Shown piece by piece: positions 1 through 64,000 of a stretch of DNA of 64,000 bases. This DNA comes from Candidatus Latescibacterota bacterium. Lineage in GTDB: Bacteria > Latescibacterota > UBA2968. Location: positions 6,400,001-6,464,000 of the forward strand of contig OZ240241.1 of assembly GCA_965198115.1 (NCBI GenBank), written 5' to 3'. Made by a program: the position numbers and the translations under genes. Each line of letters opens with the position of its first letter. Within the stretch, counting starts at the first letter, position 1. The notes under the pieces were generated by a model, which searched no databases, was not told the origin of the DNA, and worked only from the letters and a program-made list of their open reading frames with translations.

Positions 1-960
1 CGCCAACGGCGATAGAGGCGATGCTTAAGGCCGCGAATGGTCGGGCTGTGTTGGGGGGTGCAGGCATAGGACTTAGTGGGGGGCAGTGTTGGTCCGCGTG
101 ACATCAACGGTATTCTTTTGACGATCGGGGGATTGAGGATCGCCATCCCTCCTGCATGGCACCTAGTATCAGGCAGCCGGCGGCGCGAAGCGCTGTTGGA
201 AGGGCGGGGGATATTTTGGGCCGGGCGCCGTTGTAGGCTATTGGCGCGCCCCCTTCACGGTGAAACCCCTTGCGGGGCAGACGTATCAAGCCTTAGACAA
301 TGGTTTTCTGCTTTTAGCGGCGGCGGAGACGAGGGAAAAATGTATAGCGGTGTGCCCCAGGACTCCAAACTGGACCACCACGAAACACACATTTGACCTG
401 TCCGCTACCTTTAGCACTACTCATGGGCTGGCGGCCGAAAGGGCGCTGTTAGGATGGCACAGCGTGATACAGTGCTTGGTATGGCTACGTCCCTGCCAAG
501 AAGGCAAGGCACTACGCTCTCGACAGATCAAGCGATACTTCCTTGGACCGAAGCAAGACCGTTCGAAGGAATGCCCAGTGTTAGGCGGAGGTGCCCGCGG
601 GGCCAGAGGAATGGGCATCCAGAGCAACGGAACAAGGAACCGCAGACGCAGATCCATTCTCTTGCCAGATGTCATTGGCCAGCACTCCGAGTCGCTATGT
701 GTGAGGTGTGGCACCTCAGCGAATCCAGCCCAGCATCCGCCCAATAGAGCTGGTCAACCTAGGCTGCCCATCCTCCCACCTTCTGAGGGCAGGTCGTAGC
801 CGGCTACTGCGGAGAGTGGAGCCCGAGACTGCTCCCAGATTCCCTGCCGGACTACACGAGAACGCCGTTATACTTCCTGTCCGCATTGAGAGTTGAGCAA
901 CGGAGACCGATCTGCTATCGTTCTCCGTACGATGTACCCTCCTGACGACGATAGCGATGC

Positions 961-2166
961 TTGTCGAGCCGCAGGGCGGTTGGGCATAGCGAACCTTGGA
1001 CCATTAAGCGAGTTGGATTGATTATGGAAAATGGCTCAAATCTCGATGAGCGGTTGCGTGTTCCTTACTCCATCGGCACGGGCGTCCCCGCAGGGGGTGA
1101 CGCGGAGATCGCAGGGTATCTGCAATCGCTGCGCGTCCAAGGTTTCTGCGTCGTTGAGCGTGTGATCCCCGAAGACCTGGTCGGCGCGGTGAGCGCCAGC
1201 GTGCACCAGGGGCGCGAGCTGTTGCTGCAGGACCGCGAGGCGGAGCGGAGTAAACGCCTGGAGCTGGAGCGCCGCAGGAATCCCAGCTACGAGCCTGGCG
1301 ACAGCCGTGTGCGGCCGCCGCAGGAACCCCACACCGAGCTCTGCGACATCGCTCGAAACGAGACTTTCGCCGAATACCTCGTGGAACCGCGCGTGCTGCG
1401 GGTGGCCAGGGCCATGCTCGATACGCACGTCCGAATCCTGCAGACGGAGGTCAACAAGTCGTCGAAGCCGGCGAAGCAGCCGCTGTCCGAAGAGCAGCTG
1501 CTGCGGCGCGGCTGGCATTCCGACTGGCCGCACGACCTGACCGCGTACGGTCCGAGCAGCGAGGAGCCATGGAAGCACTGCGGCGCGGTCGCCCAGCCTT
1601 TCCCCGATGTCTGCATGGCGCTGTCGACGGTCTGGTATCTCGGTCCAGAGGACGTGACTCCATTCAACGGCGGGACATGGATCGTGCCGGGGTCGCACAA
1701 AGACCCGCGCAACCCGCGCGGCCCCGATGACGGCATCGACCAGCACGTGCCAATTCCGGGCGAGTTCCAGGTCTCGGCCCCGGCGGGTTCGGTCTTTATG
1801 CAGGACACGCGGATCTGGCACTCAGGCGCGATAAACCAGAGCGAGCACGAGCGCACGGCGGTGGTGTGCCGCTACGGGCCGTGGTGGCTGTCGGGCAACG
1901 AGTTCGGCAATCTGCACTCGGGCGGCCACACGCTCAGGACCTACGTGCCGCAAGAGGTGTATGCACGATTTTCCCCGGAACTAAAGCTGCTCTACCGGCA
2001 CCTGGCCGAGGGCGATGAGGACGTCCTGCAGCCCGAAAACCAGCACCGGGCAGTCCGTGCCCGGGAAGCGCGCGATCCGAGTCGCACCGGCGACAACAGC
2101 CACGTGGTCGCCGGAGCGATGAGCGTGGAGGAATGGGAACGGAACCGCGCCTTCGTCGGCCAATGA
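961..2166 (+). CDS. Phytanoyl-CoA dioxygenase (PhyH) family Fe(II)/2OG oxygenase
   Basis: GFCVVERVI, WHSDW (HxD), GGTWIVPGSH, RIWHSG motifs; the real start may be ATG at 1024. Confidence 0.85.
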   Translation: MSSRRAVGHSEPWTIKRVGLIMENGSNLDERLRVPYSIGTGVPAGGDAEIAGYLQSLRVQGFCVVERVIPEDLVGAVSASVHQGRELLLQDREAERSKRLELERRRNPSYEPGDSRVRPPQEPHTELCDIARNETFAEYLVEPRVLRVARAMLDTHVRILQTEVNKSSKPAKQPLSEEQLLRRGWHSDWPHDLTAYGPSSEEPWKHCGAVAQPFPDVCMALSTVWYLGPEDVTPFNGGTWIVPGSHKDPRNPRGPDDGIDQHVPIPGEFQVSAPAGSVFMQDTRIWHSGAINQSEHERTAVVCRYGPWWLSGNEFGNLHSGGHTLRTYVPQEVYARFSPELKLLYRHLAEGDEDVLQPENQHRAVRAREARDPSRTGDNSHVVAGAMSVEEWERNRAFVGQ

Positions 2167-2290
2167 CCACAGCGTGCAGATAATCTCCACCTCTCCTGCC
2201 CGGCGCAAGATACGCCAAGGTATGGCGACTCAAATAATCCGATGATGCCGATTCGTTTTTTGCTCAGTCTGCCTCCTCTAACTCTTCTTA

Positions 2291-3552
2291 GTACTCCTGT
2301 TCTCAAATACGGTGACGTATTCTAAGCAGACTTTGCCAAGGGCGTATCGTAGAACCTGAGTTTGTCGATCATCTCCGCGAGATCTGTTCGTGTGAACTTC
2401 CATTTGAAGGGTGTGGCGATACGTCCGTAGCGTTCCTGAAAACCGAGGATTCTTGCCTCAAGCTCTTCGAGCGATGCAAATTCGATAGGTGTCAGAGCCT
2501 TGCGTTTGAGGATCGAGAAGTAGATCTCGATCTGATTGAGCCAGCTTGCGTGGATCGGAAGGTGAACGGGGTGGATGTTTGGCCACTTCCCCTGGATACG
2601 GTCGATGCATGTTTGCCCTCGGTGCGAGGAGCCATTATCCACGATGAGGTAGACTTTCTTTGCCGAGCAATAGGGTTTCCGGCTCATGATCAGGCTCAGG
2701 AGCCGGTTGAAGGGCTCGATACCCGAAGAAGACTCACAGAGACCGAAGATTCGACCATTGTGCACGTCGAGAGCAGCCAGATAGGCCAGGGCTCCTTTCC
2801 GCTCGTATTCGTGTTTCAACGCGTGCCGCTCTGTTCGAGGCTGGCGGTAGGGTAACGTGCTTGCGAGCTCGTGCTTGAATACTGGTCTTTTCGTCGGCAG
2901 AAAGTACATATTCCCTCGGCCCTAAAGGCTTTCCTTGCCATTGGCGGTGATACAGATCAAGGACTCTACCTGCTTTGGTTTGGAAGTCCGGGTCCCGTGG
3001 GAAAATCCAGGAGCGATGATACCAAGGACGAATCGCGTCCTCGTTCAACCAGCGCCAGACAGTGGCGCCGCTGATCTTGGCAACGAAGCCCCTTTGCACT
3101 GCCTCGGCGGCAATCTCGGAACAGCTGAACCGCGAGAGCGGTATCCCGCTCTCGCTCGGTAGTTCACACGCCAGCGCCTTGATCTGAACGACCACCTGAG
3201 GGGGGAAAACCGGGCGGGCGCCCGGGACGAGATCTATCTTCGAGTCCCGAAAGACGCTCTTCGAAAAAGCGCTTACGCCATTTGCTTACGATCGGACGCG
3301 GGACATCCAACCGTTGGGCGATAATCTTGTTGGATAATCCCTCGGCGGCGAGAAGCACGATTTTCGATCGGATCACTTGATAATACGATAACGTATATTG
3401 TCCAGCCATTCGCTCGAGGTCGACCCGTTCCTTCTCAGACAGTAGCACCACATAAGGCGAATGTCTTGGCATTGTTCTCCTCCTTTTGAAGGAGAACATA
3501 AGCTACAAATAATGTTCAGAACATACGTAATAATGTTTATGAAACCATGCAC
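2291..3552 (-). mobile_element. IS630-family insertion sequence
   Basis: TA at 2289-2290 and 3553-3554; imperfect terminal IRs (GTACTCCTGTTCTCAAA / GTGCATGGTTTCATAAA); HTH and DDE ORFs inside. Confidence 0.85.
2322..3499 (-). CDS. IS630 transposase split over three frames (3164-3499, 2734-3195, 2322-2909)
   Basis: HTH with GRP motif, then SADEKTSIQ, IVDNGSSH, ASWLNQIE. First shift at TTTTCCCCCC (~3200) is probably programmed; second at ~2817 is probably a mutation or error. Confidence 0.85.
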
Positions 3553-3994
3553 TAAGGGAAGCGCCCACTCGAAGGGCGGTGGTGAGACAGTCGCGTCGAA
3601 CGCCCCGACGACGTTTCCTTGTAGGTGAACGTGTTCCACCCCGGCGAGAGAAAACCGGCCGCTTCACCACTCTGTCGGATTGGGAAATCTCTACGGTTCT
3701 GCCTGCCCCTACAGACTCCACTGCGCAAATACCAGGCAGCGTCATATGCGAAGAAAGGACAGGGCCGATCGGAGGGGGCGTGCCGCTTTGCTATGGATCC
3801 TACAAAGTCGTCGTTGATGCTTACCGGTTCGGCGTGTGCTCCCATATCCTGAACGTGGTCCGGAAGGGGAGGGTATTCGCAAGCCTCATAAAGTCTCCAG
3901 TGGTCCGGTAGCCAAAGCTGTTCCATCCGGCCACGTTTCCGCTTAATCCTATGGCAGCCCAGGGATGGGCCGTCTTTTCTGGCACCGGCATGGC

Positions 3995-4081
3995 ACTTAA
4001 CGTTTCAGGGTTTGCGACGCGCGGCGTAGCCGCGAGTGGGTGGACGGGTTCGGGGTACGGTGCGCAAGCCCGCAGTTAGAC
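3995..4081 (-). repeat. attC-like site 1 (after the GNAT cassette)
   Basis: Gene strand GTCTAAC...GTTAAGT; inner stem GGGTTTGCG/CGCAAGCCC; 12 bp after the stop codon. Confidence 0.85.
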
Positions 4082-4093
4082 GGAGTCCCCTTG

Positions 4094-4834
4094 TCAGCTC
4101 AGCCATGGATACAACGCTTCGTAAACATCCGACTGAACATACCCCAGTTTCTCTGCTAGGCCGACCGACTCTGAGTTTGAGGCATTCCAGTGCGGTTCTA
4201 TTCCGCGTTTCAGGCAGTATGTGATTAGAGTTGTGCACACCGCGGTCGCGAGGCCTTTCCGTCTGTGATCAGGATCCGTGCCTATTTCTATCTCGATGGC
4301 TTCGTCAGTTTGAGTGTAAGAATAGGCTTCGCAGACAACCTTGTCCTCGTTGAGGGCGCAATACCCAACCCCCTTTTCCAGCAAGTCGAGAGGTGAATGG
4401 GCACTCATGCCATCCGAGACGAGGTCTTCATCGATTCTGAGAATCTCATATCCTTCCGGGATCGATCTGCTGAGTTTCACCAAGTGATCAATGTCCAGTC
4501 CGTAGAAGTCAAACCCAACACGCTGCTGTTTACGAAGCTTGTCCTTGTAGAAGGCGATGACTAGATCACGCCACAAATCGCACTCCGGGATGAACATTGT
4601 GTCCGAGAGTTCCCGGAGAAATCCAGAAGCGAGGGCACTGTCCTGGTTACCCGCCAGAAGTGTGAAGTACCCAAACTTCAACACGACAACTTCCGGGTTG
4701 CTCGCTGAGTCGGCAAGCGCCGAGCCGTAGCCATGACCAATAACGGCGTCGATGATTACGCGTTGGCGCCTATGTCCAGCAAATAGTGGTGCCAGCCCGG
4801 ATCTCGAATCAGGAGTGATCGGGACAAAGTCCAA
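4094..4834 (-). CDS. GNAT family N-acetyltransferase (cassette gene)
   Basis: EIEIGTDPDHRRKGLA acetyl-CoA motif, PHWNASNSESVGLAEKLGY. Confidence 0.85.
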   Translation of the reverse strand: MDFVPITPDSRSGLAPLFAGHRRQRVIIDAVIGHGYGSALADSASNPEVVVLKFGYFTLLAGNQDSALASGFLRELSDTMFIPECDLWRDLVIAFYKDKLRKQQRVGFDFYGLDIDHLVKLSRSIPEGYEILRIDEDLVSDGMSAHSPLDLLEKGVGYCALNEDKVVCEAYSYTQTDEAIEIEIGTDPDHRRKGLATAVCTTLITYCLKRGIEPHWNASNSESVGLAEKLGYVQSDVYEALYPWLS

Positions 4835-4880
4835 ATTAATAACCCAAGATTTCTGGGGGTTTCTGAGTTTAGGGGATTCC

Positions 4881-4981
4881 GGCTAACGTCCTGCCATACA
4901 CGACGGCGGCGGAGTGAAACGGAGCCGCTGTGCCCGAGGGGCCAAGGAGCGAAGCGACGCAGCGTGTGTGGTTTGTTATAG
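4881..4981 (-). repeat. attC-like site 2 (after the serine hydrolase cassette)
   Basis: Plus strand GGCTAAC-GTCCTG-CCATACACG...CGTGTGTGG-TTT-GTTATAG. Confidence 0.8.
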
Positions 4982-5022
4982 GATGTGCCAGCCCGGGGTG
5001 GAGAGGATGGGCTCATCCGGAT

Positions 5023-6210
5023 TTATGATATGGAATCATACAGCGCTCGTATCACCCGCGTCTTAGACATTTCAATTGGGCGATTCACGCGCAGCTTAGG
5101 AGGCTGATCGGAGAGTGTAAACATGTGTAGCAGAGTTTTGGTATATCCAAAGCCAAGCTTGAGTTGAGGATCGGCAAAGCCCGTTGCGCCACCATAACCA
5201 TCATGTCCAAAAGCTCGCAGATTATTACCATAGTAGAATACTTGATCCTGCTTACCAGTGTTTCTTTGATAGCCCAAAATGCGAGGAGTTTCTTGACGTA
5301 TGCCAAACGTCTTATTCATGAACACGTCCGGTAGATCAGCCTGGTGGGAGAATATCACGTTAAGATGGTCATTTGAAATCAACCGACATCCGTCCACTTC
5401 TGAAACAGTCGCTGCATAATGTTTAGCCAAAGCACGAGCTGACGCACTAATATTGCCACCAGGGATTTCAGCAGACCTCACGTGAGGATGGGTGAATATA
5501 GCACCTAGAGGTTCATCCACAGGAGGAATAACCTCAAAGAAAATGGGATCGAGTTCAGGTAAATCCTCTTCGTTAACTGGTGCATCATAGGCCATGGCCA
5601 TCCTCTCTTGTGCTTCTGCAGGAGTACCAAGGAATAGTTCATTTTGGATATTCAAAGGAATGGCTATTTCGTCTCGGACTAATTGCCCCAGAGTGCGACC
5701 ATCGACTCGTTTTACCAGACCAGCTAAAACCCAACCTATTGTCAATCCATGATAGCAGGACGTCGTTCCAGGCGTAAACATGGGTTCCAATTTGGCTGTT
5801 TCCTCAACAACACGCTCTAAATCACACCACAGGTCCGGGGGGGATATGTTGGGCAAAACGGGCGTCTGGGGAATGCCTGCTACGCTATTCATGACCTGTG
5901 AAATCGTTATCGATTCTTTGCCTGCTACACCAAACTCAGACCAGTAATGTGCGACAGGTTTCTCGTAGTCGATCAACCCCCGTTGGGCCAACATGTGGAA
6001 AGCCGTTAAAATGGGACCTTTAGAGCAACTGAATATGGTGAACAGGGTCTGAGGGCTGACCGCTGTGCTCGAATTCTCCGCGACAACACCCGCAACACAA
6101 TCAGCTATAAGCTCACCATCTAAGTATACGGCGGCCTGCAACCCCACCTCGTGGCCAGAACCGACAAGGTCATCTAATGTCTCTTGAATCACAGACTGTA
6201 TATCAGCCAT
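5023..6210 (-). CDS. Serine hydrolase, beta-lactamase class C/EstB-like (cassette gene)
   Basis: FSCSK (SxxK), YHG, FGHDGYGG motifs; GGAGG RBS; visibly AT-richer than the surrounding genes. Confidence 0.85.
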   Translation of the reverse strand: MADIQSVIQETLDDLVGSGHEVGLQAAVYLDGELIADCVAGVVAENSSTAVSPQTLFTIFSCSKGPILTAFHMLAQRGLIDYEKPVAHYWSEFGVAGKESITISQVMNSVAGIPQTPVLPNISPPDLWCDLERVVEETAKLEPMFTPGTTSCYHGLTIGWVLAGLVKRVDGRTLGQLVRDEIAIPLNIQNELFLGTPAEAQERMAMAYDAPVNEEDLPELDPIFFEVIPPVDEPLGAIFTHPHVRSAEIPGGNISASARALAKHYAATVSEVDGCRLISNDHLNVIFSHQADLPDVFMNKTFGIRQETPRILGYQRNTGKQDQVFYYGNNLRAFGHDGYGGATGFADPQLKLGFGYTKTLLHMFTLSDQPPKLRVNRPIEMSKTRVIRALYDSIS

Positions 6211-6250
6211 TAGGTCAACCTCCCGCTTTTTGGTTTTGGGCTGGCATTTC

Positions 6251-6338
6251 CGCTAACGTTTGAGGAGCCGCGACGCCGCCGAAAAGGCGGTGTGAGTGGT
6301 CGGGTGAGGCTGGGTTACCCGCGGCTCCGGTGTTAAGA
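6251..6338 (-). repeat. attC-like site 3 (after the MBL cassette)
   Basis: Plus strand CGCTAAC-GTTTGA-GGAGCCGCG...CGCGGCTCC-GGT-GTTAAGA. Confidence 0.85.
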
Positions 6339-6370
6339 GCCGTGCCTGGATCCAGAAGTAGTACCCACCA

Positions 6371-7368
6371 CTATCGGGCAAGGTTCATAGGACTGATGCC
6401 TTCACCAAGTGTGAAGGTTGCCCCAACGGCCCCGACCACACAGGTCGGCCGTGACAGTTCTGCCCGATCCCGGATCTGATATACTGCTTCAAGTCCTGTT
6501 CAGTGGGCTCCGATCAAGTGCTGCAATCCAAATTCTCTCAGATTGCGTGAAGTCCACTCGAGATTCTCGTCGTCAGCACGGAGTAGATGGAAACCGCCCA
6601 GTGCGGCGTGGATGGGGGCCTGACGAACAATGCTTCGACTATACTCCAGCGTATTGATCATGCCAGCGTGACCACAGCCAGATAGAATGACAAGGCCTTG
6701 GTCGGTGTCGATTACAAGTGACTGGCTCTCAGGTATGTTGTCCGGGGTGAGCCCTGTCTCGGTTTTTAGCTTGGCCGAAGTACCCCAGTTCCGTTCGGGG
6801 TGTGGTCTGGGCACCGGTCCTGTGGGCCATACGCCGGGAAAGAGCTGAGATGGCTTGTCGTGTTGGATGACGACTCCGCCTGTCGCCTCGTATTCGGATC
6901 TCATTCGAGCCATTCGGTTTGTCCGCTTGGTGCCATCGGCACGATAGCGATCGAGAAAGATGCCTTCTGCGACGTGGGCTCTGGATAGGGCCGTAGGGTT
7001 CTTCTGCGACAGCTCAGTGCGAAGACGGATCAGCCCACCGGTGTGTCACTATGGTTGTGGCTGAGAACCACGTCGGTGATGTCAGAGAGATCTATATCCA
7101 GCGTCTTCGCATTTCTGAGCACGGTGTCCGGCCATTGCCCGGTATCGAACAGGATTCGCGTCCCATCGGCTTCTACGAGTGCAGCGAAGCCCCACTCGCC
7201 GATTCCACGGAATGGCGATGCCAACATGGTGGAGAGAACCACGATGTGCAGATTCTTGACTCTGTGTCCATTCTCTTCCGCAGATACAATTCTACCCTCG
7301 AGTACAGGGATAACCAGAGAGACGATTAAGGTGCCCAGGAAAGCACGCACATATCTTTTCTGTGTCAT
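6371..7368 (-). pseudogene. Secreted MBL-fold metallohydrolase (COG1237-like) with a frameshift and an in-frame TGA
   Basis: EWGFAALVE, ILFDTG, SHNHSD(H)TGGL (1-bp loss at ~7045), SGCGHAG, GGFHL, GAH-TGA-TG; frame continues to TAG at 6371. Confidence 0.8.
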
Positions 7369-7428
7369 CTCGTTCTCCCGGGGTGAGGATCAAGGTTTGA
7401 TGACTCGCGCGGGTCGGTTAGGCATGGC

Positions 7429-7517
7429 GCTTAACGATCAAGTGTTCCGCGACGCCGTGCGAAGCACGGTGTGGTTGGATCGGGGTTGGGAGGGGTTCGC
7501 CGGACACGAAGTTAAGC
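7429..7517 (-). repeat. attC-like site 4 (after the MotA-like cassette)
   Basis: Plus strand GCTTAAC-GATCAA-GTGTTCCGCGA...TCGCCGGACAC-GAA-GTTAAGC. Confidence 0.85.
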
Positions 7518-7555
7518 GCCGATACATGGCTCATTCACTCAGACTCGAAGGGTCT

Positions 7556-8082
7556 CTACATATGCACGATTGCATCAATGATCATCCGTGAGAGCCAGAC
7601 AAGCACTACCAGTAGCAGCACGGGAATCACCTCCGAGGCACCCCCGTTTCTCGAACCATCTGACAGAACACCTTCCAGACGATACTGAATAGGAAGACAG
7701 ACTCCGTAGCCTAACAGGGCGCTCAAGAATAGGGGGACCATCGCGGTCTGGAGGCCGAGCCCAAATGACTCACCTCCGATTGCGGGTAAGTTCGACATCA
7801 ATCCGATCAACGTTCCTAGACAACCTCCGGAAATAGCGAAGACGCGAGTGTTTCGCCATCCGCAAATCGCCTCACTTGTCTCTTTCTCGGAAAGCGTACT
7901 GGCCCACAGAGACCGGGCAAGAAGGCGAATCGATGTCCGACTGAGCAGAATGCAGCCACCAGGAAGCCCCACAGATAGATGTGGGAGGGTGTGTCCCAAA
8001 ACAGGTAAGGCTTCCCCGGGCCACTAGTCAATGTCATTAGGACAACGATGACTAGGATCAGGACGAATCCGATGATCCCCAT
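7556..8082 (-). pseudogene. Small membrane protein, MotA/TolQ/ExbB-like, frameshifted (cassette gene)
   Basis: N-terminal TM plus FWDTPS in one frame; GCLGTLIGL...FGLGLQTAMVPLF...LPIQYRLE in another; GGAGG RBS. Confidence 0.55.
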
Positions 8083-8194
8083 TACGACCTCCTAGCTCGG
8101 TTTCTGAGGCTTGAAGGACCAGATTAAGAGACTCGAATCTTGGTGTGCGAGAGACTCTCACTGCCGGTTCGTGTAGGACTTGTCTGGCATTGGC

Positions 8195-8278
8195 GCTTAA
8201 CGTTCTCGCCGCTTGCGAACCCGCGCAGCAGGTTGGGTCGAAGCCCGCAGGGCTGAGCCGAAAGCGGTCGTGTTATAG
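8195..8278 (-). repeat. attC-like site 5 (integrase-proximal)
   Basis: Plus strand GCTTAAC-GTTCTC-GCCGCTTGCG...CGAAAGCGGT-CGT-GTTATAG. Confidence 0.8.
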
Positions 8279-8492
8279 GATGTGCCAGCCGGGGTGGGGG
8301 GGTGCGGCCTTGCCAGGACGGCGAGGCCGCAAGAGTGAGCGTGTGTTGTGAAGGTACGTTAGGAGGAAGCAGCCGGACTCCCCGCCTTTTCCATCCTGAT
8401 CTCGGTCAGCGAGATAACCTGTATAGCAACTTCAAACACTGCCAGATTGGAAGGCAGGAAGTGTCACAGTGTATGTAAGTTGGGCTGGAGTT

Positions 8493-9866
8493 GAGCTATA
8501 ATCAAAAGGTGTGGAAAAAGAGAAAGGGCGACCCTACCCTTCCCGTGAGATAGTTGATTCACACAAAACCGGGTGAGAGGCCCGGTTGGGAAGGAGGATC
8601 GCCGTGAAGGAACATACGCATAGAGCCCCATTGAAGTCCATGCCGACGTGGGAGACGGTTGACGATTGGATCCGTGAAGAGATCCAGGGCCGGTTCCAGT
8701 CCATTCTGGAGGAGGAGGCGACCGCGTTCTTGGGCCGGTCGTGGTATGAGCGCCGAGCCGAGGTCGATAGCTCCAGGGGCTACAGGAACGGCTACGGCAA
8801 GCCCCGGCGTCTCTCGACGAGCTGCGGAACGATCAAGGTCCGGCGTCCCCGGGTTCGTGGTCTGGAAGAGCGGTTTGAAAGCCGCATCCTCCCCCTGTTC
8901 GCCCGGAGAACCAGGGCCATTGGAGATCTGCTTCCCGACCTTTATCTCCACGGTCTCTCCCAGGGCGACTTCGAGTTGTCTTTGCGTGCGCTGCTCGGTG
9001 ATGGCGCGCCGCTTTCGCCGACCTCGATCGCTCGTCTTCGAGGGAAGTGGGAGGTCGACTTCCAGGACTGGAAAGAAAGGCGTCTGGATAATCGCGAACT
9101 GGTCTACGCCTGGGCTGATGGCATCTACGTCAAAGCCGGGCTCGAGCGCGAGAAGGCGTGTCTGCTGGTCGTGATCGGCGCGATGAGCGACGGCAGTAAG
9201 GAGATCCTGGCGATAGAACCCGGTTATCGAGAGTCTACAGAATCCTGGCTCACGGTGCTCCGGGATCTCCGGGATCGCGGGCTCGAACATCCTGTCCTGA
9301 TCGCCGCGGACGGGAATATGGGCATCTGGGCGGCCGTTGATCAGGTCTGGCCAGAGAGCCGGCAACAACGGTGCTGGAACCACAAGATCCTCAACGTGCT
9401 CGACAAGGTCGCCAAGCGTGCACAGGCTGAAGCCCGCGCACTGCTCGTCCAGATCCCCTATGCCGGCACGAAAAAGGAGGCCGAGAAGCTCCGGAAACGC
9501 TTTGCCGCACGGTATCGCTCACAGTTCCCTGCCGCCGTGGAGACGCTCGAAAGAGACTGGGATCGGATGGTCACGTTCTACGACTTCCCGAAGGAACACT
9601 GGAAACACCTGAGAACCACGAACGTCGTCGAGAGCCCCTTTGCTTCCGTTCGGCTTCGCACAAACGCCGCCAGGCGATTCAAGAAAGTCAGGAACGCCAC
9701 GGCTCTCATCTGGCGTACGCTCAAGGTCGCAGAGAGCCGATTCAGGAAACTCACCGCGCCACACTTGCTACAACAAGTCTACGATCAGAAACACTCAACC
9801 GGACCGCAGGTCGAAGCCGGGAAGATGGCCGCCTGATTTCTTTTACACACCTATTGACCTGAGCTC
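8493..9866 (+). mobile_element. IS256-family insertion sequence
   Basis: IRs GAGCTATAATCAAAAGGTGTGGAAAA / GAGCTCAGGTCAATAGGTGTGTAAAA; 8-bp target duplication CTGGAGTT at 8485-8492 and 9867-9874. Confidence 0.92.
8586..9836 (+). CDS. IS256 (Mutator-type) transposase
   Basis: YRNGY, WADGIY, AADG, QRCWNHK, RTTNVVES motifs. Confidence 0.92.
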   Translation: MGRRIAVKEHTHRAPLKSMPTWETVDDWIREEIQGRFQSILEEEATAFLGRSWYERRAEVDSSRGYRNGYGKPRRLSTSCGTIKVRRPRVRGLEERFESRILPLFARRTRAIGDLLPDLYLHGLSQGDFELSLRALLGDGAPLSPTSIARLRGKWEVDFQDWKERRLDNRELVYAWADGIYVKAGLEREKACLLVVIGAMSDGSKEILAIEPGYRESTESWLTVLRDLRDRGLEHPVLIAADGNMGIWAAVDQVWPESRQQRCWNHKILNVLDKVAKRAQAEARALLVQIPYAGTKKEAEKLRKRFAARYRSQFPAAVETLERDWDRMVTFYDFPKEHWKHLRTTNVVESPFASVRLRTNAARRFKKVRNATALIWRTLKVAESRFRKLTAPHLLQQVYDQKHSTGPQVEAGKMAA

Positions 9867-9918
9867 CTGGAGTTGCTTTTGCTCTCCCATACTTTTCCCA
9901 TCACAAAAACCACATGGC

Positions 9919-9956
9919 TCTTAACTGCTTAGTACCGAACTAGTACAAAAAGTTCG
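9919..9956 (-). other. Putative attI-like site
   Basis: Gene strand CGAACT-TTTTGTACT-AGTTCG-GTACTAAGCA-GTTAAGAGCCATG. The GTT core resembles the cassette starts but has no attC hairpin; lies ~90-120 bp past the integrase stop. Confidence 0.6.
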
Positions 9957-10042
9957 CGCTCTGATCTCCGTGGCGCAAATGCCGTCGAAAGTGAGGGATC
10001 TGCGAAATGAGTTTCGCGAATGCTCCACTATGGTGATCGGAC

Positions 10043-10711
10043 TTAAGACGAACCGTCGTTCCCGTCCATCAGCTGATCAAGTGGGCTCCGGATCCGACCG
10101 ATATCGCGCTGGCTGACGTGTGTGTAGATCTCGGTCGTTCTGGAGCTTTCGTGGCCCAGGAGTTCCTGGATGTAGCGCAGGTCGGTACCGCCTTCGAGCA
10201 GATGGGTGGCAAACGAGTGACGCAAGGTATGTACGGATACCTGCTTGTCGATGCCCGCCTTCTCCTTGGCCCTCTGGAATACCTTCTGGACGGATCGTTC
10301 GTGGAGGTGCCGGCCATAACGCGCGCCGGGGAATAGCCACGTGCGTGGTCGGTACCGCCGCAGATATTCGCGTAGCGCCCCGAGGGCGAACTCCGAGAGC
10401 ATCGTATAGCGGTCCTTCCTCCGCTTCCCTTGTCGGACGAGGATCATCTTTCTGTCGATATCGATGTCTTCGCAACGCAGTCTGACAACCTCTCCGACCC
10501 GGAGCCCCGCAGAATAGGTGAGCAACACGATCGCTCTGTGTTTGACGTTGTCGATGGACTGAAGGATTCTCAGGGTCTCCTGCTGGCTGAGTACCCTGGG
10601 AAGCTTGTTTTCCTTCCGTGGCCGTGGCAGCCGCTCCAGCCGGTAGTTGCTCCGTAGCGCTCGATGATAGAGAAACTTGATGGCGCTGATACACTGGTTG
10701 ACGTAGGAGTG
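10043..10711 (-). pseudogene. Integron-integrase-like tyrosine recombinase, 5'-truncated
   Basis: Frame reads HSYVNQCISAIKFLY...LPRPRKENKLPRVLS...AGLRVGE...GKRRKDR...HTLRHSFATHLLE...LLGH...IYTHV. Catalytic R-K-H-R-H-Y intact; no start codon and no N-terminal SAM helices upstream of ~10711. Confidence 0.85.
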
Positions 10712-10995
10712 CGGCCAACCAGGGAGCGGGTTGTGGTTCTGTCTGCGCCCCCATATGTACTGAGTTGGGGGCGGCTACTCGGTGGTGGTACCGAGCACCG
10801 AAGTCGGGACTTCGCCGAGAGGGTGAACGATCCCTCGATACAGCGGGACCGACGGGTGCGCATCCAATGAAACGTGCAAGCGAATGCCAAAGACCGCTTA
10901 CTCGGGATGAGCGGAATCGCTGTGCTGTACCCCACCTTCCTTCTGCTTCTCAGGCTGAACCCAAGTCCGTGCTCTGGATGTTTGACAATGGAGAG
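10709..10995 (+). mobile_element. Structured non-coding remnant, possibly an IS110-family right end
   Basis: Five consecutive hairpins, ends in TTGACAATGGAGAG, begins where integrase homology stops. Confidence 0.4.
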
Positions 10996-11037
10996 TGGGT
11001 GCTGTATTGTTTTCCCAACGTTTGAACACTTGTTCAA
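10982..11037 (+). promoter_or_regulatory. Sigma70 promoter with ArsR/SmtB-type operator
   Basis: TTGACA (10982)-17 bp-TATTGT (11005); palindrome TTGAACA-CT-TGTTCAA (11022-11037) resembling SmtB/CzrA TGAACA boxes. Confidence 0.75.
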
Positions 11038-11050
11038 GTGAGGTGTCATC

Positions 11051-11407
11051 GTGTCGATCGACGTATGTGACATTCAGACCGTGGACGAGGCCCGTGTCGA
11101 AAGTGCGAGGCGGTCTTCTCCGTCCGTCACCCAGTATCAGACTCTGGCGGATACCTTTAAAGTTTTGAGCCATTCGACGCGGCTCAAGATTCTACACGCG
11201 CTTTCGCGGGACGAGTTCTGTGTCTGCGATCTGGCAGCGCTACTGGAGACGTCCGTTTCAGCCGTGAGCCACCAGCTGCGAATGATGCGGGCACTTCGTC
11301 TGGTTCGTAGTCGTCGCGAGGGGAAGCTCGTCTACTATGCTTTGGATGACGATCACGTGCGGCAACTTTATGCCGCCGGACTCGATCACGTGATGGAGGA
11401 GTCGTGA
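11051..11407 (+). CDS. ArsR/SmtB/CadC family metalloregulator
   Basis: FKVLSHSTRLKIL, EFCVCDLA, SAVSHQLR, YYALDDDHV. Confidence 0.92.
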   Translation: MSIDVCDIQTVDEARVESARRSSPSVTQYQTLADTFKVLSHSTRLKILHALSRDEFCVCDLAALLETSVSAVSHQLRMMRALRLVRSRREGKLVYYALDDDHVRQLYAAGLDHVMEES

Positions 11408-13548
11408 TGAATCAAGAACTTCATCTCGAGATCGAGGGAATGGACTGCCCCGGTTGTGTGGCGACGGTCGAGCGCGCCCTGACACACGTCCCCGGAGTCG
11501 TTTCGGCGAACGTGGCGCTGGTGACCTCGAGTGCGCGAGTGACGATCGAGCCGGCGTGCGAGGGGCGAGAGGCGCTGGTGTCGGCGGTGCGCGAAGCCGG
11601 CTACGGCGTGGCTGAGGAAGACGATGATGGCCATTGTGATGACGACCATCGCAGGGGTGTGAGGTGGCGAGGTCCTCGGAGCCTGACTGTTGTTTCGGGG
11701 ATTTTCTTCTTTGCGGGACTTGCGGGACAGTGGATCGGACTGGCGTGGGCCGTGGGCCCCTCGACTACGCTCGGGACAGGCTCTTGGCTGTGGGCGGATC
11801 TCTTGCTGCTGGCTGCTGCGACGGTGGGAGCAGTGGGTTTTCTACCTGCGGGGATACGAGCGACATTCCGGTTATCGTTGGATATGAACTTTTTGATGTC
11901 GGCGGCCATTATCGGGGCCGTGTGTATTGGGGAGTATGTCGAAGCGGCGGCGATTGCCTTTCTGTTCTCCCTGGCCGAGCTGCTGGAGGGTTACGCGGTC
12001 GATCGGGCACGACGCTCGATCGAGACGTTGATGTCGGTCGCACCGGATACAGCGACGGTTCAGCGAGATGGGCAGGAGGTTGTCGTGCCGGCCGAGGAGG
12101 TTGTTCCCGGTGATTGCGTGGTCGTTCGGCCCGGGGATCGGCTGGCCGTGGATGGTCGTGTGACGAATGGCGTCTCCGCGGTCGACGAGGCTGCGATCAC
12201 GGGTGAGTCGATGCCGGTGTCGAAGCAAATTGATGACGATGTGTTCGCGGGCACGATCAACCGGGAAGGTTATCTTGAAATCGAAGCGACGCGTCCGGCG
12301 TCCGAGAGTACACTCGCGCGAATCGTTTCGTTAATCGAAGAGGCGGAGAGCAATCGGGCGCCGAGCGAACGGTTCGTTCAACGGTTCTCGAAGATTTACA
12401 CGCCGGCGGTAACGGTCGCCGCGGTTCTGGTGACGGCGATTCCCACGCTGATATTCGGTGGCGACTTCGATTTATGGTTCCTGCGCGGACTGACGTTGCT
12501 GGTGATCGCCTGTCCGTGCGCGCTCGTGATTTCGACGCCGGTTGCGGTGGTGAGTGCGATTACGAGTGCCGCACGCCACGGCGTGTTGATCAAGGGCGGG
12601 TCGTTTCTGGAGGCGCTGGGAAGTACGAAGGTCGTCGCTTTCGACAAGACGGGCACGCTGACACAGGGGGAACCGAAGGTCACGGAGGTTGTCGCTTTCA
12701 ACGGTCGAACACGGGATGAAGTGATGATGGTTTCAGCGGCCCTCGAGCGCCACTCACGCCATCCTGTCGCGGAAGCGATCGTTTCACACGCAGGCGAACA
12801 GGAGCTTCCGGGCGTAGATACGTTCGAGTCGGTGACGGGTCTGGGCGTCCAGGGACGGGTTGGGAATGTCGTGTATAGAGTGGGTCGTGCCGAGATGTTC
12901 GATTTAGAGATTCCCGAACGGTTCGATACCCTTCGCGCAGATTCCCGCACCTCGGTACTCGTAGGGACGGAGTCGGAGATCGTCGGTGCGATCGTTGTGG
13001 AGGATACGGTTCGCCCATCTGCGAGAGAGACAGTCGGGGCACTAAAAGCGTTGGGCATTCGGACGGTGATGCTGACGGGCGACGATCCGGCGACGGCTGA
13101 ACGGATTGCCGAGTCGGTCGGTGTCGACGCGTGGCACGCCGAGCTCATGCCGGAGGACAAAGTGTCGCTTGTCGAGACGCTCGAGCAGGACTACGGTCAG
13201 GTAGCGATGGTCGGGGATGGCGTGAATGACGCTCCAGCCCTCGCTGCCGCGACGGTGGGTATCGCGATGGGGGCCCGCGGGACGGACACGGCGATCGAAA
13301 CTGCGGATGTCGCTTTGATGGGCGACGATCTGACGAAGATGCCGTATCTAATGCGCCTGTCCCGCTCCTCACGGGGCGTGATCCGGCAGAACGTCATTGC
13401 GTCGATTATCGTTAAAGTAGGCCTTGCCATAGGCGTTGTTCCGGGCTTCGTCTCGCTCGTGGTGGCCGTGTTGGCGGGCGATGTGGGGACTTCGTTGGGG
13501 GTGACGACGAATGCTTTGCGGTTGGCCGGGGTAAAACCCAAAGTCTGA
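11404..13548 (+). CDS. cadA: Cd/Zn/Pb-translocating P1B-type ATPase
   Basis: HMA domain GMDCPGC, TGES, CPC, DKTGTLT, HP, GDGVNDAP. Confidence 0.92.
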   Translation: MMNQELHLEIEGMDCPGCVATVERALTHVPGVVSANVALVTSSARVTIEPACEGREALVSAVREAGYGVAEEDDDGHCDDDHRRGVRWRGPRSLTVVSGIFFFAGLAGQWIGLAWAVGPSTTLGTGSWLWADLLLLAAATVGAVGFLPAGIRATFRLSLDMNFLMSAAIIGAVCIGEYVEAAAIAFLFSLAELLEGYAVDRARRSIETLMSVAPDTATVQRDGQEVVVPAEEVVPGDCVVVRPGDRLAVDGRVTNGVSAVDEAAITGESMPVSKQIDDDVFAGTINREGYLEIEATRPASESTLARIVSLIEEAESNRAPSERFVQRFSKIYTPAVTVAAVLVTAIPTLIFGGDFDLWFLRGLTLLVIACPCALVISTPVAVVSAITSAARHGVLIKGGSFLEALGSTKVVAFDKTGTLTQGEPKVTEVVAFNGRTRDEVMMVSAALERHSRHPVAEAIVSHAGEQELPGVDTFESVTGLGVQGRVGNVVYRVGRAEMFDLEIPERFDTLRADSRTSVLVGTESEIVGAIVVEDTVRPSARETVGALKALGIRTVMLTGDDPATAERIAESVGVDAWHAELMPEDKVSLVETLEQDYGQVAMVGDGVNDAPALAAATVGIAMGARGTDTAIETADVALMGDDLTKMPYLMRLSRSSRGVIRQNVIASIIVKVGLAIGVVPGFVSLVVAVLAGDVGTSLGVTTNALRLAGVKPKV

Positions 13549-13572
13549 ACACGAAGACGCGAAGGAAGTAGG

Positions 13573-14328
13573 ATGGATGTTTTGATGAGTATGGCGGGGG
13601 CGGGGTTGGCGGTGTCGTTTCTTCACGCGATTCTGCCGAATCACTGGTTGCCATTCGTGCTGGCTGGACGAGCCCAGCGTTGGTCCGATAGAAAGACGTT
13701 GTCGGTCGTGGTGGTTGCAGGCGGTGGTCACGTTCTGATGACGGCCCTACTCGGTGTTCTGATTGTTTCGCTGGGGATGGCCGTTTCGCATTTTGTGGAG
13801 GAGTGGTCTGCCTTGCTTGCAGGAAGCATTCTGATTGCGTTCGGTCTCTACTATGGCGTTCGCCATTTTCGAGGCAAGGGGCACGGTCATATCCATCTTT
13901 TTGGCACTCATTCGGATGACCACGGCCACGACCAATCTGATTCGGGCGGTGACGAACACGACCATTCGGGTCATGACCACGATCACCATCACGAGGGGCC
14001 AGATCACGGCCACGTGCACCGCCACCGGTTAGATGCCGCGGATGCGGTGCCTGTTTTATCGCTGATTGCGATGCTCACGTTCTCTCCGTGTGAAGGGTTT
14101 CTACCGATCTACCTGACGGCGTGGCCGCACGGGTGGGTGGCGTTTGGGGTGCTGTCGATCGTGCTCGCCATCGGCACACTGGTCGGAATGATCGTGTTCA
14201 CGTGGTTGACGATGCGTGGGTTGGAACGCGTGTCGTTTCCATCGCTGGAGAAGTATGAGGGACTGGTCCTGGCGACCGTTCTCATTCTGTTGGGCGTTGG
14301 GGTGATGGTGATTCACGAACACGCTTGA
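13573..14328 (+). CDS. His-rich Ni/Co transporter-like membrane protein (RcnA/NiCoT-like)
   Basis: LHAILPNHW, His/Asp-rich loop, FSPCE, 6 TM segments. Confidence 0.75.
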   Translation: MDVLMSMAGAGLAVSFLHAILPNHWLPFVLAGRAQRWSDRKTLSVVVVAGGGHVLMTALLGVLIVSLGMAVSHFVEEWSALLAGSILIAFGLYYGVRHFRGKGHGHIHLFGTHSDDHGHDQSDSGGDEHDHSGHDHDHHHEGPDHGHVHRHRLDAADAVPVLSLIAMLTFSPCEGFLPIYLTAWPHGWVAFGVLSIVLAIGTLVGMIVFTWLTMRGLERVSFPSLEKYEGLVLATVLILLGVGVMVIHEHA

Positions 14329-14369
14329 GATTGAGGATCGAGAATTGAAGGGCGAGAGGCGGTCATTGC

Positions 14370-15237
14370 GTGTTTGAGTATAAACCCCTTCCGAAATCGG
14401 ATATCGAACACTTCGATCGGAAGGGGTATCTGATTGTCCGAGGCGTGTTGGATGCGACGACGATCGAGTCTTTGATCGAAGCGGGAGACCGATTACTGGC
14501 GAGCGAACTTCGGACTGGACGTCAGCAGGCAGAGGATGGACTCTACGATGGCTTTCGGAATACGATCGCCTTGGATGACGCGTTTATTCCGTTGATCGAT
14601 AATCCCGGGATCCTGCCGGTCGTTATTCAGCTGTTGGGCGCAAGCCTGCAAGTGATGACTTCCCACCTGATTTACAAGCAACCCGACCCCCCAGGAACAC
14701 CCGATACGCACCGCCGACCGGGATGGCATCGAGACTACGCGATGGCGATGGACGATATGGGCCATCGCGCGATTCCTCGCCTGCTCGTGAAGTGCGCGTA
14801 TTACTTGACGGATTTGAGCGAGCCATCGCGCGGGGCTACGATGGTTACGCCTGGTAGTCATCTGCGTACAGGCAAACCGGAAATCCAGGACGATGCGGCC
14901 GATCCGGAAGGTGCGGTGGAACCACGGCTGAACCCGGGTGACGTTCTGATTTTCGAGAATCGGACCTTCCACGCCGGGGCGATGCACCGTGGACAGGATA
15001 CGTGAAAGGCAATTATGGTCGGCTACGGATACCGGTGGGTGTTACCGATGGACTATCGATCGCAGTCGCCCGAGTTCATTGAGAAGCTGAGCCACTACAC
15101 GTTTTTTGGTGGGTGAGGAATACGAGGATGTGGCGGAGTTCCAGGTGCACGGAGGGCGGAATCCGTTGATGGAATGGTGTGAGGAGCACGGGGTTCCGGC
15201 GGCACGGCATCCTGTGGTGCAGTACATCGAGAATTGA
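14370..15237 (+). pseudogene. PhyH-family dioxygenase with a premature TGA and a frameshift
   Basis: WHRD, PGSH, RTFHAG; TGA at 15003 followed in frame by KAIMVGYGYRW; indel at ~15095. Confidence 0.75.
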
Positions 15238-15463
15238 AGATCGAGATCGAATATTGAAAGACGGGCGAGGCCCTTCGGGATGATGGAGATCCTGGAGGGC
15301 CGTTTCATTGAGGATCGATCCGGCCTTCGCTAACCGCCGCCGCCGAGCTACGGTGCTCAGCAAGATTCAGCGGACAGGAGATCGGAACATCGAGAATTGG
15401 ATTCGGTTAGGGCAATGGCGCGACCTGGCCGTCCTTCGACTCCGCTCAGGATGACCAGACGTG

Positions 15464-16897
15464 TCAGACCAAGCACCAATCGTACATACCAGGGCCGGTG
15501 TGCTGGACCATTTCGCTGATGAGGTGGCGGAGGTGGGTGACTCTTTCGGCTTGGTCAGAAGATTGAGCGAGGTTGGTCATTTCGTCGGGATCCGACTCCA
15601 GGTCGTAGAGCTCGTCGATGTCGGTGCGGTTCCAGTTGAATTTCCACGATCCCTCACGAACCATTACTCGAGCGGCCAGGTCCTCGTGCGCAGTGGAACG
15701 GTCGTTGATGCCGTCACTCGTGGCGACTTCGGAGAAGACAGGTATTGCGTCCGGCTGCTCCCCGTTCTCAATTGCACGAGCAACGCTGCGACCGTCGATC
15801 GGATGTTCGAAGGAGAGACCGCACAACTCGAGCAGGGTGGGCGGGAGGTCGATGCCGCCGAAGGGCGCTGTGACGCGGTGTCCGGCTGGTAACCCTCCCG
15901 GCCAGGTCACGAGACAAGGGACACGGGAGGAGGCTTCGAAGAAATTACGCTTGGTCGTGGTCTGATGGTCCCCCAACATCTCGCCGTGGTCGCTGATGAA
16001 CGCGAGAATGGTGTCTTCGGCGAGTCCTTCACGTTCCGGTCGGCCCACGAGTCGTCCGACTTGTGTGTCGATGTGCGTGACGAGGGCGTAGTAATGGGCG
16101 ACCATTTCCCGAAAGAGGTCTTCGTCGACGTCGTCGGGTAAACGGCCGCTTTCGTTCAGCAGCCAGGCAGGTCTGCCGCTCAAATCGTCCTTGAAGGTGG
16201 AGGACAGTTCGATGTCGTCGATGGGATACTCGTCGACCCACTCCTGCATCACGGCGACGAGCGGATGCGGATCCTTGACGCTCAAGAAGAGGAAGAACGG
16301 GCGATCGTCCTTCGTGTCTAGAAACTCGAGACCTTGTTCGATGGTCCACGTCGTTCGCTGCTGGCGCGGATCTTCGATTGCCGTGTATTGCAGACCACAG
16401 CGCTTGATGTTGGGATGACTGCTTTCATTCTCGTAGATGTTGGTGACGCCCTCACGATCGAAGTAATCGAACAGGATGTCGGGGTGATCACCCTGGTAAC
16501 GATAGACGTGCCAGAATTCCTCGAACCCGTGCTGCGGGATATGGTCGTGGCCGAGGTGCCAGGGGCCGGCGATGCCGCATCGGTAACCATTCGCGTTGAA
16601 GACATCGCCGAGGGTGACGGCATCGGGCCGAATCACGGCCATCTTTTCGGGTTCGAGCCGGGCCGGGCCATAGTTTGCCAGCTGCTGATGAAAGTGCGGA
16701 TAGGTACCGGTGAGCCAGGAAGCACGCGCCGGAGAGCAGACGGGGGATGGGCAATAGGTCGTTTCGAAGACGACACCTCGTTCCGCCAGTCGATCGAGAT
16801 GTGGTGTCTTGACGAGAGGGTGGCCGGCGTAGCCCAAACAGTCGTAGCGTAGCTGGTCGCACATGATAAAGATGACGTTTGGGGAATCGTCAGTCAC
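15464..16897 (-). CDS. Sulfatase (Cys-type formylglycine)
   Basis: PNVIFIMCDQ, CSPARAS, SDHGE, ELYDL. Start moved to GTG at 16897 because the ORF-track start lies inside ISAzo13. Confidence 0.9.
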   Translation of the reverse strand: MTDDSPNVIFIMCDQLRYDCLGYAGHPLVKTPHLDRLAERGVVFETTYCPSPVCSPARASWLTGTYPHFHQQLANYGPARLEPEKMAVIRPDAVTLGDVFNANGYRCGIAGPWHLGHDHIPQHGFEEFWHVYRYQGDHPDILFDYFDREGVTNIYENESSHPNIKRCGLQYTAIEDPRQQRTTWTIEQGLEFLDTKDDRPFFLFLSVKDPHPLVAVMQEWVDEYPIDDIELSSTFKDDLSGRPAWLLNESGRLPDDVDEDLFREMVAHYYALVTHIDTQVGRLVGRPEREGLAEDTILAFISDHGEMLGDHQTTTKRNFFEASSRVPCLVTWPGGLPAGHRVTAPFGGIDLPPTLLELCGLSFEHPIDGRSVARAIENGEQPDAIPVFSEVATSDGINDRSTAHEDLAARVMVREGSWKFNWNRTDIDELYDLESDPDEMTNLAQSSDQAERVTHLRHLISEMVQHTGPGMYDWCLV

Positions 16898-16940
16898 AGG
16901 ATGACCCTCTATGCAGGGTGATGAAGAGTGGAGAGACTTA

Positions 16941-18234
16941 GGGTTTGCCACGAAATAAGTGCTGCACTTTTCAAGGTAATGATCTTACGCTCGGAGTGTG
17001 GACGTCGAAACTCTCCGAACGAAGTATGAAGCCTTGGCTCCGGTGCTGACGGAACGCACGCGTCGTCTGTGGGCCGCCACGGAAGCCGAAGCGTTGGGTC
17101 ACGGTGGGATCGCGATTGTGGCTCTGGCGACAGGAATGTCCAGAGAGCGGATCTTTCGTGGCATTCAGGAGTTGAGGTCGGACGAACCTTTGGACCCGGC
17201 TCGCATCCGGCGTCCAGGCGGCGGTCGTAAGCGGAAGGCCGACACGGACCCGACGCTGTGGCAGGACCTGAATGATCTGGTCGAGCCAACGACTGCGGGG
17301 TCGCCTGACGACAATCCTCTGAGATGGACATCGAAGAGCACTCGCAAACTGGCCGCCGAGTTGCAAGCGATGGGGCATTCGGTGAGCCCCAGGATCGTTG
17401 CCAATCTCCTGCACGAACACGATTACACGCTGCAGGCGAATCGGAAGACAAGGGAGGGATCTGCACACCCGGATCGGGACGCTCAGTTCGTTTACCTCGA
17501 TGATCGGATTAGCCAGCAGCAGCAGCAGGGCCTTCCCGTTATCTCGGTGGACACCAAGAAGAAAGAGTTGATCGGCGACTTCAAGAATCCTGGCCGAGAA
17601 TGGCGACCCAAGGGAGACCCGGAGCATGTGAAGGTACACGATTTCATAGTGCCTGCTCAGGGCAAGGCGATCCCTTATGGAGTGTATGATCTGAGCCGTG
17701 ATGAAGGCTGGGTAAGTGTCGGTATCGATCACGACACGGCCAGCTTCGCCGTGAATGCGATCCGAAGTTGGTGGAAGAACATGGGACGGCCCGCCTACGG
17801 CACTTCGACGCATCTGCTAATCACGGCGGACGCAGGCGGCAGCAACGGCGCCAAGACGCGGCTGTGGAAGTGGGAGCTGCAGCGCTTTGCGAATCGCACT
17901 GGCCTGACGATCACCGTATGCCACTACCCTCCTGGCACTAGTAAGTGGAACAAGATCGAACATCGCCTGTTCTCCTTCATCGCTATGAACTGGCGAGGCA
18001 AGCCCCTGGTCAGCCTGGCTGCAACCGTGAATCTCATTGCCGGAACGACCACTCAAGCCGGTCTCCGAGTACGCTCCGAGATCGACAAGCGACCCTACCC
18101 TAACGGGGTCAAGGTGACCGATGAACAGATGACCCAAATCGATCTCACTCCGCACGATTTCCACGGCGACTGGAACTACACGATCCGGCCAATGGCTCAA
18201 CATTGAGATCGACCGTTTATTTATTCGCGAACCC
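16941..18234 (+). mobile_element. ISAzo13-family insertion sequence
   Basis: IRs GGGTTTGCCACGAAATAA / GGGTTCGCGAATAAATAA, flanked by CTTA|...|TAAG. Confidence 0.85.
16998..18206 (+). CDS. ISAzo13 transposase
   Basis: RRPGGGRK, ISVDTKKKE, ITADAGGSN, GTSKWNKIEHRLFS. Confidence 0.93.
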   Translation: MDVETLRTKYEALAPVLTERTRRLWAATEAEALGHGGIAIVALATGMSRERIFRGIQELRSDEPLDPARIRRPGGGRKRKADTDPTLWQDLNDLVEPTTAGSPDDNPLRWTSKSTRKLAAELQAMGHSVSPRIVANLLHEHDYTLQANRKTREGSAHPDRDAQFVYLDDRISQQQQQGLPVISVDTKKKELIGDFKNPGREWRPKGDPEHVKVHDFIVPAQGKAIPYGVYDLSRDEGWVSVGIDHDTASFAVNAIRSWWKNMGRPAYGTSTHLLITADAGGSNGAKTRLWKWELQRFANRTGLTITVCHYPPGTSKWNKIEHRLFSFIAMNWRGKPLVSLAATVNLIAGTTTQAGLRVRSEIDKRPYPNGVKVTDEQMTQIDLTPHDFHGDWNYTIRPMAQH

Positions 18235-18348
18235 TAAGGTTCACGTCCATTTGCCGAATGATGAAGTAACGCATGGTTGGACAGGTCCTCTTCGAGGTCG
18301 GTCCCCGGACGTTCATCGGTAGCGAAGTGGGCGGATACTACCCGACCC

Positions 18349-19986
18349 TCACCATCCAACGGCGTAGCCCGGGCCGCGGGGGTCCGCTCCACCCACTCGT
18401 GTCCCCGTTAACGGATCCACTCGAATCGTCGACACGCGGCTCATGCCGCCCCCCCACTCGCCCCCATCGACCACGACGTGGCCGCGATCGGACAACTCGC
18501 TTCGGACCTCTGACGGAACACGAGTCTCCACGACCGCTTCACCGGGCAAGGATCCGTGCGGCCAAAAGGAGTTCGGGAAGCTGTGTGATACGACCCGTGG
18601 TGCTTCGATCGCTTCTTGTGGATCCATCCCGAATTCAACGACATTCAGAAACACCTGCGTCATCCCCTGAACCTGGGCGTCCCCGCCGGGGCAGCCGATC
18701 GGCATGATCGGCTGGCCGTCCTTCAGTACCATCGCAGGATTCGGTGTCAAACGAGGTCGCTTGCCCGGTTCCAGGCGGCACGGATGATCCGGATCCAGCC
18801 ACGTCTGCGTGCCACGCGCTGAGATGGAGAACCCGAGCTCCGGAATGATGGGACTGCCGTGGATCCCGTCACTCGGTGTCGCCGAGAAAGCATTTCCCTC
18901 TTCATCAACCACACAGGTGTACGCCGTATCCTCCTCCCACACGGTCAGGACACCACGATCCGATGCGGTCTCCACGGCTAACGGAACCGGGCCTGATTCA
19001 GATCGCGGTTCCAGATGATGTGGCCAGGGGTCGCCGGGGTCCGGCATGTCGGGACACGCGCGCTTCGTGTCGATCGCCGACCGTCTTTCCTCCGCATACT
19101 CTTTTGACAGGAGGCCGGCCATCGGAACCTGCACGAAATCTGGATCGCCGAAGTAATGGTGCCGATCCGAGAAGGTCATCTTCAGTGACTCCAGAAGGAC
19201 GTGCAGATAATCCGCCGAGTTGTGACCGAACCCCTGGAGGTCGAAACCCTCCAGTATGTTCAACACCATTGGTAAGGTCGGTCCCTGGCACCACGGCCCG
19301 CAGCTGAACACGTCATATCCTTTGTAGGTTGTCCTTTCGGGTGGTTCGACGCGTGCGTGGAACTCCTCGAGGTCTTCCATTCGAAGAAACCCGTGCGCCT
19401 GCTCCGAAAAAGCCGCGATCTGTCTCCCGATATCTCCGTGGTAGACGAGGTTCCGGGCCGCTCGCAACCCGGCGCTCCGATCGCTGCCAGCTCCTTTCTC
19501 GGCCTCGATCAAGCGACGGAACGTCTTCGCTAGGACTTCCTCACCCTCGTAGACGGGAGGACGATTCTCGAGCAGATACAACGCCGGCTGCACAACCTGT
19601 TCGAAGGTCATCGTCCCGAAGCGTTCCAGGGCCGTGATCCAGGCATCCGGAGCCGACGGGGTCACCGATCGCAGAATTCCCCCGGGCAGGTCCCCACCCT
19701 CCTGTTCAAGGAAATAGTCGATGCTTGCCGCTTTCGGCCATCGCCCCAGCCCCGCGACCGTCTCAACCGGGCTTCCGGACGCAGGACTGAAGATGATCGG
19801 AGCAACACCCCCGAAGGAAGCCGATTTTGGTTGTACCACGTTGATACAAAGACCCGACGCCACCCCTGCATCGGCGGCGTTTCCTCCCTGCTCCAGAATT
19901 TGAAATCCGCCCATCGTCGCCAGGTAATGTGTGGTGGAGACGACGAAGCGTGTGCCTTCGATTGGAGGACGCAGCGATGTCGGCAT
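18349..19986 (-). CDS. ggt: Gamma-glutamyltransferase family protein
   Basis: GGNAADA, nucleophile Thr in EDTAY, PGKRPRLT, GCPGGD, GADPR; start at MPTSL behind an AGGAG RBS. Confidence 0.88.
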   Translation of the reverse strand: MPTSLRPPIEGTRFVVSTTHYLATMGGFQILEQGGNAADAGVASGLCINVVQPKSASFGGVAPIIFSPASGSPVETVAGLGRWPKAASIDYFLEQEGGDLPGGILRSVTPSAPDAWITALERFGTMTFEQVVQPALYLLENRPPVYEGEEVLAKTFRRLIEAEKGAGSDRSAGLRAARNLVYHGDIGRQIAAFSEQAHGFLRMEDLEEFHARVEPPERTTYKGYDVFSCGPWCQGPTLPMVLNILEGFDLQGFGHNSADYLHVLLESLKMTFSDRHHYFGDPDFVQVPMAGLLSKEYAEERRSAIDTKRACPDMPDPGDPWPHHLEPRSESGPVPLAVETASDRGVLTVWEEDTAYTCVVDEEGNAFSATPSDGIHGSPIIPELGFSISARGTQTWLDPDHPCRLEPGKRPRLTPNPAMVLKDGQPIMPIGCPGGDAQVQGMTQVFLNVVEFGMDPQEAIEAPRVVSHSFPNSFWPHGSLPGEAVVETRVPSEVRSELSDRGHVVVDGGEWGGGMSRVSTIRVDPLTGTRVGGADPRGPGYAVGW

Positions 19987-20190
19987 TACGGCTCCTTTCT
20001 TCTCGGCACCAGGCCGAGAGCGTGCTTGGCCGGTGTCTGGACCCGAGCATTCGGTATATCGCTCAGCATGCCCGAAACTCACAGACCCTCTCCTCGAGTT
20101 CTTTTTTGGGTGTTATCCAGATCTTTCGTTAAGGATGAATGATAGAAGCACACCTCACGGATGCCGTATGTGCCTGCAGGTATGGTTCTG

Positions 20191-21333
20191 TCAGCCGGTC
20201 CCTCCCGCGGCCATCGTCAACACCCGTCTCAGCCCGTCCGCGACGATCCGATCCTCTCCGTCGTTCAGCGTGTGGACGTTGACGTTCAGCGTATCCTTCC
20301 CTTGTCTGAGCACTCTGATTCTGGGATTCTCCGCATACAGCTCGTCGGCCACCTCCTGAGCGGTCTTTCCCAGGGTCGCAGAATCGAGCACGACGTGCAG
20401 CGTGACGCCCGGGTGCCTTGACACTTCCACCACCTTCGCTTCCCGTATGTTTGGTGCGCCTTCCAGCCCATTCAGAATCGTGGCGAATTTCGTATCGTAC
20501 TCCGCGAATCGAGCCTCGTGGTCCATCGAGAACCACTCATTCAGACCGGTCACGACGCCGACAATATCCTGCCGGTCCAGCTTCATCCCACGGCCGAGCG
20601 GACGCGCAGTCGCAAACCCGTGCCTGGCTACAGCCTCAACAAGGTCCTTCCTGCCGCACACGAACCCGGTCGACTGCGGCGCGTTCATATACTTACCGGC
20701 AAAGCAGACCAGCTCGGCCGACTGCGCCAATTTCTTGAAATAGTCGAGCGGAAAGATCCGCGAAGCAGCATCCACGATTACCGGAATGTCGTGCTTACGG
20801 GCGATCGCCACCGAATCCTCCAGGGAAACGACGGCGTCGTCTCCGTCCGGCTGCACGTAATAGGCGAGCGCGGCCGTGTTTTTTCCCATCGCTGATTCCA
20901 ACTGCTCGGGACTGCACCCGTCAGCATCCCCGACCTCCACCAGCTTCCCGCCGCACACGGTGTAGCACCGATCGAAGCCGTAGCGTTGCCGTGTCTGAAG
21001 GAGGATCTCATCTTTCATCCCCGTGGTATCCGGAAGCCGTCTGAGCTTCTCCGGATCATTCCGCGTGATGCAGGCCGCCGTGCTCAGAGCAAGGGCGGCG
21101 TAACATCCCGTCGTGACGTAGGCGGCTTCAACACCAAGGACATCGGCGATTCTTGCTCCCGCCCCTTCCAGCAGTTCCTCGATCTCTGCCCAGTTCTTTT
21201 CGGCTGCCTCCATCGCCTGCTTCACTGCTTGAGAAGGCGTGGACCCTCCCCATCGTGTCGTGCTGCCCCCGGCGTTTATGACGGGGACGACCCCGAGGTT
21301 CTTGTAAACTTCACTTCCAAGACTTTCACCCAT
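20191..21333 (-). CDS. SelA/DgaE-like PLP-dependent enzyme
   Basis: VINAGG, VIVDAA, FAGKYMNAPQSTG, GRGMK. Confidence 0.8.
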   Translation of the reverse strand: MGESLGSEVYKNLGVVPVINAGGSTTRWGGSTPSQAVKQAMEAAEKNWAEIEELLEGAGARIADVLGVEAAYVTTGCYAALALSTAACITRNDPEKLRRLPDTTGMKDEILLQTRQRYGFDRCYTVCGGKLVEVGDADGCSPEQLESAMGKNTAALAYYVQPDGDDAVVSLEDSVAIARKHDIPVIVDAASRIFPLDYFKKLAQSAELVCFAGKYMNAPQSTGFVCGRKDLVEAVARHGFATARPLGRGMKLDRQDIVGVVTGLNEWFSMDHEARFAEYDTKFATILNGLEGAPNIREAKVVEVSRHPGVTLHVVLDSATLGKTAQEVADELYAENPRIRVLRQGKDTLNVNVHTLNDGEDRIVADGLRRVLTMAAGGTG

Positions 21334-21455
21334 CGCCGCCTCCTGCCTTTGTATCACGCACGTCTGTTAGGATTTCCGTTTCGGAAAATACGAAGGCTGT
21401 GACCGGGAGCAGTAAAGTGTATCAACCCAAGAATTCATGTCGGTAATGCGTTGCG

Positions 21456-22487
21456 TCATTTGCCTACGACCACGAGCGCATCATTTTGCTTACGAAATTG
21501 TGTTTCCCAGGGTGAGGATAGCGATGCGACCGTGTCCGCAACCCTACGCCACTCTGGGCTGTCGATCGAGGGTAGCCTGGGCTGGCCTCGTTCGTCGCGA
21601 CAGACGGGGTGGAGCGATACTTCGCTGACCATTCCCGAAGCGATTGTCGCGAGAACGAGAAGCCCGTCGGGATGTCGATGGGCCATCTTCTCCCAGCCGA
21701 ACACGAAGTTTCCGAGGCTGTAGAAGATCGGCTTTCCCGCGTAGATTTCGACGCCCTGGATCACGTGGGGATGATGTCCGATGACGATGTCGGCACCGGC
21801 ATCAATCGCAGCGTGTGCGATGTCGTGCTGGTAGGTGACCGTTTCGGAACGACCCGAAATCTCCCAGTGAAAGGACATCACGACGACGTCTACGCTGGAC
21901 CGCAAGGATTCGATGTCGGCCTGTGCGGCATCGAGTTCCTTCTTGCTAGGCCAGGTGATGACGTCGGGGGGCGCCCCGGGCATCTCGAGGGCTCTGCGGT
22001 GTGGACGGTAGGCCGAGTGGGCCTTGATCGTGGCCACTCCGGGTTGACCGGGTTTTGCGGCGTGACCGGCCGGCCAGAAAACAGACGTGTAGGCAAGGAA
22101 ACCAAAACGGGTGCCGTCCCGCTCGACGATCGCTGGCCCCCGGGCTTCGGCTGGATCTCTCCCCGCGCCGGTATGGGCAATGCCGAGACGATCGAGATGG
22201 CCGAGTGACTCGAGTATGGCCTCCGCACCAAACGTCACGTTGTTGGCGCATCCTACGGCGTCGAAGCCGGCCACTGACAGCCCATCGACGCACGTACTCG
22301 AGGGGTGAAACCAACCTTGCTTGTAAGGCAATTCGACGGTGGGATCGGAATAGCAGCCCTCGCAGTTTGCAAAGCGCACGTCCGCTTCGTCGAAGGTTTC
22401 CTGCATCTCCGAGAACAGGTCACAGGGATCGTTGACGTTCCGCAGATTGACGTCGCCGACTAGGAGCAGATTCAGGGGGTTTGGCAT
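21456..22487 (-). CDS. CapA family metallophosphoesterase-like protein
   Basis: VGDV, ANCE, ANN, HW, IGHHPHV, YSLGNF. Confidence 0.85.
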   Translation of the reverse strand: MPNPLNLLLVGDVNLRNVNDPCDLFSEMQETFDEADVRFANCEGCYSDPTVELPYKQGWFHPSSTCVDGLSVAGFDAVGCANNVTFGAEAILESLGHLDRLGIAHTGAGRDPAEARGPAIVERDGTRFGFLAYTSVFWPAGHAAKPGQPGVATIKAHSAYRPHRRALEMPGAPPDVITWPSKKELDAAQADIESLRSSVDVVVMSFHWEISGRSETVTYQHDIAHAAIDAGADIVIGHHPHVIQGVEIYAGKPIFYSLGNFVFGWEKMAHRHPDGLLVLATIASGMVSEVSLHPVCRDERGQPRLPSIDSPEWRRVADTVASLSSPWETQFRKQNDALVVVGK

Positions 22488-22614
22488 CTTGTGAGATAAA
22501 AGATGTTCGGTGTTCCTGCCATCGCTGCTCACGCAGCTTCGGCTCTCGCCCCTTGGGTTACAGCGGGCAAGTCGGCGAGCAGGCAGTGTTCGGGAAAATT
22601 TTACATAGCCGTGT

Positions 22615-24555
22615 CTATTCGTCCCCAAGTGCGGTGTCATAGCGGACGACGCACGCGGCTATGACGATGTCGATGTCTTCTTCGAGCAGATAGCGGTCGG
22701 CGACGAGTTGCTTTGCGGCGGCTTCGATGCGCTTCAGATAGGCTTCGCGATCACGATAGCGGGTCTCGAGCGAGCAGCGCTCGTCGGACGTGCATTGATC
22801 GGTGTCAGTGGGGGCAAAGAATCTGGAAAAGCCCTGCATCGGGATGATCTGCTCGGGTGCGCCCGTCTCCGGATTGCGCGGATTCCAGCCTGTATGCGTG
22901 CCGACCGGAACGGCGATGTCGGGCAGCCTGATGCCGGCGACCTCGTTGCCGTCATCGTCGACGGCTGACACGAAGCAGGGATAGGTCCCTCCCTCCTTCG
23001 CGGGATACTCTCCGGCCCCTTTGGCCGCATCGGAGCCCAGGTCGACTTCCCGTACGACCCACAACCTTTCGGATCCACCTCATCCAGGCCGCATAGGACG
23101 TCGCTTCGCGGTACGGCCGTTCCGTCGTCGAGACGCGGATGCCGGTTCGGGGGAGGAGTGACGCCCTCGGATGCCCAGCGATCGAGGTTGACGAGCGCGG
23201 CCCTCAACAACGGGCGATAGTCGATCACGCTGAATGCGTATCGGCCGCTAGCACCGTCAGGCCCACCACCTGAAGCCTGGGGGAGCGTGCCTGCGCCGTG
23301 CTTGCGTTCCGGCGAAGTGATAGATGCGACTCGAGTCGGCGGGTCCCAGATCGGTTTTCCCGTCAGGGCTGATGTGGAGGAAGGATCCGTCGCCCCGCCA
23401 GTATTCAGCTGAGGAGTTGGTATAGACGACCTTTGGGACGGTCTTCGACTCGCGCACCCGATCGAGCAGGCCTTCGGTACGCCCTGTCAGTGGATCGTCG
23501 GTCGGGTTGTCTGCGAACGGGAAGAGGTGACCGAAGCCGGGGGCGGACTGCTGCGACGGCTGCGCGAATCGGTGGTTGAATTCGCCTCGTCGTCCGCCGG
23601 CGACGTGGGGCAAGAGGCCGTCGTAAACGAGACGGCCCTCTTCGTCTTTATTGAGACCTTCGTAGAGGAAGTGGCGAAGCAACCTTCCGGTCTGAGAGAC
23701 GCCGTATCCGTAAACGTAATCGTACCCGTTCTCGACCGGGTTGAGGTCGGAAGGATAGCGGAGCCAGACTCCCACGTCGCGGACGGCGAGAAGTCCGGTC
23801 CCGACGATGGGGGCGCCTTCCGCGGTATAGACGATGTAGTAAATCTGGCCGGGTTGGAACCCCGACTCCAAGTAGACGTGCTCGCGGCTTGGGGCGATGC
23901 CATTTTCGGTGGCCTGGGCGAAGCACCAATCACTTCGTGGAATGACCGTGTCCGGTCCATCTTCCCAATCTCTCACGACAAGCTGGGCGTCAGAGGTGTC
24001 GGAATCGGCGACGGGAAGAACCTGATGAATCCGGTTTGCGAGAAGCCGGGTGTGTTCGACGACATTGGGCCGAATCTCGACAACGGCCTGTCCGCGGACG
24101 GGTTGGCCGTCGATCTCTGCGTAGGGCGCTTGGAGACCCAGCAGAATCTCGCTGCGGTAGACGTCCCATTGCCAGCCTATCGAAACGACTGAATGGCCCC
24201 GTTCGAACAGGAAGCCATCACCCGGTGGGATTTCCCACGCGTCCTCGGCGTTGTCGACGCGGTTGAGGGTGTTGACGACACGTTTTCGACCCCGGTTAAC
24301 GACGTCGACGATGAGCCGGCTCTTGCCGGCCGAGTTCTGCGGATGGAGGAGGGCGAAGTCGGATTGGAAACGGACACAACCATCCCCGTCGCGTGGCGCG
24401 AGGTCGAGGTCGACGATGGGCCGATTGGCAGAATGGCTCGGATCGACCGCGCAGGTGATGATGCCATCGATCCGTTCGTACGAACCGGTTTCGCCGAAGC
24501 GGTGACCTGCCTGGTAGGATTCACGATGGGTGATTTCGACGTCGATGACGGCCAT
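22615..24555 (-). pseudogene. Alpha/beta-hydrolase domain protein (Abhydrolase_10-like) with two frameshifts
   Basis: DVVNRG, GVSQTGR, NHRFAQP, SSAEYWRG, AGTQ(H), VDDDGNEVAGIRLP across ORFs 23257-24585, 22734-23228 and 22615-23064. Confidence 0.8.
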
Positions 24556-24642
24556 CGATAACTCGCTCCCGTGACAGGGGGACATCTTCGGTGGACGACT
24601 CGGCTATGTCAGTCGTAGCCAGAAGTTCTGCCACGATGTCAA

Positions 24643-25662
24643 TCAGGGCGTGGGTGCATCCTCGCGGATGAGTCCTTCCGACTTGAGGTCGGACCATAGA
24701 CCGGCAGGAATGTCGTACTGGGACCAGGCGATGTTGGTTTGGACGTGTTCGGTTTCGAGGGCCCCTGGGATGATCGAGTTGACAATGGGATGGTGCAGCG
24801 AGAATTGAAGCGCCGCAGCGCCGAGAGGCACGTCGTGGCTTTTGCAGACGTCCTGGATGCGTTGCGTGCGGTCCAGCACGTCGGGCTCTGCGGGCGCGTA
24901 GCGATAGTAGGCTCCTTCGACCGCCCCCGTCGCGAGAATGCCGGATGCGAAGGCGGCCCCGATGACGATCCCGGCGCCCTGCTCCTCACACAGGGGGAAC
25001 TCCAGATCGAGCGTGTTCTGGTCGAGCAGGCTGTAGGGCATTGCGACGATGAAGAAGTCGATGTCGACATACTTGAAGAATCGTGGAATCATGCCTTCCT
25101 CATTGATGCCGGCTCCGATGCCCTTGATGCAGCCACTGGATTTCAGTTCTTCCAACGCGCGCCACCCGCTCGTGTAGAGTTGTTCGAGGTAAGCGGTGAC
25201 GCGCTCCTCCGTCTGGTTGAACAGAAAGTCGAGGTCGTGGATGAGGAGGAGGTCCACGCGATTGACACCGAGCCGCTGGAGGCTGTCTTCGTAGGATCGC
25301 ATGACACCGTCGTAGCTGTAGTCGAATGTGATTTCGAACGGGAGTCCGCCGGTCCAGAAGTCGGATTTCCAAGAGGCGAGATCCTTCGTGGCGGTCAATA
25401 CACGGCCGATCTTGGTGGAGAGGACATACTCGTCGCGTGGCTGTTCACGAAGCATATGGCCGAGGCGGTGTTCACTCAGCCCGTGGCCGTAAAAAGGTGC
25501 TGTGTCGTAGTAGCGAATACCGCCGTCCCAAGCGGTTTCGAGAATGCTCTGGCACCGTTCTGGGCTCACACGTTCGAAGAGTTCGCCCAGCGGAGCGGTT
25601 CCGAAGCCGAGCTGGGACACTATTGCCGAGGTCTTGCCGAGTTGTGATGTAGGAATGGACAT
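24643..25662 (-). CDS. Aldo/keto reductase (aldose dehydrogenase-like)
   Basis: GFGTAPLG, YYDTAPFYG, LSTKIG, LIHD. Confidence 0.9.
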   Translation of the reverse strand: MSIPTSQLGKTSAIVSQLGFGTAPLGELFERVSPERCQSILETAWDGGIRYYDTAPFYGHGLSEHRLGHMLREQPRDEYVLSTKIGRVLTATKDLASWKSDFWTGGLPFEITFDYSYDGVMRSYEDSLQRLGVNRVDLLLIHDLDFLFNQTEERVTAYLEQLYTSGWRALEELKSSGCIKGIGAGINEEGMIPRFFKYVDIDFFIVAMPYSLLDQNTLDLEFPLCEEQGAGIVIGAAFASGILATGAVEGAYYRYAPAEPDVLDRTQRIQDVCKSHDVPLGAAALQFSLHHPIVNSIIPGALETEHVQTNIAWSQYDIPAGLWSDLKSEGLIREDAPTP

Positions 25663-25753
25663 TTGGTAAACCCTGTTCAGTGTTCGGTGTTCAGGAAACC
25701 CAGAATGCGACCGTGATTTTTTGCGTCACGGTGGTTCGATCGTTTCGCAAGAG

Positions 25754-26720
25754 TCAGGGACGGTAAGCCCAGTCGACCAGGGCCTTCATATACCCGATGG
25801 CGTAGGCGCGCCCGCGATGACCCCAGGGTGTGTCGTCGACGATCTTCGGTACGTGATCGGTGATGAGGAATTCGGTGAAATCGGCATCGCGCAGGGTGGC
25901 GATGACATCGAAGGGGTCGACGCTGCCTTCGTCGATGAAGCACTCGTTGAAGCAGGGAACCTCGCCCTGTACGAATCGGAAGTGGACGTAGGCGATACGT
26001 TCCCTTTCGGCGAAGTGCTTGATGGCGGGAATCGCACCTTCCGCGCCCATTTCGGACCAACATCCCATACAGAAATCGAGCTTGTGATGCGGGCTGTCGA
26101 ATTTGTCGATGCCTCGTTTGAATTGATCGAAGTTTCCGAAGATTCGCCCGACGCCACCCAGGGTTGGGACGGGAGGATCGTCGGGATGGAGGGCGAGCAC
26201 GACGCTGGCTTCTTCGGCAACAGGCAGGATTCGCTCCAGGTAGTAGTCGAAGTTCTCGACCATCTCATCCTGTGAGAATTCACGCTCGTGTGAGGGTGGC
26301 GCATCTTCGTGTTCGGCCATATCGAAACGGGTTGCACGCGCGCCACCCCGCAATTCGGCGAGGGGCTCGGTTCGCCAGACTTTGTTGGGCATCCAGTGGT
26401 AGCCGAGGACAGGAATGCCGGCTTTGCCCATACTTCGGATGGTGTTGCACATATGTTGGATCTGCTCGTCGCGTCCCGGGAGGTTGAGCATAATCCGTTC
26501 GTAAAAGTGGACGGGCACGTTCTCGAGCGCCATCAGTCGTAGCCCCGCTCCATCCGCTTTTTCCTTCAGCGCCTTCAAGTCCTCATAAGCCCATTCCTCG
26601 TCACCCGGCAATCGCGGTGTGTTCATCAGAAAAGTCGTCGGCCCCCATCTGTTTGATGAAGGCGAGCATTTCGTCAGTGAGCTCCTGGAATTGCCCAAGA
26701 CCGACTCGCATTCTGTCCAT
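25754..26720 (-). CDS. uxuA: Mannonate dehydratase (UxuA) family, N-terminal frameshift
   Basis: LALHPDDPP, FCMGCWSE, VHFR, FIDEG, TDHVP, GYMKAL; real N-terminus MDRMRVGLG is in another frame (extra T at ~26632). Confidence 0.8.
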
Positions 26721-26906
26721 TCTTCTACCCTTTGTGTGAAAACCTTCGCCACTCCTCGGACGCGCTCGGGACAGCGACGGACGCCGAGAAAGAACAAGAT
26801 AGAGTGAAAGACTTTCGGATGCGTAGACTATTCGGACGGCTTGGTAGGATGACGAGCGAGACAGGAAGATTGGGACTGTCGTCCTGAGTGGACGGAACGC
26901 TTCAAC

Positions 26907-28509
26907 TTAACGTACGATCAACAACAGGGTGACATCGTCGATGGGTTCCGTGTCGCCACTGAACTTCGCTACAGCTTCGGTAATCCGAGCGAGGGTGATG
27001 TCACCAGATTCCTCGAGTGCGTGGGTCAGACGGTCGATGCCGAATTGATCGCCCTGGCGGTTCTGTGCGTCGGTCACGCCGTCGGTGTAGACGAGGAGTC
27101 GTGATCCGGATGAAATGCGAACTCGTTCGGACTGCCACTCGAAGCCATCGAGCAAGCCCAGGATCGCGCCGGCCCCCGGTAGTGGAGAGACTGCATCGTT
27201 CTGACACACGAGCGGTGCCTCGTGTCCGGCGATCACGCAGTCGAGGGTGTGTTCTTGAGGATCGAGATAGCCGATGAAAGCGGTGAGGAACATTCCCACG
27301 GCGCCGGACTCGGTGCGGAGTCGATGATTGACCTGCTTGGCAAGTAGCCCGGGATCGTCGTGGTTCAACGCTTCCGAGCGAATGATTGATCTGGCCATTG
27401 CCATATAGAGTGCAGCGGGCGCCCCCTTCCCAGACACGTCGGCCAGCAGGATACAGAAACGGCCGTCGGACAATTGGAATACGTCGTAGAAGTCTCCGGC
27501 CACCTCACGGGCGGCCTCCCAATGCGTCTGGATTCCATACCCGGGGATCCTTTCGAACTCGGTCGGAAGAAGACTCCGCTGAACCGCCTGAGCCATTTCG
27601 AGTTCGGACGCAAATCTCCGCCGCTGTTCTTCCACCTCGTCGAAGAGTGCTGCCCGGTCGAGAGCAGCGGCGATGTGCTGTCCCGCCGTGGTGAGAAGCT
27701 GGAGGTCCGCGGCATCGAGGATTTCCCAACGATCCGTCGCGATGTTGATCAGTCCGTGTGTCTGCTCCACACCCTGAAGTGGAACGGTTGCGTGGAAACG
27801 TAGACCTTCCGTATCACCCTCCGCTCTTGCGGCGTCCATCAACCTCGAACACTCGACGGCATTCACGGCGCGTGAAAGACGACCCGTATTGAGCAAGTTC
27901 TGACAGTAACAGGTCGGCGCTTTGCATAGAAAATGACAGTCATCGGACTCGAGACCGTTGGGCAGCGCGCAGTGATCCGCGAGACGATACCCGTGTGGAT
28001 TTTCGGTTTCCGATCCGGGATCGGGTACCGACTCCAAAAAGCCCCAGGCTGTTTCGAGATGCATCACCTCGACCAGGATTTCCAGAGCCGTTTGCATCAC
28101 GTCGGAGACGTTCGCGGCTCGGTTGACATAGTCGGCAAGTGCGTTCAGAGCCTGTAGACGTGCGACCTCGGCGTCGTCACCTTTGAACTGGGATTCCCTT
28201 CTCTTCGTTTCTTTGAGAGCCCAGCAGTCGAGGAAATGCGTCACCCTCGAAAGGAGACTTCTTGATGTGCCCGTCGGCCGCCAACTGTGTGTAGAGCGAA
28301 CGGATGGCATCCAGTCGTAACTGGAGGGCTTCGGTGCCGTCTTTTGCGAAACGACGTTCCAACAGATACGATCGAATGTCGACGTCATTCGGGTAGGCGG
28401 CGACACCCGCGGACGGCCGCGTCATCCACCAGTCGGCGAAGTGTGCAAGAGGCTCATCCGCCTCGGGTCGATCGGCGCAATGTTCCGTGATGATGTCCTG
28501 CAGTTTCAT
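26907..28509 (-). CDS. SpoIIE/RsbU-type PP2C phosphatase with GAF domain and N-terminal integrase SAM-like domain (frameshift at ~28212)
   Basis: AGDFYD, ADVSGKG, YTDGVTD, DDVTLL; GAF HATVPL; N-terminal DIRSYL...RLDAIRSLY...GHIKKSPF. Confidence 0.8.
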
Positions 28510-28731
28510 CGATTCACTATGACCTGTGTCATTCGTTGCGCGTGAAAGGTTCGTCTGCGAGAATCCTGTAGGGATCCGGACATGAAATCGTTGGGGCGAA
28601 AGGTGAATAAACCTGTTCGATGCGGTAGAGAAGATACCGAGAAAACACGTCACGCGATATCAAGGCGACCGCTGGTGGAGGACCCCACTCGTAGTGTTGT
28701 AGAATAGCTCGTTCTTGGCTACCCTTCTTCT

Positions 28732-29913
28732 ATGCCCACGAACTGTGCAAAGAGTCTGAGATGGATCATTGTCTTGACGGCCATCACCATGACTGTCGCC
28801 CCAAACCCGTTAACCGCTCAGGATTTCGACGGGAACGGATCGGTTGGGTTCGAGGATTTCCTCCTGTTCGCGACGGCTTTCGGGTCGACCGACCCGGCGT
28901 TCGATCTGGATGGGGACGGACAGGTCGCGTTCGGGGATTTTTTGGTTTTCGCCGACGCGTTCGGCTCTGCTGGTGGAACGATACCGTCGACGTGGAACCA
29001 GATCAGCTCGTCCGGAGTGACACCGCTGGGCCGGTTGGATCATACGATGATCCTGGATTCATCACGGTCGCAGCTGATGACGTTCGGTGGGCGCCGAAAC
29101 GTCGATCTGGATGACACCTGGATCTACGATCTGGCGAACGACTCGTGGCGGGAGGTAACGTCCTCACCCAAACCGGACGCAAGGCGGGGACACGTCGCGG
29201 TTTACGATGCGTCTCGCGATCGCGTGGTGATCTTCGGAGGCGAAGATCTGAGCGGACGTTTCTTCAACGATACCTGGGTCTTCTCGCTGGCTACGGAAAC
29301 GTGGTCCGAGATGAACGTGGGTGGATCGTTCCCGTCTCCACGATACGGGCTCTCGGCGATTCTGGATGCGCAGCGCGATCGGATGATCATATCCCACGGG
29401 TTCACGAACAGTGGGCGATTCGACGATACGTGGGCGTTGGATTTGGCCACGTTGCAATGGTCACGCTTGTCGACGCAGGGGTCGACGCCGCAGGCGCGTT
29501 GTCTGCACGACGCCGCATTTGATGAAGCAGGAGATGGAATGTATCTGTTCGGCGGTTGCTCCTCGGGTGTCGGACCGTGTCCGAGGAACGACCTGTGGAG
29601 ATTGGATCTGGCGACGACGGCGTGGCAGGAGGTTACACCGACTGAGTCACCCGATGCCCGGAGCAACCTTCGTCTGGCGTGTCGGGATGACGAGTTCTAC
29701 CTGTTCGGTGGTGTGGGCAACTTCGGAACGAACGATGTCTGGCGCTATGCGTTCGGGACCGAGGCGTGGCGTCTGATCGACACAGAAGGCGAACTACCGC
29801 CCGGAAGGTGGAGTACGGCGATCGTGTGGGATGCGGTTGAGAAAAGGATGATTGCCTTCGGCGGTACGAATGGTGCGGTGTGGTATGATGATCTTTGGGA
29901 GCTTAGAGAGTAG
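28732..29913 (+). CDS. Secreted Kelch beta-propeller with N-terminal dockerin/EF-hand-like domain
   Basis: Signal peptide, DFDGNGSVGFEDF and DLDGDGQVAFGDF, six FGG...DTW Kelch repeats. Confidence 0.85.
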   Translation: MPTNCAKSLRWIIVLTAITMTVAPNPLTAQDFDGNGSVGFEDFLLFATAFGSTDPAFDLDGDGQVAFGDFLVFADAFGSAGGTIPSTWNQISSSGVTPLGRLDHTMILDSSRSQLMTFGGRRNVDLDDTWIYDLANDSWREVTSSPKPDARRGHVAVYDASRDRVVIFGGEDLSGRFFNDTWVFSLATETWSEMNVGGSFPSPRYGLSAILDAQRDRMIISHGFTNSGRFDDTWALDLATLQWSRLSTQGSTPQARCLHDAAFDEAGDGMYLFGGCSSGVGPCPRNDLWRLDLATTAWQEVTPTESPDARSNLRLACRDDEFYLFGGVGNFGTNDVWRYAFGTEAWRLIDTEGELPPGRWSTAIVWDAVEKRMIAFGGTNGAVWYDDLWELRE

Positions 29914-29943
29914 AGAACATTAGGAAATGGAAATGCGGTAATT

Positions 29944-30735
29944 TCATAATTGCAGTACCAGGCTTCCTTCGTTCAGGCCCTCCAATTTTTCAATATTGGG
30001 GCGCCGGTCGAAGAATTGATTGGTGTCGTGAAGAAAAGCGTATTTGCCTCCACGGTCGCAACCCTTCTCGAGTGCCACCCTGTTGATTTCCTCGATGTTG
30101 TTGTAGCCGCCCCATAAAACTCCGTTCTGACAGTAGGACGTGTCGATGAAGTAACGTTTGAAGGTCTGTCCGCCTGGTTTGGGACGACGACAGTGCTGCA
30201 CCGCGGAATGTAAGATGATGAAGGAGCCTGGCGGAAGGTCGTCGTAGGTCCTCGACCGGGGAAGATCTTCGAATTCGAACTGACGGAATGCGTCACCGTT
30301 CATGATCTTCTTGTGCGATCCAGGCAGTACGAGCAGGTCGCCTACCTCACCGTTCAACCCATCCAGATACATAAAGACGTGGACCATCAGGTGTGACCGG
30401 TTTGTTTGTGGCGTTTGGACGTAATCGTGATGCCACGCGACACCCCGCTCCCCTTCGCCCTGCCAACGGGCGTGGATATGATGGTGCGTGAACTCTTTGC
30501 CGTCCATCAGGTCGGCGACGCGATCGACGACGATGGGCTCGGATGTGAGCATTGCGAGCTCGTCGTAGCTGACGATCATCTTCCTTTCACCCTGCTCCCG
30601 GTCTTCCATCATCAAGTCGACGTCATCTTTGAGACGTTGGTTCAGGTCGTCGTCGAACAGGCCCTCGAAGACGAGATAGCCTTCTTCGTCGAATCGCTCC
30701 AGATCGTCTCGCGTGAGGTGATTCAGATCCGCCAT
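29944..30735 (-). CDS. PhyH-family dioxygenase
   Basis: FDEEGYL, WHHD, LPGSH, HSAVQH. Confidence 0.85.
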   Translation of the reverse strand: MADLNHLTRDDLERFDEEGYLVFEGLFDDDLNQRLKDDVDLMMEDREQGERKMIVSYDELAMLTSEPIVVDRVADLMDGKEFTHHHIHARWQGEGERGVAWHHDYVQTPQTNRSHLMVHVFMYLDGLNGEVGDLLVLPGSHKKIMNGDAFRQFEFEDLPRSRTYDDLPPGSFIILHSAVQHCRRPKPGGQTFKRYFIDTSYCQNGVLWGGYNNIEEINRVALEKGCDRGGKYAFLHDTNQFFDRRPNIEKLEGLNEGSLVLQL

Positions 30736-30796
30736 TGGGGTCCTCGCGTATGTAGCCTGTCTTGAACGAACGTGAGAGGTGGTTCAGGGGGTGGTT

Positions 30797-31636
30797 TCAG
30801 GCTGGTTGGCCGTTGGAGACGATGGATTTGATGTCTTTGTAGGGTCGAACCTCGAGGAGTTCGCGGGTTTCGGGGTCGAGACGTTCGATGATTTCGTCCG
30901 GCCATTCCGTGCCGATCGTGTATTGCGGCATGTAGCGGAGGGTGAGGAAGCGACGATCGCGGTCTTGGGGTTTCCAGCTGAGGGCGCCGTGAGTGACCAT
31001 TTCGGAGATCATCGCGACGTCTCCTGCTTTCGGAGTGATGTTGGCCACACCAGCCGGGACATCGAAAGACCGGTAGTCCGGACTGTAACCTCCATCGGGG
31101 GATCGGCTCCCGGGATAGAAATACTCCTCCGGGCGGTCGAACTGACTCTTGTGCGAACCTGGGACGACGAGGAGGCCACCGTCGCCGGGATGGACGTCGG
31201 TGAGGTAGACGAAGATGACGAGGTGATCGCAGAGGACTCTGTCCTTTCCGATCAGATAGTAGGGCGCCTCGGGTCCACGCGTACCAGTCCCTTCGCGCTG
31301 GGAATGGAGGGGATGGAACTCGTGCGTGTGGTTGTTGATCATCAGGTTGCCACTCGTGAGGCGGGGCCGGTCGTGCATCAGCTCCAGTACGATCGGCCAG
31401 AAGGACGGATGACGTGTCAGTCGCTCGAGGGCCTTGTCGAAGGCGATCCCGAAGAAGTGCCAGATGAAGTGGTTGCGTTCGCGATCGACACGGAAGCCAG
31501 GCGGCAATTCGTCATCGGTGGTTCTCAGGTAACGCTCAGCCGCGTCCTGAGCGGCGGAAAGCTCATCAGACGTCAGCGCATCGGGGATGTGTAGGTAACC
31601 GGTCAGGTCGAAGAAGTAGCGTTGCTCGGGTGTCAT
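30797..31636 (-). CDS. PhyH-family dioxygenase
   Basis: MTPEQRYFFDLTGYL, LHSQ, VPGSHK, VTHG. Confidence 0.85.
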   Translation of the reverse strand: MTPEQRYFFDLTGYLHIPDALTSDELSAAQDAAERYLRTTDDELPPGFRVDRERNHFIWHFFGIAFDKALERLTRHPSFWPIVLELMHDRPRLTSGNLMINNHTHEFHPLHSQREGTGTRGPEAPYYLIGKDRVLCDHLVIFVYLTDVHPGDGGLLVVPGSHKSQFDRPEEYFYPGSRSPDGGYSPDYRSFDVPAGVANITPKAGDVAMISEMVTHGALSWKPQDRDRRFLTLRYMPQYTIGTEWPDEIIERLDPETRELLEVRPYKDIKSIVSNGQPA

Positions 31637-31840
31637 GGGGAAGACCTCGAAAAGTGGGGACCACGGAATACACGGAAGGGGGCGTCCGTGGAATCGAGGC
31701 CTATTCGGGGAGAGGATCGGTAAACCAAGTAAAAGAAAAAACTGGAACCACCTCTCACGTTCGTTCGAGGCAGGCTCCACACATTAATAACACGAACGGG
31801 ATACCGAGCAACAGAGATCGAAATGACTTGGCGGCGTGAT

Positions 31841-32599
31841 TCAGGTTGAGATGCCGAAGGCTTCGTTGTAGAGACGTGAGACGTCGTTCAAGTTGCCGTA
31901 GAAGGCGCGGGTTTCGGGGTCCGGGTCGTCTTTCCAGAGTCTGGGGGGGATGATGGAGTCGTTGGCGAGGAACTTTCGATCGCGATGTCCGTAGTAGGTC
32001 TGGGTCGTCTTGCGTTCGGCCTGCGTGGGGCGCGTCGTGGCGGTGTGCAGGACGGCGACGTTGAACAGGCAGACTGTTCCGGCCTGGCCGTGGATGTCGA
32101 CGATGCCACCGCGTTCGAGTTGAGCCTCCTTGTCCTCGAGAATGGGCTGATCGACGGATTCCGGCGAGAGGGAGAAACAGTGTGTCGATTCGCTCACGTC
32201 CGCGAGGTAGACCATACTCTGGATGTAATCCACCCGATACGGATGTTCCGGCCAATGGGGGCGATCGCGATGCCAGCCGCGGTGCAACTCGCCATCATAG
32301 GGTCCCATATGACGCGCACCGATCTCGCCGAAACAGATCGGTCCTCCCATCAGCTCGACAGCGGCCTCGAGAATCGGCGGATGACGCACGATTCGGTCGT
32401 ATCCGGAGGACGTTACGAGGGCGTCGTAGTTCGCGGATTGGTGGTAGCCATAGCGGTGCCAACGATACGCGTAGGTTTCTTTGTCGGTGTCGAAGATCTC
32501 AACGAAGTCTTCCAGTTCGGCCACGGAGATGAGGTCGGTGTGTACGATGTAGCCGTTCTGGCGGAAGAAATCGAGTTCGGTGGATGTGAGGATGGACAT
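31841..32599 (-). CDS. PhyH-family dioxygenase
   Basis: FFRQNGY, WHRD, AVLHTA. Confidence 0.85.
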   Translation of the reverse strand: MSILTSTELDFFRQNGYIVHTDLISVAELEDFVEIFDTDKETYAYRWHRYGYHQSANYDALVTSSGYDRIVRHPPILEAAVELMGGPICFGEIGARHMGPYDGELHRGWHRDRPHWPEHPYRVDYIQSMVYLADVSESTHCFSLSPESVDQPILEDKEAQLERGGIVDIHGQAGTVCLFNVAVLHTATTRPTQAERKTTQTYYGHRDRKFLANDSIIPPRLWKDDPDPETRAFYGNLNDVSRLYNEAFGIST

Positions 32600-32705
32600 A
32601 TAGGCAGAAGTTAAAATGAAAAAATTGGCGAGGACGAAGATCGGGATGTCGCTCCAAATGTCAAGCGATGCTGAGTGATCCACCGCAGAGCCGTAGGGAT
32701 TGACT

Positions 32706-32826
32706 TGTCTTCCCGGCATTGTTTCAAGCCGGGATCCATTCTCTGATTGGAAGATTCGTTACGCGCAAGCGCTTTCACGAAGATCAAAATGGGCCCGCCC
32801 CGGCACAAAAGCGTACCGGGGTGACA
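32706..32826. repeat. REP-like composite palindrome family A (also 34618-34734, 48155-48258, 51830-51970)
   Basis: TGTCATCCCGGC..GCCGGGATCC paired with TGGACCCCGG..CCGGGGTGAC; four intergenic copies. Confidence 0.75.
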
Positions 32827-32883
32827 CTTGTCTTTGTGTTGTGGCTATGGAGGTTCCGACTACGAAGGATTAGGGAGATTGGA

Positions 32884-33828
32884 TCAAGTGATGGCGTCGA
32901 TGACGGTCTGGTGGCCCCGATCTTCTGCGACGCTTCTTGGTGTGCGATCATCGGCGTCGGCCAGGGAGGGATCGGCGCCCTGCTTGATGAGTCGTTCGAC
33001 GATTCTGGGCAGGCCTTCCTCGGCGCAGAGGATGAGGGGGCGGTGCCGGGCGATTCCGTTGGGGTCTGCGCCCGCGTCCAGCAAGGCATCGACGAGGGAG
33101 AGGGATCTGGCGATTTTAATCGCGATGTCGAGAGGGGTCACACCTGCGATGTTCGGCTCGTACAGACGGGCACGCCGGCGTGGGATGTATAGCGCGGACA
33201 GTCTGCCCCGACCGAGTGCTTCCTGAAATGCGATTTCGCCGTCAGCGATCTGAGCTCGTAGGTTCTCACCACTGATCCACCAGCCCGGTAACTCGTACAT
33301 CACCGTAAACCCCATCCGCCTGTAAAGATGCTCGCAGAGACGGGAGGCGCTCGTGGCGATGTAGCGACAGCCGGCTTTTTCCACCTGTCGACAGACATGT
33401 TCCATTAACACGGTTCCGATGTCCTTTCCCCGCCCTCTTGGCCGGACGGCCACATCGTGGAGGGAGCCTATGCCGGTAGGGCCGGGCGTCAGCGCGAGCG
33501 TGGCGTGCCCTACAAGGCCGTGTCGGTCCCAGGCGGCGAAATAGTGGACACGATGCGGCGACTCGTCCATCATTCGGTTCATCGCCCTGATCATCGTTTC
33601 TGAATGGAAGTGGAGATCATCGCTCTCGACAGCTGGGACTTCCGAGGGTCTGGTGAACCGGATTCCACGAGCTGTCGAGGGGGCATCGTTCCGGTTCTTC
33701 ACGTCGAGCCACATCCCCCGATTGGCGTCGGGATACCAGCAGAAGCCACGTGCGACGAGGCGTGCACCAAGATCCGCGGGCCTGATTCGCGGTCTTGCCC
33801 CGAAGGCCAGGCGGGGGCCGTTGCTGGC
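32884..33828 (-). CDS. GNAT acetyltransferase-ankyrin repeat fusion, probably 5'-truncated
   Basis: PADLGARLVARGF, VAVRPRGRGKDIG, LYRRMGF; ankyrin TPLDIA...LLDAGADPN, LIKQGADPS. Confidence 0.75.
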   Translation of the reverse strand, partial: ASNGPRLAFGARPRIRPADLGARLVARGFCWYPDANRGMWLDVKNRNDAPSTARGIRFTRPSEVPAVESDDLHFHSETMIRAMNRMMDESPHRVHYFAAWDRHGLVGHATLALTPGPTGIGSLHDVAVRPRGRGKDIGTVLMEHVCRQVEKAGCRYIATSASRLCEHLYRRMGFTVMYELPGWWISGENLRAQIADGEIAFQEALGRGRLSALYIPRRRARLYEPNIAGVTPLDIAIKIARSLSLVDALLDAGADPNGIARHRPLILCAEEGLPRIVERLIKQGADPSLADADDRTPRSVAEDRGHQTVIDAIT

Positions 33829-34564
33829 TTACTACTGGACCCGCAACAGCGTCGATGCCGAAGACATCGTGCAGGAAGCGATGTTCCAGGCGATGGAGCA
33901 GCTCGAGACGCTCCGGGATCCGGATCGTTTCGCACCGTGGGTCCGCACGATCGCGACGAACCTGTGCCGTATGTGGCATCGCGAGCGGCACCGATCGGTT
34001 GGATCTCTCGACGATCCTGACCTGGTACCCGTCCGCGATGCATTACCCAGTGCGGAGCCCCAACCCTCGGATGTGGTTGAAGCCGGCGAACGGGATTGGC
34101 TGATCGGAGAGATGCTCGAGCGGTTGCCCAAGCAAGCTCGACTGACGGCGACGCTCTACTACCTGAGAGAGCTGTCCTACGACGAAATTGGGACGTTCTT
34201 GGACATTCCCTCAGCCACCGTGCGAGTGAGACTTCACAGGGCACGGAAACTGCTCAAAAAGGAGGCGATACAGATGTTCTCCGATTTCGCAGGTGACTCA
34301 CAGTCGACGCAGGTTGAACTGAAGGATTCGGAGGGATATCTCCACGTTCAGGAGAAGGGGTGGGGGTTTCTCAGACCAGAGCAAGGTGCAGAATCCGATC
34401 CGGATGACATCTATGTCTCACACAGCCAGATTAAACGGTTCGGGTTGAAAGAAGAGGATCGGATCGCCGGTCCGGCGCGGCCGCCCAGGGGAGAGGAAGG
34501 ATACTGGGCGCTCATCCGACTTGTGGAGGTGAATGGAGAACCCCATAAAACCAGTGAAAAGTGA
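33821..34564 (+). CDS. ECF sigma-70 factor fused to a Rho RNA-binding domain (5' end missing)
   Basis: DAEDIVQE, FAPWVRTIATN, LSYDEIG...TVRVRLHRAR; then GWGFLR...PDDIYVSHSQIKRFGL...RPP. Confidence 0.85.
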   Translation: MLAYYWTRNSVDAEDIVQEAMFQAMEQLETLRDPDRFAPWVRTIATNLCRMWHRERHRSVGSLDDPDLVPVRDALPSAEPQPSDVVEAGERDWLIGEMLERLPKQARLTATLYYLRELSYDEIGTFLDIPSATVRVRLHRARKLLKKEAIQMFSDFAGDSQSTQVELKDSEGYLHVQEKGWGFLRPEQGAESDPDDIYVSHSQIKRFGLKEEDRIAGPARPPRGEEGYWALIRLVEVNGEPHKTSEK

Positions 34565-34793
34565 AAAATGAAAATTTGCCTACTGCTTGTTGCAGGTCGT
34601 TTCCTCATCCAACCCGCTGTCATCCCGGCAGGCTGCAGGCCGGGATCTGTTTCCAGCCCTTATGTAAGGTGTTCTTCCTCAGATTCTTCGACCGACCAGG
34701 ATGGACCCCGGCCAGGATCCGAGCCGGGGTGACGATTCCATTCCAATCGTGAGGCATTGCTCTTGTCGTCCACGACGGTGATGGCGATTCTTA

Positions 34794-37100
34794 GTGCCGT
34801 CCTTAACGAGGAAAGCGATGCAGATTCCGGTCGAAACTATTCACATTGCTGCTGCGGAAGCGGATGACGATCTCACATTCGCGGCGGTCTACGCGGCTGA
34901 CGAGATTGCGTATGTGAGCGGTGTTCGCCCGCACGTAACACCGCGATCGAACCCAGAAGGATTCTACACCCTTCGCGTCGACCGGCGCGATGGATTGCCC
35001 GCCGACAGCTATACGATTACGTCCGACGAAGCGTCACTCACGATATCCTCCTCATCCAGACGGGGCCTGCTGTTCGGGATCGGCCGGTTTCTTCGACTGA
35101 GTCCCTTCCGAGATGACTGTCTGGACATTCCTGCTGATCTGGATCTGCAGTTCTCGCCTTCCAGCCGTATTCGCGGCTACCAGATCGGCTACGGCCATCT
35201 GAGCAACAGTATGGATTCCTGGTCGGTCGCCCAGTTCGATCGATACATCCGGGACCTGGTTCTGTTCGGATGCAACGCGATCGAGATCGAGTACAAACCG
35301 GACCCCAGCCCTCATCACAAGCTTCCGTTCGACGAGATGACGGCCGAACTGTCCATTCTTGCAGCACGATACGACCTCGATTGCACCGTCTGGATTCCGA
35401 ACTGGGAAGACGAAGCCTACTATCTCGACACCGTGGCCTCCGGACGAGAGTTGGAGGATCGCGGACGCTTCTTTCACATTCTGCCAAAGATTTCCGCTAT
35501 CACCGTTCCCGGGGGAGATCCGGGCAAGCTGAGTCCGGATGTCCTGTTCCCCTGGGTTCAACGTCTCACCGAGACGCTGGCCTCCAGTGGTCATCCACCC
35601 CTGGCCTGGGTTTCCGCCCAGTGGATGAGAGCGGATACGGCGTGGTACGATGCCTTTTCCCGGCAGGCGAACAGGAATCCGGGTTGGTTGGCGGGTATCG
35701 TACACGGGCCGTGGACTCAGCTTTCGATACCGGAGCTGAGGGCCCGACTTCGCAGTGACCTGCCGATCCGGCGATACGACGATTTGACGCACGGCATATT
35801 CTGCCAATACCCGATTCCGGATTGGGATCTCGCCCACGCGATGACGTCCGGCCGCGAGTCGATCAATCCTCGACCAAAAGCCTACAAACATATCCACAAT
35901 CTTTACCACCGTGATACCGTTGGCAGCACGCCTCACACCACTGGCATCAACGCGGATATCAACACATTCGTGTGGTTGGACCAGGAGTGGGATCCAGATA
36001 CGGCTCCGCGTGACACGCTGAAAGATTACACACGCATCTTTCTATCCACGGACCTGGAAGATGAATTCGCGGACGGCGCGCTGGCACTCGAGGAGAACTG
36101 GGAAGGGGCCCTCGCGGCGAACGAAAGTGTAGAGGAGACGCTCGACCGGTGGAAACAGCTCGAGCAATCGGCCGATCCTGATGTGAACGCACACTGGCGA
36201 TTTCAATGCCCGTTGCTCAGGGTCTATTACGATGCGTCGGTGCGGAGAAGACTGGTTCGTGAAAGAAGGACAGCGGAACGGGCGGTCGAGGAACTCTCTT
36301 CGGATCGATCGAGGGAGGCCGTTCATCGGGCACTTACGTGGCTGGAGGAACGAACGACGGACTCAATCGAAATCGAGCTGCGCGAGAAATGCGTGAACCT
36401 ATCAAAATCGCTGTTCAGATCCGTTGGGCTCAAATCGTCTGTGGACGAACACGGCGCGGCACAGAAGGGCCGTGGGGCGTTTATGGACGCGATCGATGAG
36501 CCGCTGAACGACTCGAGATGGCTGATCAACCATCTCGAGGAGGCATTGGCGGCAGAATCCCCCTCGGAGAGATGGTCACGCGTTGGTGCGATTCTAGACC
36601 GGTCAGATTCCGGATATGGAGGGATCTACGACAACCTTGGAACACACGAGCAAATCGGTCGGCTGGTGAATCCTGTTGACGTGTCGGAAGACCCCGGGGG
36701 ACTGGCGGGTTCTCGATCGGCATTCGGGATCGCGTTGGAAGGGATGCTCCGATCGCAAACGGTTGAGATCAAGTCACACGACGGTTACCCGATCCCAAAG
36801 GCGTGGTTGACCTGTGTGGAGTCGATTTACGACACCCCGCTGATTCTGGCGTATGACGGATTGGAAGATGGGAGTGCTTATACCCTGCGCATCGTCTACT
36901 CGAGTAGGATCGGCAAGTTGGCCAAACTGGTCGCGAACGACCATGTTGTGCACGATCTGATCGCGACGGGGGATGAGCCTTTGAAAAAGTTCGAGATTCC
37001 GGCAGGGGTTGTGCGGGATGGAAAGCTCGAGCTTCGATGGACGGGTGGCGGGGAGCGTGGGGTACAGGTGGCTGAGCTGTGGATAACGCCCAAGCATTGA
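34794..37100 (+). CDS. Large hypothetical protein, glycoside hydrolase-like (GH20/GH67-type N-terminal domain)
   Basis: DSYTI...RGLLFGIGRFLR, RIRGYQIGY; 768-aa ORF with coding-like composition. Confidence 0.6.
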   Translation: MPSLTRKAMQIPVETIHIAAAEADDDLTFAAVYAADEIAYVSGVRPHVTPRSNPEGFYTLRVDRRDGLPADSYTITSDEASLTISSSSRRGLLFGIGRFLRLSPFRDDCLDIPADLDLQFSPSSRIRGYQIGYGHLSNSMDSWSVAQFDRYIRDLVLFGCNAIEIEYKPDPSPHHKLPFDEMTAELSILAARYDLDCTVWIPNWEDEAYYLDTVASGRELEDRGRFFHILPKISAITVPGGDPGKLSPDVLFPWVQRLTETLASSGHPPLAWVSAQWMRADTAWYDAFSRQANRNPGWLAGIVHGPWTQLSIPELRARLRSDLPIRRYDDLTHGIFCQYPIPDWDLAHAMTSGRESINPRPKAYKHIHNLYHRDTVGSTPHTTGINADINTFVWLDQEWDPDTAPRDTLKDYTRIFLSTDLEDEFADGALALEENWEGALAANESVEETLDRWKQLEQSADPDVNAHWRFQCPLLRVYYDASVRRRLVRERRTAERAVEELSSDRSREAVHRALTWLEERTTDSIEIELREKCVNLSKSLFRSVGLKSSVDEHGAAQKGRGAFMDAIDEPLNDSRWLINHLEEALAAESPSERWSRVGAILDRSDSGYGGIYDNLGTHEQIGRLVNPVDVSEDPGGLAGSRSAFGIALEGMLRSQTVEIKSHDGYPIPKAWLTCVESIYDTPLILAYDGLEDGSAYTLRIVYSSRIGKLAKLVANDHVVHDLIATGDEPLKKFEIPAGVVRDGKLELRWTGGGERGVQVAELWITPKH

Positions 37101-37191
37101 CCAGTGACAATTGACCGTTGACCAGTGACCAAAGCTCAGGCGATGCCTTGACACGGTTGCATCGGTACTCGTCCCTTCCACACAGCTCCTT

Positions 37192-39210
37192 TCACTTCGG
37201 AACGCGCTCGACGATTTCCCCCGGCCAACGGTTAAGCGGTTTGGGGCTTCCGGATAACGGACTCCGGCCAACGGCTTTTCTTGGTTTGGCGTACCAACGG
37301 CGTAGCACGGCTTCGGCGGGTTTGTTCTGTGGGGTGAAGTTTTCGTCATAGATGCCACCGGTGAAGGTATGGTTGGGGAACCATTTCCAGATGTAGGCGC
37401 CGGCGAACCAGGGTTTGTCCCAGAAGGCGGCGAAGAAGGCTTCGTAGGCGTTGACCTGTGTTTGCAGGTCTTCGTAATATGGTGTGGTGTTGTCGGCGTT
37501 CCATTCCCAGGGTTGGATGGCGGCGTCAGTTGCGCTGTGGTAGCCGATCTCGGTCATGAGGACAGGCTTGTTGTGGCGTCGATGGACCCGTTCGATCGAC
37601 GGGATATGACGGTCCCAACCGGCGAGGAGCTGTTTGACGGTGGGGCTGTGGTTGTCGACGAGCGGGAAGTAAGCCTGAATGCCGATGTAATCGACCGCGT
37701 CCCAGAATGGCACGTCCTCGAATTCGTCGTGCCAGTTTGCGGCGTAGACAAGAGAGCCGTCGTAGACGGTCCTGATTTCCTGGATGAGGTCCCGCCACTC
37801 GCGTTCTCGGTGGACCGTGCCGTGCAACTCGGTTCCGATACACAGCGCCTCGATGTCGGATCGGGCTGCGAGTTCGGCGTAGTGCATCATAAAAGCTTCG
37901 TAACTCGCGAACCACGCCTTCCAGTCCTCTTCGCTTTCCATCGCGATTTCGCCGCGCCAGCGTCCCTCGCGTACCTGACTCAGCCAGACGTGAGGCTTTA
38001 ACAGGGTACGGATGCCGAATTGTCGGGCCGTTCGTGCCGTTGCCCCGACGCCGCGATCGCTTTCACCCCACCAGCCGGCATCGGGACGGTAGCGGATCTC
38101 CGTATCGGCCACCCTTCGCTGCCACCCGAAGGGTGTCTGTGCGATCCAATTGACGTTGTTCTTCACGAGCGGGATGAAAGCGTCGTCACTCATTCCCTCA
38201 CGGCCGGCCACCCAGCTGACGGCTCGGTGGAAACCATCGGGGGGCGATAAAGGACGGTGGTAGTCGGCCAGATCGTGCGGCGAAACCGTCAGCGTGTCGG
38301 AATGCGTCTCTTGACCGTTGGTGATGACAACGTCTGCGAGACTGGATCGAGCAACCCTCTCCCCGATGACCGTCAACTTGTAAGCTCCGACGGGCAAATC
38401 TACCCGATAGGCACCGCGTTTAGCCGAGGTGACGAAGGATTGGTTCAGCCGCTCGGCCTGAGCGATGCGAACAAGTGCCGGCGGATAGGACCCGGTCACT
38501 GTCCAGCGGACCTGTCCGGTCAGCTGGCCCATTTGCTGATCTTTCCCGATCAACAGAAGATCGCCTCGCGCCCTCGCCAGGGTCGCTTTCCGGCGGCCTT
38601 CCCCCCAGATGACTCGGCCAGGACGACGGTCCCCCTCATCCGCATCGTAGACTGCCAGTCCCAACCCAAGCACACTCCCATCATCGATCTGGAGATCAGG
38701 GTCGATGGCGTCGAGTTCGAAAGCCCATTCATAGATGCGTCTGTCTTCACTCAAGGTGATGGCGACACTCGCGTGCTCCCATTCTATTTCCTTGGCTTGA
38801 CTGTCCGTTGCCCGACGCGTCGATTCACCATAAAGACCGTACTGACGGCCCGGCGAGATGGGCGTGTGGTTGACGTCGATGACGATCTCGCAGGCATCCT
38901 GGCGATACCTGCGCCGGTCGCGGTCCTGCGTGGAGACGAAGTTGTCGTCTTCGACTTCGATCAGGAGATACAGGCGTGGTGGCGAGAGGGAATAACCCGA
39001 TCTGAGGATCACGGAAAAATTGCCCCGGCTGCCTGGCGCGGGCACGATCGTAGACTCATAGGAATCGGCAGGCCAATCGCTTGCGTGGCCATCCACTGTG
39101 ATCGGAGCGATCGGTCGAGTGAGCGATAGTGCGCCATTGTGAGCGATGGCGTCGATGCACGAGGAAAAGGTCAGTGCAAGAAGGGCGAGGATTTCAGCAG
39201 TTCGTTTCAC
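37192..39210 (-). CDS. Secreted CBM9-like + beta-sandwich + GH113-like glycoside hydrolase
   Basis: Signal peptide, ITVDGHASDW; LLKPHVW, CIGTEL, YAANW, IGIQAYFPL, MTEIGY, FTPQNKPAE; GTG start overlaps the upstream stop. Confidence 0.75.
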   Translation of the reverse strand: MKRTAEILALLALTFSSCIDAIAHNGALSLTRPIAPITVDGHASDWPADSYESTIVPAPGSRGNFSVILRSGYSLSPPRLYLLIEVEDDNFVSTQDRDRRRYRQDACEIVIDVNHTPISPGRQYGLYGESTRRATDSQAKEIEWEHASVAITLSEDRRIYEWAFELDAIDPDLQIDDGSVLGLGLAVYDADEGDRRPGRVIWGEGRRKATLARARGDLLLIGKDQQMGQLTGQVRWTVTGSYPPALVRIAQAERLNQSFVTSAKRGAYRVDLPVGAYKLTVIGERVARSSLADVVITNGQETHSDTLTVSPHDLADYHRPLSPPDGFHRAVSWVAGREGMSDDAFIPLVKNNVNWIAQTPFGWQRRVADTEIRYRPDAGWWGESDRGVGATARTARQFGIRTLLKPHVWLSQVREGRWRGEIAMESEEDWKAWFASYEAFMMHYAELAARSDIEALCIGTELHGTVHREREWRDLIQEIRTVYDGSLVYAANWHDEFEDVPFWDAVDYIGIQAYFPLVDNHSPTVKQLLAGWDRHIPSIERVHRRHNKPVLMTEIGYHSATDAAIQPWEWNADNTTPYYEDLQTQVNAYEAFFAAFWDKPWFAGAYIWKWFPNHTFTGGIYDENFTPQNKPAEAVLRRWYAKPRKAVGRSPLSGSPKPLNRWPGEIVERVPK

Positions 39211-39665
39211 AGGCGCTTGATGAAGTAGTAAGCATCGTGCTTCGGGTGGGGATGGATCGTGTAGCCCATTGAGAGTTTCAATCCGTAGTTTTCGGTGCTG
39301 CCGGTCGGGCTGAGCGACCGAATCTGATAGCAGTCTCGTTCGCAACAGATTTCGATGGCGCGATTCTGTAAACGCCGGCCCCAGCCCTGTCGACGATGCT
39401 CGGGCAGGACTCCAAAGGCGATGACGAAGCCTTCCGTCAACGACTCGCCGTTCCGTGTGACCGGCGAATGGCCCTCCTCGCTGCCGATGGTCTGAATGTA
39501 GAAACGATGGAAGCCGACGCACGTTTCTTTGGAGAAGGCACCCAGAAGAATCGCCTCAGCGATGTAGTCAGGACGCTGATCGATATACTTCGCCTGATTC
39601 ATCTGCGCAGCGATGGATCGAACGGCATCGATTTCGGCTTCGGATGTGATCATTCGGATGGGCAT
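39207..39665 (-). CDS. GNAT family acetyltransferase
   Basis: FGVLPEHRRQGWG. Confidence 0.8.
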   Translation of the reverse strand: MPIRMITSEAEIDAVRSIAAQMNQAKYIDQRPDYIAEAILLGAFSKETCVGFHRFYIQTIGSEEGHSPVTRNGESLTEGFVIAFGVLPEHRRQGWGRRLQNRAIEICCERDCYQIRSLSPTGSTENYGLKLSMGYTIHPHPKHDAYYFIKRL

Positions 39666-39773
39666 CTACTCTTTGACATCTTTTACACCGTTCAGGTTGC
39701 GAGGTCAGTAAACTTCGACGGTCTTCAGCACCAACGGCGCGTCATCGAGAATCGAGTATCTGGAAGATCGCCT

Positions 39774-40280
39774 TCAATAGAGCCATTTCGAGTAAGTAAC
39801 GTCTGCGTCTTTCATTACGTCGTACAACCAGACCATACGGTCGAGGAACCACATCTTGCCGATGTAGGTGAGAGCCAATCCTGACGCTGTCATCCACGGA
39901 TGGTGCTCGACGAAGCCGTAGATGAGGAGGATCATCCCGGTGACGGAGAGCGCGTTCAGGCAGGCGATGACGCGATTGAAATGGGTGGGGATCGGGATCG
40001 CCTTGCGATTCAGCCAGACGCGTTCGCCAAGGACGGCCTTCGACGACCACCGGTCGGTCGTTGCCGGTTTGGGAAAGGCACGTGGGTTAATCCAGATCCA
40101 GACACCCAGCGCGGTCAGGACGTACCAGAATGTGACACCTAACCAGTCGTTATACCAGACGGCTATCGCGATGAGTCCGAGCGTGACGAATCGAGTCCAG
40201 ACACTCCAGGGATTGGCGTGGCGCGCCCAGACCTCATCCGTCATTCGGAAAGCGGATGCGAGATGGTTGGAGAGGGCCAT
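39774..40280 (-). CDS. Conserved membrane protein (DUF6653-like)
   Basis: WARHANPWSVWTR, WINPRAFP, VLGERVW, KMWFLDRMV. Confidence 0.7.
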   Translation of the reverse strand: MALSNHLASAFRMTDEVWARHANPWSVWTRFVTLGLIAIAVWYNDWLGVTFWYVLTALGVWIWINPRAFPKPATTDRWSSKAVLGERVWLNRKAIPIPTHFNRVIACLNALSVTGMILLIYGFVEHHPWMTASGLALTYIGKMWFLDRMVWLYDVMKDADVTYSKWLY

Positions 40281-40397
40281 TGGCTCTTGTGGTTCGTGAT
40301 CCCGAGACTTCCCTCACGTGCGTTCGAGGCAGGCTCGCGCTCACTCTGTCGGGTTATGGCTTGAGAATACCGCGAGCTGTCGTACGACGTGATCCCG

Positions 40398-41399
40398 TCA
40401 TCTCAGGTCGACTTCTCCCTGCTTCCCATCGCGTACGGCGAGGTAGACGGCCTCGGTGACGCGCATCGTGTTGACGCAGTCGGCCATACTCGCAACGGGC
40501 TCACGGTCTTCGCGGATGGCCTTCGCGAATTCGATGAGGGTACCTGCATCGCCCGTCAACTCACCGCTGCGCTGATCGCTGTAGTTTTCTGTGAAGGTGT
40601 TTTCTTCCTGCCCGTAGTGCCGAACGCCCCAAAGACCGTCGATGACGACGTAGGTGCCCTGGCCGGTGATCTCGATACGGTCGTAATTACGCCACCAGAT
40701 CCGCTGGCTATTGAGCTGTAAAGAGCCGACGGCTCCGTTCTCGAAGGTGGCCGCCCCCGCGATCGCCACACGGCCCTCAAGTTCCTGGTGCTGGATGTTG
40801 AGGGTCGTGAATTCGCCGCAGAGATGACGGCACAGGTCCAGGTGATGGAGCGCAAAGTCCATCACGTAGGCGTGTACCGGCGTGTCGTAGCCCATTCCCC
40901 TCACTTCGTTGTAGGCGCCGCTGCAGAATGAGCACAGGATTTGCGAGATCGGGCCGAATTCCGGGGATTGTATGATCTCGAGTGCCTGCGTGACACCGTA
41001 GCTGAAGCGGCGCTGGACGTTGACCATCAGGATCCGATTGCTTTTGCGAGCGAGGTCGGCGAGGGCGTTGGCCTCTCTCGTGTCCAAAGCGGGGGGCTTG
41101 GGTACGAGTACGTGAAGGCCAGCTTCGAGACAATCGGCGACGATCGGCCCACGGGGTTTTGGATGCGTCTGGACGATGGCGGCTTCGAGCGATTCGTTCT
41201 CCAGCATCTGACGGTAGTCGGTGTAGGGTTTGCCGCCGAATGTGTGCGAGACGTGGGTGAGGCGTTCCTGATCGACGTCGCACACGGCGATCGGTTGGAG
41301 TGGCGCGAAATGGAGCGAGGGGTAGATCTGCCACGTGGCCATCGAACCGGCGCCGATGAAGCCGAGACGTATTGGGAGATCGTTTGATGCGATGGTCAT
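40398..41399 (-). CDS. Gfo/Idh/MocA oxidoreductase
   Basis: GFIGAG, VPKPPA (EKP-like), ALHHLD. Confidence 0.85.
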   Translation of the reverse strand: MTIASNDLPIRLGFIGAGSMATWQIYPSLHFAPLQPIAVCDVDQERLTHVSHTFGGKPYTDYRQMLENESLEAAIVQTHPKPRGPIVADCLEAGLHVLVPKPPALDTREANALADLARKSNRILMVNVQRRFSYGVTQALEIIQSPEFGPISQILCSFCSGAYNEVRGMGYDTPVHAYVMDFALHHLDLCRHLCGEFTTLNIQHQELEGRVAIAGAATFENGAVGSLQLNSQRIWWRNYDRIEITGQGTYVVIDGLWGVRHYGQEENTFTENYSDQRSGELTGDAGTLIEFAKAIREDREPVASMADCVNTMRVTEAVYLAVRDGKQGEVDLR

Positions 41400-41696
41400 T
41401 GCTCAGGTATCAAGAAGAACTTTGGACCACGGAACACACGGAATACACGGACGGGGAGATCGACAAGGGAGGTGGCCCTGTTCGGGGATGACGCTCGGTG
41501 GCAGCTCCGCGGACGGGAAAAGATGACCACGAAAAACACGAAAGGGTGGCTGTGAAGACATCCGAGACCCTATTCGGGGACGGGATCGGGTGGAGACCCT
41601 ACGTTCGACGGGCTGGGGACCACGAGAAACCTGTCTGCGCAGAGCTTCTGCGGGCAGGCAGGAAGTAACGAACAGTGCTGTGTGTGGCCTAACGTC

Positions 41697-42113
41697 TCAG
41701 GAGAGGCCGACGCCGGGCCACTGATCGCTGCTGGCAGTGACGTCGATGGTGATTCCGTCGGGGTCCTCGACTTTGAAGGCGCCCTCTTCGAGGTTGTTGA
41801 CGTCCACGGGCACATTTCCGCCGAGGCCGTCTGAGAAGATTTCGTAACCCATATCGAGCAGGCGTTGAGCGGCCTGTTCGAGGTTGGGTACGCAGATGCC
41901 GATGTGAAGGTAGTCGAGCATTCCGCTGACGTGGTCGGGTCGTTCGGGACCGTTGTGCTGGAAGACGCGGAAGTTGTGATGACCATCGCTGAGGTCGTAG
42001 GATTGATCCCCTGGCTCGTTGACGACGGGGAGTTCGAGACCGTCACGCCAGAACCGGATGGTTTTGTCGATGTCGGTTGCGCGGACACCGATGTGAACGA
42101 GTGTTCCTGACAT
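41697..42113 (-). CDS. VOC/glyoxalase family protein
   Basis: HIGVRATD, HIGICV, EDPDGITID. Confidence 0.85.
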   Translation of the reverse strand: MSGTLVHIGVRATDIDKTIRFWRDGLELPVVNEPGDQSYDLSDGHHNFRVFQHNGPERPDHVSGMLDYLHIGICVPNLEQAAQRLLDMGYEIFSDGLGGNVPVDVNNLEEGAFKVEDPDGITIDVTASSDQWPGVGLS

Positions 42114-42235
42114 TTTAGACCTCCTGTGTTTGGTGGTTCCCACCTCCGCGGAAGGGCGGCTTCCTCTCGACTTCGCTCGAGATAGGCTCCGGGTAGGTGG
42201 TGTTCAGGAAGAACATAAACAGATAGGCTCGAGGA

Positions 42236-43699
42236 CTAAAGGTAAACGTGAACGGCGATGTCATCGATGAATCCTGGCAGCTGGACCCATAGCTCGCCCT
42301 GCCGGATCTCGAACTTCTCGGTGCCAAGCGATCCCGATGCCGGGGAGAATGTTTCCACCGTATACTCTCCATCGGCGACATTCAGCCCGGCGACTCGAAG
42401 CTCCTGATAATCATAGTGCCGTCCTTGGACATCGGTTGCGGAAGAACAGTAGACGACAGCCTCCTGTGTTGAAGACAAGACGTACTGGTGATCGCCTGGC
42501 CCGGTCGTGATGTTTCCTCCGAACCAGAGGCTGCCGTAATCGATCAGACTGTTCCAGAACTCACGCAAGTGGGGCGCGGTTTCCTCAAAATTGTTGACGC
42601 CTTGTGGGTCGTAGTTCACGAAGTAACCGAATCCATCCTTGTCGCCCTTCGTGTAGAAATCCATCTGCTGGCATTTCGCCATCGTGAACTTCCAGAAATA
42701 CTTCCGCATTGCCACGGGATCGGCCTTGTCGTAGCGGTATTTCAACCTATTGTCGTCCCAGGCTTCCTGCGGTATGTAGGCTTTCCGATATTGTCGCCGC
42801 CACGCTACCGCGTTTTCCACGGTGTGGTGTTTGCCATAGATGATCGTGTTGAAGACGGGGTGTGCGTAAATCCGGTCCTGTTCATCGTCGGACAGGCCAC
42901 CCGTGTCGAAACCGATGATGAACTGTTTGGATGTCCGTTCGGCCCAGTGGGATCGCATCGTTTCCGCCATTTCAACGATCCACTGGCGGGTCTTCGGCCA
43001 GTCCCGGCGGTGCTCGGCGATTTCGTGAACCAGATCGAAGTAGACATTGTCCAGGTCGAACGTCGTGTCGATCACTTTTTCGAAATACGCCTTTTGTGCA
43101 CCGACGAGCTCCACTTTCCCGTCGGTCACCGAGTGGTAGATCGCGTATCTGTTTTCGAGATCGGGGCCTAAATGCGTGGTGAAGTCGTTGCAGTTGACCT
43201 GGGGGTTGAAGAAATGCCCTGGCCAGTTGATCTCGCCGTTCGTTCCCGGGGATGTGTCTGGCGCGCGCAATTGCCATCCATTCCACACCAGCAAGTGGAC
43301 GATGATCCCCCTGCTCTGCAGGAATTCCAGCTGTTCTCGAAATCGTGACCAGAATCGCTCGTCGAACTGGGCAAGATCGAATCTGCGGCTACAGGGTTCA
43401 GTTTCCCGGTATGGGAAGAGACATTTGGCGACATCACCGCCGTTCATCTCAGTCGTCTTTACGATGTGTTTCCAGCTGAGCGGGAGATAGGCTCGGATGT
43501 GGTTCATTCCGTGATCGGCCAACCACGTTGCCCACCGTTTGTAGTCGTAGGCATCCTCGTTCAAGTAAAACGTGACGTCCGCCATTCCGCCAAAGGACAG
43601 CAGCGGCTTCCCATTGTGCAGGAAGTGTGCGCGCTCGGTTCCTGCTTCGGTGATTTCCAGTCCGGCTCGGGCCTGTTGTATCATTTTGTCTGCATCCAA
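42236..43699 (-). CDS. Hypothetical TIM-barrel/GH-like protein with C-terminal beta-sandwich
   Basis: 487-aa ORF; GMNHIR, FDLVHE, C-terminal DIAVHV. Confidence 0.55.
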   Translation of the reverse strand: MDADKMIQQARAGLEITEAGTERAHFLHNGKPLLSFGGMADVTFYLNEDAYDYKRWATWLADHGMNHIRAYLPLSWKHIVKTTEMNGGDVAKCLFPYRETEPCSRRFDLAQFDERFWSRFREQLEFLQSRGIIVHLLVWNGWQLRAPDTSPGTNGEINWPGHFFNPQVNCNDFTTHLGPDLENRYAIYHSVTDGKVELVGAQKAYFEKVIDTTFDLDNVYFDLVHEIAEHRRDWPKTRQWIVEMAETMRSHWAERTSKQFIIGFDTGGLSDDEQDRIYAHPVFNTIIYGKHHTVENAVAWRRQYRKAYIPQEAWDDNRLKYRYDKADPVAMRKYFWKFTMAKCQQMDFYTKGDKDGFGYFVNYDPQGVNNFEETAPHLREFWNSLIDYGSLWFGGNITTGPGDHQYVLSSTQEAVVYCSSATDVQGRHYDYQELRVAGLNVADGEYTVETFSPASGSLGTEKFEIRQGELWVQLPGFIDDIAVHVYL

Positions 43700-43723
43700 A
43701 GTGGAGTCAGAGAACGGGCTGAC

Positions 43724-44340
43724 TCATCGAAAGCCTTTCCGAGCCCGTATACACACGAAAGATGGGCGCGTCGAGAGGCGGTCATAAGTCTCGGGATGCG
43801 CTGCTCTGCAAGCTTCGACAGGACGGGGTTCCGCCAGTGTGTCCAGTCGAAATCCACTCTTGATGAGCGGATTCAGAATGGCGTCAATCGGCCGTCGATA
43901 ATAGGGGATGACGGTGTCAAAGCTCGGGAATCGCTCCTCGATGAGTTCAGTTTCGAAATAGCTGCCACCGTGTTTGGTGTAGTCGTGTGCGGGGTGGCCG
44001 AGGGAAAACAGGAGCGTGCCACCCACTTCGAGCACCCTGGAAAACTCGGCGAATACGGAGGCGAGAGCCTCGACGTGGTCCAACGCAAGCGCACAGACGA
44101 CGATGTCGACGCACTCGCCATCGAGGAAGTCCAGGGGGTCGATCAAGTTGTGAACTCTGACTTCGGCTTTTCCATCGAGCCGATCGGCGGCGGTCGCGAA
44201 ATCTTCGGGCTGGCGTCGAACGAAACGACGTTCACTCCTTGGTTCACCAACCACTCCGAGTAGTATCCCGAACCGCATCCAGGGCTTGAAGCCCCTTCAC
44301 GTCGGGCATCAATTCGACCATACACGGTCGTTCGCAGTAG
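43724..44340 (-). pseudogene. Class I SAM-dependent methyltransferase, frameshifted
   Basis: GCGSGYYSEWL...FDASP in one frame, ALALDHV...FSRVLEVGG in another. Confidence 0.7.
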
Positions 44341-44444
44341 GCGTTGTGTGCCGACTGCTGCGCGTGCGGTTCGTATCAATCCGCGATCTGATCGTATGAT
44401 TCGACGGTGCGCTGGTACGTGCGAGTGTCCATTCGTGGTCCCCT

Positions 44445-45422
44445 CTACAGCAAGTAACCCTTCGCTTGCATCGTCCGGGTTGACATCCAGTCGAAGGCAG
44501 GATGTTCGCCTGGCAGGAGAAGGCCTACGATCTTCTTCGAGAGGGCCTCTGCCGTATCGCTTCGCCACGTGTTCGTCAGGATAGCTACGCCAGATCGCCT
44601 CGCACGTGACCATATCACCAGGTTCGTGAACTGTCCCCGGCCGTGGTGCCAATACCATACCTCATTCGTATCAACCGACTTCTCGATGCCCCGGCCCAGC
44701 GACCAGCCAATGCCCCCATCGAGCTCGACCTGAGGAGTCAGCATCGTCTCGACAACCGAGGTGGCCGTTCTCGACGAACCCATCAGGTTCGCGACGAAAC
44801 GTAGGATATCGATCGGTGTCGCGTAGAGGCTGGCCGCGGCGTTGGGGAAGGCGTGAATGCGTTTCGGACCCGATCGATCGGTCGGCCGATCCTCCAGATC
44901 GTGACCCGACGCCGCCAGCTTCTCGAAGTTCGACCGCCAGATGTAACTCGCGCTCGTCATCCCGAGAGGATCGAACAGCTCGCTTCGGGCGAGCTTGTCG
45001 AGGTCCTGGCCTGACAGATGTTCGACAACGCGCTGGAGCCAGAAGTAGCCTTCGCCCGAGTAGAGAAAGCGCTCGCCTGGCGCCGCCACGGGTTCAAAGC
45101 CTTCCCGAACCACCCCGCCTCCCTTCAGCCGTTCGGTCAGATCCGGATACCAGTTCGGGAGCCCACCGGTATGACAGAGCACCTGCCTGGCCGTGATGTT
45201 CTGAAAAGGAGGTGGCAGATCGATGAAGCGACTCAGGGCAGTGCCGAGGTCGAGATCTCCCTGGTCGCAGAGCGAGAGGGCGAGGAAGGCGGAGACAGGT
45301 TTGCTGATCGAGCACGTGTGGAAGATCGTTTCGTCGGTAACGGGCAGTTGCGTGATAGTGTTCGTTACGCCGAAGCTGCCCGTTGTGGAGACCTTGCCGT
45401 CTTCGACGAGTGCGATTCCCAA
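44445..45422 (-). CDS. Serine hydrolase (beta-lactamase family)
   Basis: SISK, HTGG, YSGEG, WHHG; frame is open to ~45494. Confidence 0.8.
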   Translation of the reverse strand: MGIALVEDGKVSTTGSFGVTNTITQLPVTDETIFHTCSISKPVSAFLALSLCDQGDLDLGTALSRFIDLPPPFQNITARQVLCHTGGLPNWYPDLTERLKGGGVVREGFEPVAAPGERFLYSGEGYFWLQRVVEHLSGQDLDKLARSELFDPLGMTSASYIWRSNFEKLAASGHDLEDRPTDRSGPKRIHAFPNAAASLYATPIDILRFVANLMGSSRTATSVVETMLTPQVELDGGIGWSLGRGIEKSVDTNEVWYWHHGRGQFTNLVIWSRARRSGVAILTNTWRSDTAEALSKKIVGLLLPGEHPAFDWMSTRTMQAKGYLL

Positions 45423-45495
45423 GCCGGGGATCCCAGACGCCGAAAACAGCTCCCCGATCCGGTTTTCCAGATAGTTCTGCGGTCGCGCGGACAGA

Positions 45496-46479
45496 TCAGG
45501 CTCCCTCTCGATACAGCTTTCGGATAACGTCTTCGATGTCGGGTTCCCGCACGGACACGTCGTGGATCTCGAATCGACTCGACAGGTCGGCGATCAGGGC
45601 GGATGCACTGACCTCACGCCGATCGAATCGGATGCGGATGTGTTCATCGTGTGTCTCTATGACTTCGGCTGACGGATAGTCGTAATTTGAGAGATCGCTG
45701 ACTGCGCCTTCGACCAGCAAGTATCTGTAGGGGGCGATTCCATCGACGAGGTTCTGAAGCGGCCCGTCGGCGATGATGCGTCCCTTGTTGATCACGATGA
45801 CCCGATGGCACAATTCCTCCACGTCGCCAAGGTCGTGGGTCGTCAACAGGATGGTCGTCTGTTGAACGCGGTTAATGTCCTGGATAAATGTCCGGATAGC
45901 GGCTTTGACTTCGACGTCCATCCCGATGGTCGGTTCGTCTAGAAACAGGATGGAGGGCGAATGAATCATCGCGGCTGCCAGCTCTCCCCGCATTCGCTGG
46001 CCGAGCGACAGCTGGCGGACCGGAATGTCCATCAGATCCGCGATTCCGACGACGTCGGACAACATCTCGATGCTTTGGGCGAACTGGTCTTCGGATATTC
46101 GGTAAATTCGCCTGATGAGCTCGAACGACTCGCCGAGTCGGAGGTCCCAGAACAGCTGCGTGCGCTGTCCGAAGACGACACCGATGTTGCCTACGACAGC
46201 CTTTCTGTCGTCCTGCGGCGATATGCCGTCGATCGAAATGCTGCCCGACGTAGGATACAGAATTCCCGAGAGCATTTTGATGGTCGTGCTTTTGCCGGCA
46301 CCGTTCGGTCCAATGAAGCCGACGATCTCACCACGTTCGATCTCGAAATTCACGTCGATGACTGCTTCGATTTCTTCCCGGTCCGGTTTCACCAGTCCCT
46401 TAAAGGCGCCGGACAGACCCTTCTGTTTCTTTGTGATCCGATAGGTTTTGCAGACGTTCTGGAGTCCAATCAGTGCCAA
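45496..46479 (-). CDS. ABC-2 exporter ATP-binding subunit
   Basis: GPNGAGKST, LSLGQ, FLDEPT; TTG start behind GGAGG. Confidence 0.9.
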   Translation of the reverse strand: MALIGLQNVCKTYRITKKQKGLSGAFKGLVKPDREEIEAVIDVNFEIERGEIVGFIGPNGAGKSTTIKMLSGILYPTSGSISIDGISPQDDRKAVVGNIGVVFGQRTQLFWDLRLGESFELIRRIYRISEDQFAQSIEMLSDVVGIADLMDIPVRQLSLGQRMRGELAAAMIHSPSILFLDEPTIGMDVEVKAAIRTFIQDINRVQQTTILLTTHDLGDVEELCHRVIVINKGRIIADGPLQNLVDGIAPYRYLLVEGAVSDLSNYDYPSAEVIETHDEHIRIRFDRREVSASALIADLSSRFEIHDVSVREPDIEDVIRKLYREGA

Positions 46480-46493
46480 CGTTCTGCCTCCTG

Positions 46494-47309
46494 CTATGAT
46501 CCTGCACTCTCGTAGTTGCGTAATCCCTTGCGGAACAATGCCATCGCGATCGAGAACATCACGATCCCAACGAGGGGTGTCCAGAGGGCGATGTCGAGGG
46601 GCAGGGACGAGCGGTCGTTTTGCCCCAGGAAATCGCAGGCCGGATAGAAGCTGATGAATCCGATGGGCAGGATGAAGGTCATGATCATCTGTAGCGCCCA
46701 GGGGTAGATCGTCAGAGGATAGAAGGTCCCCCTCGACAGGACTTCCATACTGGAATCGACTAGGGGTTGGCTTCGTTTCGTCCAAAATGCCACACTGCTG
46801 ATGATCGTGAAGTAGGACCAGTAGATAAACGATGCGCCGACGATCACGAGACAGACCTGGGCGAAGTTGGACAGCGTCCAGGCGAAGTGCGCGAGGTGCG
46901 CGCCATAGAGGAAGTAGCCGAGACCGATCGTCAGGTGAACGAACCCGACCACGTTGATTCGGTTGATGGCGAACTGGAACGCCACCCCCATCGGTCTCAC
47001 AAGGAGCCGGTCGAACTCGCCGTGCGTGACGTATCGATCGATCTGTCTGGACTGGAAGGAGATGATGGACATCACGCCGCGGCTGGTCAGTCCGAGTCCA
47101 TACAGGAACACCAGCTGTGGAAAGGTCCATCCGGACAGGGGCTGGAAATTGTCGACGAGCAGCTTGAGCGAGACACCGATCCATATGTAGGTGAATCCCA
47201 ACGAGAACGTGATGCCCACCAACGAAAACGGGTATTCCAGCACGCGCTGAACGGCGAACCTCACGTAGATCGAGGCGACGGACCAATGGTGACCGATGGT
47301 GTTGATCAT
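46494..47309 (-). CDS. ABC-2 exporter permease
   Basis: GEFDRLLVRP, YPLTIYP, TM segments. Confidence 0.88.
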   Translation of the reverse strand: MINTIGHHWSVASIYVRFAVQRVLEYPFSLVGITFSLGFTYIWIGVSLKLLVDNFQPLSGWTFPQLVFLYGLGLTSRGVMSIISFQSRQIDRYVTHGEFDRLLVRPMGVAFQFAINRINVVGFVHLTIGLGYFLYGAHLAHFAWTLSNFAQVCLVIVGASFIYWSYFTIISSVAFWTKRSQPLVDSSMEVLSRGTFYPLTIYPWALQMIMTFILPIGFISFYPACDFLGQNDRSSLPLDIALWTPLVGIVMFSIAMALFRKGLRNYESAGS

Positions 47310-47313
47310 CGTC

Positions 47314-48108
47314 TCACCCCCCCTGAACGATCACTCTGCGACGAGCCCTTCGCCACACGAATGACAGGAGGATTGCGAAGCCGAGGATCCAGGCAGCCTG
47401 GATTGCGAGGATCGAAAGGGCATCGATGGGGGGAATTCGACCGATGTAGATTTCGAGCGGTGTCTGATACGTGTACTGAAAGGGCAGATAGCGTGAGGCG
47501 TTTTGAATGAAGTCGGGAAAGAGCCAGAGTGGGATCAGCTGTCCGGAAAGGATACGGATCATCACGTTCTTGATATGGCCGATATTTCCGAATTCGATGA
47601 CCCAGAAGGCTGTAAAACCGACCAGCGCCGAGATCTGCCAAAGCATCCCGTAACTGAGCAGGCAACTCGGGATGAATAAGAGACCCCCGGTCAGGGTTGA
47701 CGGCGCGGGCACCTTGAGCAGCAAGACCGCGATCAGGAGTACGGGGAGACAGAACTTCGTGATCGCAGTGAGCGACTTTCCCAGATCTTCAGCCAGCCAG
47801 AGTAGCGGAAGAGAGACGGGTCGGATGAAGTCGATCGCGATCTGACCTTCACGAATCTTGCCGAGAATCGTGCCGTCGACCGAGATCTGAAACAACGCCC
47901 GCATCAGGACCGATACGATGGCGTAAGTGATCATTTGCTCTTCGACGACACCGCCAACGGCATCGATCCCACGATACGCCGATTTCCAGAGATACACAGT
48001 TCCGAACAGAAAGAACGTGTTGGTGCCGAGAGACGAGAGAAACTCGAAACGGTAGGCCAGACCCTGGAGGATCTGGAGTTTCAGGACGTAGGTGTAGAGG
48101 GCTGTCAT
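47314..48108 (-). CDS. ABC-2 exporter permease
   Basis: IREGQIAIDFIRP, SGQLIPLWLFP, C-terminal VQGG. Confidence 0.88.
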   Translation of the reverse strand: MTALYTYVLKLQILQGLAYRFEFLSSLGTNTFFLFGTVYLWKSAYRGIDAVGGVVEEQMITYAIVSVLMRALFQISVDGTILGKIREGQIAIDFIRPVSLPLLWLAEDLGKSLTAITKFCLPVLLIAVLLLKVPAPSTLTGGLLFIPSCLLSYGMLWQISALVGFTAFWVIEFGNIGHIKNVMIRILSGQLIPLWLFPDFIQNASRYLPFQYTYQTPLEIYIGRIPPIDALSILAIQAAWILGFAILLSFVWRRARRRVIVQGG

Positions 48109-48449
48109 TGGGAAGGTAGCGTGCCGGCGCCAGCTTCGCTGAGAGGTGAAGATTTGTCATCCCGGCAGGCGTTTGAGCCGGGACCCATTTTTCGCCCCAC
48201 GTTTGCTGTGCGCGATGTGGCAGAATGGACCCCGGCTAAGAAGCGTACCGGGGCGACAAGCGTGTGCCTTCGTTTAACGTTGGTTCGAGTTTCACAAGGG
48301 CAACCTCGCCTTCTCACGATAGTGAGACCATCTCCGAGGGCCCATTGTTTCCTTATGCAATCGCTAATGATTTAGACCCATTCGAGCGCGAGTTGGTTGG
48401 TGGAACGAAAGCAAGAGAACAATGCAATAAATGCAGCGCCTGATTTCCG

Positions 48450-48965
48450 TCACTCGCATCGTACCAAGCGACGAATCTCCGCGCAAAGAGCTTCCTTGCC
48501 GTCCATGTAGGCCTGGCGATCGTTGTCGTGTCTCTCGCAGAACTCCCACTTGAGATCGCTCAGTCGACGAACGTAGTCCGGGTTCTGACGAAGAAAATCG
48601 CGGAAGGCGAGATGGCGCTTCAGTTCAGGGCTGGATTCGGGACAGACGTAGGGATGGTGCTTCTGCAGGCTGACTTTGAGATCGCGATCGGACAGGTCGA
48701 AAGCATCATGCGCCGGGATACCGAGGTCACCCTGATGGAAGTAGCCGAGCGTTGCCATCAGATCGATCGCGTTCTGGAGCGTGTCGTCTGGAATGACGAT
48801 GTCGAGATCGATGATCGGCTTGGCCGTCATTCCAGGGACGGAGGTGCTGCCGATGTGTTCGATCGATAGGACGTGCCCTTCGAGCTTTGACATCAGGCGT
48901 GTTTGCAGCGTCTCGAACCAGACGGGCCACGCATCGTTGTAGCGTTCAACGAGGGTGACGGGCAC
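48450..48965 (-). CDS. GrpB family nucleotidyltransferase-fold protein
   Basis: IEHIGSTSVPGMTAKPIIDLD, HLAFRDFLR. Confidence 0.88.
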   Translation of the reverse strand: MPVTLVERYNDAWPVWFETLQTRLMSKLEGHVLSIEHIGSTSVPGMTAKPIIDLDIVIPDDTLQNAIDLMATLGYFHQGDLGIPAHDAFDLSDRDLKVSLQKHHPYVCPESSPELKRHLAFRDFLRQNPDYVRRLSDLKWEFCERHDNDRQAYMDGKEALCAEIRRLVRCE

Positions 48966-48972
48966 GCGCGTC

Positions 48973-49722
48973 CTACGCCAACTCGTCGATGACAAATCTG
49001 CGGAACAGCTGTTTTTCGCGTTCGGACAAACCGTCGAACACGGACCGCGGAATGGGATGTGCATCGACGCGCTCGCGGGTATACCAGTTCCGCATAAAGC
49101 TGGTCACGGCGACCGGGCGCGGGGTGTCCGTCTGGTTAGGAGATCCGCGATGGAGGCATCGAGGGTCACGGATGAGCACGTCTCCGACGTTCATCAAGAG
49201 TGGCGTGAGAGGCATTTCGCCAGCTTCGATCCTGGTGATCGTTTCTGCTTTAGGGAGGCGATGCGTCGCCTCTGCGATTTGGAAAGGACCGCGTTCGGGT
49301 GTGACGTCGACATAGGGCCAGTTCATCGCGAGCAACGCGGGTGGGTGAGAGAGATCGGGCTCCTCGTCAAACAGCAGACCCAGGTCCGAGTGGATCTCTT
49401 GGTGAACCGAGTCTTTGAAGGGGGTATCGGATGCGAACTGATCGATGATGACGCGCTCGCCCAGGATCTCGGAGACGATGGTGAAGACGTCATCATCATC
49501 GAAGATCGCGGGGTTGTAGAGTGGGGGCTTCAGGGGAAGCGGGATGTAGTGCCGATTGGGGCCCCGGTTCGGGTTGTCGGCGTGCTCGGTAAGATAGGCC
49601 TCGGCGATGGTCTCGAACTCGATTCGGCAGGCTTCGATAGCATTGACTGGAAAGTGGGCGCGAAGGACGCAGTAGCCGATTTCACGGATCTGTTGGACGC
49701 AGGCTGTGGTGTCGATGCTCAC
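48973..49722 (-). CDS. PhyH-family dioxygenase
   Basis: QEIHSD, GDVLIRDPRCLHRG. Confidence 0.82.
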   Translation of the reverse strand: MSIDTTACVQQIREIGYCVLRAHFPVNAIEACRIEFETIAEAYLTEHADNPNRGPNRHYIPLPLKPPLYNPAIFDDDDVFTIVSEILGERVIIDQFASDTPFKDSVHQEIHSDLGLLFDEEPDLSHPPALLAMNWPYVDVTPERGPFQIAEATHRLPKAETITRIEAGEMPLTPLLMNVGDVLIRDPRCLHRGSPNQTDTPRPVAVTSFMRNWYTRERVDAHPIPRSVFDGLSEREKQLFRRFVIDELA

Positions 49723-50138
49723 GGCAAGTGGTCCTCACCGAGATCCCAGATGCCGGGCGACGTGATCTCCAGGCTGTTGCCCGAAGGGTCGCGGAAGTAG
49801 ATCGATCGACTGCCTTGCCATTCGATTTCCTTCTCGATGGTCACGCCACGCGCAGACAGATGCTCCTTCCAGCCATCGATTTCCAGATCTCTCACGGCAA
49901 ATGCGACGTGTCCAGCGCCTTCTGCCCCGTGCGCGGGCGCGTCCTGGGATCCGTCGAGTGGATGGGTTGTCACGCTGGCGTTGAAGAGCAGGAGCATTCG
50001 CCGACCGCATTGAAAGAAGAGGTGACGATCGGGCGCTTTGGCGTGAAGTTCGAGGCCGAGAATCTCAGTGTAGAATTCCTCGGCTGCTTCGATGTCGGTC
50101 ACGTAAAGCGAGGATTCGAGAAGCTCAGTGAGGTTCAT
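49719..50138 (-). CDS. VOC/glyoxalase family protein
   Basis: LESSLYV, GHVAF, YFRDPSGNSLE. Confidence 0.88.
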   Translation of the reverse strand: MNLTELLESSLYVTDIEAAEEFYTEILGLELHAKAPDRHLFFQCGRRMLLLFNASVTTHPLDGSQDAPAHGAEGAGHVAFAVRDLEIDGWKEHLSARGVTIEKEIEWQGSRSIYFRDPSGNSLEITSPGIWDLGEDHLP

Positions 50139-50169
50139 AATCTATCGCAAGTTTTCATCTACGGTGTGT

Positions 50170-51730
50170 TCACCGGCGCCGGCGCCGCCTGTCCTCACGA
50201 TCTGGGTCCGGTCCGGCATACGGTGCGTGCTCGAACCGGCAGGGCTCCTCGACGACGCGGGGATCATCCTGCTCCCTCAAGAGGGCCATCAGCCGATCGT
50301 AGTGCTCCTTCTTGGGGACGTCGTATTCCGGGTCGTCAGCCAGGTTGTTCATGTAGTGCGGGTCGACCCGCAGGTCGTAGAACTCCTCCTGAGGTCGCTT
50401 ACCGAAAACCGAGATCGAAGGCGCGCTGGACGTTGGCTTCCGCACGATGATGAATCAGCCACGCCTTCGTGGGGCTGGCGTCCAGGTCGGGGTACGCAGC
50501 GTAGGTTACCTGCTCGATCTCTTCCCAGGATGGGGGTTCGGCGTTCGGGTCGTCCAGACCGTTGGGATTGCCCGCAGGCCAGCGATCGGGGGCGAAGTTG
50601 TGGACGTAGAGGAAGTCCTGCGTCCGAATCGCACGCTGGGGATACGGCAGGTTGCCGTCACGGGCGACGGAAACGTGACGTTCGCGCCCGGTGACGACAA
50701 GGGTGCGATCGGGATCGATCTGGCCGCTCGCCTCGCTCCGGAAGACGGGGAGCAGGCTCTTGCCGGTCATTGTGTCGGGAATCGGGACCTCTGCTGCTTC
50801 CATAAATGTAGGGGCGAGGTCCATCAGGTTGACGAAGTCGTCGATAACGCGGTCCGGCGGGATGTGTCCCGGCCATCGTGCGGCCATTGCGACTTCGCAG
50901 CCGATGTCGTAGAGGTTGCACTTGGCACGAGGGAAACCGGGGATGCCGTGGTCTCCGCTGACGACGATGAGTGTGTTGTCGAGTTCCCCGATTGCTTCGA
51001 GTCGCTCGAGGATGACGCCGAGCCCTCCGTCAAAGGCCATACACTCGCCGAGGTAGTCGGCGACGTCCTCGCGGATGTCGTGGACGTCGGGTAGGAATTC
51101 GGGGAGTCGGCCCTTCAGATCGTCAGGTTCGAGCCCCCACAAACCCTTGCCTGATCCTTTCTGCCACTTCCGATGCGTGTTCGTCGGACCCCACCAATAA
51201 CAGAAGGGAGCGCCCTCCGGTCTTGCTTCGAGGAACGCGTTGAAGTTTTGGCGCGTCTCATCGTAGAGCTCTTCTTTCGCGGCTTCGACGCCAACCTCTT
51301 CAGCTCGCTCCGTCGCACGAAACGAAAACTGGCTGAAGCGTGTTCCAGCAGATTCGTAGGCGGTCCGTTCTGCGCCGTAGGGCGCATTTCTGGTCTCACC
51401 AGGTGACCAGACTTTGTAGGTGTAGCCGATGTGATAGCCGGCCTTCTCGAACTCGAGCGGATAGGTGGGGATCGATTCGTCCCATCGGGCACCGGCGAGA
51501 ATGGCTCCCATTCCCGTTTGCCAGAAGTACTGCCCGGAGAGGATCGAGCTGCGACAAGGAGTACAGCTGGGTGCGGGGACGAACGTGTTCGTGAAGATGG
51601 CACCTTCGCGGGCAACGCGATCGAAGTTTGGCGTATCGATCAATGCGTTGAGAGAATTGGGCCTTTCGAACTGTTCGTAAGCGCTGGCGTAGCGACCCCA
51701 ATCGTCGGCGAAGGCGAAGACAATGTTCAT
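50170..51730 (-). CDS. Sulfatase (N-sulfoglucosamine sulfohydrolase-like), frameshift near the C-terminus
   Basis: FADDWG, CTPCRSS, GDHG, GRERH; continues [11 protein letters not shown] in ORF 50170-50445. Confidence 0.85.
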
Positions 51731-51976
51731 CGGAGACCCTTCAGTGACCAGTGACAGGTGACCATTGACCCGTGACCAGAGTTAGTGGGCAGATGACCAG
51801 AGGACAGAAAGACAGATGACAGAAATCAATGTCATTCCGGTAGGACTTTGAGAGCCCGCCCCGGCTTGTCTCTGGCCGGGGGATCCATTTTACACCGCAT
51901 TCCACGAAGATCAAAGTGGACCCTCCCTCACGTTCGTTCGGGACAGGCTCTCAAGGGTACCGGGGTGACAGTATTC

Positions 51977-53893
51977 TTATTCAGGGTTTGTTCTTTTGAT
52001 CTCCTGGGTCGATTGTCTGTCCACCTCCGTGATCCACTTCCGCACCAGGTCGCCGTGCTCGTAGTCAGGATCCAGACGGAGAACCTCGCCGAAGTAGAGT
52101 CGCGCTTTTTCGATGTCGCCCAGACGGTTGGCCATATTTGCGGCTTGGAAGAAGGCCCTGACGAGCTTTGGGTTGCGGACTGTCGCTTCCTCGTAGGCGC
52201 CGAGCGCCTGCTCCATCTGCCCGGTCATCAGGTAGGCGTCGCCCATATTCGCGTAGAACTGATCGTGGAGATTCGACGTACGTCGTGTGGCTTCCACGTA
52301 GTGGTGAAGTGCCATTTCATACTGACCGGTTCGATGATAGGCGCCGCCGATGTTGACGTGGGATTCGATCGATTCGGGGTTGACCTCCAGGGCCTTCGCG
52401 TAGTAGCCGATAGCTTCTTCCAGTTGCTCACGTCGCGCCGCGACGGTTCCCAGCGTGTTCCAGTAGCGATGGTTGGAGGGATTGGCTTCGGTGGCCTTAG
52501 TAAAAGCGTGCTCCTCGCCATCCAGATCGCCTTCACGACGTCGATGGCTTCCTACGGATTCCCATCCGTAGGAGCGGGCGGTGGAGGAAAGCGTCGACGT
52601 TTCGAGGAGGTTTGCGAAACGTGCATCGGCGAGCGTGGGTTGAGCGTTGAGGAGAATCCAGAAAGCGACGTGGACCGCGGAAGCTCCGACCATCATAGTC
52701 CATCGGCTACGAATTTCGTTGAATTGTTGAATTGTGACGAGACCCGCTAGCAGGGCTACAGGTAGCGCTGGAAACGCGAACGCGTCCCAGTCGCGAAACG
52801 CGCCGATTTCGGGGTTCGCGACGAGCGTGAAGAATACAGAAGACACGGCGGCGGCAAGTAGGAAGAGATGGTCGTGGCGGGGTACCCACCAGCATTTTGG
52901 ATGAGAGACGAGGATAAATACGGCTGCCGGTACGACGAGTAGATATTCGTTGATGATGTTGTTCAGATGGGTGATCGAAAGAAGACCGTAAGCGTATCGA
53001 GATCCTTCGGTGACCAGGAACGGGAGGAGATGCGTTTCCCGCGCACCTTCGAAATAGGCTTCGTGGTCGAAGGAGACGACCAGAAGGAGAGCGAACGATA
53101 CGATGGGGCAGACGATGGTCTCAAGGAACGTTCGGAACACTGAGGAATGTTCCGATTTCCACCGAAGCACCGCCAGCATCAAGAGAGAGGGGGCGAGGAC
53201 GAGGAGTGAAAAGTGCGTGACGATGAGAATCCCCATCAACGTAGCCGGAATCGCGAGGGGACATCGGCTCTGAAGCGACAGCAGGCCGGAAATCAGATAC
53301 GCTAGGAGAAGGGGATAGATCAACGAGTAGGTCTCGACGTAACCGAAGAACAGTTGGGTGAACCCCGGGGTGAGAGCGAAGCCGAGGAGAATACTTCGAT
53401 CGATTGTCCGGGTGTAGAGTGTGCGTGAAAGCCAGATGGCAAGGGCAACATAGATCACACCCGACGTGTTGCTGAGGGTCCGAATGACCGTTTCTGTTGG
53501 ATAGATGTGTCGTATCTCGTCGATCAGGTGATAGGGCAGTGGCGCGTTGATGCCGCCCCAGGACCTGGACTCGACGTTGTAGCTGAAGGTTCGTAGTAGA
53601 AGCTCGCCGTCGCCGAGGAAGTGGCGCGACACCGGGAAGGATTGAAACAGGATCAGTGCGATGATTGGCAGGAAAGCGACACGCCAGGGGCGGTCGTTCA
53701 TCCAGACAAGTGCCTGTGATACCACTGTTTGGACACGTGGAAAGAGCAGGAGGAAGATCGCCACAAAGAAAGCTGCGGCCATCCAGGGGGCGTAGGCGAC
53801 ACAGTCGACACCCCATAACCCTGATTCAGGAAACATGAACGCAGCTAGGTGCAACCCGGCGAAGGCGAGGACTGCGAGGGTCGGCCGATCCAC
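51977..53893 (-). CDS. Polytopic membrane protein with C-terminal TPR repeats
   Basis: About 10 hydrophobic segments, FFGYVETY, then TPRs (ALEVNP, LRLDP). Confidence 0.75.
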   Translation of the reverse strand: MDRPTLAVLAFAGLHLAAFMFPESGLWGVDCVAYAPWMAAAFFVAIFLLLFPRVQTVVSQALVWMNDRPWRVAFLPIIALILFQSFPVSRHFLGDGELLLRTFSYNVESRSWGGINAPLPYHLIDEIRHIYPTETVIRTLSNTSGVIYVALAIWLSRTLYTRTIDRSILLGFALTPGFTQLFFGYVETYSLIYPLLLAYLISGLLSLQSRCPLAIPATLMGILIVTHFSLLVLAPSLLMLAVLRWKSEHSSVFRTFLETIVCPIVSFALLLVVSFDHEAYFEGARETHLLPFLVTEGSRYAYGLLSITHLNNIINEYLLVVPAAVFILVSHPKCWWVPRHDHLFLLAAAVSSVFFTLVANPEIGAFRDWDAFAFPALPVALLAGLVTIQQFNEIRSRWTMMVGASAVHVAFWILLNAQPTLADARFANLLETSTLSSTARSYGWESVGSHRRREGDLDGEEHAFTKATEANPSNHRYWNTLGTVAARREQLEEAIGYYAKALEVNPESIESHVNIGGAYHRTGQYEMALHHYVEATRRTSNLHDQFYANMGDAYLMTGQMEQALGAYEEATVRNPKLVRAFFQAANMANRLGDIEKARLYFGEVLRLDPDYEHGDLVRKWITEVDRQSTQEIKRTNPE

Positions 53894-53898
53894 AGACG

Positions 53899-54723
53899 TC
53901 AGCTGTAGCCGCCGTGACCGAGGAGAATGCGGGTTTCTTCGTCGGTGTCTTCGAGGAGCTGCGACGTGAGGCCATCGGTGGGGGACGGACCGCCGTGGGG
54001 CGATTTCCGAAGCCAGGTGGGTGTGTAGCTGAGGATGAGCATCCGGCGTTTCTTGCGTCGTGTGGGTAATGCGCGGTGCCACGTGTTCCCGTGGACCATC
54101 ACGATACTTCCGGCAGGCACCTCGAACACGACCTGACCCTCGACCGTGTCGACATCTTTGGAAGGGGGATCCCTGTCGAGCCAAGCGTGTGATCCAGGGA
54201 CGACGGCGACCGATCCGGTGTCTTCGTTCAGGTCATCCAAGTAGATGAGGGCGTCGATGCAGTGTGGCTGCGAGAACCACGGCGGGATAGGGTTCGAGAT
54301 GACACGAAGGTGTTGGTGCCAGGGCGTGTCCTGTACTTCTTCTCCCGGGAAGGAGATTCTGGCGCTCAGTCCACGGAGACGCACGAGCGGCCCCATCATT
54401 GCACGACAGACGGAGAGGACCGGAGGGAATTTCAGGAGATCGAGGAAGACGGGGTCCTTGTCCATCAGGTGACGGGGGATGATACCCCACGAGCGCTCTC
54501 TTGGCTCGCGGTTGGTTCGCTTTTCCGATTCGGCTTCGATGAGTCGGTCGAGCGCATCCCGGAGTGCCTCGAGGTGGTTGCCCTGGATCAAGCTTTCGCG
54601 AACGAGATAGCCCTGCTTTGCGAAATGATCGAGCTCTTCTGGGGTCGCGTGGACTTCGATTTCGTGTTCGGGACGGCCGTCTTCGATGTGACCCGTCAGG
54701 ACGGTGTAGGAAATCTTGTGCAT
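53899..54723 (-). CDS. PhyH-family dioxygenase
   Basis: FAKQGYL, WHQH, YLDD, VPGSH, TWH. Confidence 0.85.
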   Translation of the reverse strand: MHKISYTVLTGHIEDGRPEHEIEVHATPEELDHFAKQGYLVRESLIQGNHLEALRDALDRLIEAESEKRTNREPRERSWGIIPRHLMDKDPVFLDLLKFPPVLSVCRAMMGPLVRLRGLSARISFPGEEVQDTPWHQHLRVISNPIPPWFSQPHCIDALIYLDDLNEDTGSVAVVPGSHAWLDRDPPSKDVDTVEGQVVFEVPAGSIVMVHGNTWHRALPTRRKKRRMLILSYTPTWLRKSPHGGPSPTDGLTSQLLEDTDEETRILLGHGGYS

Positions 54724-54839
54724 AAGGATAATCTAAGGGTGAAGCAGCAGTGAAGTCACGAGGTGTTCACCGGGTGGTTTGAGCAGGCGAAGCGAGCGGG
54801 CGAGCAGGCGTGGCAGCGGGTTGTTGACGATGGGAGTGG

Positions 54840-55022
54840 CCCTTCGACTCCGCTCAGGATGTACCTTCCGGCCACGAACTTTAGTCGACCCAATGAACGG
54901 TGGATCGGTGTCGGACAGGGCGGTTTCCATCCGCGAACAGTACGAACGAGGAGGCGGATGCATCCGTTGAAAAGAGAAAGGGTAGGAGCAGCCCTTCGAC
55001 TGCGCTCAGGATGTACTTCCGG
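54840..55022. repeat. Direct repeat CCCTTCGACTSCGCTCAGGATGTAC (54840, 54991; also 15433)
   Basis: Intergenic REP-like copies, read directly. Confidence 0.7.
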
Positions 55023-55070
55023 CTGCGATCGTTGCGAAGGGTGTGGAATCGTCTCAACTGGAGATCGACG

Positions 55071-55478
55071 ATGAAAATCGATATCGTTTACGCGACGGAA
55101 CATATGTCCGAGCACTATCGTGATTTCTACGATGGATATCGGGCACTTCGTCTGGTCGATGACACGGGAGAGTTGCGAGGTGAGCTCGTATGGCGCGTGG
55201 CATCAGGGCACAACGTGGAGATCACGGAGTTCGGGATCTTTCAAGGCGAGGACCATCGAAAGGGGGATGGGACGCAGCTGCTGGATGCGGCGATCGAGGA
55301 TATGCGGGCTTACCTCGAGAAGATCAAACAACCGCGCTGGCGAATTCATCTGTTCTGTGAAGCCGACAACGATGGCGGGCGGGCGTTCTATGAGGCGCGT
55401 GGGTTTCAAATGGGTGCGGAGGTGCCACAGTTTTACACGGATGGGGATGCGGCGATGTACTGGCGGGAGTTGGAATGA
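55071..55478 (+). CDS. GNAT (RimI-like) acetyltransferase
   Basis: HRKGDGTQLL, NDGGRAFYEARGF; GGAG RBS. Confidence 0.8.
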   Translation: MKIDIVYATEHMSEHYRDFYDGYRALRLVDDTGELRGELVWRVASGHNVEITEFGIFQGEDHRKGDGTQLLDAAIEDMRAYLEKIKQPRWRIHLFCEADNDGGRAFYEARGFQMGAEVPQFYTDGDAAMYWRELE

Positions 55479-55606
55479 GTTCCAGTAGCCTAGGCGATTG
55501 ACACGCACACGGCCGTTACGCTATCATCGAGCCTCCCGGAGGCTGAGCGGCAACAGGATTGGCCATTGACAAGTGACCCAAAAGGCGCATTGGATCGACT
55601 GGTGAG

Positions 55607-56539
55607 ATGACTCATATAGATCAGAAGTTAGCAGACTACCTTTTCGACCTCCACGGGTATCTTGTGCTGGAAGGAGCGATCTCCACCACGGATATCGAAG
55701 AAATCAACGCCTGGGTTGACGATCATTGGGACTATGTGGAGCGACCGAAGGATGGCGATGGTGAGGACGCGCGAAATCGCTGGATCGGCCACGTCGAAAC
55801 CCACAGCTACGGCGAACTGGACGGCGTCAACTTCCAGAATATCGTGGAAGGAGGCGCCGTTTTCGAACGGTTGATCGATCACCCTTCGTGGATCGATCTG
55901 GCGAGAAAGTACATCAACAAAGTCAATCGCGTTTCGATTCACGAAAACTTTCTGAATGTCCGTGGGAAAGGTGGACATCTTTTCATGCATTGCGGCGGGC
56001 ACGCACCGCTGAGCTACCTGACGTTCAGACAGCACAACACAGGCGAGTGGATGGTCGGGCAGATCAACGTGTTGATGGCGCTCGAAGATATTGGCCCGGG
56101 TGATGGGCCGACCGTGCTCATTCCGGGCAGCCACAAGACGACAGAGGTCCATCCCCGACTGCTGGTCGATGGGAAGGGCATCGTTTCTGCGGGAAGTGGG
56201 AGTGGGTCGGCGGGCACCGCGGTTGGGATGAAGGAGATGTATCTGAAGGCAGGAGACGTGCTGTTCTTCACGGATGCGATTACGCACGGTTCGACGGAGC
56301 GGACGAGAGAAGGCTATCGACGCACGGTTGTTTACAGATACTCTGCGCGACATCTGAGGACGCGGTTCAACTATGTGATGTCGGACGGGTTGCGGGCCCG
56401 ACTCTCACCCGAGCGATTGGAGATTTTGGAACCCGTCCATCGAAGAGAGCCCCCAAACCGGGGAACCACAGATCACACCGAACACACCGAGGGGAGAGAA
56501 GGGCGATCGAACCTCACAACGCAAGACTGTGAGAGATGA
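55607..56539 (+). CDS. PhyH-family dioxygenase (HxG variant)
   Basis: YLFDLHGYL, MHCGG, IPGSHK, ITHG. Confidence 0.85.
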   Translation: MTHIDQKLADYLFDLHGYLVLEGAISTTDIEEINAWVDDHWDYVERPKDGDGEDARNRWIGHVETHSYGELDGVNFQNIVEGGAVFERLIDHPSWIDLARKYINKVNRVSIHENFLNVRGKGGHLFMHCGGHAPLSYLTFRQHNTGEWMVGQINVLMALEDIGPGDGPTVLIPGSHKTTEVHPRLLVDGKGIVSAGSGSGSAGTAVGMKEMYLKAGDVLFFTDAITHGSTERTREGYRRTVVYRYSARHLRTRFNYVMSDGLRARLSPERLEILEPVHRREPPNRGTTDHTEHTEGREGRSNLTTQDCER

Positions 56540-56657
56540 TTGCCACGCCTGCTCGTCCGCCAGAATTGAATGTGACCATCTATCGACGTCACGGGAATGC
56601 GTTGTCGCGGATGACGCCTGCTCGAACATTCATAATCCTAGACAATGAGGCAAAGCA

Positions 56658-57530
56658 GTGTACGAGAACCCGTATTCTAGCTCCACCAGATGGCTCCGTG
56701 GTAACCTCCACGGACACACGTGCTGTGGTCGCTTCATGGACGTGTCGGAGAGCGCTCCGATGTATGCGAGCCTCGGATACGACTTTATGGCGATCACCGA
56801 CCACAACCTGGCCCCGGATGAAGCGCAATGGCGTGCGTGGCAGGACCAGATTCCGATCGTACTCATCCCCGGTGAGGAAAACGGATCCACGGATCACATT
56901 TTGGAGCTTGGCGTGTTTGCAGTGACGGAAACCCCGGGCGATGACATTCGGGATCGCGCACAGGCGCTTTTGGATTCGGGCGGTTTCGTGGCACCGTGTC
57001 ATCCTCAGGAGTATGATGAGCGGGGCGCAGACAACGTTCGGAGGACCACCGGCATTGCACACGCCTTCGAGCTTTACAACGGGCTGCGTGAACGACGGGG
57101 ACGGGACGAGGCGGAAAACGTCAAGATCTGGGACGAGGTGCTAACCGCAGGGGAGAGAATCTCGGCGATCGCGACCGACGACTTCCATTGCGAGTATGGC
57201 TCGCCGGGTCAGGGATGGGTCTGTGTGCAGGTGGATGAAGACGCCGATGTGATGTGGCAGCTGCTCGTCGAGCAGCTTAAACGAGGGGCATTCTACGCCA
57301 GCACGTCACCCGCGTTCGATCAGATTCTGGTCGACGGAGATCGGCTGAGCGTGACGTGTGATAAACACGTTCAGGAGATTGCGATCGTCGGTGCTGGCGG
57401 GATGGACCTCTACACGACGCAAAGCACGTCCCTCGAGTGGGAGGCTGGATCGGGGTTGAGCTATTTCAGGATCGAAGCGCGATCGGGTATCAAGCGCGCG
57501 TGGAGTCAACCGTTCTATGGGAAGCCCTGA
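56658..57530 (+). CDS. PHP-fold (CehA/McbA-like) metallohydrolase
   Basis: GNLHGHT, ITDHN, CHP, TDDFH, AWSQP. Confidence 0.82.
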   Translation: MYENPYSSSTRWLRGNLHGHTCCGRFMDVSESAPMYASLGYDFMAITDHNLAPDEAQWRAWQDQIPIVLIPGEENGSTDHILELGVFAVTETPGDDIRDRAQALLDSGGFVAPCHPQEYDERGADNVRRTTGIAHAFELYNGLRERRGRDEAENVKIWDEVLTAGERISAIATDDFHCEYGSPGQGWVCVQVDEDADVMWQLLVEQLKRGAFYASTSPAFDQILVDGDRLSVTCDKHVQEIAIVGAGGMDLYTTQSTSLEWEAGSGLSYFRIEARSGIKRAWSQPFYGKP

Positions 57531-57561
57531 AACCACCTCTCACGTTCGTTCGAGGCAGGCT
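57531..57561. repeat. REP-like family B CCTCACGTTCGTTCGAGGCAGGCT (also 30754-30785 reverse, 31745-31777, 40311-40336, 51925-51950)
   Basis: Five near-identical, mostly intergenic copies. Confidence 0.75.
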
Positions 57562-57688
57562 ACATAAACAGAAAACACGAACGGAAGCCTTTTAGACCAC
57601 GGAACACACGGAATACACGGAAGGGGAGGAGCACTCTGGCACGGGAGCTATTGGGGAGATAGCCGTGAGTAGACTTTAACATGAAACT

Positions 57689-57738
57689 AGCCCGCTTCAG
57701 CGGGCTTCGCTTTTTTGCACGGGGCTTCAGCCCCGTGC
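57689..57738. repeat. REP-like double hairpin AGCCCGCTTCAGCGGG...CGGGGCTTYAGCCCCG (also 61578-61627)
   Basis: Two copies, each with two GC-rich stem-loops. Confidence 0.7.
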
Positions 57739-57744
57739 TGGTGC

Positions 57745-59316
57745 TCATTCAATCGGATCGAAGTACGTCAAATCTGCGCCAAAATTGTCCATCGCGACGA
57801 CAGAGTCGCCCTTCATTTTGACGCGGATGTTTCGGGTGCGATGCTCAAGGACGATCTCCCGCGTCGGGAGAGTGTAGTTTAGGGTGATCGGATCGCCGAC
57901 CGGGGGATTCGCGAGGAAGAGCATCGACCCGACGAATTTCGCGTCGGGCACCCGAATCTCGCTTCGGTCCGCCCACGAAGGAATTCGAATCCACAACGGC
58001 CCCGGTTTCTTGAGCGTCGCGCGCAGATCATCGTGCGTGACGTTCGATTGTACGGAGATGGCGTCGGTCTCGTGATCGAACAAGAGGTTGACGTGATGAC
58101 CGGTCTCGTCGAAGGTGGTGGCGTCGCGATAAACTTCGCAAAGGGAGGCCGTCCCGCCACCGACGATGTCCATGTTGAAACCGACGCGATCGATGTCGAT
58201 TGGCTCGTGGCCATAGGGCGCGGGAAAACCGAACGCGCCCTTGTGGCGGGCGGCGACATTGCTTAAGCCGTCAATGCCATCCGGGTTTGCGGGCTCTTCG
58301 ATGAAATCGATGTCACGGAGTTGTGAGGGCAGTATATGACATCGGACGATGCGCTCGGCGTCCTCGAGACAGTGCGTGTATCCGGCGCGCCCGAGGATGA
58401 GCGCGGTTTCGACGATGTCGCCCGTGTTGTTCACTTCGCCCCGGTCCGGATTCCGATCCCCATCCGAACTTTCGATGACCCAGCCGAGTTGGTCGCTGAA
58501 GTCCGGCAGCCCGTGATCGTAAAAGGCTTTGACCCGCGTGAGCAGGGCAGCGTCGTCCGTGAGCTCGGCGAGCTGAGCGAGGGAGGACATGACGCACGTC
58601 GTGGAGTGCGTATGCGTCCCGTGGACTCCGATATCGTAGTGACCGTCCTCGGGAAAGGCGTCGATGAGGAGCTTTTCTTTAAGGACAAGGGCCAGATCCA
58701 ACGCGGCGGGAGATTCTGTGGTACGATAGTACTTCACGAGCGGCCCAAGGACACGGGCGAGCCCACTGATGAATGTTGTCTCCGATGGCTCCGCACCGAC
58801 CCGATCACGACAACGTGAGACATCCCATCCACTTTCAGGTGACCAGAGGTCGAAGATGGCGGCGATGCACGCTTCGGCGAGGTCTTGCGCACGTTCTTCA
58901 TTGCGATACTTGACGAGGGGATAGAGCGCGTGGATGCCCTCGCGAAAGTTATGCGTGATAAAGAGGCAGAGAGGGCCGTCAGCCTCTTCACGGTTAAAGG
59001 GTACGGCGGCAGGACCGCTGAACGAAAAGTAGGCAGCCTCCGCGTGCTTGCGTATGGCCGTCTCGTCGAGCTCGATGCCGACGGCGTCTTCGGCATTCAA
59101 GAGCGCGTTGAGATGACGCCCGGGAACGTGTGCTTCCGTGTGTGCGCTGCTGAAGCCGAGGTAGGCCTCAGGCCTGACACGAGATCCGAAAAATGGGATG
59201 CCGTTGTCGTCGGCGTTGAAGACGCTTTGCATCGTCTGACAGGCGAGGCGAATGGCGCCAGCGATGTCGGTCGTGTTGACGTCTTTCAACTGGCCGTAGA
59301 AGGGAATGTGATTCAT
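57745..59316 (-). CDS. Hypothetical protein, GH127/DUF1680-like fold
   Basis: HTHS, GEVNNTGD, WIRIPSWA. Confidence 0.55.
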   Translation of the reverse strand: MNHIPFYGQLKDVNTTDIAGAIRLACQTMQSVFNADDNGIPFFGSRVRPEAYLGFSSAHTEAHVPGRHLNALLNAEDAVGIELDETAIRKHAEAAYFSFSGPAAVPFNREEADGPLCLFITHNFREGIHALYPLVKYRNEERAQDLAEACIAAIFDLWSPESGWDVSRCRDRVGAEPSETTFISGLARVLGPLVKYYRTTESPAALDLALVLKEKLLIDAFPEDGHYDIGVHGTHTHSTTCVMSSLAQLAELTDDAALLTRVKAFYDHGLPDFSDQLGWVIESSDGDRNPDRGEVNNTGDIVETALILGRAGYTHCLEDAERIVRCHILPSQLRDIDFIEEPANPDGIDGLSNVAARHKGAFGFPAPYGHEPIDIDRVGFNMDIVGGGTASLCEVYRDATTFDETGHHVNLLFDHETDAISVQSNVTHDDLRATLKKPGPLWIRIPSWADRSEIRVPDAKFVGSMLFLANPPVGDPITLNYTLPTREIVLEHRTRNIRVKMKGDSVVAMDNFGADLTYFDPIE

Positions 59317-59417
59317 CGGAGTCTCTCGATTGTTTTGGAGTGTCGGGTCGCCCTGCAAGATGATAGACATGAAGATGAAACGTTAGCAAATTTAAGAGCG
59401 TCTCATTCCAGCAATTT

Positions 59418-59930
59418 TCAGCTTATGGGCTTCGAATCACTTTCCCGCACTTCCGTGTGACAACAAACCATCGAGATCTGATGATCCGATTTCGGGATCC
59501 CTCCTGCTGATATCCTGAATGCCTCCAGAAAGTCCTGCTGGGATTTCACCCATCTGTTGCTGGTACATGCTTTGACCTGGTAGTCGATGACCACTCGTTG
59601 GATGAAGAGGTCGCTCGATCCGATTCGGCGACCGTTGAAGTTGTGCTGGAGGATGAAGTGGAAGAGGCTGATCCCGTCGCACTGGGATGTCATGTATCTG
59701 GACATTGCCCGCAGGCTCGGAGGAACGGCCACTCCGGTCGGCGAAGCGTTCGGAATGTTGTATGTCGGATCGCAGGTAGCAAAACTGGCGGTCTTTGGGA
59801 CCCCGAATCCTACGTAAAAGCCGCTTGGTGGGCTCGCCAGAGTCTCGACATTGGCCGCGGTTCCTACGAGCACCGCAAGAATGACGGCACCGAAGCCTCC
59901 TTTGGTCCTGGTTGACTTTTCCACAGCCAT
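59418..59930 (-). CDS. Hypothetical secreted protein
   Basis: AAGGAG RBS, N-terminal signal-like segment; no recognised family. Confidence 0.45.
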   Translation of the reverse strand: MAVEKSTRTKGGFGAVILAVLVGTAANVETLASPPSGFYVGFGVPKTASFATCDPTYNIPNASPTGVAVPPSLRAMSRYMTSQCDGISLFHFILQHNFNGRRIGSSDLFIQRVVIDYQVKACTSNRWVKSQQDFLEAFRISAGGIPKSDHQISMVCCHTEVRESDSKPIS

Positions 59931-60011
59931 ACTCGTTCTCCTTTTGAATGAAATGGTGGCTGTGCCCCCCGCCTGATCTTTTGAACAATGCGGCCTGCCC
60001 TGGAAGATTTC

Positions 60012-61550
60012 TTACACCGCCCCCGTGTCCGCCAGACATCTCTCGCTCCACGCATCCCACATCTCTGACATCGCCTCAACTCGATCGGGGTACCGATCAG
60101 CGAGATTATAGAGTTCGCACCGATCCGCTTCCATATCGTAGAGCTCCCACGATTCGTGACCAGCCGGGATGGGGATGCCCGACTGAACGCGCTCGGGTCC
60201 TTCGGTCACGAGCTTCCACTTCCCCTGGCGCACCGCCCTCGCTCCACCGTTGAGCCAGTAGAGTTCGCGATCGATGGATGGCGTGTCCTCGTCGCGAAAG
60301 GCGGATGCCAGGCTGTGGCCCTCCATCGGCAGCACGTCGCGGCCTTCGAAAGTTGCTGGATATTCCGCTCCAGCGAGTTCGACGAATGTGGGCATGAAAT
60401 CGATCATGTGACCCGTCACGTTTTCGACGATACGTCCACCAGGCTTGATTACGGCCGGCCAGCTGACGATGAAAGGGGTCGCGATGCCCCCTTCGTGGTC
60501 GAAGTCTTTGAAGAGGCGAAAGGGTGTGTTGCTCGCGTTGGCCCACGCGGCGCCGATGGTCTGGTACGAGTCGAGTCCGCCTGGAGGCAGATGAGGTGTG
60601 TTGTGGATCTCCTCGGCACAGCCGCCGTTGTCGGTCAGGAAGATAACGAGCGTGTTTTCTTCCTGGTCGAGTTCTCGAATCTTGTCCATGACTCGCCCGA
60701 TGCCTTGATCGAGGCGGTCGACCATTGCGGCATAGACGGCCATCGCTTCGGCAGCGTGTTGGCCGAGGTTGGCGTAGGAGTCGTTGGACCGCTCGTCCGC
60801 GGCGGACAATCCCCAGCGTGTATCGATGAGGCCGAGTTCGAGCAAACGCTCGTATCGGCGGCGCCGGATTTCGGCCCAGCCGATCGAGTAGCGCTCCCGG
60901 TATTTCGCGATGTCGTCTGGCCACGCGTGGAGCGGGAAGTGCGGTGCGCAGTGTGAGAGGTAGAGGAAGAAGGGCTCACCACCACTGCCGCATTCATCAA
61001 GGAACTCGATCGCGTGATCGGTGAAAGCGTCGGTGGTGTAGAAGTCTCTGTCATCTGGTGTGAAAGGATGCATCACGCTATCGTGGTCGCACCAGGGACG
61101 CGCGTCTCCGGGCGCCTTGCGACCCGGCTCCGGTTCGCCGCTCTGCCGATTCCCCGGGCTGAAGTAGTTGCTACACCCGCTGATCAGTCCCCAGTAGCGC
61201 TCGAACCCGCGCGACACGGGTCGTTGGCCATCCTCGGTTCCGCTGTGCCACTTGCCAGACATCAACGTGCGATAGCCGGCTTTGCGAAGGAATTCTGCGA
61301 TCGTGACGTTATTTCGGACGTGCAGCTGTCCGCCTTCTCCATCTCTGGTGACCTGGCCAGGGTAAAGGCCGGTGAGAAGCGACGCACGCGAGGGCGAGCA
61401 TTTGGCGTTGGTGTAGAACTGCGTGAATCGAAGACCGCCCGCTGCGAGGCGGTCGAGATTGGGCGTCTCGATTTCCCCACCGTAGCACCCGATGTCGGAG
61501 AACCCGAGGTCGTCCGCCATGATGAGGACAATGTTAGGTCTATCTGTCAT
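60012..61550 (-). CDS. Arylsulfatase
   Basis: MADDLG, CSPSRAS, GKWH, APHFPL, TDNG. Confidence 0.92.
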   Translation of the reverse strand: MTDRPNIVLIMADDLGFSDIGCYGGEIETPNLDRLAAGGLRFTQFYTNAKCSPSRASLLTGLYPGQVTRDGEGGQLHVRNNVTIAEFLRKAGYRTLMSGKWHSGTEDGQRPVSRGFERYWGLISGCSNYFSPGNRQSGEPEPGRKAPGDARPWCDHDSVMHPFTPDDRDFYTTDAFTDHAIEFLDECGSGGEPFFLYLSHCAPHFPLHAWPDDIAKYRERYSIGWAEIRRRRYERLLELGLIDTRWGLSAADERSNDSYANLGQHAAEAMAVYAAMVDRLDQGIGRVMDKIRELDQEENTLVIFLTDNGGCAEEIHNTPHLPPGGLDSYQTIGAAWANASNTPFRLFKDFDHEGGIATPFIVSWPAVIKPGGRIVENVTGHMIDFMPTFVELAGAEYPATFEGRDVLPMEGHSLASAFRDEDTPSIDRELYWLNGGARAVRQGKWKLVTEGPERVQSGIPIPAGHESWELYDMEADRCELYNLADRYPDRVEAMSEMWDAWSERCLADTGAV

Positions 61551-61707
61551 AAACCTGAGAGCAACTCATTGAACATCAGCCCGCTTCAGCGGGATTCGCT
61601 GCCGTAGCGCGGGGCTTTAGCCCCGCGTGCCGTTGGTGCATATAGGATCACGAGTAGGCACCACGAGTGTGGACGACGATAACCACGTCTGCTCGCCCCT
61701 TCGCTCC

Positions 61708-62578
61708 CTATTGCAGCGTCACCACACCCTTGATGTACGTCTCATCCCCTCCAACGATTTTCTCCATCAGTCCGGGATACTCCTCCAACGTTGCCGTGTG
61801 GGTAACGAGCGGCCTCAGGTCGATGATGCCTTGATGGATGAGGCGGATCGCAGGGCCGAAGGTCTCGCGGATCTTGGACGCGGAGGCCGAGTTGACGACG
61901 GTGAATCCTCCGAGGTGCCACTTGGTCGGGTCGAACATGGCCGTTTGACCCTTGATCCACCCGAAGAGGTTGATTTTCCCGCCACGCTTGACGATGTCGG
62001 TGGCGAGGTCGAGACCCGCCTGGCTGCCGGATGTGTCGACGACGACGTCGCGAAGCGCCAGTTTGCGCTACGAGATCGAGACGGCTCTGGACGATATCGA
62101 TGGCGATCAGATCATCAAGTGGAGAGTGGACGAGTCCTTGCAGGATGAGCTGCCCCATAAAACCGCATCCGATGAGAGCAATGCGGTCGCCGGGCTTGAT
62201 CTGGCAATGATCGAGGCCAGTCACAGCGCACGAGACGGGTTCGACGATCCAGTATTCGTCAGGCAGGTCGGATTCAGGAATCTTGTGGGTGCGTTCGGCT
62301 GACAAGTTGCGTGTGGTGGAGAACCCGCCGCCGGCGACGCGATCACCTTCCTTCAGGCCGTCCACTTCGGCACCGACCTTGGACACGTAGCCGACGCCCT
62401 CGTGGCCGGGTGGTGCTACGGGGCTCATCTGGCCCTTCAGTTTGACCGTTGCGATGTCCCAAGAGCAGATGCCGCACGCGCCGCCTGCGATTTGTATTTC
62501 ACCGGGGCCTGGATCCGGAACGGCCTTTTCGATTAGTTCGATACTTCCATCATTCAGATAGCGAAGCGTGTTGGCCAC
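61708..62578 (-). pseudogene. Zn-dependent alcohol dehydrogenase (MDR), frameshifted or with an internal deletion
   Basis: CGICSWD, GHEGVG, IGCGFMG; C-terminal LRPLVTH...IKGV in another frame. Confidence 0.75.
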
Positions 62579-62788
62579 GGTCTTCTCCTGTTTGTAGCGC
62601 GGCCCTATGTCAAATAGAACCTGATTTGCCGCATTAAAACCTGGGGAACTACAAATGAACACGAATGGGAGACTCTCGATGCTCGAGACCCTATTCGGGG
62701 ATTAAGATTCTAGTAGCCGGAACTTGGATTCGCCACATCGATGACAACTGGTTGCACGTGTGGCCTAGAATAGACGATTTACCAGCTG

Positions 62789-64000
62789 TCAGGATGCTGT
62801 GGTCACGTAGATGGGGCTGCTCCAGGCACGTTGCTGATCGATCTGGGTGACGCGCACCCAGTATGCGTGTTCTCCCTCGAGGGGTGCGCTGTCGGTGTGA
62901 GACAGCTTGGCGAATATGGGCGATGACTCGGACGGCGCGGGGCCGATTTCGATACGCCGGTTCAACCCGCCGACCTCAGCGCGATGAACATCCTCGCGAA
63001 TTCGATCGAGCGAGACCGAGAAACCGGCAGGTTCGGTCGCGATCTCCAGGGTTCCGTCGCCTGTAGCAGTGAACGTGAAGCCCATATCGTTACCCGCCGT
63101 CGCCGATGTCCAGGTGATGTGATTGCCCTCGTGGTGAATCCTGTCGATGACGCCCTGCAGGCCAACTGGCTCGACGCGGTCGATCGTGCCATTCTCCATT
63201 CGAAGCGAGCCGTCCCAGATCTGTCGTTGCGCGGCAGCCGTTCCGCGCTCTTCTGCCCCTCCCCAGAGAAGACGAAGTCGAGCCGAGTCTTTTTGCGCGA
63301 CGTGCCACTCGTGGATCACCTGCGTGTCGCGAAGCAGTTCGACGCGCTCGATCGGCGCCGTGCCCTCAATCCGAACGTTGACAGTCGGATCGTCCTTGCA
63401 CGCGATGACGGACCCCATCGGATGGCCGTCGATTTTGACTTCGAGGAGTATGCGAGCGCCGGTCGTTCCGTAGCAGTGACGAGCGAAGAAGCCGTCCGCG
63501 ACGGCTCGCTGGTTGAGTGTGTTCGCACGCACGGCTGTGAGCCCATTTCTGACGTTTCGCGTGACGCGTCGACCGGGTCCGCACGCGCCGGGACGTCCCA
63601 TCACGCCATCGGTACCTGCGGTCACTCCGACCTTGTAACCCCGTTCGATGGCGTCGAAGACGAACCACTCGGACGTGGCGTGGGTCGAGTGGATTTCGAA
63701 GAGTGGCTCGATCTCGGGCGCGTGCCACTCGAGGTTGGTCGGCCGTCCACCGACGTGGAGGTTGAGGAACAGGTCCTCTTTGCGGAAGACGTCGAGGAAT
63801 TCGGGTGCACGTGGCAGATCCGGCTCCGGGTCGGGTTCCCGCACTTCATAAAAGCGGCCGGACCGTCTCATCCTCGGTTCATCCGTGAGGTAGAGGACGT
63901 TGCGATCGCCCCCATCGACGGTGGGAGGGCTCCATTCGCAGCCGAGGTAGGCGAGGAATTCACCCGGTGCATCGTGACGTGGCGTGACGTCGCGGACGTG
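62789..64000 (-). CDS. DUF3604-like PHP-fold protein (partial, runs off the window)
   Basis: HVGGR, EIHSTH, AGTDG, GLTAV, CYGTTG, AWSSPI. Confidence 0.75.
   Translation of the reverse strand, partial: HVRDVTPRHDAPGEFLAYLGCEWSPPTVDGGDRNVLYLTDEPRMRRSGRFYEVREPDPEPDLPRAPEFLDVFRKEDLFLNLHVGGRPTNLEWHAPEIEPLFEIHSTHATSEWFVFDAIERGYKVGVTAGTDGVMGRPGACGPGRRVTRNVRNGLTAVRANTLNQRAVADGFFARHCYGTTGARILLEVKIDGHPMGSVIACKDDPTVNVRIEGTAPIERVELLRDTQVIHEWHVAQKDSARLRLLWGGAEERGTAAAQRQIWDGSLRMENGTIDRVEPVGLQGVIDRIHHEGNHITWTSATAGNDMGFTFTATGDGTLEIATEPAGFSVSLDRIREDVHRAEVGGLNRRIEIGPAPSESSPIFAKLSHTDSAPLEGEHAYWVRVTQIDQQRAWSSPIYVTTAS

Follow-up and report, generated by a model that had tools for sequence, protein, structure and literature searches.

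Does the exchange of gene cassettes through folded hairpin sites always depend on the I2 insertion, the feature that defines integron integrases, is used to find them and is regarded as a requirement for hairpin recombination? The question is raised by a locus of Candidatus Latescibacterota bacterium (GenBank assembly GCA_965198115.1, contig OZ240241.1), where, within the 64,000-nucleotide stretch of DNA analysed here (the window), five attC-like hairpins accompany a tyrosine recombinase without I2. Our reading, to which we assign a probability of about 0.75, is that the hairpins are the recombination sites of an integron-like cassette array, likely served by I2-less tyrosine recombinases that read other marks. 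To judge from the sequence, they mark the ends of swappable gene cassettes, which this recombinase family likely moves.

The array in the window

Table 1. Features of the cassette array, in window coordinates
Feature	Position	Strand	Description
Site 1	3995..4081 (AAC...GTT 3999-4077)	+ (bottom strand)	AAC, 6 nt, 9-bp stem ending in CG, branched tip, 3 nt, GTT
GNAT acetyltransferase gene (PF12746)	4094..4834	-	246 aa; cassette of 886 bp
Site 2	4881..4981 (AAC...GTT 4885-4977)	+	6/3, 9-bp stem
Outer-arm half, 3' end of hydrolase cassette	4975..4994	+	Complementary to 6238-6257; G:T at position 8
Serine hydrolase gene, beta-lactamase fold (PF00144)	5023..6210	-	395 aa; cassette of 1370 bp
Outer-arm half, 5' end of hydrolase cassette	6238..6257	+	Pairs with 4975..4994
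Site 3	6251..6338 (AAC...GTT 6255-6334)	+	6/3, perfect 9-bp stem
Metallo-beta-lactamase fold gene (PF00753 in first part)	6500..7368	-	Split over two frames; cassette of 1178 bp
Site 4	7429..7517 (AAC...GTT 7433-7513)	+	6/3, stem with one C:C mismatch
Two overlapping hydrophobic ORFs	7556..8082	-	88 and 147 aa; no family match; cassette of 766 bp
Site 5	8195..8278 (AAC...GTT 8199-8274)	+	Best read as 7/4
IS256-family element	8493..9866	+	Transposase 8586-9836; inside short first cassette
Candidate attI	9922..9956	-	CGAAC...GTTCG-N10-GTTA on cassette strand; 105 bp past recombinase stop
I2-less tyrosine recombinase remnant	10043..10720	-	Co-oriented with cassettes; catalytic domain complete

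The five window sites, as far as can be told from their letters, are real cassette-recombination hairpins (Table 1); the stretch that holds them (3528-8519) is identical in the short-read contigs of two runs. An earlier note had described all five as AAC, 6 nt, an unbulged stem of 9-11 bp, a loop, 3 nt and GTT. These elements and the quoted 6-nt and 3-nt strings are indeed present in every site, but 6/3 is the best register in only four: among the 100 spacer combinations of an ungapped register test, site 5 scores highest as 7/4, and reading it as 6/3 needs a closing G:T. The unbulged stem similarly stands for sites 1-3, with 9 bp each and one G:T in sites 1 and 2, but not for site 4, where 11 stem columns include a G:T and the C:C mismatch, at which the minimum-energy fold places a one-base bulge, nor for site 5, which has a G:A mismatch. 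The motif CGACG, said to follow the stem, occurs in four sites, with CGAAC in its place in site 5; the CG of CGACG, however, belongs to the stem as its final two pairs. That the inner part is G-rich on the plus strand proved correct for all five (skew 0.10-0.50). Site 1 is the last site of the array.

Over the entire 8.4-Mb genome, the 6/3 register has 17 matches, 16 on the plus and one on the minus strand, about six of which look like chance, with 0-5 matches for each of 13 other registers; five of the 17 fall within the 4.3 kb that hold the array. For the array in its present form, folding predicts only part-time pairing of the AAC/GTT box (p = 0.35, 0.14, 0.27, 0.99 and 0.55 on the plus strand of sites 1-5). 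Among the cassette genes, the serine hydrolase has as its top NCBIfam match the LipL esterase, below the cut-off, and the frame split of the metallo-beta-lactamase fold gene is present, letter for letter, in the short-read contigs. The IS256-family element is flanked by an 8-bp target duplication (8485-8492 and 9867-9874).

The recombinase and its putative attI

The window recombinase keeps all catalytic motifs (R, H-x-x-R, H and Y, at 10046-10720) and is truncated at its 5' end, with the first ~139 residues, that is, a HARP-like domain and most of the core-binding domain, gone; in its relatives, both the motifs and the N-terminus are intact. Assembly error was rejected as the source of the truncation, because the short-read contigs match 9841-12500 without differences, and the lost part was not found elsewhere in the genome. 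Given this truncation, the array is probably immobile, or frozen, unless an enzyme arrives in trans. A second I2-less gene (C1:3498425-3499267) is frameshifted in the assembly.

In the alignment, the I2 region appears as a gap, ~41 residues shorter than in IntI1, and the distance between the flanking motifs is 66 residues in 103 of 104 relatives, compared with 106-107 in I2-bearing proteins. The I2-less genes form a branch of their own in the recombinase tree, which is an unrooted product of a quick search, in which seven I2-bearing rows trimmed to 30% still grouped with the other nine. The N-terminal domain of the family finds its best PDB match, by profile, in the HARP domain of SMARCAL1 (4o66, E 3.4e-4), and among nine relatives, one passes the Pfam HARP cut-off and three fall below it. 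Two tryptophans of the domain are invariant. The fold comparison with HARP is weak (Z 3.7, rank 22, rmsd 3.0, 47 aligned), the top hit of the structure search (Z 4.9) being an unrelated protein, and the Atlas search returned only unnamed clusters, under 0.9. A strict requirement for HARP was abandoned, given that HARP-less genes (loci L125-L128 and L134) also head arrays; the attI motif is present at four of these.

The crossover of the candidate attI would lie at 9923-9925. The motif occurs beside eight related recombinase genes, against a background of 0.048 per 700 bp; among 21 other genes examined for it downstream, only 4 have it, and it is present in all four divergent cases. No sigma-70-like site corresponding to the Pc promoter was found on the cassette strand between 8200 and 11100, and the region upstream is deleted.

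Site rules across relatives

The 6/3 geometry is one variant among several: only 22 of the 177 sites of relatives have it, 7/4 being commoner, and we dropped the notion that it is universal. What the sites share is a 9-bp stem that lacks the extrahelical G of textbook attC, combined with a bottom-strand 5' arm that is 2-4 nt longer than the 3' one, an offset seen in 174 of the 177. The nine uninterrupted stem positions are 82-100% Watson-Crick in the three main classes, and in a set of 49 sites, 97% of cells pair, with compensatory changes at eight of the nine pairs; in a few Bacteroidales sites, one bulged base scores better. Of 167 sites, 161 have their more stable fold on the bottom strand, and GNA triloop mini-hairpins number 134 there, as opposed to three on the top strand. 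The scanners behind these counts were tuned on the unbulged site type; the control aadA sites were recovered as 6/5 with the extrahelical G.

Association with I2-less recombinases

The earlier note proposed that the sites co-evolved with the I2-less enzyme, and the site type indeed goes with I2-less genes, but the 6/3 geometry is not what was conserved, and an I2-type attI also hosts one such element. Where at least 3.5 kb of downstream sequence is available, 20 of 23 HARP-bearing I2-less genes are followed by a co-oriented site. Around 42 HARP-bearing genes, we counted 68 co-oriented and no anti-oriented sites in 239 kb downstream, and five sites in 358 kb upstream. All 33 model matches in Bacillota (10 of 13 loci) are co-oriented and downstream, and 10 of the 15 Bacteroidales loci scanned have sites of the new type. 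Genes of the family are present, at the cut-offs used, in 133 of 301 Bacteroidales-order and 21 of 301 Bacillota genomes; cultured carriers include Flavobacterium aciduliphilum and Algibacter onchidii. The site-rich genomes G053, G056, G061, G103 and G104 gave neither an I2-less match at E 1e-60 nor an I2 match.

These associations bear on the possibility that the sites are a divergent attC subfamily served by an ordinary I2-bearing IntI in trans, with the I2-less genes as passengers or degenerate copies. An I2 segment does occur in 22 of 168 genomes of the phylum, an I2-type attI carries an integrated unbulged-site element, and the 5' arm of the new sites keeps the canonical layout of AAC, 6 nt, 9 bp and CG, as in aadA sites. 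Moreover, although the extrahelical G that is lost here is the base contacted by the I2 helix (PMC3053210), IntI1 is reported to tolerate some sites devoid of extrahelical bases, recombining attCaadA7 and attCoxa2 normally after all of these were deleted (PMC5027507). However, a search of this complete genome turned up no I2-bearing gene, and I2-bearing loci have canonical sites instead: in 80 metagenomic IntI loci (421 kb), we detected 50 canonical attC and no site of the new type, and the site model has no match in a set of 21 I2-bearing loci, of which 20 belong to the same phylum. The I2-less genes, furthermore, are intact and conserved, down to the motif spacing, and have their own branch and attI-like motif. 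Service by IntI in trans thus seems unlikely.

An outer arm possible only in the circle form

In addition to the features given in the earlier note, the two ends of each cassette pair with one another over ~14 bp beyond the crossover, with position 8 left unpaired, usually as a bottom-strand G:T. At positions 2-4, the arm pairs with the start of its own cassette in 73-76% of 120 cassettes, compared with 31-39% for the start of the next one, and at positions 9-16, the respective means are 4.4 and 2.4 pairs. Position 8 pairs in 3%, with A opposite C in 92 of the 120; it is paired in none of 40 cassettes of other phyla, 26 of Bacteroidales and 11 of Bacillota, and 24 canonical cassettes have no position-8 mark or outer arm. 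The arm can form only in an excised circle, and the crossover box, at a predicted pairing of 0.51 in the array, reaches 0.82 in the circle form (118 cassettes). On the top strand of the circle, the box is also predicted to be paired often (0.66), so that folding alone would provide only a weak strand bias. The strand-asymmetric marks, besides the spacer loop, are the position-8 G:T and the GNA mini-hairpins.

We propose that the I2-less recombinase would, like IntI, cleave the folded bottom strand at AAC while reading a set of marks of its own. The features visible in the sequences are the 9-bp inner stem without extrahelical G, the longer 5' spacer, the purine-rich tips, the G|TT crossover, the attI-like motif and the outer arm. 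Cassettes would be excised as circles, and the outer arm, by locking the crossover box in the circle only, could favour integration over excision. Strand choice might depend jointly on the polarity of the spacer, on the position-8 G:T, which is A:C on the opposite strand, and on the GNA mini-hairpins, and in most members of the family, the N-terminal HARP-like domain could hold the junction of single- and double-stranded DNA in place of the I2 contacts.

The same enzyme might, conceivably, act on double-stranded DNA or extruded cruciforms through two strand exchanges, in the manner of Xer, the hairpin being nothing but a dyad-symmetric binding site. In line with this, the enzyme lacks an insertion on which single-strand integron recombination has been said to depend (PMC7784347, PMC8138268), and the extended complementarity of the cassette ends amounts to a long inverted repeat. 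However, the stem letters vary freely while pairing is kept, the tip between the two halves varies in length (sites span 44-169 nt), and the G:T pairs, purine skew and GNA triloops occur on one strand only, which makes sense solely for a folded single strand; this route, too, has a low probability.

Movement of cassettes

In relatives, cassettes have been duplicated or moved exactly at G|TT. One array contains an 880-bp cassette twice; the copies are 99.9% identical, have their boundaries at G|TTA and differ in the neighbours on either side. Genome G041 has six copies of a 2,485-bp element that combines an I2-less recombinase of its own with an unbulged site; the copies lie behind attI-like flanks and have GTT and GTTA as their boundaries. 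For the window array, no excision joint at G|TT was present in the short-read contigs, an uninformative result because contigs drop rare variants. In another genome (G042), an unbulged-site element resides twice at the attI of I2-bearing integrons and once in a canonical attC, indicating that the two systems can mix.

That the elements are structured RNAs, terminators or REP-like intergenic repeats is very improbable: they are intergenic and branched, with conserved unpaired residues, and RNA motifs are hard to tell from single-stranded DNA motifs (Weinberg et al., PMC5737381), but Rfam covariance models match none of the sites, neither those of the window nor those of 22 array loci, the strand with the stable fold runs antisense to the genes, rearrangements break at G|TT, and the outer arm pairs only across the two ends of one cassette. 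The Rfam matches to Flavo-1 and DUF805 lie off the sites listed by the scan, and the Rfam searches do not support Flavo-1 or Clostridiales-1 as the identity of the sites.

Relation to known systems

The reading of the hairpins as sites of an integron-like array served by I2-less enzymes places them close to integrons in many respects. VchIntIA (PDB 2a3v) is the top match of the recombinase in both sequence and fold, and shared features include arrays of single-gene cassettes, the AAC/GTT crossover, an attI-like site, the 5' arm with its 6-nt spacer and 9 bp ending in CG, GAA-type tips, a purine-rich and more stable bottom strand, and group II introns inserted in sites. Unlike in integrons, the I2 insertion is absent, the beta4-beta5 region is shortened and most members have a HARP-like N-terminus; the sites lack the extrahelical G, have a 3' spacer of 1-4 nt rather than 5, a three-way junction (in this phylum) and the ~14-bp outer arm with its fixed position-8 mismatch; and the recombinase is mostly co-oriented with the cassettes.

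Compared by description and layout, the closest published system is the rAID-1 arrays of Bacteroidales (Ross et al., bioRxiv 10.1101/471110; PMC12247911), where a XerD-family recombinase heads co-oriented short genes separated by repeated intergenic motifs, described as reminiscent of integrons; this layout is seen both in the window and in our Bacteroidales loci. The rAID-1 description covers neither site structure, crossover nor I2 status, treats close homologues as restricted to Bacteroidales, and concerns immunity-gene cargo, whereas the cargo here is enzymes: no interbacterial immunity genes were found in the window, and the Bacteroidales loci yielded one SUKH protein among the 44 of 99 ORFs scanned. 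Because 133 of 301 Bacteroidales-order genomes carry the I2-less family, rAID-1 is probably one branch of it.

Smyshlyaev et al. (PMC8138268), in treating an "integron-like" subgroup of tyrosine recombinases, call the insertion essential for integron function; their main text makes no use of the word attC. Recombinases linked to IS91 are nested inside the I2-less branch, the basal ones ending in an unbulged site and inserting at GTT, but no IS91 transposase lies near the window gene, with only a distant fragment elsewhere in the genome, and the proteobacterial members have no arrays. The DUF1874 motif (Weinberg et al. 2017, PMC5737381) is likewise multistem, recurs in consecutive intergenic regions and was proposed to be an unusual attC; the window sites have no Rfam match, and no integrase is described beside runs of DUF1874. 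Our literature search, mostly outside subscription journals and bioRxiv supplements, retrieved no paper with these site rules or an I2-less integron.

A proposed second version of the integron

Together, these observations point to an integron of a second kind, one that has been largely overlooked and whose non-textbook design recurs in several bacterial phyla. We lean, if only slightly, towards a comprehensive form of this view, under which a second integron class, invisible to I2-based searches, would extend over six phyla (Bacteroidota, Bacillota, Latescibacterota, Gemmatimonadota, Ignavibacteriota and Spirochaetota). Single-stranded hairpins would be recombined without the I2 helix, the circle-specific outer arm and its G:T mark would act as a directionality switch, and HARP would be a fork-binding domain; the class would have given rise to self-mobile recombinase-IS91 cassettes, would include the rAID arrays of the gut and would have supplied tet(X3) as a cassette.

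If a widespread family does run cassette arrays without I2, integron surveys would miss whole phyla, and strand-specific recognition of DNA would have been solved in a second way. As site rules, a stem of 9 bp, an offset of 2-4 nt and an outer arm with the position-8 mark provide a search model as well as mutational targets, and would supply the rAID arrays with a mechanism. As for resistance, a comment from 2021 stated that cassettes had yielded no tetracycline resistance gene (PMC7784347); a tet(X3) unit on a plasmid bears the same end marks as the cassettes described here.

The window array and its recombinase

Judged by its sequence, the array in the window genuinely belongs to an integron-like system that is widespread, though this member has decayed; recombination by the system is a prediction. 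All five AAC...GTT elements described in the earlier note are present, and because the cassette genes between them, which are co-oriented, lie on the minus strand, the plus strand is the "bottom" strand in integron terms. When all spacer registers (nucleotides between crossover box and stem on the 5' and 3' arms) were compared in an ungapped test, the 6/3 loop that had been ascribed to all five sites ranked first at sites 1-4, but site 5 is 7/4, and the stem, said to be unbulged throughout, has at site 4 a C:C mismatch, which comes out as a bulge of one base under the energy model. In the genome as a whole, the 6/3 register has 17 matches, against 0-5 for each of 13 others. A covariance model, which the same note had proposed together with a genome scan, was built from 49 sites and recovers 18 sites in this genome at E <= 0.001, 12 of them training sequences. 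Thirteen more sites than those of the window form small groups interrupted by insertion sequences, with no recombinase alongside. The short-read contigs are letter-for-letter identical to the assembly across the array and the recombinase region, and no excision product of the window array was seen in them. The array ends at a frameshift-type IS630 element and is separated from the recombinase gene by an IS256 element that has an 8-bp duplication.

The recombinase is a remnant with 82% identity to intact 364-residue proteins, starting at their residue 140; the missing first part was searched for across the genome and not found, and its place is occupied by an ArsR regulator and a heavy-metal P-type ATPase. 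By both sequence and fold, the closest solved relative is the integron integrase VchIntIA. Compared with IntI1, the family has 41 residues fewer over the I2 helix and the next hairpin, and this gap is uniform, the motif-to-motif distance across it being 66 residues in 103 of 104 relatives. An N-terminal domain of ~70 residues occurs in 89 of 89 full-length relatives (among 120), as detected with a profile made from relatives carrying that domain; the top PDB match of the profile is the HARP domain of SMARCAL1 (E 3.4e-4), and HARP binds single-/double-strand junctions. In a fold search, the match to HARP is weak (Z 3.7, rank 22). A candidate attI, CGAAC...GTTCG-N10-GTTA, lies 105 bp past the recombinase stop and recurs at the matching place beside 4 of the 21 other genes checked downstream and beside all four divergent genes. 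A search of this genome for genes that bear I2 found none. Five HARP-less recombinases (L125-L128, L134) are divergent (four) or convergent (one) relative to their arrays; gene orientation therefore varies within the I2-less family.

Features of the window array and of related loci
Feature	Location	Strand or remarks
GNAT acetyltransferase	cassette gene between sites	minus
Serine hydrolase	cassette gene between sites	minus
Metallo-beta-lactamase-fold gene, split	cassette gene between sites	minus
Pair of hydrophobic ORFs	cassette between sites	minus
IS630 element	window 2322-3499	
Recombinase remnant	window 10046-10720	
ArsR regulator, P-type ATPase	window 11051-13548	
Further sites, own genome (G000)	C1:3700367-3719322, 8093646-8098360, 5651729-5693160	covariance model E <= 0.001
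Further sites, own genome (G000)	C1 6398663, 8401738, 864426, 2247769, 74790	covariance model E <= 0.001
~2.5 kb I2-less recombinase + IS91 elements	G041: L132, L172-L176 (six); G042: L155, L156, L177 (three)	terminal unbulged site, GTT-bounded, attI-like flanks
Bacteroidota sites with other registers	L021:15936-16000; L195:9479-12044	
Bacteroidales-order array (G196)	L206:4000-19000	
~760 bp inserts	L182, L183 (G097); L130 (G098); L126 (G107)	
140-bp symmetric element	L139:16151-20766 and 30781-30922	
tet(X3) region	L137:5001-7060	plasmid FJ012881.1

Site rules across relatives

Arrays of the same phylum, in which loci L010 and L129 are identical, supplied 177 sites, and these fall into five classes according to how far the crossover lies from the CG that closes the stem. 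The exact 6/3 loop, which had been taken for the shared feature, turns out to be one variant, with 22 sites; 7/4 is the commonest (90), and the rest include 6/2 or 5/1 (43), 6/4 (12) and a shorter class (5). The offset is 2-4 in 174 of the 177. The stem, 9 bp and uninterrupted, ends at an invariant A and shows compensatory change at eight of its nine pairs. The 5' arm (AAC, 6 nt, 9 bp ending CG) is shared with canonical aadA sites, whose 3' arm differs in its 5-nt spacer and bulged G, so that the new sites look like attC minus this G and about two spacer bases. The available text of PMC3053210 describes the extrahelical G of attC as the base touched in trans by the I2 helix.

Of 167 distinct sites, 161 have the bottom strand as the more stable one, and GNA triloop hairpins number 134 on the bottom strand versus 3 on the top. 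The unusual stability of such triloops in DNA speaks for a DNA strand that folds. The 6/3 loop is thus not the sole candidate mark for strand choice. In two Bacteroidota arrays, sites with other registers (short spacer, bulged base, one-base offset) occur within the same array, and one of these (L195) has a SUKH immunity gene among its sites.

Linkage of site type to enzyme

The pairing of this site type with the I2-less enzyme, as suggested in the earlier note, holds statistically, in counts that overstate the number of events because kin are not independent. The 239 kb downstream of 42 HARP-bearing genes contain 68 co-oriented sites versus 0 in the opposite orientation, compared with 5 in 358 kb upstream; where the downstream sequence spans at least 3.5 kb, 20 of the 23 such genes are followed by a co-oriented site. 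The IS91-linked relatives (n=32) have 14 sites, 11 of these from one array. A scan of 79 GTDB loci with no preset register gave an excess at offsets 2-4 only and in one orientation only. Of 13 Bacillota loci, 10 contain sites recognised by the phylum-trained model, 33 in all and every one downstream and co-oriented; the model has a match in 81 of 151 genomes of the phylum it was trained on but none among 21 I2-bearing loci; 10 of the 15 Bacteroidales loci scanned carry new-type sites (9-bp unbulged stem, longer 5' spacer), whereas 80 I2-bearing metagenome loci contain 50 canonical sites and none of the new type. In a quick unrooted tree, with seven rows mis-trimmed, 16 I2-bearing proteins form one branch (SH-aLRT 99), and 99 I2-less proteins, with the window remnant and the IS91-linked ones, form another (96).

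Several observations speak against the pairing being exclusive. A related element in G042 sits at the attI of I2-bearing integrons and in a canonical attC, and therefore the unbulged site is acceptable to IntI or else foreign targets are acceptable to the enzyme of the element. According to the portion of PMC5027507 available, IntI1 recombined attCaadA7 and attCoxa2 normally without extrahelical bases, with lowered strand selectivity. HARP-less family members head arrays too, several site-rich genomes have no strong match to either enzyme type, and for a few Bacteroidales sites the fit improves when one bulge is allowed.

An outer arm predicted for the excised cassette

Unnoticed in the earlier note, the start of a cassette is complementary to its own end well past the 7-bp box. 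Across 120 cassettes, pairing of positions 2-4 with the cassette's own start is seen in 73-76% and with the start of the next cassette in 31-39%; position 8 is paired in 3%, and pairing resumes at positions 9-16. On the top strand, position 8 has A opposite C in 92 of the 120 (T:G on the bottom strand), and it is unpaired in all 40 cassettes from other phyla, all 26 from Bacteroidales and all 11 from Bacillota. Canonical cassettes (n=24) differ in that pairing declines beyond position 6, with no preference at position 8. All four complete window cassettes have G:T at position 8, and their predicted crossover-box pairing, which in the array is 0.13, 0.00, 0.43 and 0.99, becomes 0.99, 0.73, 0.99 and 0.99 in the circle; for 118 cassettes, the predicted bottom-strand value goes from 0.51 to 0.82 and the top-strand value from 0.26 to 0.66. 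By the classical argument, own-end complementarity confirms the putative crossover point, and we infer that the cassette passes through a circular intermediate. Because it exists solely in the excised circle, the outer arm might serve as a directionality device.

Comparison with published systems

The accepted definition of IntI, in the accessible parts of PMC7784347 and bioRxiv 10.1101/2022.02.06.479319, requires an extra domain of ~30 residues, so the enzyme falls outside IntI and the sites outside canonical attC. The layout of the I2-less system is nevertheless that of an integron, and the system is a variant of the integron in which recombination is predicted; the literature searched yielded no published description of its site rules. 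From what is available of the sources, the insertion shows incomplete conservation within the integron-like subgroup of Smyshlyaev et al. (PMC8138268), Weinberg et al. put forward DUF1874 as an unusual attC (PMC5737381), and the rAID-1 arrays of Ross et al. combine an XerD-like recombinase with intergenic motifs reminiscent of integrons (bioRxiv 10.1101/471110; PMC12247911). The accessible text of PMC8618304 and PMC13579530 has nothing about an I2-less array system.

Mobility of cassettes and elements

In G061, an 880-bp cassette occurs twice in one array (99.9% identity), cut at G|TTA, and the two copies differ in their neighbours on either side; for another cassette the downstream neighbours differ between G056 and G059, and the remaining 9 of 11 matching cassette pairs have no differing neighbour where scorable. 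G041 contains six copies of a 2,485-bp element that combines an I2-less recombinase of its own with an IS91 transposase and an unbulged site. The copies, compared in two sets of three, are bounded by GTT and GTTA and follow attI-like flanks. The Bacteroidales-order array has 19 co-oriented scan matches, 18 of them new-type, with many identical 64-nt sites and recurring identical cassette ends, which suggests very recent shuffling.

Near-identical inserts of ~760 bp lie within sites in three genomes, with at least five repeats in G097; that of L182 has group II intron domains (Rfam), and the inserts are a parallel to the group II introns that target attC. A Chryseobacterium plasmid array contains a 140-bp symmetric element in four copies; its ends are AACGG...CCGTT-like, and it is possibly a small element targeting the sites. 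On another plasmid, tet(X3) is flanked by a truncated I2-less recombinase (TnpF) on one side and by half a site on the other, the second half not being found. The start (GTT 5838) and end (AAC 7045) of the unit are paired with each other at positions 1, 5-7 and 9-13 and have A opposite C at position 8; at the level of sequence, its ends show cassette marks. Many Acinetobacter plasmids have recombinase matches over the same part of the query.

Follow-up and report, generated by a model that had tools for sequence, protein, structure and literature searches.

Can a sigma factor gene run on, in a single reading frame, into a piece of the termination factor Rho, and if so, what could such a protein do? 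The question is raised by one frame in the window, by which we mean the whole 64,000-nucleotide stretch of a Candidatus Latescibacterota genome (G000) analysed here. The initial annotation of this stretch read the frame as an ECF sigma factor fused to the RNA-binding domain (RBD) of Rho, with no ATPase domain behind it.

An ECF sigma factor gene that ends in a Rho RNA-binding domain

That reading holds. The frame (Table 1) is free of internal stops and is also open further upstream, from a GTG at 33653 (a 303-aa open frame); the extension between this GTG and 33821 is unrelated to the N-terminus of the frame's relatives. In the 303-aa frame Pfam finds Sigma70_r2 (E = 9e-13, confined to positions 12-70 of the 71 in the profile), Sigma70_r4_2 (E = 5e-12) and Rho_RNA_bind (E = 4e-21), each exceeding its curated cut-off, and neither Rho_N nor an ATPase. 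The layout is that of ECF (group 4) sigma factors, with regions 2 and 4.2 separated by a gap of 36 aa and no Pfam match to region 1 or region 3. The TIGR02937 score is 86.9 bits (cut-off 42.9), and the structure model of a relative resembles AlgU, sigmaE and SigW. On one point the annotation needs amending: regions 2 and 4 are both present in frame, as it stated, but region 2 is incomplete, its 36 N-terminal residues having gone.

The tail scores 78.5 bits against PF07497 (cut-off 27) and aligns to residues 51-123 of E. coli Rho (1a62, E = 1e-14), with fold matches to 1a62 and 2a8v, which bears out the likeness to the Rho OB-fold noticed at the outset. Like Rho, it is an OB-fold, and six of seven presumed C-binding pocket residues are identical. 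Unlike Rho, the protein has no three-helix N-terminal bundle and no ATPase, and hence no ring, helicase or termination activity; its score against the Rho model NF006886 is 70.9 bits, below the cut-off of 315. The same genome has a separate full rho gene (C1:2671880-2673109), to whose product the fusion RBD is 47.8% identical over 90 aa, and these two are the only RBDs in the genome. Elsewhere, two rho copies with equal scores lie on separate contigs of G069 (C2 and C4), and on contig C21 of G038 the RBD of rho is in two pieces.

Contigs from two of three runs span the junction (33300-34800) with zero differences. They come from one sample, possibly the assembly's own source, and are therefore not independent support. 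Independent proof comes from the identical architecture in other organisms: four other 90% clusters have the same fusion, at 82, 75, 69 and 50% identity, and two of the four contain 7 and 13 members. The fusion thus occurs in more than one genome, whereas absence from every other genome, with no reads spanning it, is what the initial annotation had named as counting against it, and an assembly chimera or a frameshift as its origin is excluded by these relatives together with the unchanged contigs. The fusion is genuine. A single-sequence structure model of the 303-aa frame was uninformative (pLDDT 36), and a complex prediction of contact between sigma and RBD (score 0.00) is silent either way.

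Parts of the ECF classification (PMC7826278) describe C-terminal extensions that are SnoaL-like (ECF41, ECF56, ECF205, ECF294, ECF295), TPR (ECF42), Cys-rich (ECF238, ECF287, ECF288), DUF1835 (ECF264) or membrane (ECF263). The PF07497 tail matches none of these named types. A Rho RBD tail was not found in the portions consulted of that classification and its supplement or of PMC8999054, and a literature search found no report of an ECF sigma factor with a Rho RNA-binding tail. Like the extension-bearing ECFs, the fusion has regions 2 and 4.2, a short linker, a soluble fused tail, a candidate self-promoter and no visible adjacent anti-sigma gene. Unlike them, it has a Rho RBD as its tail, an internal start for that tail and a long leader richer in C than in G (C>G), and in the window copy region 2.1 is partly missing. 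Among ECF sigma factors that bear C-terminal extensions it is an undescribed variant, and it is not a Rho.

Table 1. Positions in the window of the fusion gene, its parts and the gene upstream.
Feature	Position	Strand	Length or basis
GNAT-ankyrin gene	32884..33714	-	Pfam; locus comparison with L014
5'-truncated ECF sigma-Rho RBD fusion frame	33821..34564	+	247 aa from TTG 33821
Sigma region 2, without Pfam positions 1-11 and the preceding helix	33824..33994	+	Pfam
Sigma region 4.2 (helix-turn-helix)	34103..34255	+	Pfam
Internal Shine-Dalgarno AAGGAGG, 8-nt spacer, ATG	34259..34276	+	Pairing energy; conservation
Rho RNA-binding OB-fold domain (PF07497)	34331..34543	+	Pfam; structure; residue alignment

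The missing 5' end of the window copy

Similarity to relatives starts at 33824, the equivalent of residue 37 in the relative P0127, and in the window copy sigma region 2 is missing its 36 N-terminal residues. A complete region 2 including 2.1 is present in P0127, P0133, P0006 and G054 and absent here. On the P0133 model (pLDDT 74), which has helices at residues 31-39 and 43-65 and in which residue 60 is the first shared with the window, the missing part comprises the first helix and 17 of the 23 residues of the second. We found no remnant of the 5' end upstream of 33824, where 1852 and 1338 of 2000 shuffles score equally well. A frameshifted remnant was rejected for want of any significant DNA or protein likeness in this interval, and a hand-picked local alignment there failed the shuffle test. 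The promoter motif shared by relatives is likewise absent upstream of the window copy.

The place is taken by the GNAT-ankyrin gene. In the syntenic locus L014, flanked as here by the PhyH gene and, at the opposite end, by the large gene, its position is occupied by a HAD-type hydrolase gene (a predicted label, from reading the sequence and not from a scan), the ECF promoter motif, the C-rich leader and the sigma gene's 5' end. In a same-genus genome the HAD-type gene also adjoins PhyH, and the fusion is absent.

Several features of the surroundings may be recorded here. The GNAT-ankyrin gene is rare, with one other match at E <=1e-20 among 168 genomes of the phylum. The GNAT-sigma block is bordered on either side by short intergenic repeats (32705-32837 and 34611-34733), of which the genome has several further copies. 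Three tandem PhyH-family dioxygenase genes lie at 29944-32719 (minus strand) and are also found in the same-genus genome. At 34794-37100 (plus strand) a 768-aa protein with no Pfam match is encoded 3' of the fusion, both here and in L014 (74% DNA identity). Two other ECF sigma genes of this genome (G000:C1:6607813-6608315 and 7080882-7081437) are split by frameshifts.

Without promoter, leader and first 36 codons, the window copy is probably not a working sigma factor, and if transcribed it could at most yield a free RBD of 96 aa. Region 2.1 is needed for the fold of the domain and for core binding. Because part of the PMC7826278 supplement reports ECF219 members without region 2.1, loss of sigma function in the window copy is likely rather than certain. 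Changes unique to the window copy and changes unique to its sister are alike, and no faster evolution after the truncation is seen; with no increase in rate, either the 5' loss is recent or the remainder is still under selection. Three of the four copies found among 168 genomes of the phylum are damaged, that of G051 by a frameshift and a stop and that of G158 by an internal deletion and a stop; the copy in G054 is intact. As the window copy is damaged, its intact relatives are the objects to study.

Spread of the fusion and tails of its sigma relatives

By a profile search of 1.84 billion representatives we found 149 new best matches (50% representatives). An RBD is present in 13 of these, 12 of which also have sigma sequence. 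Some proteins consist of sigma and two RBDs (P0140, P0141, P0148, and likewise locus L017), others of sigma, RBD and Clp-N (P0142, P0143, P0163), and further RBD forms carry a bifunctional-nuclease domain or a ClpX zinc finger. Close relatives of the sigma part have other tails–FHIPEP, TPR, nuclease and amidoligase–in a Pfam scan of clade members that covered 36 of the 149 proteins. On a quick tree the RBD-bearing sigmas are scattered among these other-tail relatives, requiring 8 gains or losses, at least 2 of which are forced by well-supported branches. From this scatter it follows that the RBD belongs to a set of several tails that can be exchanged.

Within the phylum, a profile of the junction matched in 3 of 168 genomes, and a fourth genome (G158) has a remnant. 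The fusion was found in none of 176 genomes of Candidatus Poribacteria, a phylum rich in the sigma clade, in a set that held no positive control. In counting loci, L012, L015, L016 and L002 were treated as one protein, and L011 duplicates the gene of L009. The ESM Atlas returned generic ECF clusters only, with scores <0.9, and among viral contigs there were two matches, both ordinary rho genes and neither a fusion. Most fused RBDs fall outside the 80 sampled Rho rows on a quick tree of the domain (79 columns, quick search only); the Rho rows are biased to close matches, so no donor of the RBD can be named from it.

The large ECF clade (P0140-P0288, L003-L011, L073-L097) is much expanded in Candidatus Poribacteria, where 156 of the 176 genomes match it, many with 11 of 11 scored matches. 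Among its tails are FHIPEP, Clp-N, ClpX zinc finger, bifunctional nuclease, amidoligase and TPR; a Shine-Dalgarno sequence (SD) and ATG stand at the sigma-tail junction nearly always. In the P0004 cluster, the helix of region 4.2 is shortened by a 2-aa deletion in 4 of 10 covering members (P0128, P0135, P0136, P0137), and P0151 lacks this helix altogether.

Leaders, internal starts and possible functions

Upstream DNA was at hand for four fusion loci (L014, G054, G051 and G158, the order of the values below). An ECF-type motif, G(T/C)AA(C/G)-N15/16-GCATC, precedes three of them, and the fourth has the same motif with a 10-nt deletion in the spacer. Since it also stands 5' of 7 distinct other-tail sigma genes of the clade, among 33 control loci, this candidate element is probably the clade's self-promoter. 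No regulon came to light: G000 has 11 motif matches at score >=17, fewer than the shuffled rate predicts, and the one strict match in G054 is its own promoter. The output may therefore be mainly the free domain. Near rho genes the motif was absent except for 2 weak matches in 33 loci, and Rfam gave 0 matches in 6 loci.

The leaders are 126, 275, 154 and 50 nt long, against about 7-58 nt for the 7 other-tail genes with the same motif. With the last 20 nt left out of the calculation, the fusion leaders have a C>G skew of +0.27, +0.26, +0.36 and +0.25. The share of 3452 upstream regions of G000 that are equally skewed is 0.039, 0.012, 0.006 and 0.154, and against segments of the same locus the skew is borderline (0.084, 0.052, 0.043 and 0.124). 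In 3 of the 33 control loci the upstream skew is above that of every fusion locus; the short leaders of controls owe their high G content to their SD. All four fusion loci lack an SD at the sigma start itself, against 3 of 33 controls (L007, L008, L074). Two of these controls, L008 and L074, have C-rich upstream DNA and tails apparently of the bifunctional-nuclease type, as read from their sequence; genes with nucleic-acid-binding tails may share an SD-less, C-rich 5' design.

Parts of PMC6144790 and PMC12360218 describe rut sites as weakly structured C>G stretches of 60-90 nt that poor translation exposes, and PMC6144790, in part, puts C>G bubbles at about ten times the number of real terminators. 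The C>G leaders of the relatives lend indirect support to the idea, raised in the initial annotation, of a sigma factor that would shield rut sites. The L014 leader folds more stably than its shuffles (z -2.2); those of G054 and G051 have no extra stability. Upstream regions of native rho genes in the phylum have a mean skew of +0.21 (31 loci), and that of the window's genome has +0.36, a bias that autogenous limitation by Rho would predict. The latter region lies at about 2671560-2671760 of G000:C1, and further rho loci of the phylum are L035-L066.

At the junction, AAGGAGG occupies 34259-34265 (its GGAGG 34261-34265) and is followed 8 nt downstream by ATG at 34274-34276, from which a free RBD of 96 aa (34274-34564) is predicted. 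This SD has the strongest pairing of 14 in-frame starts, -11.8 kcal/mol, compared with -6.3 for TTG 33821. Just before the Met, four of the five distinct fusion loci read AAG GAG GC and the remaining one reads ACG GAG GC. For single genes the junction SD is mostly non-significant (p 0.04-0.40 in the five fusion loci, 0.40 in the window). Across 32 distinct junctions, taken from 38 clade loci after setting aside 1 without a Met and 5 duplicate or unscored, the summed pairing is -323 kcal/mol, against -188 expected from synonymous codons, a level reached in 0 of 300 synonymous-codon simulations; the 32 genes are kin and so not independent. The internal start proposed in the initial annotation is thus present and conserved in relatives, but as judged from these junctions it belongs to the sigma clade at large and is not specific to the RBD. 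The annotation had overlooked this, as it had the loss of promoter, leader and 36 codons and the status of the RBD as one swappable module.

Both halves of the fusion are under strong purifying selection in the comparison of window and L014 sequences (dN 0.14 and dS 1.3 for region 2, 0.125 and 1.7 for region 4, 0.149 and 2.6 for the RBD). Tentatively, we read the intact family members as a self-amplifying sigma switch that Rho keeps off by terminating transcripts within the leader. This is the simplest account to accommodate the fusion, the kept contact residues, the common motif, the long C>G leader lacking an SD and the internal start together, and it is possible but stops short of being probable. 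The sigma factor would transcribe its own gene from the shared motif, and the C-rich, poorly translated 5' region would load Rho, so that most transcripts ended early. When Rho was limiting or inhibited, read-through would give a little full-length sigma-RBD and, via the internal start, more free RBD; the RBD would bind C-rich single-stranded RNA, its own leader included, and compete with Rho, locking the gene on. Counting against the switch are the damage to three of the four copies in the phylum, the small number of leaders (four) and their borderline skew within their own loci, the three controls with higher skew, the abundance of C>G bubbles, the stable fold of the L014 leader, the mostly non-significant junction SD of single genes, the departures at L58 and R109, the failure to find a regulon, and the likelihood that a single RBD would be a poor competitor for the six-site Rho ring.

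Leader attenuation by Rho with antitermination by a protein or sRNA is known from the rpoS leader and from CsrA at ABUW_1645 (PMC12360218, in part), and Rof is a Rho inhibitor (PMC11018626, in part). As in those cases, Rho would gate a sigma mRNA at the leader, according to the prediction, and a factor would keep Rho from loading; unlike them, the putative blocker is a copy of Rho's own RBD, in frame with the sigma factor. More broadly, the gene could be a one-gene sensor of Rho activity, its mRNA a Rho target and its frame the source of a free RBD that shields C-rich RNA, and the clade a set of self-driven cassettes, each producing its cargo domain, borrowed from an essential machine, both fused to the sigma factor and in free form. 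We regard this extension as doubtful. If true, it would couple the initiation of transcription directly to its termination: by way of its own mRNA and a domain taken from Rho, a sigma factor would sense what state Rho is in. To judge by the internal start found across the clade, it seems that many 'fused' ECF genes yield two proteins.

The RNA-contact residues bear on all readings. We take F64, R66, D78, Y80, E108, Y110 and L58 to be the core RNA-pocket residues of Rho, and the window RBD keeps the first six and has Q for L58. Across 28 RBD copies that do not belong to Rho (sigma-linked genes supply 26, Clp-N proteins 2), F64 is kept in 25, R66 in 27, D78 in 24, Y80 in 24, E108 in 23 and Y110 in 21. 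Position 58 is L in 79 of 80 Rho rows and in only 5 of the 28 copies. The window RBD further departs from Rho in having K for D60 and, in the window copy alone, G for R109; E56 also differs from Rho in the fusion RBD. At the extended RNA site of Rho, for which Q85, R88, F89 and K115 are named in part of PMC11018626, the first three are kept in the window and K115 is conservatively replaced by R.

This pattern would suit an RBD that acts as a built-in ligand sensor, in the manner of the SnoaL or Cys-rich tails of other ECF groups, in which binding of short ssRNA or ssDNA toggles the attached sigma factor independently of Rho termination. The pocket is kept while L58 and E56 depart from Rho, which may mean a different ligand; tandem RBDs would add avidity; and C-terminal extensions are the second commonest mode of ECF control, with 19 groups (PMC7826278, in part). 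However, a ligand sensor leaves the internal start and the long, C>G, SD-less leaders unexplained, and we consider it unlikely.

The conserved surface could instead be bait. A putative phage or cellular inhibitor that docks on the N-terminal domain of Rho would bind the copy and so trigger the sigma factor, and the Clp-N, ClpX zinc finger and FlhA-type FHIPEP tails would likewise be decoys of other essential machines. The clade's tails do include several pieces of housekeeping machines, often stacked, and patchy spread with frequent decay would suit a gene in conflict. Rof binds the same surface of Rho through R88, F89 and K115 (PMC11018626, in part), residues that are conserved or conservative in the fusion RBD; conservation there therefore cannot separate RNA binding from protein binding. 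Against the decoy, the dinucleotide pocket that Rof leaves free is conserved too, and the scanned neighbour genes are metabolic or modifying enzymes, so we think it decidedly unlikely.

Least credible, and in our view very unlikely, is that the fusion represents a transient outcome of shuffled domains within a tail-swapping clade, with little selected function of its own: copies in 4 of 168 genomes with three damaged, 0 of 176 in the second phylum rich in the clade, absence from the same-genus genome, the 8 gains or losses (at least 2 forced) and the region 4.2 deletion in 4 of 10 covering members of one cluster would all fit, but strong purifying selection on both halves, kept RNA-contact residues, occurrence in several lineages with tandem RBD duplications, and a leader design common to relatives do not.

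Rho RBDs have also entered proteins that are not sigma factors. In P0091 and P0113 the domain is inserted between Clp-N repeats, and on the quick tree it falls among the Rho rows, apart from most sigma-linked RBDs, perhaps as a separate capture.
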